Below are positions 1-35,136 of a DNA stretch of 35,136 nt, in pieces. The DNA comes from Bacteroidales bacterium. Lineage in GTDB: Bacteria > Bacteroidota > Bacteroidia > Bacteroidales > UBA3824. The stretch spans positions 1-35,136 of the forward strand of contig JAGCNK010000172.1 in the NCBI GenBank assembly GCA_017645985.1. The letters are read 5' to 3'. A model generated the notes under the pieces. It searched no databases. It was not told the origin of the DNA and worked only from the letters and a program-made list of their open reading frames with translations. The position numbers were made by a program, and so were the translations under genes. Each line of letters opens with the position of its first letter. The first letter of the stretch is position 1.

Positions 1-897
1 GGTTTCAACACTCGTAATATAAAGGTTGCCCGCGAGGGTGCTACTGATATATGTTTCAGTTTCAACGACGAATACATCGCTGTTGCCGACCAGAGCCGAA
101 AGCTCAGAGTGTTTGACACATCGTCGTGGGAACCCGTGCACAAGCAGGATGTGAATGCCACCGCTATGGCGTTCAGCCGCAACAACAAGTATATGGCTGT
201 GGGCGGACAGAGTTTCCTGCGTGTGATGAATGAGGCTAACGATGGCTTTACGCTCTGTTCCGACATTATCAACTACACCGGCAATATCAAGGAGATGTTT
301 TTCCATCCGTTCAACAACGAGACTCTGTTTGTGAGCGACAACTTCTCGCTTTACAAGGTGGACGTGAAAACCAAGGTGATCAACAAGGCGATTACCGATT
401 TCAGGCTGATGTCGGTGTCGCGCGATATGCAATATGTGGCTGGCTACGACTATTTCCACAATCTGAAGATATACCGCATCAATGCCCTTTCGGAGATTTT
501 CCGCCTCGGCATCGAAAGCTCGTCGGAAATCAAGTCGATGTCGATAAACGCCGACGCCACACGGCTTATCTACGGTTTCAAAGACGGACGTGTGTGCGTC
601 TACAATCCGCAGATTCCTATGCCCGTGGCTGAGTTTGACATAGGTTGCGAGGTTATCGACATAAAGATAAGCAGCGACGCGCTCTTCTTCTCTGTGCTGG
701 GTGCCGACCGCAAACTGAGATTCTACAACTCGTCGACAGCCGAAAAGGGCCGCGACATTTCGATGATGTATTTCCCGAAAATCATTGCTATGAGCAATGT
801 GGGCAATATGCTCGCCATTGGCAACTACAACGAGGATGTGGACATCATCTTTACGAATGAAACCGTGGTAGAAACTTCGTCGCACAGTGTCAGCTAG
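1..897 (+). CDS. WD40-like beta-propeller repeat protein, C-terminal part (5' end outside the window)
   Basis: Frame 1 is open from base 1 (GFNTRNIKVAREG...) into tracked ORF 109..897, whose listed start is an internal GTG. Stop TAG is at 895-897. Repeated ~40-aa units end in blade-like strands (LRVFD, LRVMN, LYKVD, LKIYR, VCVYN, LRFYN). Confidence 0.55.
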   Translation, partial: GFNTRNIKVAREGATDICFSFNDEYIAVADQSRKLRVFDTSSWEPVHKQDVNATAMAFSRNNKYMAVGGQSFLRVMNEANDGFTLCSDIINYTGNIKEMFFHPFNNETLFVSDNFSLYKVDVKTKVINKAITDFRLMSVSRDMQYVAGYDYFHNLKIYRINALSEIFRLGIESSSEIKSMSINADATRLIYGFKDGRVCVYNPQIPMPVAEFDIGCEVIDIKISSDALFFSVLGADRKLRFYNSSTAEKGRDISMMYFPKIIAMSNVGNMLAIGNYNEDVDIIFTNETVVETSSHSVS

Positions 898-899
898 TT

Positions 900-1541
900 A
901 TGGGACGCGCCATTGTCTTGTTTGATTTCGACGGCACTCTCGCCGATACTTTCGAGTCGGGAGCCGCCCTTATCAACGAATTTGCCGTTAAGTTTGGCTA
1001 CAAACCTTTGGATTTTGCCTCTCACCGAAATCTTTCGGCTCGTGAGCTGGTGAAGCTTTCGGGTGTGAGATGGTGGCAGATTCCGAAGCTGGTGAGGTTC
1101 TTCCGCCGCGAGTCGGTGAACCGTGCCGACAGGATAAAACCTTTCAATGGTATTGAGGATATGGTAAAACGAATCTTCAAGGTGTGCGATATGGGCATAC
1201 TTACCACCAACGCATCGCAGACCATCGGACGGTTTCTCGACAATCTACAGCTTGAAAAATATTTCTGCTATCTGCGCTCCAATGTGCCTCTCTTTGGCAA
1301 GAGCCGGGCTCTGCGGCGCACCGTGCGGATGCTAAAACAGCATTACACCTATATCTTGTATGTGGGCGACGAAATCCGCGACATTGAAGCGTGCCGCAAG
1401 GTGGGTCTGCCTATAGTTTCGGTTTCGTGGGGATTCAATTCGCGAGAGATACTTGCAGCGCACAACGATTCGGTGGCAGACTCTGCCGACGAACTTGCCC
1501 AAAAGGTTTTGGACCGTGTTATTGAAGGCCTAAGTAAGTAG
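900..1541 (+). CDS. HAD-IA family hydrolase (phosphoglycolate phosphatase-like)
   Basis: ATG at 900. HAD motif I is FDFDGTLADT, motif II is ILTTN, and motif III/IV is GKSR ... YVGDEIRDIEA. Length of 213 aa is typical. Confidence 0.8.
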   Translation: MGRAIVLFDFDGTLADTFESGAALINEFAVKFGYKPLDFASHRNLSARELVKLSGVRWWQIPKLVRFFRRESVNRADRIKPFNGIEDMVKRIFKVCDMGILTTNASQTIGRFLDNLQLEKYFCYLRSNVPLFGKSRALRRTVRMLKQHYTYILYVGDEIRDIEACRKVGLPIVSVSWGFNSREILAAHNDSVADSADELAQKVLDRVIEGLSK

Positions 1542-4500
1542 AAAACTCGTTCACGGCATTCCGCAGCATCGGTATCGTGTCGAAATATCCGTAAAAGTGC
1601 GGAGCGTAGTTCTGATATACCACCTTTGCCTCGTCGATTTGGTTCTGATAAACAAGCTGCACAAATTTCAGCGCGTAGGCGTACGACAGCAGCGACTTGT
1701 CGCCGTTGGTCGATTTTAGCATCACAATAGCGCGGTCGATACTCAGTGCCGAGGTGTTGAAATCTTTGTAAAAACGCATCAGAATGTCGGCTTTCTCTAA
1801 CAGCACAGAAGCCTCGGTGTGCGCAGAGCCTGTGGCGGCTGCGGTGTCCACTGCCCTTCGCAGATATCCGAGCGCAAGGTCTTTCTCGTCGCACGATATG
1901 TTGTATCTTGCCTGCGACACTATTGCCTGAATCTCCAAGTCGGTGTCTTTCTCTGTTTTGGCAAGGTCGACGGTGTTTGAAAGAAGCTTGCTGATAAAGT
2001 CGTACATCGTGAGGGTCTTGCCGTTGAAATCGATGGTGGCAGCCATCTTTCCGCAGTTTTCGGCAAACTGGGTGGCCATATTGTAATAGAGCTGTGCGGC
2101 GGCGTCCCAAAGGTCGCGGGCAAAAAGAAGGTCTAACGCTTGCTGGTATTTCTTCACCGCCTCGTCTAATTTCCCGAGCTTGATGTTAATCTGCGCCGTG
2201 GCACGCAGTGCAGTGCATTTGGTGTCGATATCTGACGAAATGTCAAACACGTGCATTATCTGGCTTGCCAGCGATGTGGCTTCGTCATAGCGTTTCACAA
2301 TGGCGTTTGACACTGCACGGCTTAGGAGCGTCTTGATGATTCCTGTGTGGTTGTCGTCTTTTTTGAAGAGCGAATATGCCTTGTGGTAATATTTGTTGGC
2401 GGTTTCGATGTCGCCGTTGATACCGAAAATGGCTGTGGCAGCCGACAGGGCGCAGTCGGCGAGCGACGAAATCTCAATATGAAATTCGTTTTCAAAAGTG
2501 TCGAACGCCTTGCGGTAATATTCTGCCGCTCTGAGGTTGTTGCCGAGACGTTCGTGCATAAGAGCCACGTTCTTAAGGTTGTTGAAAAGACCTTCGCTCT
2601 TAAACTCCTCCTTGTCGTATTCCTCGCACGCCTTGTTGTAGTATTCGAGTGCGCGGGTGTATATTCCAAAAGTGTCGTATGTGTAGCCTATGTTGTTGCA
2701 GATGTATGCAGTGCGTGTGTGCGCCTCGGTTTTGGAGCTGATGTCCAACGCTGTGGTGTAGTTAGCCACCGCCACAAGGTAATCCTTGTTTTCAAAAAAG
2801 TAGTCGGCAATGGCTGTGAAAGCCTGCACCAGTTTGTCGTTGATGTCGGTTTCTGACACTTCGTCGCCGTGCTCCTTCTTCATCGTTTGCAGAATATCCA
2901 CTGCCGAGGTGAGACATTCGTAGCCTTGGTCACGGTTTTGCGTGTGCATAAGTGCGTCGGCGGCGTGTATTAGCGCGTCGGCCTGACGTCCTGGACGGTC
3001 GGCTACTTGGTAATGCTGAGCCGAAAGGATGTAGTTCTCGGCAGATTTTTCGTAGTTGCCGTTTTCGTAAAAGAGGCCAGTTTCGGCGTATGCTGCAGCC
3101 AGCTGCTCGGTGTTGCCGGTCAGACGGTAGGTTTCAATCACCTGATGCTGGCAGATGAGCGCCTCGTCGGTGTCGCCGTTTTCGTTGTAAAGGTAGGCGA
3201 GAGCCGACAGCATTTCGGCAAACATGTCTAGGTCGTTGTCGCTGCGGTATAGCTCTATAGCTCTTTTGTAGTATTCTGAGGCACGGGGTGCGTCGGGCAT
3301 TTCGGCGTACATACAGGCGAGCGTGCCTGTGGCGAGTGCCTCTGAATGCAGGTCGCCAAGATTGCGGCTCAGCTCAATGGCCTCGTCGAGAGCTTTTTGC
3401 GCCTCTTTGTATTCGCAGAGCATGCGCATTGTGTCGCCGGCAAACGACAGCGAACGTATGTATTCTTTGGTGTCGCCGATGTTTTTGTATATTTTGGCGG
3501 CGAGCAGGTATGTCACTTTTGCCTTGTTGAAACGGTCGCTGCGGTAGTACAGTGTGGCGAGCGATGTCAGGTTGTACGCCTCCTGCGCCTTGTATTTCAC
3601 CTTGTGGTACAGCTCAATGGCATTGTCGTAATATGTTTCGGCGCGGGCGGTCTTTTTCTGCTCCTCGTACACGCTTGCCAGGTTTGAATAGTTGAGTGCT
3701 GCTGCGGCGTTGTCGTTGAGCTTGTTGTTTATCTTGAGAGCCTCCAGATAGTACTGCGAGGCGCGTTCGTAATCCTGCTTTGAGTAGAAAATGTTTCCGA
3801 TATTGTTGTATACGGCAGCTCGTCCGGCTTCGTCGTTGCTCTGCTGCGACAGCTCGAGCGACTTGTTGAAGTACTGCATTGCCCCCTGGATATTGTCGGA
3901 ACCGTAATGCAGGTTGCCGATGGCGTTGTAGTCGGCTATCATACCGGCAATGTCGTTGTTGGCATGGTCTTCTTTGAGAGCCAGCTTGTAGTATCGCAGA
4001 GCCGTGTCGGTTTCGGATTTTTGCGAATATAGCGCACCTAAATTGCTGTATGTTACTGCAATGCCGTACTTGTTGGGTGCGTTTGAGTCGTTTTCTAATG
4101 CGGCGTTGAAGTATTTTTCGGCACCGTTTTCGTCGCCGCTGTTGAGCAGTGCAAGTCCTATGTTGTTGTAACTTATTGATATCTTGGCTGTATTGCCGAG
4201 CATACGGTCAATTTCCAATGCTTTGTGAAAGTAGGTCAACGCCTCGGTATATTTGCTCTGGGCGTTTTTCGACAGGCCCATATTGTTGTAGCAGTTGGCA
4301 AGGTTGATGCGGTCGCCGGTGTGGAAACAAAGCCTGAGTGCTTCGGTGTAGTATCTTTTGGCTTCGGCAAAACGGCTGTCGTTGTCGTAAGATAGTCCGA
4401 GATTGATATACGCCTTGGCGAGAATGTGCGGCTTGACGGCCTTGGTGCAATAGTCGATCACCTCGTTGAGCAGCTGATACGCGCCCGCATTGTCTTTGTC

Positions 4501-5928
4501 GGAACGTTTGAGCGTGGCAAGGTCGATTTTTACCAACGCAATTTTGTCGTCCTTGGCTTGTTCGGTGTAGCCTTTGAGCGCAAGATTCAGAAAATAATCT
4601 GCCGAAGTATGGTTGCTGCGTGTTAGGTAAACCTTGCCCAAGGCGTAGTAACCATCTGCCAGAGCGGGATGTTTAGGATTTCCCTTTATATAGTCGATTG
4701 ATTTTTGTATGTATTTCACCGCCTTGTCGTGATCCGCAAGGTACATGTATTCTTGTCCCACAAAGAAGTATCCTGCTACCAGATAGTATTTGTTGTCCAT
4801 TCGTTTGGAGCAGCCGAGTACGGCCGTTCCACATTCGAGAGCCTCTTTGTGATACCCGAGCCAAGAAAGGGCTAGGTACTTGGCCTGTAAGGATGTGGCG
4901 CGGTATTCCCAAACGACTTGCGACGAGCGGCAATACGCCAGGGCGTTCCAAGTTTTATCAGCCAGTTGCACAGCCTCGGGCATCGATGTTTTCTGTACAG
5001 CCTCTATAGTCTTATTTATCAGTTCGTTAGGGTTGCCTTTTTGGGTTTCCTTGATGGCTGTGTAGCGGTATTTGTGATTTGCAACAGGCTTTGTCACAAC
5101 GTTTTGCAAATGACGTGCGTTTGAATAGAAATCCAGATTAACAATTATCCATCCGTTGTCGATTTGTTTGATGTCGCCGTTTTGCAGCATATAGTTGAGC
5201 AGTCCGTTCATAAACGCAGGATTTCCCTGTGTGGCTGAATGGATTATGTTGGCGGTGTCTGACGGAAACTCGTTGCCTGGAAACATTGTGGATATCAGGT
5301 CGGCTGTGTCGGAGAGTTTCAGCGGTTCGGGAACGAGCTCGCAAAATCCTCCCGTCTTCCATGCCTGGGTGATGCTGCCTATTTTTATAGGAAAGAGGTC
5401 GCGCGAAATGCGGTTGATAAGCGGGTCTGACTTGATAGCCGGGTCTGCCATATTGTACGCCGCCACAGCCATAATATTGCAAGGTCCATCCACAATATGC
5501 TGAGCCAGAGCGTATATCATACTGTAAATGTCGGGATTGCAGTATTGAAAATCGTCGGCAATGATTATTGTAGGATTCTTAGCCGCGCTCTCTTGCAGAT
5601 ATTTGTAGAAAAAGTCAGCTGCTTCGTCGGGCGTCAGATTGGCTAAGCTGTCGCGTTGCTCTTTGTCCGGCTTATGTCCGGTGAGGGTATGGAAAAGCAT
5701 ACTATACGACAACTCTGTGCTGGCACAACGGCAATTGAACGAAATGGTGCTGCACTTAGATATGGCGGCGGCTTTCTGGGCAAACATTCTTGCCAGAGCC
5801 GACTTGCCGCATCCGGGCTTGCCGCTTATGAGCACAATCTGCCCTTTGCCGTTGCAAACCTGCTCGTAGAGGTTTAGCAGACGGTGCAGTTCTGTGCCGT
5901 GTCCTACAAATATATCTTCCGCTATCAA
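1519..5928 (-). CDS. STAND-type P-loop NTPase (AAA_16-like) with very long TPR array and no recognisable effector domain
   Basis: Walker A GKPGCGKS is at 5800-5823 and Walker B-like IIIADDFQY follows. FVGHGTELHRLL and GNPAFMNGLL motifs are typical of AAA_16/MalT-like STAND modules. More than 20 TPR-like 34-aa units follow (A..YNNIG..Y......A..YY..AL). The start is ambiguous: TTG at 5928 overlaps the upstream stop as TTGA, while the tracked TTG at 6006 would overlap the kinase gene by 82 nt. No in-frame ATG precedes the Walker A. Confidence 0.8.
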   Translation of the reverse strand: MIAEDIFVGHGTELHRLLNLYEQVCNGKGQIVLISGKPGCGKSALARMFAQKAAAISKCSTISFNCRCASTELSYSMLFHTLTGHKPDKEQRDSLANLTPDEAADFFYKYLQESAAKNPTIIIADDFQYCNPDIYSMIYALAQHIVDGPCNIMAVAAYNMADPAIKSDPLINRISRDLFPIKIGSITQAWKTGGFCELVPEPLKLSDTADLISTMFPGNEFPSDTANIIHSATQGNPAFMNGLLNYMLQNGDIKQIDNGWIIVNLDFYSNARHLQNVVTKPVANHKYRYTAIKETQKGNPNELINKTIEAVQKTSMPEAVQLADKTWNALAYCRSSQVVWEYRATSLQAKYLALSWLGYHKEALECGTAVLGCSKRMDNKYYLVAGYFFVGQEYMYLADHDKAVKYIQKSIDYIKGNPKHPALADGYYALGKVYLTRSNHTSADYFLNLALKGYTEQAKDDKIALVKIDLATLKRSDKDNAGAYQLLNEVIDYCTKAVKPHILAKAYINLGLSYDNDSRFAEAKRYYTEALRLCFHTGDRINLANCYNNMGLSKNAQSKYTEALTYFHKALEIDRMLGNTAKISISYNNIGLALLNSGDENGAEKYFNAALENDSNAPNKYGIAVTYSNLGALYSQKSETDTALRYYKLALKEDHANNDIAGMIADYNAIGNLHYGSDNIQGAMQYFNKSLELSQQSNDEAGRAAVYNNIGNIFYSKQDYERASQYYLEALKINNKLNDNAAAALNYSNLASVYEEQKKTARAETYYDNAIELYHKVKYKAQEAYNLTSLATLYYRSDRFNKAKVTYLLAAKIYKNIGDTKEYIRSLSFAGDTMRMLCEYKEAQKALDEAIELSRNLGDLHSEALATGTLACMYAEMPDAPRASEYYKRAIELYRSDNDLDMFAEMLSALAYLYNENGDTDEALICQHQVIETYRLTGNTEQLAAAYAETGLFYENGNYEKSAENYILSAQHYQVADRPGRQADALIHAADALMHTQNRDQGYECLTSAVDILQTMKKEHGDEVSETDINDKLVQAFTAIADYFFENKDYLVAVANYTTALDISSKTEAHTRTAYICNNIGYTYDTFGIYTRALEYYNKACEEYDKEEFKSEGLFNNLKNVALMHERLGNNLRAAEYYRKAFDTFENEFHIEISSLADCALSAATAIFGINGDIETANKYYHKAYSLFKKDDNHTGIIKTLLSRAVSNAIVKRYDEATSLASQIMHVFDISSDIDTKCTALRATAQINIKLGKLDEAVKKYQQALDLLFARDLWDAAAQLYYNMATQFAENCGKMAATIDFNGKTLTMYDFISKLLSNTVDLAKTEKDTDLEIQAIVSQARYNISCDEKDLALGYLRRAVDTAAATGSAHTEASVLLEKADILMRFYKDFNTSALSIDRAIVMLKSTNGDKSLLSYAYALKFVQLVYQNQIDEAKVVYQNYAPHFYGYFDTIPMLRNAVNEFSTYLGLQ

Positions 5929-8213
5929 CTCTTTTTCTTTAAGAAACCGGCTAACACTTTCATCAGCAGACTGATGTTGAGCGGTTTGGTAAGGTAGTAG
6001 TTGCAACCGGCCTTGATGGTCTTATCTTTTTCGTCGCTGAGGGCGTAGGCGGTTTGTGCAATTATTATGATGTCTTTGTCGAACTCACGTATGGCGCGAG
6101 TGGCTTCGTAGCCGTCCATTACGGGCATCTTGATGTCCATAAGTATCAGGTCGATGTCTTTGTTGTTGCGTGCTATCTCCACGGCCTGACCTCCGTCTTC
6201 AGCCCAGATGATTTCTGCGCCGGTTTCGGCTAGTATCTCGTTCATTAGCATGCGGTTCATCTCCTCGTCTTCTGCCACCATTATCTTTTTGCCTTTGAGC
6301 GAAACTTCGGCTTCGTCGGCATTGCCAGATGCTCCGTATTCGTCGGCGGTGTTGAGCTCGGGGTCGTAGGGTAGGGTGAAGTAGAACGTGCTGCCTTCGC
6401 CTTCGGCTGATTCTACCCACATTTTGCCGCCGAGCAGCTCTACAAGTTTCTTAGAGATGGCTAGACCGAGTCCTGTGCCTTGTTGGTTCTTGTCGCCTTT
6501 TTGTTCTATCTGTCCAAAACGTTCAAAGATAACATTCAGCTTGTCCTGAGGCATTCCCTGTCCAGTGTCCTTAACGTAGAACAGCAGCTCTTCGGGAGTG
6601 TTGAAACGGTATCCAAATTCGATGAAGCCCTTTTCGGTGAATTTCATAGCGTTGGTTATCAGGTTGTTGATAACCTGTTTGAAACGGAACGGGTCGGTTT
6701 CGATTTGAAATTCGTCGGATTCTACCGCATTTTTAACGGTAAAGCCGATTCCCTTTTCTTTGATGTTGTTGATTTGATATTGCGAAATATAGATTTCGTT
6801 CATCATTGGGTTGAGGGGCGACTTGCGTGGCTTAACCTTCAATTGCCCTGCCTCTATTTTGGATATGTCGATGATGTCGTTGATGAGGTTGAGCAGGCTC
6901 TTGCCGCTGCTTACAATGAGCTCCAGGTATTTTGCTTTTGTGCCTGTAAGTCCGCTTGTCTTTGCCAGAAGTTCCGAGAAACCTATGATTGAGTTCATCG
7001 GGGTGCGTATCTCGTGACTCATATTGGCAAGGAACGCCGATTTAAGTTTGTCAGATTCCTCGGCTTTTTGTTTAGCCTCAATAAGTTCTGATTCCCACTG
7101 TTTGCGTTTGGTGATGTCGCGGATGGTGAGTGCGCATCCTTTTGCGGTGTCGGTATCGTAATACGACACGGTCATGTCGGCAATGAATGTTTCGCCGTTT
7201 TTATTTACGCAAACGCCCTCAAACGGTGCTTCGGTATATTTGCACGAACCTGTTTCGAGGAATTTCTTAACCTCTGCCTCGGCATTAGCACGGCGGCTTT
7301 GTTCGGGCTGGAGCAGGTTGAGCAATGGCATACCTTGTACTTCGTCGTTGTGGAAACCAGTGAGTTTTTCGGCAGCGGGGTTGAGCGATACCACTTTGGC
7401 TTTTTCGTCGGTTACGATAAGCGCCTCAAACGCATTCATACTCAGCTTGGTGTAAATCTCGTTGGTGGCTTTTTCCTGCAAAACGGCTTTCTGACGTTCA
7501 GATTCGGTCTTGGCTATTATCTGGGTCATCTTTTCAAACTCGTTGTAGAGGTCTGCCACTTCGTCTTTGTTTTTGGGAATGTCAACGTCCTGAGTGTAGT
7601 TGCCCGAGTCGTTGGCTTGTTTGATATGCTCGGTGAGCTTGAGAATCGGTTTCGACAGCGGACGGGCTATGAAATACGATACAAGCAGAGTTATCAACGC
7701 AGTGATGGCGGCTATGAATACGAACATCGACGCCGAGTAGCGCATCTTGCGGCTCGACAGTTCGGCTGTTGAAATTTCCAAATATACCGCACCCAGAATG
7801 TCGGAGTCGCGGATAACGGGCTTGGTTATGATGAGGTAGCCGTCTTCGAAACGTGCTGAGCTTTTGGGTTCCAAGGTTGGCGGCGGAGTAAAGTCTTTGG
7901 CGTTGTTGAACGTGTGACTGTAAAACTGCTGCTGGTCGGTGGAGTAGAACTGCACAAACTCAATAGGCGGAAACACTTCGAAAAATTCGCAGCGCTCTTT
8001 GAGGTCTTGTGGTTGGTTCATCTCAATACAAGATGTGCCTTCGATGGCAAGCATTTTGGCTATGCCTTCGTACTTGTTTTGAAAGTCTTCGGTGTTGGCG
8101 GTGCTAAGTATTGCATTGCTGCAAATATAGCACAACGCTGCTGTGATAAGCACTGCACAAGCCACACTGAAAGTGATTTTGTGCTTTATCGATAGGTTGG
8201 CAAAAGGATTCAT
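5925..8213 (-). CDS. Hybrid sensor histidine kinase/response regulator (TM - periplasmic domain - TM - HAMP - PAS - HisKA - HATPase_c - REC)
   Basis: ATG at 8213. H-box is SHEIRTPMNSIIGF, with the phospho-His codon at 7014-7016. N, G1 and G2 boxes are NLITNAMKF, KDTGQGM and GTGLGLAISK. The C-terminal receiver has AEDEE ... DLILMDIKMP, with its Asp codon at 6135-6137, then TKP. Two TM segments flank a ~120-aa periplasmic stretch (about 7737-8105). Confidence 0.92.
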   Translation of the reverse strand: MNPFANLSIKHKITFSVACAVLITAALCYICSNAILSTANTEDFQNKYEGIAKMLAIEGTSCIEMNQPQDLKERCEFFEVFPPIEFVQFYSTDQQQFYSHTFNNAKDFTPPPTLEPKSSARFEDGYLIITKPVIRDSDILGAVYLEISTAELSSRKMRYSASMFVFIAAITALITLLVSYFIARPLSKPILKLTEHIKQANDSGNYTQDVDIPKNKDEVADLYNEFEKMTQIIAKTESERQKAVLQEKATNEIYTKLSMNAFEALIVTDEKAKVVSLNPAAEKLTGFHNDEVQGMPLLNLLQPEQSRRANAEAEVKKFLETGSCKYTEAPFEGVCVNKNGETFIADMTVSYYDTDTAKGCALTIRDITKRKQWESELIEAKQKAEESDKLKSAFLANMSHEIRTPMNSIIGFSELLAKTSGLTGTKAKYLELIVSSGKSLLNLINDIIDISKIEAGQLKVKPRKSPLNPMMNEIYISQYQINNIKEKGIGFTVKNAVESDEFQIETDPFRFKQVINNLITNAMKFTEKGFIEFGYRFNTPEELLFYVKDTGQGMPQDKLNVIFERFGQIEQKGDKNQQGTGLGLAISKKLVELLGGKMWVESAEGEGSTFYFTLPYDPELNTADEYGASGNADEAEVSLKGKKIMVAEDEEMNRMLMNEILAETGAEIIWAEDGGQAVEIARNNKDIDLILMDIKMPVMDGYEATRAIREFDKDIIIIAQTAYALSDEKDKTIKAGCNYYLTKPLNISLLMKVLAGFLKKKS

Positions 8214-8244
8214 AGTCTCTACGTTTAATAATTTTTTCTTTTTC

Positions 8245-8760
8245 TTATTCTTTGTATTGATGACCCGGACTCAGCAGTGTGGTTCTGAACATAAGCCCTG
8301 AATCTATAATTGCTTCTTTTTTAAATAGATAGTCGATGCTGCTCGCCTTTTGTTCTATAAAGAACATACAGCCGTAATTTAATAAATTTTTATTGTTTGA
8401 CAGCGTAAGAATCTTCATTTTTTTTAGTTTTTCCTCTAATAATTCGTTTGATATTTCAGCAGAATGGTCGATGAACACCACTAATGCGTCGTCGATGGCC
8501 GTGTTGTCGTTGTATTCTCTTACGGTGATAGGTTTGTTGTTGAATGTCTGCGATTTAAGCGAGTTTGAGATTTCGGTAAAAGGTTCTGGTTTCTTGGCTG
8601 CTATATATATTATAAAGGTGTCCTGCGGCAGAGGTTCTGGCCAGTACACATAGTGGGCAAATTTGATTATGTTCTGGTAGTCGAATCCCTGCGCCGTGGC
8701 TGATGTGCTCAGGAGCAGGGCGTATGCGGTAAAGATTATATATGTTAGTAGTTTTTTCAT
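8245..8760 (-). CDS. YfiR/DUF4154-like periplasmic protein
   Basis: A signal peptide (MKKLLTYIIFTAYALLLSTSATAQ) is present. The layout is collinear with YfiR as I recall it: IIKFAHYVYWPE, then a short beta-alpha segment, ILTLSNN...YGCMFFI, and a C-terminal ...GLMFRTTLL. The start ATG overlaps the upstream stop as ATGA (8757-8760). Confidence 0.6.
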   Translation of the reverse strand: MKKLLTYIIFTAYALLLSTSATAQGFDYQNIIKFAHYVYWPEPLPQDTFIIYIAAKKPEPFTEISNSLKSQTFNNKPITVREYNDNTAIDDALVVFIDHSAEISNELLEEKLKKMKILTLSNNKNLLNYGCMFFIEQKASSIDYLFKKEAIIDSGLMFRTTLLSPGHQYKE

Positions 8761-16967: not shown

Positions 16968-19448
16968 ATGCAGCCACTTTATGCCGAAGTTATATTGCCC
17001 GTTCCGCTGCCAAATCTTCTAACTTACATTGTTCCCGAATATCTCGCGGAGCAGTGCCGCGCGGGTTGTCGCGTGGTGGTGCCTTGCGGAAGATCCAAGA
17101 TGTATTCGGGAGTGGTTTACCGTATCACCGACCAAAAGCCCGAGGCATACGAGCTTAAAGAGGTGATTGAGATTCTCGACACCGTGCCTGTGGTAACCCA
17201 GGAGCAGATACAGTTTTGGAAATGGATTGCCGAATATTATATGTGCACCGTGGGCGAGGTTTACCGTGCCGCGCTGCCGTCGGGTATGAAGCTCGAAAGC
17301 GAGACAATGCTCTACCGCACCAATCTTCCCATTGATTACGACCGTTTGAAACCCAAGGAGCTGATTCTTCTCAACGCCTTTAACGACAAGGTGACCGAAA
17401 TACCAGTGTCGAAGGTGGGAAAAATTGTTTCGTCAAAAACATATATATCGCTGGTACAGAACCTGATACAGTCCGGCTACCTGGTGGCCGACAGCGTTAT
17501 CGAAGACAAATACAAACCCAAGACCGAAAAGTTTCTCACCCTGCACGAGGCGTTCACCAAGGAGATTCAGTTCAAAGAGCTGTTCGACACGCTTGAACGC
17601 AAGGCTCTCAAGCAGTTGCAGGTGCTGATGGCTTTCCTTGCCGGATCTGGCATTAAGATAGAAAACGGAGAAATAACATCGCACGGCGAAATCTCTCGTG
17701 CAAAGCTGTTGAAGAATCCCGACTTGTCGTCGCAGGCTTTGTCGGCTCTTATTCAAAAAGGTGTGCTTACCGAATACGAAAAGGAGGTGAGCCGTCTGGA
17801 AAAATACGACGGCGACATAGAGCTTTATCACGACCTGACACCGGCTCAACAGACAGCCTACGAACAAATTGAAAGCGAGTTTGCCCAGAAAAGCACTGTG
17901 CTGCTATATGGTGTTACAGGCAGCGGCAAAACCGAAATATATATAAAACTGATCGACAAATATCTGTCGGAAGGACGGCGGGTGCTTTACCTGCTGCCCG
18001 AGATTGTGCTTACGTCGCAGATTATAAGGCGTTTGCAAAAGGTGTTTGGCAATTCGGTGTGCATTTATCACAGCAAACTGTCGGATGCCGAACGTTCTGA
18101 AATTTGGAAGACGCTCGTTGACGGCAGCGAACCTAAGCTTATTCTCGGAGTGCGCTCGTCGGTGTTCCTGCCGTTTGTCAACCTCGGCTTGATTATCGTT
18201 GACGAGGAACACGAGACATCGTTCAAGCAGTACGACCCCGCGCCACGGTACAACGCCCGCGACTGCTCTATGGTGCTGGCGCAGCTTTACAACGCCAAGG
18301 TGCTGCTCGGCTCTGCCACGCCGTCGCTCGAATCGTATTTCAACGCTATGAGCGGCAAGTACGGACTTGTGTCGCTTAACAAACGTTTCTCGGAACAAGG
18401 ACAGCCTCAGTTTCAGATAGTTGACACGCTCGACGCTATGAAGCACCGTCAGATGAAGTCGCTATTCTCGCCGCAGCTGCTTGGCGAGGTGAAAAAATGC
18501 GTTGAAAATCACGAACAGGCTTTGCTGTTTCGCAACCGACGTGGTTTCTCGCCCTACGTGGAGTGCCAGACCTGCGGATGGATTCCTGTTTGCGAAAACT
18601 GCGACGTAAGTCTCACTTACCACAAGCGCGACGGACGTCTGGTGTGCCATCACTGTGGATTCTGTATGGAGATGCCCCACAAGTGTATGGCGTGCGGCGA
18701 TACCGCAATGAAGACTATGGGATTCGGCACTGAGAAAATCGAGGACGAAATAAAGATATTCTTTCCAGATGCGAGAATTTCGCGTTTGGATTCCGACGTC
18801 ACTACTTCGGTGGCTCGTTACGAAAAAATCATATCCGACTTTGAGGATGGCAATATCGACATCATTGCCGGCACTCAGATGATTTCAAAGGGGTTTGATT
18901 TCAAAAACCTTCGCCTTGTGGCTATACTCAACGCCGACAGCATGCTCAGCTATCCCGATTTCCGTGCCGAGGAACGTGCTTATCAGATGATTTCGCAGGT
19001 GGGCGGACGTGCAGGACGCAGCAATATCAAGGGTCGTGTGCTTATTCAGACCAAGAATCCGCAGCATCCTGTTTTTCAGGATATTATCAGCAATAATTAC
19101 ACCCTGCTCTACAACCGGTTGATAGCCGAGCGCAGCAGATTCCTTTATCCGCCATACACACGCCTTATAAAGATACAGTTGAAACACAAGAGTCCTGCCG
19201 ACCTCGACCACGAGTCTGCCCGGCTTGCCGACATTCTTCGAAAATCGTTTGGCGCGGGGGTGCTTGGTCCCGAATATCCGCTCATCAGCCGTATTCAGAC
19301 ACTATATATAAAGGAGATAATGCTGAAGATAAGCCGAAACCATTACGGCGCGGCAGCCAAGAAGCTTATCACCGACGCAATAGGATATGTGAAGTCCACC
19401 GCCGTGAAATCAGGACTGATTGTAGCGGTGAATGTGGATCCGTTATAA
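16968..19448 (+). CDS. priA: Primosomal protein N' (replication restart helicase PriA)
   Basis: Walker A is GVTGSGKTEIY and the DEEH box is IIVDEEHE. The Cys-rich zinc-binding insert is CQTCGW..CENCD...CHHCG....CMACG. The C-terminal helicase lobe has GTQMISKGFDF. Length is 826 aa. Confidence 0.92.
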   Translation: MQPLYAEVILPVPLPNLLTYIVPEYLAEQCRAGCRVVVPCGRSKMYSGVVYRITDQKPEAYELKEVIEILDTVPVVTQEQIQFWKWIAEYYMCTVGEVYRAALPSGMKLESETMLYRTNLPIDYDRLKPKELILLNAFNDKVTEIPVSKVGKIVSSKTYISLVQNLIQSGYLVADSVIEDKYKPKTEKFLTLHEAFTKEIQFKELFDTLERKALKQLQVLMAFLAGSGIKIENGEITSHGEISRAKLLKNPDLSSQALSALIQKGVLTEYEKEVSRLEKYDGDIELYHDLTPAQQTAYEQIESEFAQKSTVLLYGVTGSGKTEIYIKLIDKYLSEGRRVLYLLPEIVLTSQIIRRLQKVFGNSVCIYHSKLSDAERSEIWKTLVDGSEPKLILGVRSSVFLPFVNLGLIIVDEEHETSFKQYDPAPRYNARDCSMVLAQLYNAKVLLGSATPSLESYFNAMSGKYGLVSLNKRFSEQGQPQFQIVDTLDAMKHRQMKSLFSPQLLGEVKKCVENHEQALLFRNRRGFSPYVECQTCGWIPVCENCDVSLTYHKRDGRLVCHHCGFCMEMPHKCMACGDTAMKTMGFGTEKIEDEIKIFFPDARISRLDSDVTTSVARYEKIISDFEDGNIDIIAGTQMISKGFDFKNLRLVAILNADSMLSYPDFRAEERAYQMISQVGGRAGRSNIKGRVLIQTKNPQHPVFQDIISNNYTLLYNRLIAERSRFLYPPYTRLIKIQLKHKSPADLDHESARLADILRKSFGAGVLGPEYPLISRIQTLYIKEIMLKISRNHYGAAAKKLITDAIGYVKSTAVKSGLIVAVNVDPL

Positions 19449-19486
19449 AAAAGCAAATTATTAAAACATCATAAAAATATATCAAA

Positions 19487-20677
19487 ATGAGATTATCATC
19501 AAGAATCAACAGAGTAGCCGAATCGCAGACGCTTGCGATGAGCCAGAAGAGCAACGAACTAAAAGAACAAGGCATCGACGTGGTGAACCTTACAGTTGGA
19601 CAGCCCGACTTTTTCACCCCCGACAACGTGAAAGCCGCAGCTAAAAAAGCTATAGACGACAATTTCTCGTTTTATTCGCCAGTACCTGGTTATAAAGATT
19701 TGATACAGGCTATACAAGGCAAATTCAAACGTGAGAATAATCTCCAATACGCCGAAAACCAGATAGTTGTGTCTACAGGTGCTAAACAGTGCCTTGCCAA
19801 CGCTATGCAGTGTCTTTTTCAAGAGGGCGACGAGGTGATAATTCCCACACCTTACTGGGTTTCGTATATCGAGCTTGCCCACCTCTGCAACGCTACCCCC
19901 GTTATCATTGAGGGAAATCCCGAAAACTACTACAAGATTACTCCCGAGCAGTTGGAAAAGGCCATCTCTCCCAAAACACACGGCTTTATCCTCAACGCTC
20001 CTTCAAACCCTTCGGGCAGCATCTACACCAAGGACGAGCTTAAAGCTCTTGCCGACGTGCTGGCTAAATATCCCGAGGTGGCTATCATCTCCGACGAGAT
20101 TTACGAGCACCTTACTTACCAAGGCAGCCACGAATCTATCGCCCAGTTCTCGAATGTTTACAATCAGACTATCGTAATCAACGGTCTTTCAAAGGCTTAC
20201 GCTATGACTGGCTGGCGTTTGGGCTATATGGCTGGTCCTGTTGAGGTGGCCAAGGCGTGCAAAAAACTTCAAGGTCAGACCACTTCGGGCACTTGCTCAA
20301 TCACTCAGCGTGCCGCCATCGAGGCTCTCAACGGTGACCAGAGCATCATCGACAAGAACAACGAGGTGCTCATCAAACGTCGCGACCTTATGGTTAAATA
20401 CCTCAAGGAGATTCCGGGCGTGAAACTCAACGTGCCTCCCGCCACATTCTACACCTTCCCCGATTTTTCGGCTTACTACGGCAAATCGTACGAAGGCAAA
20501 AAAATCAACGGATCGTCCGACCTCTGCGACTTCCTTCTCAATGTGGCTCACGTGGCTACTGTGGCAGGCAGCGCATTCGGCGTTGACGCTTGCATCCGTA
20601 TGAGCTACGTTGTTGACTTCCCCCGTATCGACGAAGCATTCAAACGCATCAACAAGGCGTTGGCGTTGTTGAAATAA
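19487..20677 (+). CDS. Class I/II PLP-dependent aminotransferase (aspartate aminotransferase-like)
   Basis: Motifs seen are NLTVGQPDF, PTPYWVSY, SNPSG, SDEIYEHL, and SKAYAMTGWRLGY carrying the PLP lysine. Length is 396 aa. Confidence 0.85.
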   Translation: MRLSSRINRVAESQTLAMSQKSNELKEQGIDVVNLTVGQPDFFTPDNVKAAAKKAIDDNFSFYSPVPGYKDLIQAIQGKFKRENNLQYAENQIVVSTGAKQCLANAMQCLFQEGDEVIIPTPYWVSYIELAHLCNATPVIIEGNPENYYKITPEQLEKAISPKTHGFILNAPSNPSGSIYTKDELKALADVLAKYPEVAIISDEIYEHLTYQGSHESIAQFSNVYNQTIVINGLSKAYAMTGWRLGYMAGPVEVAKACKKLQGQTTSGTCSITQRAAIEALNGDQSIIDKNNEVLIKRRDLMVKYLKEIPGVKLNVPPATFYTFPDFSAYYGKSYEGKKINGSSDLCDFLLNVAHVATVAGSAFGVDACIRMSYVVDFPRIDEAFKRINKALALLK

Positions 20678-20698
20678 TTTTTTTTGGAAACAATTATT

Positions 20699-20735
20699 TG
20701 TAGAGACGCGCCATGGCGCGTCTCTACATTTTTTT
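20699..20735 (+). terminator. Intrinsic terminator: 30-nt perfect GC-rich palindrome plus T7 run
   Basis: TGTAGAGACGCGCCATGGCGCGTCTCTACA (20699-20728) is perfectly self-complementary. TTTTTTT follows at 20729-20735. It lies 22 nt after the aminotransferase stop. Confidence 0.7.
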
Positions 20736-20745
20736 AACATTTTAA

Positions 20746-21921
<1,176 letters not shown>

Positions 21922-22025
21922 ATATTTCGACTTATCCTGCCTTTTGCCCGAAAAAAAAGGGAAAAACGTATACGCCGTTTCGCAAAAAAAGCGTATATTT
22001 AAACGTCATTTTTTTACGCGAAACG

Positions 22026-23954
22026 ATGGGCAAAAAAAAGAAACGAGAGTCGATAGTCTTGAATATGATGAAGGTGCTGATACCAGTTACCATAGTTCTG
22101 GTGGCTGGTGTCAACACTTTGCTTTTTCTTATAATCCGCAGCAACAACAAGCAGCTGCTCAATAAGGCTATGGACGAGATTGTCTCTAACAATGTGTCGC
22201 AGATTTCTCAGCAGTTTGAGAATATCGTGTCACAATTGGAGATGCTCTCGGAGTTTCGCACCAGCCAGCATATCGGCGACACCGTGAGTTTCAGTATGAT
22301 ACAAATGCTTGTCAACAACAGCAACGGCGTGTTCCGTTACTGCGGTTTCACCAATGCCGACGGTTATACTGTTACCACGCTGTCTGATTCTATGCATTCG
22401 TTGAAACCTCCCGAGGGACTTCTCAGCTTTATTGCGAGCCAGCGTTTTTATGTGTCGGACCGTCTGCCTGCTCTCGACGGCAAGGACGACATTATCTATA
22501 TCCACGTGCCCACCATCAAGGATGACAAGATGATTGGAATCATTTCGGCGGCGGTGGACGCAAAAAAGGTGGAGGATATGGCTTGTGAGCAGAAGGTTAT
22601 GGGCACAGGTTTCGGTATGGTGGTCAACAGCCGCTCCACATCGGTTCAGATGTGTACCGAGCATCCCGAATGGATCAACAATTTCAAACTTACCGACAGC
22701 TCTGATTATAAGGGATTTGATATGATTGCCAACGCAATAGTCTCCGACATTGATTTTGTGGAGCCAATGGATATCGAGACCCCCGACCACGAGCGTTACG
22801 CCATTATCTGGAAAAAAATAGGATTTACCGACTGGCACTATGTATATGCCACTCCCGTGTCATCATTGAAGGCTCGCAACAGTCTGCTTATCAAACTCTT
22901 CATTCTGTTTGTGCCGGCGTCGTGCATCATATTTATCGTGGTGCTGCTGTGGCTTGTGTCGTCGCACATCAATCGTCCGCTGCATCAGCTGTTGAAGGCT
23001 GTGGCTTGTTTCTGGACGGGCAAACTGTACAAGGTGCAGGATTTCAAGGCGCAACGCAACGACGAGCTTGGACAGATATTGAAGTCTACCACCGATATGT
23101 CGCTCAAACTTGAAACTGTGACCCAGAGCATTCGCCAGAAGGCGTCGCAGATAGTGTCCGACAGCCGTATGCTCAACGATTCGGCTGAGCACATTTCGCA
23201 GTCGGTATCAAGACAGGCCACCGCTGCCGACGAGATTTCGGCGGTGCTGAGCTATATGCTCGATATTATTTCGCGAAACACCTCGTATGCGCTTGAAACT
23301 CATCAGATAAGCACCGATGTGGTAGAAAATCTCAACACAGTGTCGCAGGTGTCGCAAAAGTCGCTCGAAAGCACATTGCAGATTTCCGAAAAAATCCGTG
23401 TTATCAACGAGATAGCATCCAAAACCGACCTTCTTGCCATCAACGCCGCAGTGGAGGCCGCCAAGGCGGGCGACGAAGGAAAGGGTTTCGCAGTGGTGGC
23501 AGGAGAAATCAAAAAACTCGCCGAGCGATGCCGTGCAGCAGCCATCCAAATCGACGATGCCATTGCTGATGATGTCAAGCTGTCGGAAAAAGCCGCCAAA
23601 CTGTTTGCCAAGCTCGTTCCCGTTATCAATCAGACCAACGAGAAGGTGTCGTTGATAGTGGAGTCTGCCAAGGAGCAGGAGTACAGCTCGCAACAGATTT
23701 CAAAATCTATCAAGCAGCTTGCCGAAATTGCGACCAACAATGCCTCTGCCGCCGCCGAGATGGTAAAACAGGCCGAAATGTTCACCAAATACGCCGCCGG
23801 ACTTGTGGAGGATGTCACATTCTTCAAAACCAGAGACACCGACCGTACCGAGATGCTCAAACGTCAGCTCGAGGAACATGAAAACGAACTTTATCGCGTT
23901 AAGATGGTGCTTGAGTCGCAGATGCACGGCAATAATGAAAAAGAGAGTAAGTAG
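22026..23954 (+). CDS. Methyl-accepting chemotaxis-type receptor (TM - Cache-like - TM - HAMP - MCP signalling domain)
   Basis: The highly conserved MCP hairpin tip [36 protein letters not shown] lies at 23424-23531. TM segments are at about aa 15-37 and 290-312. The periplasmic domain contains [23 protein letters not shown]. Confidence 0.87.
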
Positions 23955-23974
23955 AATATTATAATATAGTTACT

Positions 23975-26107
23975 ATGGCTAAATACAAGCAGAGTTTTCT
24001 AAGTAGATTCATAGCCTCGCACGGGCACAGCCTGTGGAGCAAGCTCGTGTTGATTACCGTTCCCATCGTGGCGGCTATCATCATCGGGTCCGACATATTT
24101 ATCTATAACTATCTATATGACGCTTCGCACCAGACCATCAACAACCTCGGTTTGCAGACGCTTGACATTCAGAGCAAGAATATCTCAAACTATCTCAATG
24201 CCTACGTTCACGACCTGAGGCTTTTAAGTAGCCTGTATTCCAAAAATTACGATTCGCAACGTCTTTTGCATTCGGCAACACGCCTTGTGGAAGACAACCC
24301 CGATAAGTATCTATACATCCGTCTGGCTACTCCCGACGGTATGCAGTACACCACCAACAGCGGCGTCGACACTATTGGCGACCCTATGCAGCGCGATTAT
24401 TTTAGAAAACTTTCTATTCCAAACAACAACGAGGTGTTCGCTATGCCAAAGCAGTTTAAGGGCGACAGCGCAGTGTTCAACGTGGCTGTGCCTGTGCGCG
24501 ACGACAACGGACGCACTCTCGCCGTGCTTACAGCCGTATTCGACAACGACACCATCAACTCGTATATCTCTAATATGAAGATCAACGGTCTGGGAATGGG
24601 TGCTATGGTAGACGAGAACACAACCCTGATAGCCTATCCCCGACAGAAATATATCAACGCTTTGGATTTCCGTTCGGCCTCTGATAAGGGATACCGCGGA
24701 TTGGGCAACTTCCTTACAAGCATTGTTACCGACAAGCGTGTTTCGGGCATTGCCACTTGCTTAAACGACTCGTCGCACCAGGTGGAGATTTATTATCACC
24801 GTGTGGACAATACCGACTGGACTCTCGGTATCATTGTGGAGAAGGATTTGCTCTATGTGGCTGACTGGCATATGCTTGTGCTGCTTGTCACCACAGGATT
24901 TGTCACTATTTTGCTGTTCTGTATTCTGCTGTGGCAGGTGATTCGTTTTATTGTGGGTCCGATACGCTCGGTAAACACTCTTGCTCAGGATATTGCGCAG
25001 GGGCGGCTCTATTCTACCGCCGCCGACCATATAGCCAATGTCGACGAGCTTGGCGACCTTGCCCGAAATGTAAAGAATATGAAGGAACGCCTCCGCAATG
25101 CCGTGCAGACTATACGTAAATATTCGTTGGAGACAGCGCAGAGCGGCAAGTCGCTTTCCGACATTGTGGCGCAGCTGTCCGACGATACTCAGAATCAGGC
25201 TTCGGCGGTAGATGATATTTCGTCGGCGCTTGAAAACATGGCGTCGCTTATCGAGCGCAACAATGCCAACGCAAAAATGACCTGCGAGTCGTCTGACAGC
25301 ATTGCCGAAGATGTGCTTACCATTACCAAGGCGTCGGCAAGCACTCTGGCTTGTATCCAAAATGTGATTTCCAAGGCTAAGATTATCAACGAGATAACCT
25401 CACGAACCGACCTTCTCGCCATCAACGCAGCTGTGGAGGCTGCAAGAGCGGGCGTTCACGGCAAGGGTTTTGCCGTGGTGGCTTCCGAAATCCGTAAGCT
25501 TGCCGAGCACTGCCAGGAGGTGTCGATCCAAATCAACGAGTCAAGTGCGCGAAGCCTCAAAATCACCGAACGTTCGTCAGACCTTGTTGACAAGATTACT
25601 CCCCGTATCCGCAAGAATGCAGCTATGGTGTCGGAGATTGCCGCATCGTGCAACGAACAGCTCGACCGCACATTGGCTATCAATCACGCCGTGCAGCAGC
25701 TGGTGGACATCACGCAGTCTAACTCTCGTTCGTCGGAGGCTATGCTGCGCAATTCGGATGATATGATCACGCTGTGGCGCAGTCTCAACGAGTCGGTGGA
25801 ATTTTTCAAGCTTACCGGCACGGAAACTACCGATCCCGTAAAACTACAGAACCTTATCGAGGAGCATACCACCGAAATACTGAAACTTAAATCGCAACTT
25901 GTGGAATGTCTTGAAGAACAGGGCGCAGCCTTGGGCAGCATTGCGCCTTTGGCGGCACAGATAGAAAAAGCTGACAAAGCCGAACTTCAGGACAGTGAGA
26001 CAAAAGCAACCCCCCGTATGCCAAAGGAGCAGCATCATCCCGGATTCAATATCAGACTCGAAGATGAAAATAAGAGTTTGGACGACAGTTATGAGAATTT
26101 TGAATAG
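23975..26107 (+). CDS. Methyl-accepting chemotaxis-type receptor (TM - dCache-like - TM - HAMP - MCP signalling domain), paralog of 22026..23954
   Basis: The hairpin tip [36 protein letters not shown] lies at 25406-25513. dCache-like strings include [24 protein letters not shown] and [16 protein letters not shown]. It starts 20 nt after the preceding receptor gene. Confidence 0.87.
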
Positions 26108-26121
26108 CCGCTGACCGCATT

Positions 26122-29100
26122 TTAATCTTTCTGTTCTTCATCCTCAGCCTTGTCTGCCATTCTGTTCTGCTTGTTTTCGTCAAACACGTAGCGGATGATG
26201 TCGGTTTCGTTGATGAGGATGTTGAAATACTCAAAACGGCTGATTAGCAGCACTGTGCTGTCTTTCTTGGCGGTGAGCACGTTGGCGCCTTGGTCAAGGT
26301 TGAGACCCTTGATGATAATATCGTTCTTGAAGAAATAAGTATCGTCGCCGAATGTCTCGCTTACGCAGAGCGTACCTTTAAGCACAATTATGATATCTTC
26401 CGCCGCGCCGGGCACAGTGGGCATAATCTCGTCGCCTTTGGCCATCTGTTTGATGCGGATATGCTCCGCCATCTTTACAAGCAGGTTCTCAGGCACGTTG
26501 AAATACATCGGGTGCTTTTTGAGCATCTTCACCTTGTCGATAAGTATCGGCTGGTCGTTGGTGAGGTCGGAGAGCAGCTGCTGCTTTTTGGGCGACATGT
26601 TGGTGAGGTAGTCGGAGCATTTTATCGGGTTCTCCTCGTAGATAATCTTGGCGGCAGCCGAGTAAACCATCTCGTCGGTATGGTAGAGACAGAGGAAAAT
26701 CTCGTCGGGCATTTCGCTCTTGCGTATCTTGGTGAGAAGTTCGTCGAGGTTGGCGCGTACCCAGAGGCTCAGATCCTTGTAGTCCATTACGCCCGAGCTT
26801 GAGCTTGCAGTAGATTTCGACTTGTGCAGACGGCCGAGAAGTTCCACGGCTTTCGACACTGTCCAGTTGTCTATCTTGCTGAAGTCGCGTTTGATAATCT
26901 CTTTGAGACGGTCGCTGAAAGAGTATTTGTTTTGCGGGAAGAAGTAGCTCAGTTTCTTGATTTTCTGTATAGCCGACAAGTCGTCGAACAGCGGCGAAAC
27001 AATCTGCTTCACATCCTGCGAGAAAAAGTTGTCGATAATTTCAAGGGCGAAAATTGTGTTTTTGCCAATGATGTTCTTCTGAATCAGGGCGATAATACGC
27101 GGCTCGTAGATAAAACTGAGCAGCAGGAACAGCTGGTCGAGGTTGTTCTGCTTTTCGATGTCGAGTGCTTGGAACAGTTTGAGAGTGTTTTTCTCGTCCT
27201 CGATGTCTTCGAGTGCCGACATTATCCATACAATGTTCTCAACCGTTTCGCTCACCTTCTGCTTGATGGTGTCGATGTCTTCGGGTTCAGCCTGGTATTT
27301 GCAGAAATACATAGCGTAGATTACAGCCTGCTGCACCTCGCGGTTGGGATAGTTGATATTTTTGATAAGGTATGCACGTGCAGGAGCAGAGCCGAACTTG
27401 CCGTAGAGCTCGATAATGCGCAGCAGGATAACCGGTTGCATACATTTTTCGAAATACTCGTTGAGGGCGGGCAGCACACGGTCGCCGATGTCTAACAGTA
27501 CGGTGCCGGCGGTGTTGTAATACTCTACCGATTCGAGCAGCGAAATCAGCTTGCTTATCATCTTCTGTGTGCGGAGCTTGCCTGCGAGTGTGATGGCTGC
27601 CGACTTCACGTTTTTGTCGGTGCTGTCCAAAAGACCGAGGATGATTGTCTCGTCGAGCAGGCTGTCGTCTTGGAGCATGTATTTCTCCAGCTTGATCTTG
27701 TCTGAAACGAATTCCGACGATGCAAGCTTGCTGAGCTCGTCGGGCTGCGGAGTATTGATTTCCGAAAAGTCGAGATAGTTTTTTGCCCGTTCGGCAAGGA
27801 GTCTTATTTCGGGACTCTCTGACGACTCGTAAATTTTCTGGCATGGCGAAGCGATACGGCGGCGCCATGTGGGGTCGATATTGCGCAATACAGCCTTGTT
27901 TACCACCTCGTCGTCGCTTTCGAGAAGTGTGCCTGCGTAAGCCTCGAGCGAGCGCGGGTTGGTTTCCGAAAGAATTGTAACAGCCAGGTTGGTGAACTTC
28001 TGACTTGATTTCTTGATATATTTTCTAATAACCTCCGCACCGTACTGGTATTTCGACGTGTCGCGGCGTTTCTCTTTGCTGATGTCGGCAAGTATCTGAC
28101 GGATATTGTCTTTGTAGCTGAAATAGAGGTTTCGTGACGAAATCACCCAAGCCACCAGCACAGGCACAAAGAACAGCATAAACCATTTGAAGTCGTATTC
28201 GCCGCCGATGGTGATTATCTTGTTGACACCGAGTATGAACAATCCCGCAATGGCTGTGGAGAACTGCTGCACCACGCCCACCTTGGTCTGTACGGCAAAT
28301 TTTTCGTTGTCGGGCAGAGGCTGGTAGAGAATGTTGAACGCCGGGTCGTCGAGACCGCGTCGGAGAATACGTTCCTGTGATTTATTGATTGTGATAAGTA
28401 TCAGAAACATAAGACATTCTACGCCAGGGTAGAAGCCTATCACCGCCGCCATAGTCACTATCACCACCATGGCAATCGGCAGAATCATAAGTCCCAGCTT
28501 GACACCGTAGCGGCTGAGCAGACGGCTTGAGAAGTAGGATATTACAAACTCGCCAATCTTCAATCCTGCGTACACGAGGGCGAGGTATTGCGAAATGTTC
28601 TCAGGCGCGATGTGTATCTTAACGGTGGACAGGAACGAGAAGTCGGTTACATATATAATGGTCATCGAAAGGGTGGCACATATAAATATGTATTTGAAAT
28701 AGTCTTTTTTGATAAGCTGTAAAAATCCGGTGCCGTCGTTCTTCTCCTTTTTGATAAGCTCGAATTTCTTTCCCTTCTCGTCGGCAAGTTTTTCGGGATA
28801 CTTGTTGTAGAGCATTATCAGGAATACGATACCGAGAATGAATCCCAACGTGCTCACATACAGCAAGTCGTAGGGGTGGGAGATAACCTTGTTGAGCAGC
28901 GGAATGGCCAGGTAACCGATGATAGCCGCCAGCACGCCGCCCATACTGAACAGCGCGAAAATTCTCTTAACCTGAACCAAGTTTAAGAATTTGAGCGACA
29001 ACGCACCGCATTCGATACCGATCATCGACAGAAACGGCCACGCCCAGATAAACACGAACACGCTCAGCCACTTGTCGGGAACTGTGTGAAGAAATATTCT

Positions 29101-29403
29101 GCAGCATAGCGTGAGTATTGTCATAGTAAGCAGCGTGCCCATAAACAGGGTGCGGCTGCCAATGCGTTTCTGAAACCAGGAGTATATCGAAGTGAAAATA
29201 TAACCGCCGATGCCCGCCGCAATGTATGCGTAGGGAAGTTGTTCGCTGCCGAAGAACTTGATAAACTCAGAGTTGGCCGGCGTGAAATAGAACGCGCCTG
29301 CAAGTCCGAGAAAGAACGAATGCAGAAACAGCATCAGGAATATGTTGATTTCCTGAGGTTTGAGTTCGAAATTCTTTATTAAAAAGTGGCTAAGTTTCTT
29401 CAT
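26122..29403 (-). CDS. Fusion protein: nucleotide-carrier-like (TLC/Npt1-type, MFS-fold) 12-TM domain - HEAT/ARM-like helical repeats - degenerate cyclic-nucleotide-binding-like domain
   Basis: ATG at 29403. About 445 aa of TM helices (28068-29403) include WAWPFLS...LVQVKRIFALFSMGGVLAAIIGY, which resembles the ADP/ATP-carrier signature around the conserved KR. About 480 aa of helical repeats follow. The C-terminal ~120 aa (26160-26547) has a cNMP beta-barrel pattern (GDEIMP.....DIIIVLKGTLCV ... LLISRFEYFNIL), but the phosphate-binding cassette reads GLNLDQGANVLTA and lacks the usual GE...R[ST]A residues. Confidence 0.65.
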   Translation of the reverse strand: MKKLSHFLIKNFELKPQEINIFLMLFLHSFFLGLAGAFYFTPANSEFIKFFGSEQLPYAYIAAGIGGYIFTSIYSWFQKRIGSRTLFMGTLLTMTILTLCCRIFLHTVPDKWLSVFVFIWAWPFLSMIGIECGALSLKFLNLVQVKRIFALFSMGGVLAAIIGYLAIPLLNKVISHPYDLLYVSTLGFILGIVFLIMLYNKYPEKLADEKGKKFELIKKEKNDGTGFLQLIKKDYFKYIFICATLSMTIIYVTDFSFLSTVKIHIAPENISQYLALVYAGLKIGEFVISYFSSRLLSRYGVKLGLMILPIAMVVIVTMAAVIGFYPGVECLMFLILITINKSQERILRRGLDDPAFNILYQPLPDNEKFAVQTKVGVVQQFSTAIAGLFILGVNKIITIGGEYDFKWFMLFFVPVLVAWVISSRNLYFSYKDNIRQILADISKEKRRDTSKYQYGAEVIRKYIKKSSQKFTNLAVTILSETNPRSLEAYAGTLLESDDEVVNKAVLRNIDPTWRRRIASPCQKIYESSESPEIRLLAERAKNYLDFSEINTPQPDELSKLASSEFVSDKIKLEKYMLQDDSLLDETIILGLLDSTDKNVKSAAITLAGKLRTQKMISKLISLLESVEYYNTAGTVLLDIGDRVLPALNEYFEKCMQPVILLRIIELYGKFGSAPARAYLIKNINYPNREVQQAVIYAMYFCKYQAEPEDIDTIKQKVSETVENIVWIMSALEDIEDEKNTLKLFQALDIEKQNNLDQLFLLLSFIYEPRIIALIQKNIIGKNTIFALEIIDNFFSQDVKQIVSPLFDDLSAIQKIKKLSYFFPQNKYSFSDRLKEIIKRDFSKIDNWTVSKAVELLGRLHKSKSTASSSSGVMDYKDLSLWVRANLDELLTKIRKSEMPDEIFLCLYHTDEMVYSAAAKIIYEENPIKCSDYLTNMSPKKQQLLSDLTNDQPILIDKVKMLKKHPMYFNVPENLLVKMAEHIRIKQMAKGDEIMPTVPGAAEDIIIVLKGTLCVSETFGDDTYFFKNDIIIKGLNLDQGANVLTAKKDSTVLLISRFEYFNILINETDIIRYVFDENKQNRMADKAEDEEQKD

Positions 29404-29589
29404 TTAAATTAGCGTACTGTTGTTTTTGTTCGGGTTTTATTTGTATCAAAATACAATATGTATACCGATTTTTTAGACATAAATTGTGCCGTAAACCGTC
29501 ATTGTATAGTTTGCGTTCCAAAATTACAAAAGTTTATTGCAATATGGTGCATTTTCTATTGTTAAATTTCTGTTTTTTTTCGTGTTTTT

Positions 29590-29622
29590 TTTGTTTTTTG
29601 TTGTTACGGTTGTTTATTTTTG
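29590..29622 (+). promoter_or_regulatory. Candidate Bacteroides-type promoter for the FAH-family gene
   Basis: TTTG (29590-29593) is followed by 21 nt and then TATTTTTG (29615-29622). It lies 22 nt upstream of the ATG at 29644. Confidence 0.4.
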
Positions 29623-29643
29623 TCTCACAAAACAAAATGAACC

Positions 29644-30258
29644 ATGAAAATTATCTGCATAGCCGCCAATTACCGCAGCCACAACGAGGAGATGAATTTT
29701 GAACGTCCCGCCCAGCCGGTGTTCTTTATCAAGCCCGAGACTGCCCTTCTGCGCAACAATTCTGACTTTTATTATCCCGAATTCTCAAAACAGATAGAGT
29801 ACGAGACCGAGATAGTGGTTAAAATCTGCAAGATGGGCAAGTGCGTTAGTCCCAAGTTTGCCCACAGATATTACGAGGAGATAGGCATCGGACTCGACAT
29901 CACCGCCCGCGACATTCAAAACGAAGCCCGTGCCAAGGGTCTGCCGTGGTTTCTGAGCAAGGGTTTCGACAGTTCCGCGCCCATTTCCCCGGTGTTTGTT
30001 TCCAAGGAGCGGTTCCAGTCGGTGCAGGATATAGATTTTTCGCTTAAGATCAACGGCAACGTGGTGCAGAGCGGCAACACTCGCGACATGCTTTTCTCAA
30101 TCGACGAGATAGTGTCGTATGTGTCGCAGTTTGTTACCTACAAGACCGGCGATCTGATATTCACCGGCACACCCAAAGGCGTGGGTCAGTTGAAGATAGG
30201 CGACTTTTGCGAGGCGTTTATTGGCCAGGAGAAACTGCTGGAGATGCGGGTGAAGTAG
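29644..30258 (+). CDS. Fumarylacetoacetate hydrolase (FAH) family protein
   Basis: The short FAH-domain pattern is present: MKIICIAANY, PVFFIKP, YETEIVVKI, GLDITARD, WFLSKGFD, and GDLIFTGTPKGVG. Length is 204 aa. Confidence 0.85.
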   Translation: MKIICIAANYRSHNEEMNFERPAQPVFFIKPETALLRNNSDFYYPEFSKQIEYETEIVVKICKMGKCVSPKFAHRYYEEIGIGLDITARDIQNEARAKGLPWFLSKGFDSSAPISPVFVSKERFQSVQDIDFSLKINGNVVQSGNTRDMLFSIDEIVSYVSQFVTYKTGDLIFTGTPKGVGQLKIGDFCEAFIGQEKLLEMRVK

Positions 30259-30400
30259 TGGTGGTGGTGTCGGTAGGAGTTACCATCTCTTTGAAATCCT
30301 GCGGCATATACTTGTAGAAAAAATATCCGCCAACTGCAAATATCGCTACGTATATCAGCAATTTGACAATAAGGCTCATTCTTTTTTTCTTCTGTTTCAT
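30218..30400 (-). CDS. Possible small single-pass membrane protein co-transcribed with the PspA-like gene
   Basis: Its ATG lies 12 nt after the upstream stop. A K-rich N-terminus (MKQKKKR) precedes one clear TM helix (LIVKLLIYVAIFAVGGYFFY). The low-complexity T/S/P tail overlaps the convergent FAH gene by 41 nt, so the real 3' extent or even its coding status is uncertain. Confidence 0.35.
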   Translation of the reverse strand: MKQKKKRMSLIVKLLIYVAIFAVGGYFFYKYMPQDFKEMVTPTDTTTTTSPASPAVSPGQ

Positions 30401-30412
30401 GGCTGATAGGTT

Positions 30413-31456
30413 TTAGTGGTTGAAGATATTGGTGTAGTCGCGTGGCGCTCCGGCAGGAATTTTCTCGCCCTTGTTGCGTATAGCGGCGTCGATTTCTGAT
30501 GCCGACATGTGCACAACGTCGCCCTGGGGCAGCTGCGTGGTGTTTTCAAGAAACGAGAGACCTTCGCGCTCCATTTTTTCGAGTTTGGCAATAAGTTCGT
30601 TGCCCTGCTGCTCGAACGCGGCGTTCTGGAGGTTTACGTTGTCGATAAAGTCGCCAGAGAGTTCGATGAATGTGTCCATCTCGCCAATCTTTGCGTAGAT
30701 GTCGTCGGCGAGAGCCTCGTTGGCCATGTCGAACATCATCTTGCGGTCGGTGTCGCCGTTGATTATGTTCATGGCGTGCTTCATAGCCGAGTATCCGCTC
30801 ATGATGGCAGCCGACTCCTGTTTGCGCAGGCGCACCTCGTTTTCAGTGTCCTGAATCATATAGGTGGTGCTGGTGTATATCTTGGTAAGCACGTTGTAGA
30901 GCACGTTCATCTTGCCTATCATGGCGTCGTATTTAGAGTTGAGCTCTTTCAAACGTCCGTACTGGCGGGTGTTGATGGCCACAAGTTCGTCGCGGTTTTG
31001 CACCTTCGCCTGGCGTGCTATCCTTATTTTCTGGTCCATCTCGTTCTGGTTCTGTGACACTATGCTTCTGAGTTTCGACAGCTGTCCGCGGAGTTTTTGG
31101 ATGTTGGTGTTCATCTCGTCGCGGTTTTTCTTAAGGTAGTCGATATACGATTCCAAAATCTTGATGGGGTCGAGCTGCACAAATATTCCCGTGATCTTGC
31201 GCATTATGGCTCTGAATGCGTAAGCCACAAGTTTTCTTGCACGCGAGTCGGTAAATATCAGAGTGATAGTGCCTAAGATGGCAAACAAACCCATTGTGGA
31301 AAAAGGAGTTTCGAACATTGAGCGGAGCAGTTCCAAGGCGGGATTGTGAAATAATCCGAGCGCAGCCGAGCCTGTTATTAGCACCGCGGCGCCGAGTTTG
31401 CCCTCGGGACGACTCCAAAAAGATTTGCGTTTGTATGTTTCTACTTCGTTGCTCAT
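30413..31456 (-). CDS. PspA/IM30-like coiled-coil protein with an N-terminal two-TM anchor
   Basis: ATG at 31456. Two hydrophobic helices lie at about aa 20-40 and 52-72 (31232-31399). A ~230-aa helical region follows that is collinear by eye with E. coli PspA. DPIKILESYIDYLKKNRDEM matches DPQKLVRLMIQEMEDTL, QAKVQNRDELVAINTRQ matches LALLKEREDLARAALIEKQ, and a later LRKQESAA matches LMLRHQAA. Confidence 0.55.
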   Translation of the reverse strand: MSNEVETYKRKSFWSRPEGKLGAAVLITGSAALGLFHNPALELLRSMFETPFSTMGLFAILGTITLIFTDSRARKLVAYAFRAIMRKITGIFVQLDPIKILESYIDYLKKNRDEMNTNIQKLRGQLSKLRSIVSQNQNEMDQKIRIARQAKVQNRDELVAINTRQYGRLKELNSKYDAMIGKMNVLYNVLTKIYTSTTYMIQDTENEVRLRKQESAAIMSGYSAMKHAMNIINGDTDRKMMFDMANEALADDIYAKIGEMDTFIELSGDFIDNVNLQNAAFEQQGNELIAKLEKMEREGLSFLENTTQLPQGDVVHMSASEIDAAIRNKGEKIPAGAPRDYTNIFNH

Positions 31457-31479
31457 TTTTTTATTGTTTTTTTGGTGTA

Positions 31480-31487
31480 CAAATTTA
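31480..31487 (-). promoter_or_regulatory. Candidate -7 element for the PspA-like gene
   Basis: The minus strand reads TAAATTTG, an exact TAnnTTTG match, 24 nt upstream of the ATG at 31456. I found no correctly spaced -33 TTTG. Confidence 0.3.
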
Positions 31488-31592
31488 CAAAAAAAAATGC
31501 TCTTTTTTTATCGTGGTTTCAAAAATATCGGTATATTTATAAAAAATTTGAACAAGCATTGTTTTACCAAATAGTTGATTTAAATTGCCGAT

Positions 31593-32216
31593 ATGAAAAG
31601 ATTTGATGAAAAATTCCGCACCAAACTTTACGAGGGTGTGGCAGAAATAGAAAACAACTCGCAGACCGAGTGTGTGGTTATTATCAAGAAGGCTTCGGGA
31701 ACATACACGCCGTATGCCTTTGCGGCTGCCGCGATACTGAGCTTTGTGGTGTTCTCGTTTTTTATGTTTGCGCCGTTTGAGTACGACACTTATTTTATGT
31801 ACGGTTTCACGGTTCTTGTGTTTGGAGCGGCGCTCGCCTGCTTCTCATTCCTTCCGGCTCTGCAGCGTATCATCGTTCCCAAAAAAATCAGACGGAAGAA
31901 TGTGGAAATATACGGTCGTGCCATTTTTCAGAAGGGTATGATTTACAACACTATGGAGCATACCGGATTTCTGGTTTACTGCTCCGTTACCGAAAAAGAG
32001 TCGGTGTTTGTTCCCGACCACGGACTTGAACTTCTGATCGACGATGTGGATATGGCCAAACTCAAAGATCTGTTTGAGAATGTGTTCGACTCTGCCGACG
32101 TGCCCGCGCAGATACTCAAGGCTATGCATGAGTCGGTTCCGATTTTTGCCAAATATTTCCCCCACAGAGAAGACGACATCAACGAGCTTCCCGATGATTT
32201 GGACGTAGATTTGTAA
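31593..32216 (+). CDS. Membrane protein with a split TPM-like domain (hypothetical)
   Basis: ATG at 31593. An N-terminal IENNSQTECVVIIKKASG strand is followed by two TM helices. Next comes a TGFLVYCSVTEKESVFVPDHGLE segment resembling the TPM (TLP18.3/Psb32/MOLO-1) core strand pair. The tail is acidic. The family call is tentative. Confidence 0.45.
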   Translation: MKRFDEKFRTKLYEGVAEIENNSQTECVVIIKKASGTYTPYAFAAAAILSFVVFSFFMFAPFEYDTYFMYGFTVLVFGAALACFSFLPALQRIIVPKKIRRKNVEIYGRAIFQKGMIYNTMEHTGFLVYCSVTEKESVFVPDHGLELLIDDVDMAKLKDLFENVFDSADVPAQILKAMHESVPIFAKYFPHREDDINELPDDLDVDL

Positions 32217-32241
32217 CATATATAATATATAAGGTGTAGGT

Positions 32242-33762
32242 ATGAAAGACAAGTTTTACAAATATAAGTTTATATGGCTGACACTCATAGTGTTGGCAGT
32301 TTTTGCATTGATAAGCGTATTTATGCCCGAAGCGGCCTTTGCACGTCCCGGCGGTGGACACGGATACCATGGCGGCGGAGGCGGTCACCATAGCGGCGGT
32401 CACGGAGGCAGCAGCAGTGGCAGCGACGGTCTTGCGTCTTTGATCGTGTACTGCTTGTTCAATTATCCTGTGCCTACGCTTATTGTCCTGGGCATACTTG
32501 CGTTGATATATATGATTTCAAACAAGACGAGCGGCAATTCGGGTGTGTCGTCTACGCCTACACGTCAGAATATTATAGCCAACTCGTCGCATCGTGAGAT
32601 GAAGCTGGCGGGATTGAGAAAGGACGACCCGAATTTCTCCACACCTATATTCCTTGATTACGCCTCGCTGCTATTTACCAAGATGCACCTTTATATCGGC
32701 GGCGAAAAACTCAAAGAGGTTCAGCCGTTTTTTAACACCACTTTAGAAAAATGGAACAACTATGATATTTCGGAGGTGGTGATAGGCTCTGCTGACATTG
32801 TTTCGGTATCAAACGGACGGTTGGATGATACCAATCAGACTGTTACTAAGATAGTTGTAGAGTTTCACGCCAACTATACCGCCAAAGCCAAGGCCAACGG
32901 CGCGGTATTCCGCTGCAACACTGTGGAAAACTGGCAGTTTGTGCGCAAGGTAGGGGTGGTTTCGGCTATACCCGAGGGAATGGGCGTGCTCAGATGTCCG
33001 TGCTGCGGCGCAAGTGCCGAATTTACCGATTCGGGCGAATGTAAGCACTGCGGCAATCTGATTAGCAACACCGACAACGTTTGGATTGTAAACGCTGTAA
33101 CCGTGGTGTCGACCGAACGTGTAAAGACTTCGGATGTAATCACTTACTCTGTAGAAGTAGGAACAGGCAACGCCACTATCTACGACAGCCATCTGCAAGA
33201 GCGTGAGGCCGAGTTTATACAGACACACAACAATATGGGCTACAGAGATTTTGAGCAGAATATCGCAGTTCCCTATTTCTTGGATATCTACAAGCTGTAT
33301 TCTTCGCTTGAATGGAACAAGGCACGCCACCTGCTCAGCGACCGTCTGTGGCAGAGTATGAACTACTGGATACAGTTCTGCCGCGACTATGGTTGCCGCA
33401 ATGTGCTCGACAATGTTACTATTCAGAAGGTCAATGTGGTTAAGTACGAGAGCGACCGCTTTTACGACACCGTAACAGTAAGAATTTTTGCATACTGCTT
33501 CGACTATTACGCCGACAGCACTGGCAAGGTGATAGCCGGCAACAGCAGCAAGGAGCGTGTGTTTAGCGAGTACTGGACATTCGTCAGCCGCAAGGGCGTA
33601 AGCCTAGAACATAAGTCTACATCGTGCTGTCCCAACTGCGGCGCACCTGCCGACAATATGGGTCAGTCGGGAGTTTGCGGATACTGCGGATCCAAGATTA
33701 CCGACGCCAACTTCTCTTGGGTGCTCTTCTCGATAACACAAGACGAGGAGTACGCCGGATAG
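32242..33762 (+). CDS. Membrane protein with Gly/His-rich linker, two Tim44-like domains and two CxxC...CxxC zinc ribbons
   Basis: A signal/TM helix is followed by RPGGGHGYHGGGGGHHSGGHGGSSSGSDG (32344-32430) and a second TM. Tim44-like signatures are ENWQFVRK and EYWTFVSRKG, each followed by a ribbon. The ribbons are CPCCGASAEFTDSGECKHCG (32995-33054) and CCPNCGAPADNMGQSGVCGYCG (33625-33690). It starts 25 nt after the preceding gene. Confidence 0.7.
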   Translation: MKDKFYKYKFIWLTLIVLAVFALISVFMPEAAFARPGGGHGYHGGGGGHHSGGHGGSSSGSDGLASLIVYCLFNYPVPTLIVLGILALIYMISNKTSGNSGVSSTPTRQNIIANSSHREMKLAGLRKDDPNFSTPIFLDYASLLFTKMHLYIGGEKLKEVQPFFNTTLEKWNNYDISEVVIGSADIVSVSNGRLDDTNQTVTKIVVEFHANYTAKAKANGAVFRCNTVENWQFVRKVGVVSAIPEGMGVLRCPCCGASAEFTDSGECKHCGNLISNTDNVWIVNAVTVVSTERVKTSDVITYSVEVGTGNATIYDSHLQEREAEFIQTHNNMGYRDFEQNIAVPYFLDIYKLYSSLEWNKARHLLSDRLWQSMNYWIQFCRDYGCRNVLDNVTIQKVNVVKYESDRFYDTVTVRIFAYCFDYYADSTGKVIAGNSSKERVFSEYWTFVSRKGVSLEHKSTSCCPNCGAPADNMGQSGVCGYCGSKITDANFSWVLFSITQDEEYAG

Positions 33763-33775
33763 GAAGAAGGCCGGG

Positions 33776-33849
33776 TGGAATTAGTTAATTGAAATTGTTA
33801 AATTGGAATTGGTTAATTGAGATTAATAAATTGAAACTAACTAATTCCA
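33776..33849. repeat. AT-rich inverted repeat (12-bp perfect stem, 50-nt loop) between convergent genes; possible bidirectional terminator
   Basis: TGGAATTAGTTA (33776-33787) is the exact reverse complement of TAACTAATTCCA (33838-33849). A competing 11-bp pairing joins AAATTGGAATT (33800-33810) with AATTCCAATTT (33843-33853). Confidence 0.6.
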
Positions 33850-33853
33850 ATTT

Positions 33854-33904
33854 ATTCTATATTCCAATCAATTACAATTAATTCTATATTCCAATCAATT
33901 ACAA
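33854..33904. repeat. Tandem direct repeat, two identical 24-nt copies at 27-nt period
   Basis: ATTCTATATTCCAATCAATTACAA occurs at 33854-33877 and again at 33881-33904. Confidence 0.9.
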
Positions 33905-33934
33905 ATAATTGAAAAACAGATTGTTTGGCTTAAC

Positions 33935-35136
33935 TTATACAATCTCAATACCTAGAACGGTGATGTCGTCGCGCTGGTCGCAGTCGCCTTTGAAAGTGTT
34001 GAGGTCGTTGAGAATGTAGTTCTTCTGCTGGTCGATGTCCATCGTTACAGAATCCTTGATGGCGTCCAAAAGACGTTTGATTGTGTAACGTTTGCGCTCG
34101 TAGTTGTTCTGGTCGCCGATACCGTCGGAAGTCATATATATACGGTCGCCCTTGAACAGCTCCTCCGACTTGTCGGTGAATGTTACCGACGACTCCCTGT
34201 TGCGGAACTTGCCGCCGATACCCTTGCGCGATGTTTTCATAGTGATGATTTCGCCGGTCTGCGAGTTGTAGCGGTGCACGGGGAATTTGGCGCCCTCGTA
34301 GGTCAGGCGGGTCTTTCCGTCAGAAAACTTTTCTATCTTGCAGAATATTGCCTCCATACCGTCGTCGTTGTCGGTCTCCTCCTGACGGAGCATCTTGCGC
34401 ACGTTGCGGTTGAGCTCGTCTAAGATTTCGGCGGGTGAATGTATGAACTGCTGTTTGATAATCTGGTCTAAGAGGTTGATGCCGATAAGGCTCATAAACG
34501 CGCCGGGAACACCGTGACCTGTGCAGTCGATAACGCTGATGAATGTTACCTCGCGCTCGTCGTACTTGATGGTGTGGAAATAGTAGAAGTCGCCGCTCAC
34601 GATATCTTTGGGCATGTAAATCACAAATGTTTTAAACACTTTGTCCATGTCGGAGGTGGTGGGCAACATGGCAGACTGTATAGTTTGAGCGTAACGAATA
34701 CTACCGAGAGTGTTTTCCTTGCTGCGGCGTAGAGCCTCGTTGATCTGGCTGAGGTAGACCGACTGGCTTTCAAGCTCCTCTTTCTGGGCGAGAATCTCGG
34801 CGGTCTGTTCGCAGAGTATCGTGTTCTGCTTTTTGTTGTTGGCGTACAGCCTCATAATTATAATACTGAGAATCAATGCGCCAGCCAGCATTATTACTAT
34901 AAGGAGTATGATATTGTGCTGTGTGGAAATTCGCGATGTCATAATCTTGACATTGGCGTCTTGTTTTAGCAGCTTTTCGTCAAGCTCTTTTGAACTGTTG
35001 AGCTGCTTGTAAAGTCCATAGGCGTTTGTAGAGTCGATAGGAATAGTAGTAAGCCTGATTTCACGAGGCACAGATTCACCGTTGAGAATCTTGATGGCAG
35101 TTTCAATAGCTTCGTCGCTACCGTTGGGGTAGAGGA
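33935..35136 (-). CDS. Membrane-bound PP2C-family (SpoIIE/RsbU-type) serine phosphatase with periplasmic sensor domain (5' end outside the window)
   Basis: The frame stays open upstream of the tracked GTG start (35071) to the window edge (...LYPNGSDEAIETAIKILNGES-VPREI...). One TM lies at about 34847-34915, followed by a coiled coil. PP2C motifs are SGDFYYF, IDCTGHGVPGAFMS, DGMEAIFC, MTSDGIGDQ and DDITVLGIEI. Stop TAA is at 33935-33937. Confidence 0.85.
   Translation of the reverse strand, partial: LYPNGSDEAIETAIKILNGESVPREIRLTTIPIDSTNAYGLYKQLNSSKELDEKLLKQDANVKIMTSRISTQHNIILLIVIMLAGALILSIIIMRLYANNKKQNTILCEQTAEILAQKEELESQSVYLSQINEALRRSKENTLGSIRYAQTIQSAMLPTTSDMDKVFKTFVIYMPKDIVSGDFYYFHTIKYDEREVTFISVIDCTGHGVPGAFMSLIGINLLDQIIKQQFIHSPAEILDELNRNVRKMLRQEETDNDDGMEAIFCKIEKFSDGKTRLTYEGAKFPVHRYNSQTGEIITMKTSRKGIGGKFRNRESSVTFTDKSEELFKGDRIYMTSDGIGDQNNYERKRYTIKRLLDAIKDSVTMDIDQQKNYILNDLNTFKGDCDQRDDITVLGIEIV

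Follow-up and report, generated by a model that had tools for sequence, protein, structure and literature searches.

Two tandem 34H chemoreceptors of an uncultured rumen Bacteroidales bacterium and the Che proteins encoded elsewhere in its genome

Two adjacent genes, mcp-1 and mcp-2, in a 35,136-nucleotide contig of an uncultured rumen Bacteroidales bacterium (this whole stretch of DNA is referred to as the window) encode genuine transmembrane chemoreceptors, P0001 and P0002, each built of a sensor, a HAMP region and an MCP hairpin (Table 1). Because CheA, CheW, CheR, CheB, CheD and CheY are encoded elsewhere in the genome, P0001 and P0002 are ordinary receptors whose Che partners lie on other contigs. 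The best overall explanation, to which we assign a probability of about 0.8, is that they are paralogous 34H receptors feeding the CheA/CheW proteins of the genome in an F8-like pathway with a non-flagellar output.

Table 1. Features of the receptor locus in the window
Feature	Position	Strand	Remark
Candidate Bacteroidetes-type -7 promoter box	21994..22001	+	TATATTTA, 25 nt 5' of mcp-1 start codon
mcp-1 (P0001)	22026..23954	+	642 aa ORF
P0001 TM1	22065-22136	+	
P0001 dCache-like sensor	22152-22844	+	dCache_1 29.7 bits, below 45-bit cut-off
P0001 TM2	22884-22958	+	
P0001 HAMP-like	22959-23132	+	no Pfam HAMP call; NCBIfam Tar/Tcp-type matches begin at residue 285-302
P0001 Pfam MCPsignal match (34H hairpin)	23310-23771	+	
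P0001 hairpin tip, CheA/CheW docking region	23424..23531	+	variant pre-tip; 30/50 identical to Tsr tip
P0001 bundle end and post-bundle helix	23814..23921	+	VTFFK 23814-23828; helix 23850-23921
mcp-2 (P0002)	23975..26107	+	710 aa ORF
P0002 TM1	24044-24106	+	
P0002 dCache_1	24122-24832	+	Pfam 3.2e-21, 76.4 bits, cut-off 45
P0002 TM2	24872-24943	+	
P0002 HAMP	24938-25096	+	Pfam 5.6e-08
P0002 methylation-site-2 equivalent	25199..25228	+	orthologues ASAV-EE-ISSA; DD here
P0002 Pfam MCPsignal match (34H hairpin)	25280-25762	+	
P0002 hairpin tip	25406..25513	+	variant pre-tip
P0002 bundle end and conserved post-bundle helix	25796..25921	+	VEFFKL 25796-25813; helix 25835-25921
P0002 flexible linker, acidic/Ser/Pro-rich	25922..26035	+	length and sequence vary among orthologues
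P0002 conserved C-terminal motif, putative CheR/CheB tether	26036..26104	+	aromatic x-Y-x-x-F after PGF.I.L patch

An earlier note on this DNA had proposed two tandem MCP-type receptors, and both ORFs lie where it placed them, with Pfam MCPsignal (PF00015) scores of 93.9 and 82.0 bits (E=1.4e-26 for P0001 and 6e-23 for P0002), well above the cut-off of 34.6. An AF2 model of the P0002 sensor (pLDDT 78) showed a dCache fold, and a Foldseek search using this model gave the amino-acid receptors PctA/PctB/PctC, CtaA and Mlp37/Mlp24 as best matches (E ~1e-10, TM 0.6-0.72), whereas sequence searches of both sensor domains against the PDB returned only matches with E ~0.1 and 0.008. The P0002 sensor keeps the DP..R.[WY][YF] stretch of these dCache_1 receptors but is only 10-19% identical to them. 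Compared with what we take to be the amino-acid-binding motif, R and D are kept, while Tyr is replaced by Gly, Trp by Tyr and Tyr by Phe. Because the amino-acid-binding residues are kept only partly, the ligand of P0002 is not predictable. The sensor of P0001 is probably a double Cache as well.

The earlier note had also described an essentially canonical hairpin tip in both proteins; its coordinates proved exact, and a canonical-type tip with KLAE.C is encoded at each place, with 27-30 of 50 residues identical to Tsr. The segment before the tip, however, reads S[RK]TDLLAIN instead of AFQTNILALN. The heptad class, which the note had suggested assigning, was read from an alignment to Tsr (6s1k) and from arm length rather than from class HMMs. 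P0001 and P0002 have seven residues fewer than Tsr in the N-arm and seven in the C-arm, with one gap in each, and the distance from the tip to the K of FFK is 118 residues in both, compared with 125 in Tsr. This symmetric one-heptad gap together with the 118-residue distance to the bundle end assigns both proteins to class 34H. Every MCP of the same genome with a complete C-terminus has about the same arm length. P0001 and P0002 thus follow the TM-sensor-TM-HAMP-hairpin plan of E. coli Tsr and Tar (36H, NWETF tether) with a near-identical tip, but each arm is one heptad shorter, a dCache replaces the four-helix-bundle sensor, and an extra conserved helix containing a His follows the bundle.

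At the end of the bundle, the earlier note had seen a shared V[ET]FFK motif followed by an extra coiled coil. VTFFK, VEFFKL and a following helix are indeed present, but VEFFKL of P0002 aligns with the bundle end VAVFRI of Tsr, and the complete MCP C-termini of the genome carry FFK, YFK, YFN or [IV]FK at this position. By this alignment, FFK is a generic bundle end and not a special shared motif. The part after FFK is one conserved helix of about 25 residues instead of a long coiled coil; its His is invariant among P0001 orthologues, and in P0002 it has the 80% consensus L...IE.H...IL.LK..L (10 orthologues). The window also encodes GAF receptors with coiled-coil tails (8757-13412). A likeness between these tails and those of the MCPs was considered and rejected, since the GAF receptors end in generic coils, rich in K and E, that lack the EEH..EIL.LK signature.

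P0001 stops soon after the post-bundle helix and has no terminal tether peptide. P0002, like Tsr and Tar, continues with a linker and a terminal aromatic peptide, and ends ...SYENF-E, with one extra residue after the aromatic peptide. In the clade of P0002 the peptide is likewise set back from the C-terminus by one residue. Orthologues end in YENFE, YEEYK or YVDY and, in distant members, EYDTF, EYEEF or EYDSF; paralogues end in DYERF or DFERF, and F8-type receptors of Pseudomonas, Xanthomonas, Shewanella and Alkaliflexus in EFTRF, QFASF, EFVRF or NYEKF. A homologue search with the tail (P0002 residues 600-710), aimed at occurrences outside MCPs, returned only two close orthologues, the tail being too variable for word seeding. 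The CheR encoded in the genome (cluster 1, see below) is nearest to the pentapeptide-binding CheR of Salmonella (1BC5), with no gap across the beta-subdomain loop, although this loop is without the glycines of the Salmonella protein (GXX). The terminal peptide of P0002 is therefore described here as a putative CheR/CheB tether.

Methylation sites were sought in the context [ASTG][ASTG]xx[EQ][EQ]xx[ASTG][ASTG], as the earlier note had recommended looking for a conserved consensus. Glx pairs are absent at most of the Tsr methylation positions. The P0002 orthologues have one canonical site (ASAVEEISSA), whereas paralogues have three to four canonical Glx pairs. In the P0002 of the window this site is DD (codons GAT GAT, compared with GAA GAA in the orthologous locus L006), and the stretch is invariant in contigs of three independent metagenome studies. 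P0001 retains only D-E and A-E at its methylation positions. Because the sites are reduced in this way, classical adaptation of both receptors appears uncertain.

The earlier note had stated that no che gene lies within the window, and we likewise found no gene for CheA, CheW, CheR, CheB or a stand-alone CheY in these 35 kb; the sole receiver domain forms the C-terminal part of a hybrid histidine kinase (5925-8213). Two ways out had been offered, a non-canonical partner or an unexpected chemosensory pathway elsewhere, with a complete che cluster named as what would make the receptors ordinary. A genome-wide search found such a cluster, in agreement with the second of these. Cluster 1 on contig C11 has the order cheY-cheA-cheW-cheR-HK*-cheD-cheB-REC, all Pfam-confirmed, where HK* is a HisKA/HATPase protein with Asn replacing the phospho-acceptor His. 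Cluster 2 on contig C201 has the order cheA-cheW-MCP, and a third CheW is encoded on contig C116. The genome encodes at least 12 MCPs (7-22 per genome in the genus), and the receptor repertoire spans at least three or four sensor folds. Furthermore, CheA was found in 24 of 24 sister species, with two copies in 23 and one in the remaining species. The idea that the tips bind a non-canonical partner in an organism without CheA and CheW agrees with the empty window and with the variant pre-tip. However, it is contradicted by the two CheA-CheW pairs, the third CheW and the CheR, CheB, CheD and CheY of the genome, and by the presence of CheA throughout the sister species. The variant pre-tip also occurs in the MCP encoded directly after cheA2-cheW2, and TDLLA-type tips are found in ordinary alphaproteobacterial MCPs adjoining cheA. 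We consider this explanation very unlikely.

The MAG is 61.8% complete in 233 contigs with 1.9% estimated contamination, and C11 and C201 are short, which would allow both to be binning contaminants and P0001 and P0002 to be partnerless relics. However, both clusters recur in 23 of 24 sister species, and in a 99%-complete sister genome (G005) they lie amid housekeeping genes on contigs of 403 kb and 486 kb, which also carry DnaK, H+-PPase, peptidase S46 and an enzyme of histidine biosynthesis. The nearest CheA in named genomes is from Bacteroidales (80% identity), and the two receptor genes, both intact, show conservation and transcription. Contamination is thus extremely improbable. The earlier note took the well-studied Bacteroidales to be without Che pathways. 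This is true of Bacteroides/Prevotella-type families but cannot be extended to the whole order, as CheA was found in about 15 of 36 other families sampled. MCPs with C-terminal pentapeptides have already been reported to be abundant in Bacteroidetes (PMC7390727); we found nothing specific in the literature on Che in rumen Bacteroidales or Marinilabiliales.

Receptors with a 34H bundle and a pentapeptide have been assigned to the F8 class (PMC11253619, PMC7184735). The closest CheA homologues, among them the nearest ones outside Bacteroidota, come from Pseudomonas, Xanthomonas, Shewanella, Rhizobium, Alkaliflexus and Saccharicrinis, and each MCP adjoining them is of class 34H and ends in an aromatic peptide. 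The F8 34H receptors of P. syringae (PSPTO_0912, cluster II) and Methylomicrobium alcaliphilum have two TM helices and a 34-heptad bundle with the end FF[KTR] at tip+118 in common with the pair. Like P0002, they continue with a flexible linker that is long and finish with an aromatic peptide, in their case a pentapeptide. They differ in that P0001 is without a tether and that the aromatic peptide of P0002 is followed by one residue. Pseudomonas has a single cluster-encoded 34H receptor for F8 beside some 40 receptors of its flagellar F6 system, whereas here 7-22 34H receptors are mostly scattered in a genome without flagellum, and the cluster adds STAS and His-less kinase genes. Because an F class would imply a flagellated host, and FlhA and flagellin were not found (see below), the pathway is better called F8-like than a confirmed F8 member, its class being suggested by the receptors and the neighbours of CheA.

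The variant tip and the post-bundle helix are common to the pair and the MCP adjoining cheA2-cheW2, and for this reason P0001 and P0002 may signal mainly through the second CheA/CheW set, a proposal that we hold as doubtful rather than probable. The tie between the tip variant and CheA2/CheW2 is limited to the genus. As a general marker of cluster-2 receptors the variant was rejected, since it fails in genome G053, while it holds within the genus (C201_4273, L032).

The lineage is non-flagellated, as the earlier note had assumed: FlhA was found in none of 61 related genomes, 44 of which reach a completeness of 90% or more, and the positive controls gave matches, and the receptors' own genome has no flagellin. 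Of the two outputs that the note had named, type IV pili are excluded for the genus, as the platform protein (PilC/T2SSF) was found in none of 25 genus genomes, with one sub-threshold match. The incompleteness of the MAG could have hidden flagella or pili and made these plain swimming or twitching receptors, but the absences across related genomes render this highly improbable. The other output, gliding, is plausible. GldM was found in 12 of 12 genomes tested, GldJ is full length across the genus with scores of 427-451 bits, just under the NCBIfam equivalog cut-off of 458, and GldB and GldD are present in the genus. Of the 11 genes that the T9GPred criterion uses for gliding-competent Bacteroidota (bioRxiv 10.1101/2023.03.31.535141), these four were searched and all were found. 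GldJ is also required for T9SS secretion, so its presence is no proof of gliding, and GldB and GldD were rejected as gliding-specific markers because they also occur in GldJ-negative, CheA-negative families. CheA is confined to GldJ-positive families (15/14/0/7; Fisher one-sided p=0.014, uncorrected, including for phylogeny), an association that becomes p=0.064 once one fragmentary genome is scored absent. The pathway is also found in cultured gliders; one of them, Alkaliflexus imshenetskii, has the same cluster, here in the order MCP-STAS-CheY-Hpt-CheA-CheW-CheW-CheR-HK*.

A pathway of the same canonical Che proteins might instead control a non-motility function. Candidates are partner switching, a transcriptional response, the activity of T9SS secretion, and traits of the envelope or of biofilms. 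The pathway could act via the STAS protein, His-less kinase, extra receivers and GAF/PAS proteins of the clusters. In agreement with this possibility, cluster 1 also encodes a STAS protein, an extra REC and a TM-GAF-3xPAS protein besides the His-less kinase, and cluster 2 a REC-PAS-HisKA_3 kinase and a REC-REC protein. No che cluster examined adjoins gld/spr genes, and no motility gene lies beside cluster 1 or 2. The F8 and ancestral F7 systems of proteobacteria do not act as simple controllers of the flagellum (PMC11253619). A SpoIIE phosphatase is encoded in the window and would suit such an output. On the other hand, each genome encodes 7-22 transmembrane MCPs whose periplasmic sensors are diverse, along with the full CheR/CheB/CheD adaptation set and a single-domain CheY. 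This is the signature of gradient navigation, whereas Che pathways without a role in motility are usually served by one or two dedicated receptors. A non-motility output stands as a serious possibility, and control of the T9SS-driven gliding machinery as the most likely single option, which we put forward tentatively.

For the preferred reading of 34H receptors feeding CheA/CheW, we propose the following mechanism. A small periplasmic ligand would be bound by the double-Cache sensor, and the signal would travel via TM2 and HAMP to the hairpin tip. The tip would dock on ordinary CheW and CheA encoded elsewhere and thereby set how fast CheA autophosphorylates and, with it, how much CheY~P is present. 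CheR, CheB and CheD of cluster 1 would provide adaptation, for which the linker and aromatic peptide of P0002 may serve as a tether of the CheR/CheB-binding kind; P0001, with fewer methylation sites and no tether, probably depends on its neighbours in the array. The output would be non-flagellar. In the gliding version, the GldL/GldJ machinery would be the target of either CheY~P or the cluster-2 double-receiver protein; in the non-motility version, the STAS protein, the His-less kinase and the extra receiver would carry the signal. That the receptors are inputs to true chemotaxis steering T9SS gliding, and that the pair also forms a subclass dedicated to CheA2/CheW2, recognisable by the variant tip, the post-bundle helix with its invariant His and the reduced set of methylation sites, is rather unlikely as a combined proposal.

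A precedent for steering surface gliding (reversals) by an MCP-CheA-CheW-CheY pathway without flagella is the Frz system of Myxococcus xanthus, whose FrzZ resembles the double-receiver protein of cluster 2. However, the one receptor of Frz, FrzCD, is cytoplasmic, and the pathway controls the polarity of the cell for the unrelated Agl-Glt/T4P machinery, whereas here there are many transmembrane receptors and T9SS/Gld is the only candidate motor, so no homology of output is implied. In Porphyromonas gingivalis, the T9SS motor protein PorL has a CheY-like receiver, PorX, as a binding partner (PMC5005315). This docking of a receiver on the cytoplasmic tail of the motor is the type of contact that a CheY-to-gliding route would need, although PorX, a REC-PglZ protein, receives its phosphoryl group from PorY and not from CheA.

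The receptor genes themselves are two more 34H dCache chemoreceptors of a known family. It is the setting that is of interest, an abundant uncultured genus with 7-22 receptors and two CheA sets but neither flagella nor type IV pili. If gliding is indeed steered by this pathway, there would be an explanation of how rumen Bacteroidales that degrade fibre reach plant particles or metabolites, the T9SS motor would gain a testable sensory input, and chemical sensing would for the first time be connected to Bacteroidota gliding by a molecular route. The sensor domains of both receptors and the terminal peptide of P0002 are concrete handles for work on ligands and on CheR/CheB.

The genus has no cultured member, and the nearest relatives are rumen Bacteroidales MAGs, in agreement with the Bacteroidota-like context noted earlier; one has a syntenic contig (PriA 93% and receptor 86% identical). 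An upstream PD40+OmpA gene was rejected as a bona fide PorE, being only PorE-like (270 bits, cut-off 600), with no sign of linkage to the receptors. The gap between mcp-1 and mcp-2 is 20 nt, and the two genes are therefore probably co-transcribed. The box TATATTTA upstream of mcp-1, read from the sequence, is a weak candidate with one mismatch to TAnnTTTG, which we take to be the Bacteroidetes-type -7 consensus. Metatranscriptome contigs with 98-100% identity cover variable parts of both genes, which are thus transcribed in the rumen, with the reservation that these contigs are short and may include DNA carry-over. The locus is near-identical in metagenomes of several independent studies. P0001 and P0002 types form one clade with 99% SH-aLRT, and the bicistronic pair of paralogues would go back to a tandem duplication of old date. 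Synteny of the pair is seen in four related loci (L006, L008, L009 and L010), and another (L012) has three copies.

The two receptor genes of the window lie in tandem, separated by 20 nt, with a convergent gene downstream of the pair. The MCP signalling domain was detected far above threshold in both products (E = 1.4e-26 for P0001, the product of mcp-1, and 6e-23 for P0002, the product of mcp-2), and NCBIfam aligns both proteins with receptors of the Tar/Tsr/Tcp type over the stretch between TM2 and the bundle end. In P0002, Pfam also found a clear dCache_1 domain and a clear HAMP domain; the dCache_1 match of P0001 was weaker and under the cut-off, and its HAMP-like segment received no Pfam call. 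These results confirm the tandem MCPs described in the earlier note, which had placed the hairpin tips exactly (23424-23531 and 25406-25513), and the 35 kb indeed encodes no CheA, CheW, CheR, CheB or stand-alone CheY. P0001-type and P0002-type receptors group in a single clade with good support; the tandem pair thus goes back to an old duplication. A distant relative with receptors about 35% identical carries three tandem receptors of this subfamily, not two (L012:1573-8136), which implies at least two expansions of the array.

Coordinates of the receptor genes and of their post-bundle helices in the window
Feature	Positions	Strand
P0001 ORF, 642 aa	22026-23954	+
P0002 ORF, 710 aa	23975-26107	+
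Post-bundle helix (..IEEH..EIL.LK..L), P0001	23850-23921	+
Post-bundle helix (..IEEH..EIL.LK..L), P0002	25835-25921	+

The interpretation in the earlier note was partly supported: its suggestion of a non-canonical partner gives way to che clusters found elsewhere in the same genome, a 2.03-Mb MAG of 233 contigs that is 62% complete, and this is the finding that the note itself had named as making the pair ordinary chemoreceptors. Contig C11 encodes CheY, CheA (domain order Hpt-dimerisation-HATPase-CheW), CheW, CheR, a HisKA/HATPase protein, CheD and CheB, and in addition another receiver and a TM-GAF-PAS protein. On contig C201, a second CheA-CheW pair is followed by one MCP gene, with a further MCP gene in convergent orientation; a third CheW is encoded on C116, and at least 12 MCP genes were counted in the genome. 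CheA was present in all 24 sister species, in two copies in 23 of them, together with 7-22 MCPs per species. In a sister genome of 99% completeness, both che clusters are surrounded by housekeeping genes, on contigs 403 and 486 kb long. Contamination is therefore not a credible source of the che contigs, and P0001 and P0002 are receptors with ordinary partners that are encoded elsewhere. The kinase-like gene that separates cheR from cheD (C11:9531-10436) encodes an H-box reading FISNITNEIINPF, with Asn replacing the phospho-acceptor His, and an intact ATPase domain. Two genomes of two other Bacteroidales families, G025 (99% complete) and G059 (74% complete), have 2 and 8 MCP genes, respectively, and no detected CheA dimerisation domain; given its completeness, G025 may hold true orphan receptors.

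Compared with E. coli Tsr, a 36H receptor, P0002 has exactly seven residues fewer in each arm of the alignment, symmetrically about the tip, and its VEFFKL aligns with VAVFRI of Tsr. In both P0001 and P0002, the K of FFK lies 118 residues after the tip, and the spacing is about equal in every MCP of the genome with a complete C-terminus, which places all of these receptors in the 34H class. The V[ET]FFK motif, which the earlier note had described as shared by the pair, is thus no special feature but the generic bundle end of these MCPs, and the extension beyond the signalling bundle is real and conserved in orthologues. About ten residues past FFK begins a helix of ~25 residues with the consensus L...IE.H...IL.LK..L, whose His is invariant in 16/16 sequences from the window and orthologues, covering both receptor types; in the more distant cluster-2 MCP, Ile takes its place. 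Only in P0002-type proteins is the helix followed by a variable acidic linker and a conserved terminal motif, H.PGF...L......LD..Y..[FY]. P0002 ends in SYENFE, its distant orthologues in EYDTF, EYEEF and EYDSF, and two paralogues in DYERF and DFERF after Pro/Gln-rich linkers. This motif has the format of a CheR/CheB-tethering pentapeptide and is here termed a putative tether. Pentapeptide-bearing receptors have been reported to be abundant in Bacteroidetes (PMC7390727).

The minor 34H class has been assigned to F8 systems, and the single 34H receptor of P. syringae is its sole pentapeptide bearer, matched by the CheR of the F8 cluster (PMC11253619, PMC7184735). Named genomes were searched with a CheA alignment, and we examined the MCPs that neighbour the closest CheA homologues, in Pseudomonas, Xanthomonas, Shewanella, Rhizobium/Agrobacterium, Alkaliflexus and Saccharicrinis. 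Their bundles likewise end in FF[TRKN] at tip+118, followed by a long linker and an aromatic terminal peptide (EFTRF, QFASF, EFVRF, NYEKF, EYENF), although the Rhizobium receptor ends in DFRQSA, where further residues follow the aromatic pair. The pentapeptide-binding CheR of Salmonella is the closest to the cluster-1 CheR, with no gap through the relevant loop, although the glycines of the Salmonella loop are absent. Based on the 34H class, the peptide-bearing neighbours of the closest CheAs and the likeness of CheR, we term the pathway F8-like; the label denotes resemblance of receptors and CheA neighbours, and the flagellar implication of the "F" does not hold here. P0001 and P0002 are ordinary members of this F8-like, 34H, putatively tether-bearing receptor family. 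The terminal aromatic peptide is also part of a longer bipartite motif (window 26036-26104 and MCP C-termini at the further loci L041, L046, L074 and L101), in which the acidic x-[YF]-x-x-F end is preceded, at 10-15 residues, by a hydrophobic patch (PGF.I.L, GTFINL, KGF.LDM, IGDLINL). The 34H receptors of Bacteroidota and Rhizobium/Agrobacterium have this motif in common, and we know of no description of such an extended bipartite tether.

Of the alignment columns that correspond to the five methylation sites of Tsr, most paralogues have Glx pairs at three or four. A single canonical site, ASAVEEISSA, remains in P0002-type proteins, and P0001-type proteins have D-E at this position and A-E at a C-arm site. 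The sole canonical pair of P0002 (25211-25216) is DD in the window, encoded by GAT GAT; it is GAA GAA in the closest orthologue and EE in six orthologues. Assemblies of three independent studies all show the DD, a species-specific loss of methyl-accepting Glu in a receptor still equipped with the putative tether. Classical adaptation of the pair is therefore uncertain, with which the putative tether of P0002 sits oddly; the tether may serve neighbouring receptors in the array. Nine receptors of the genome have a Tsr-like pre-tip, IAFQTNILALNAA. A variant, ..[SG][RK]TDLLA[IV]NAA, is common to P0001, P0002 and the MCP directly after cheA2-cheW2, all three of which also carry the post-bundle helix. 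The cluster-2 MCP of a sister genome has the variant tip too, and it was not found in a cluster-2-type MCP of another family. These shared features offer a tentative, genus-level lead that the pair signals mainly through CheA2/CheW2, a set without its own CheR or CheB, which would fit the reduced methylation sites.

No flagellin was found in the window's genome, no FlhA in any of 61 related genomes, 40 of them with CheA, and no T2SSF/PilC platform protein (T4P, Tad, T2SS, archaella) in the genus. The T9SS motor protein GldM is present, and GldJ is full-length throughout the genus, scoring 427-451 bits where the cut-off is 458. GldB and GldD are also present and do not discriminate. Among 36 other families sampled, CheA was found only where GldJ occurs (15/14/0/7; Fisher one-sided p = 0.014, or 0.064 by stricter scoring, uncorrected for phylogeny). 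Alkaliflexus imshenetskii, whose gliding is documented (PMC3228490), carries MCP-STAS-CheY-Hpt-CheA-CheW-CheW-CheR-HK, where HK is a His-less kinase-like protein, and the receiver domain of PorX docks on PorL of the T9SS motor (PMC5005315). A large and varied transmembrane receptor repertoire, full adaptation enzymes and a single-domain CheY are typical of gradient navigation. Regulatory Che pathways with a single input do not typically have such a repertoire. We put control of gliding at about 40%. No gliding genes lie next to the che clusters examined, and the partner-switching and two-component parts of these clusters suggest other outputs: in the sister genome, a STAS gene precedes cluster 1, and a REC-PAS-HisKA_3 kinase and a REC-REC protein precede cluster 2. 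The genus is also uncultured, which weighs against a firm assignment to gliding. A non-motility output is rated slightly less probable than gliding control, and the two do not exhaust the options. Che pathways in flagellum-less, gliding-type Bacteroidales are a broader phenomenon visible in databases, and the remaining interest lies there.

Components of partner switching occur at scattered sites around this lineage's Che genes, including a SpoIIE/PP2C phosphatase at the window's end (33935-35134) and, in a sister genome, a STAS protein directly upstream of cheY with a DUF6272 protein nearby (L031:7053-7682 and 9392-9730). A 713-aa PD40 beta-propeller and OmpA protein is encoded 5 kb upstream of the receptors (14820-16961). 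It is PorE-like or CHU_0125-like (270 and 261 bits, in each case far short of the family cut-off) and may be a T9SS or outer-membrane-integrity paralogue; its functional linkage to the receptors is not supported.

The periplasmic domains were placed only weakly by sequence searches. The P0002 sensor, modelled with AlphaFold from nine sequences (pLDDT 78, pTM 0.80), is predicted to have a double-Cache fold, and its best PDB matches are the amino-acid chemoreceptors PctA/B/C, CtaA and Mlp37/24 (TM 0.6-0.72, 10-19% identity). The residues that we take to define the amino-acid-binding motif are only partly kept, so we predict no ligand. The nearest relatives of the locus (receptor 86%, neighbouring PriA 93%) lie on one contig of a yak-rumen Bacteroidales MAG, and further relatives come from rumen or hindgut Bacteroidales MAGs. 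Several independent studies of the bovine gut yielded metagenomes with a nearly identical receptor locus. Short metatranscriptome contigs from two studies (98-100% identity) span variable parts of both receptor genes, which, allowing for possible DNA carry-over in the libraries, both appear to be transcribed in vivo. One such contig lacks a base at window 22001, in a T/A run overlapping a candidate -7 promoter box upstream of mcp-1, which is either a length polymorphism or a homopolymer sequencing error.
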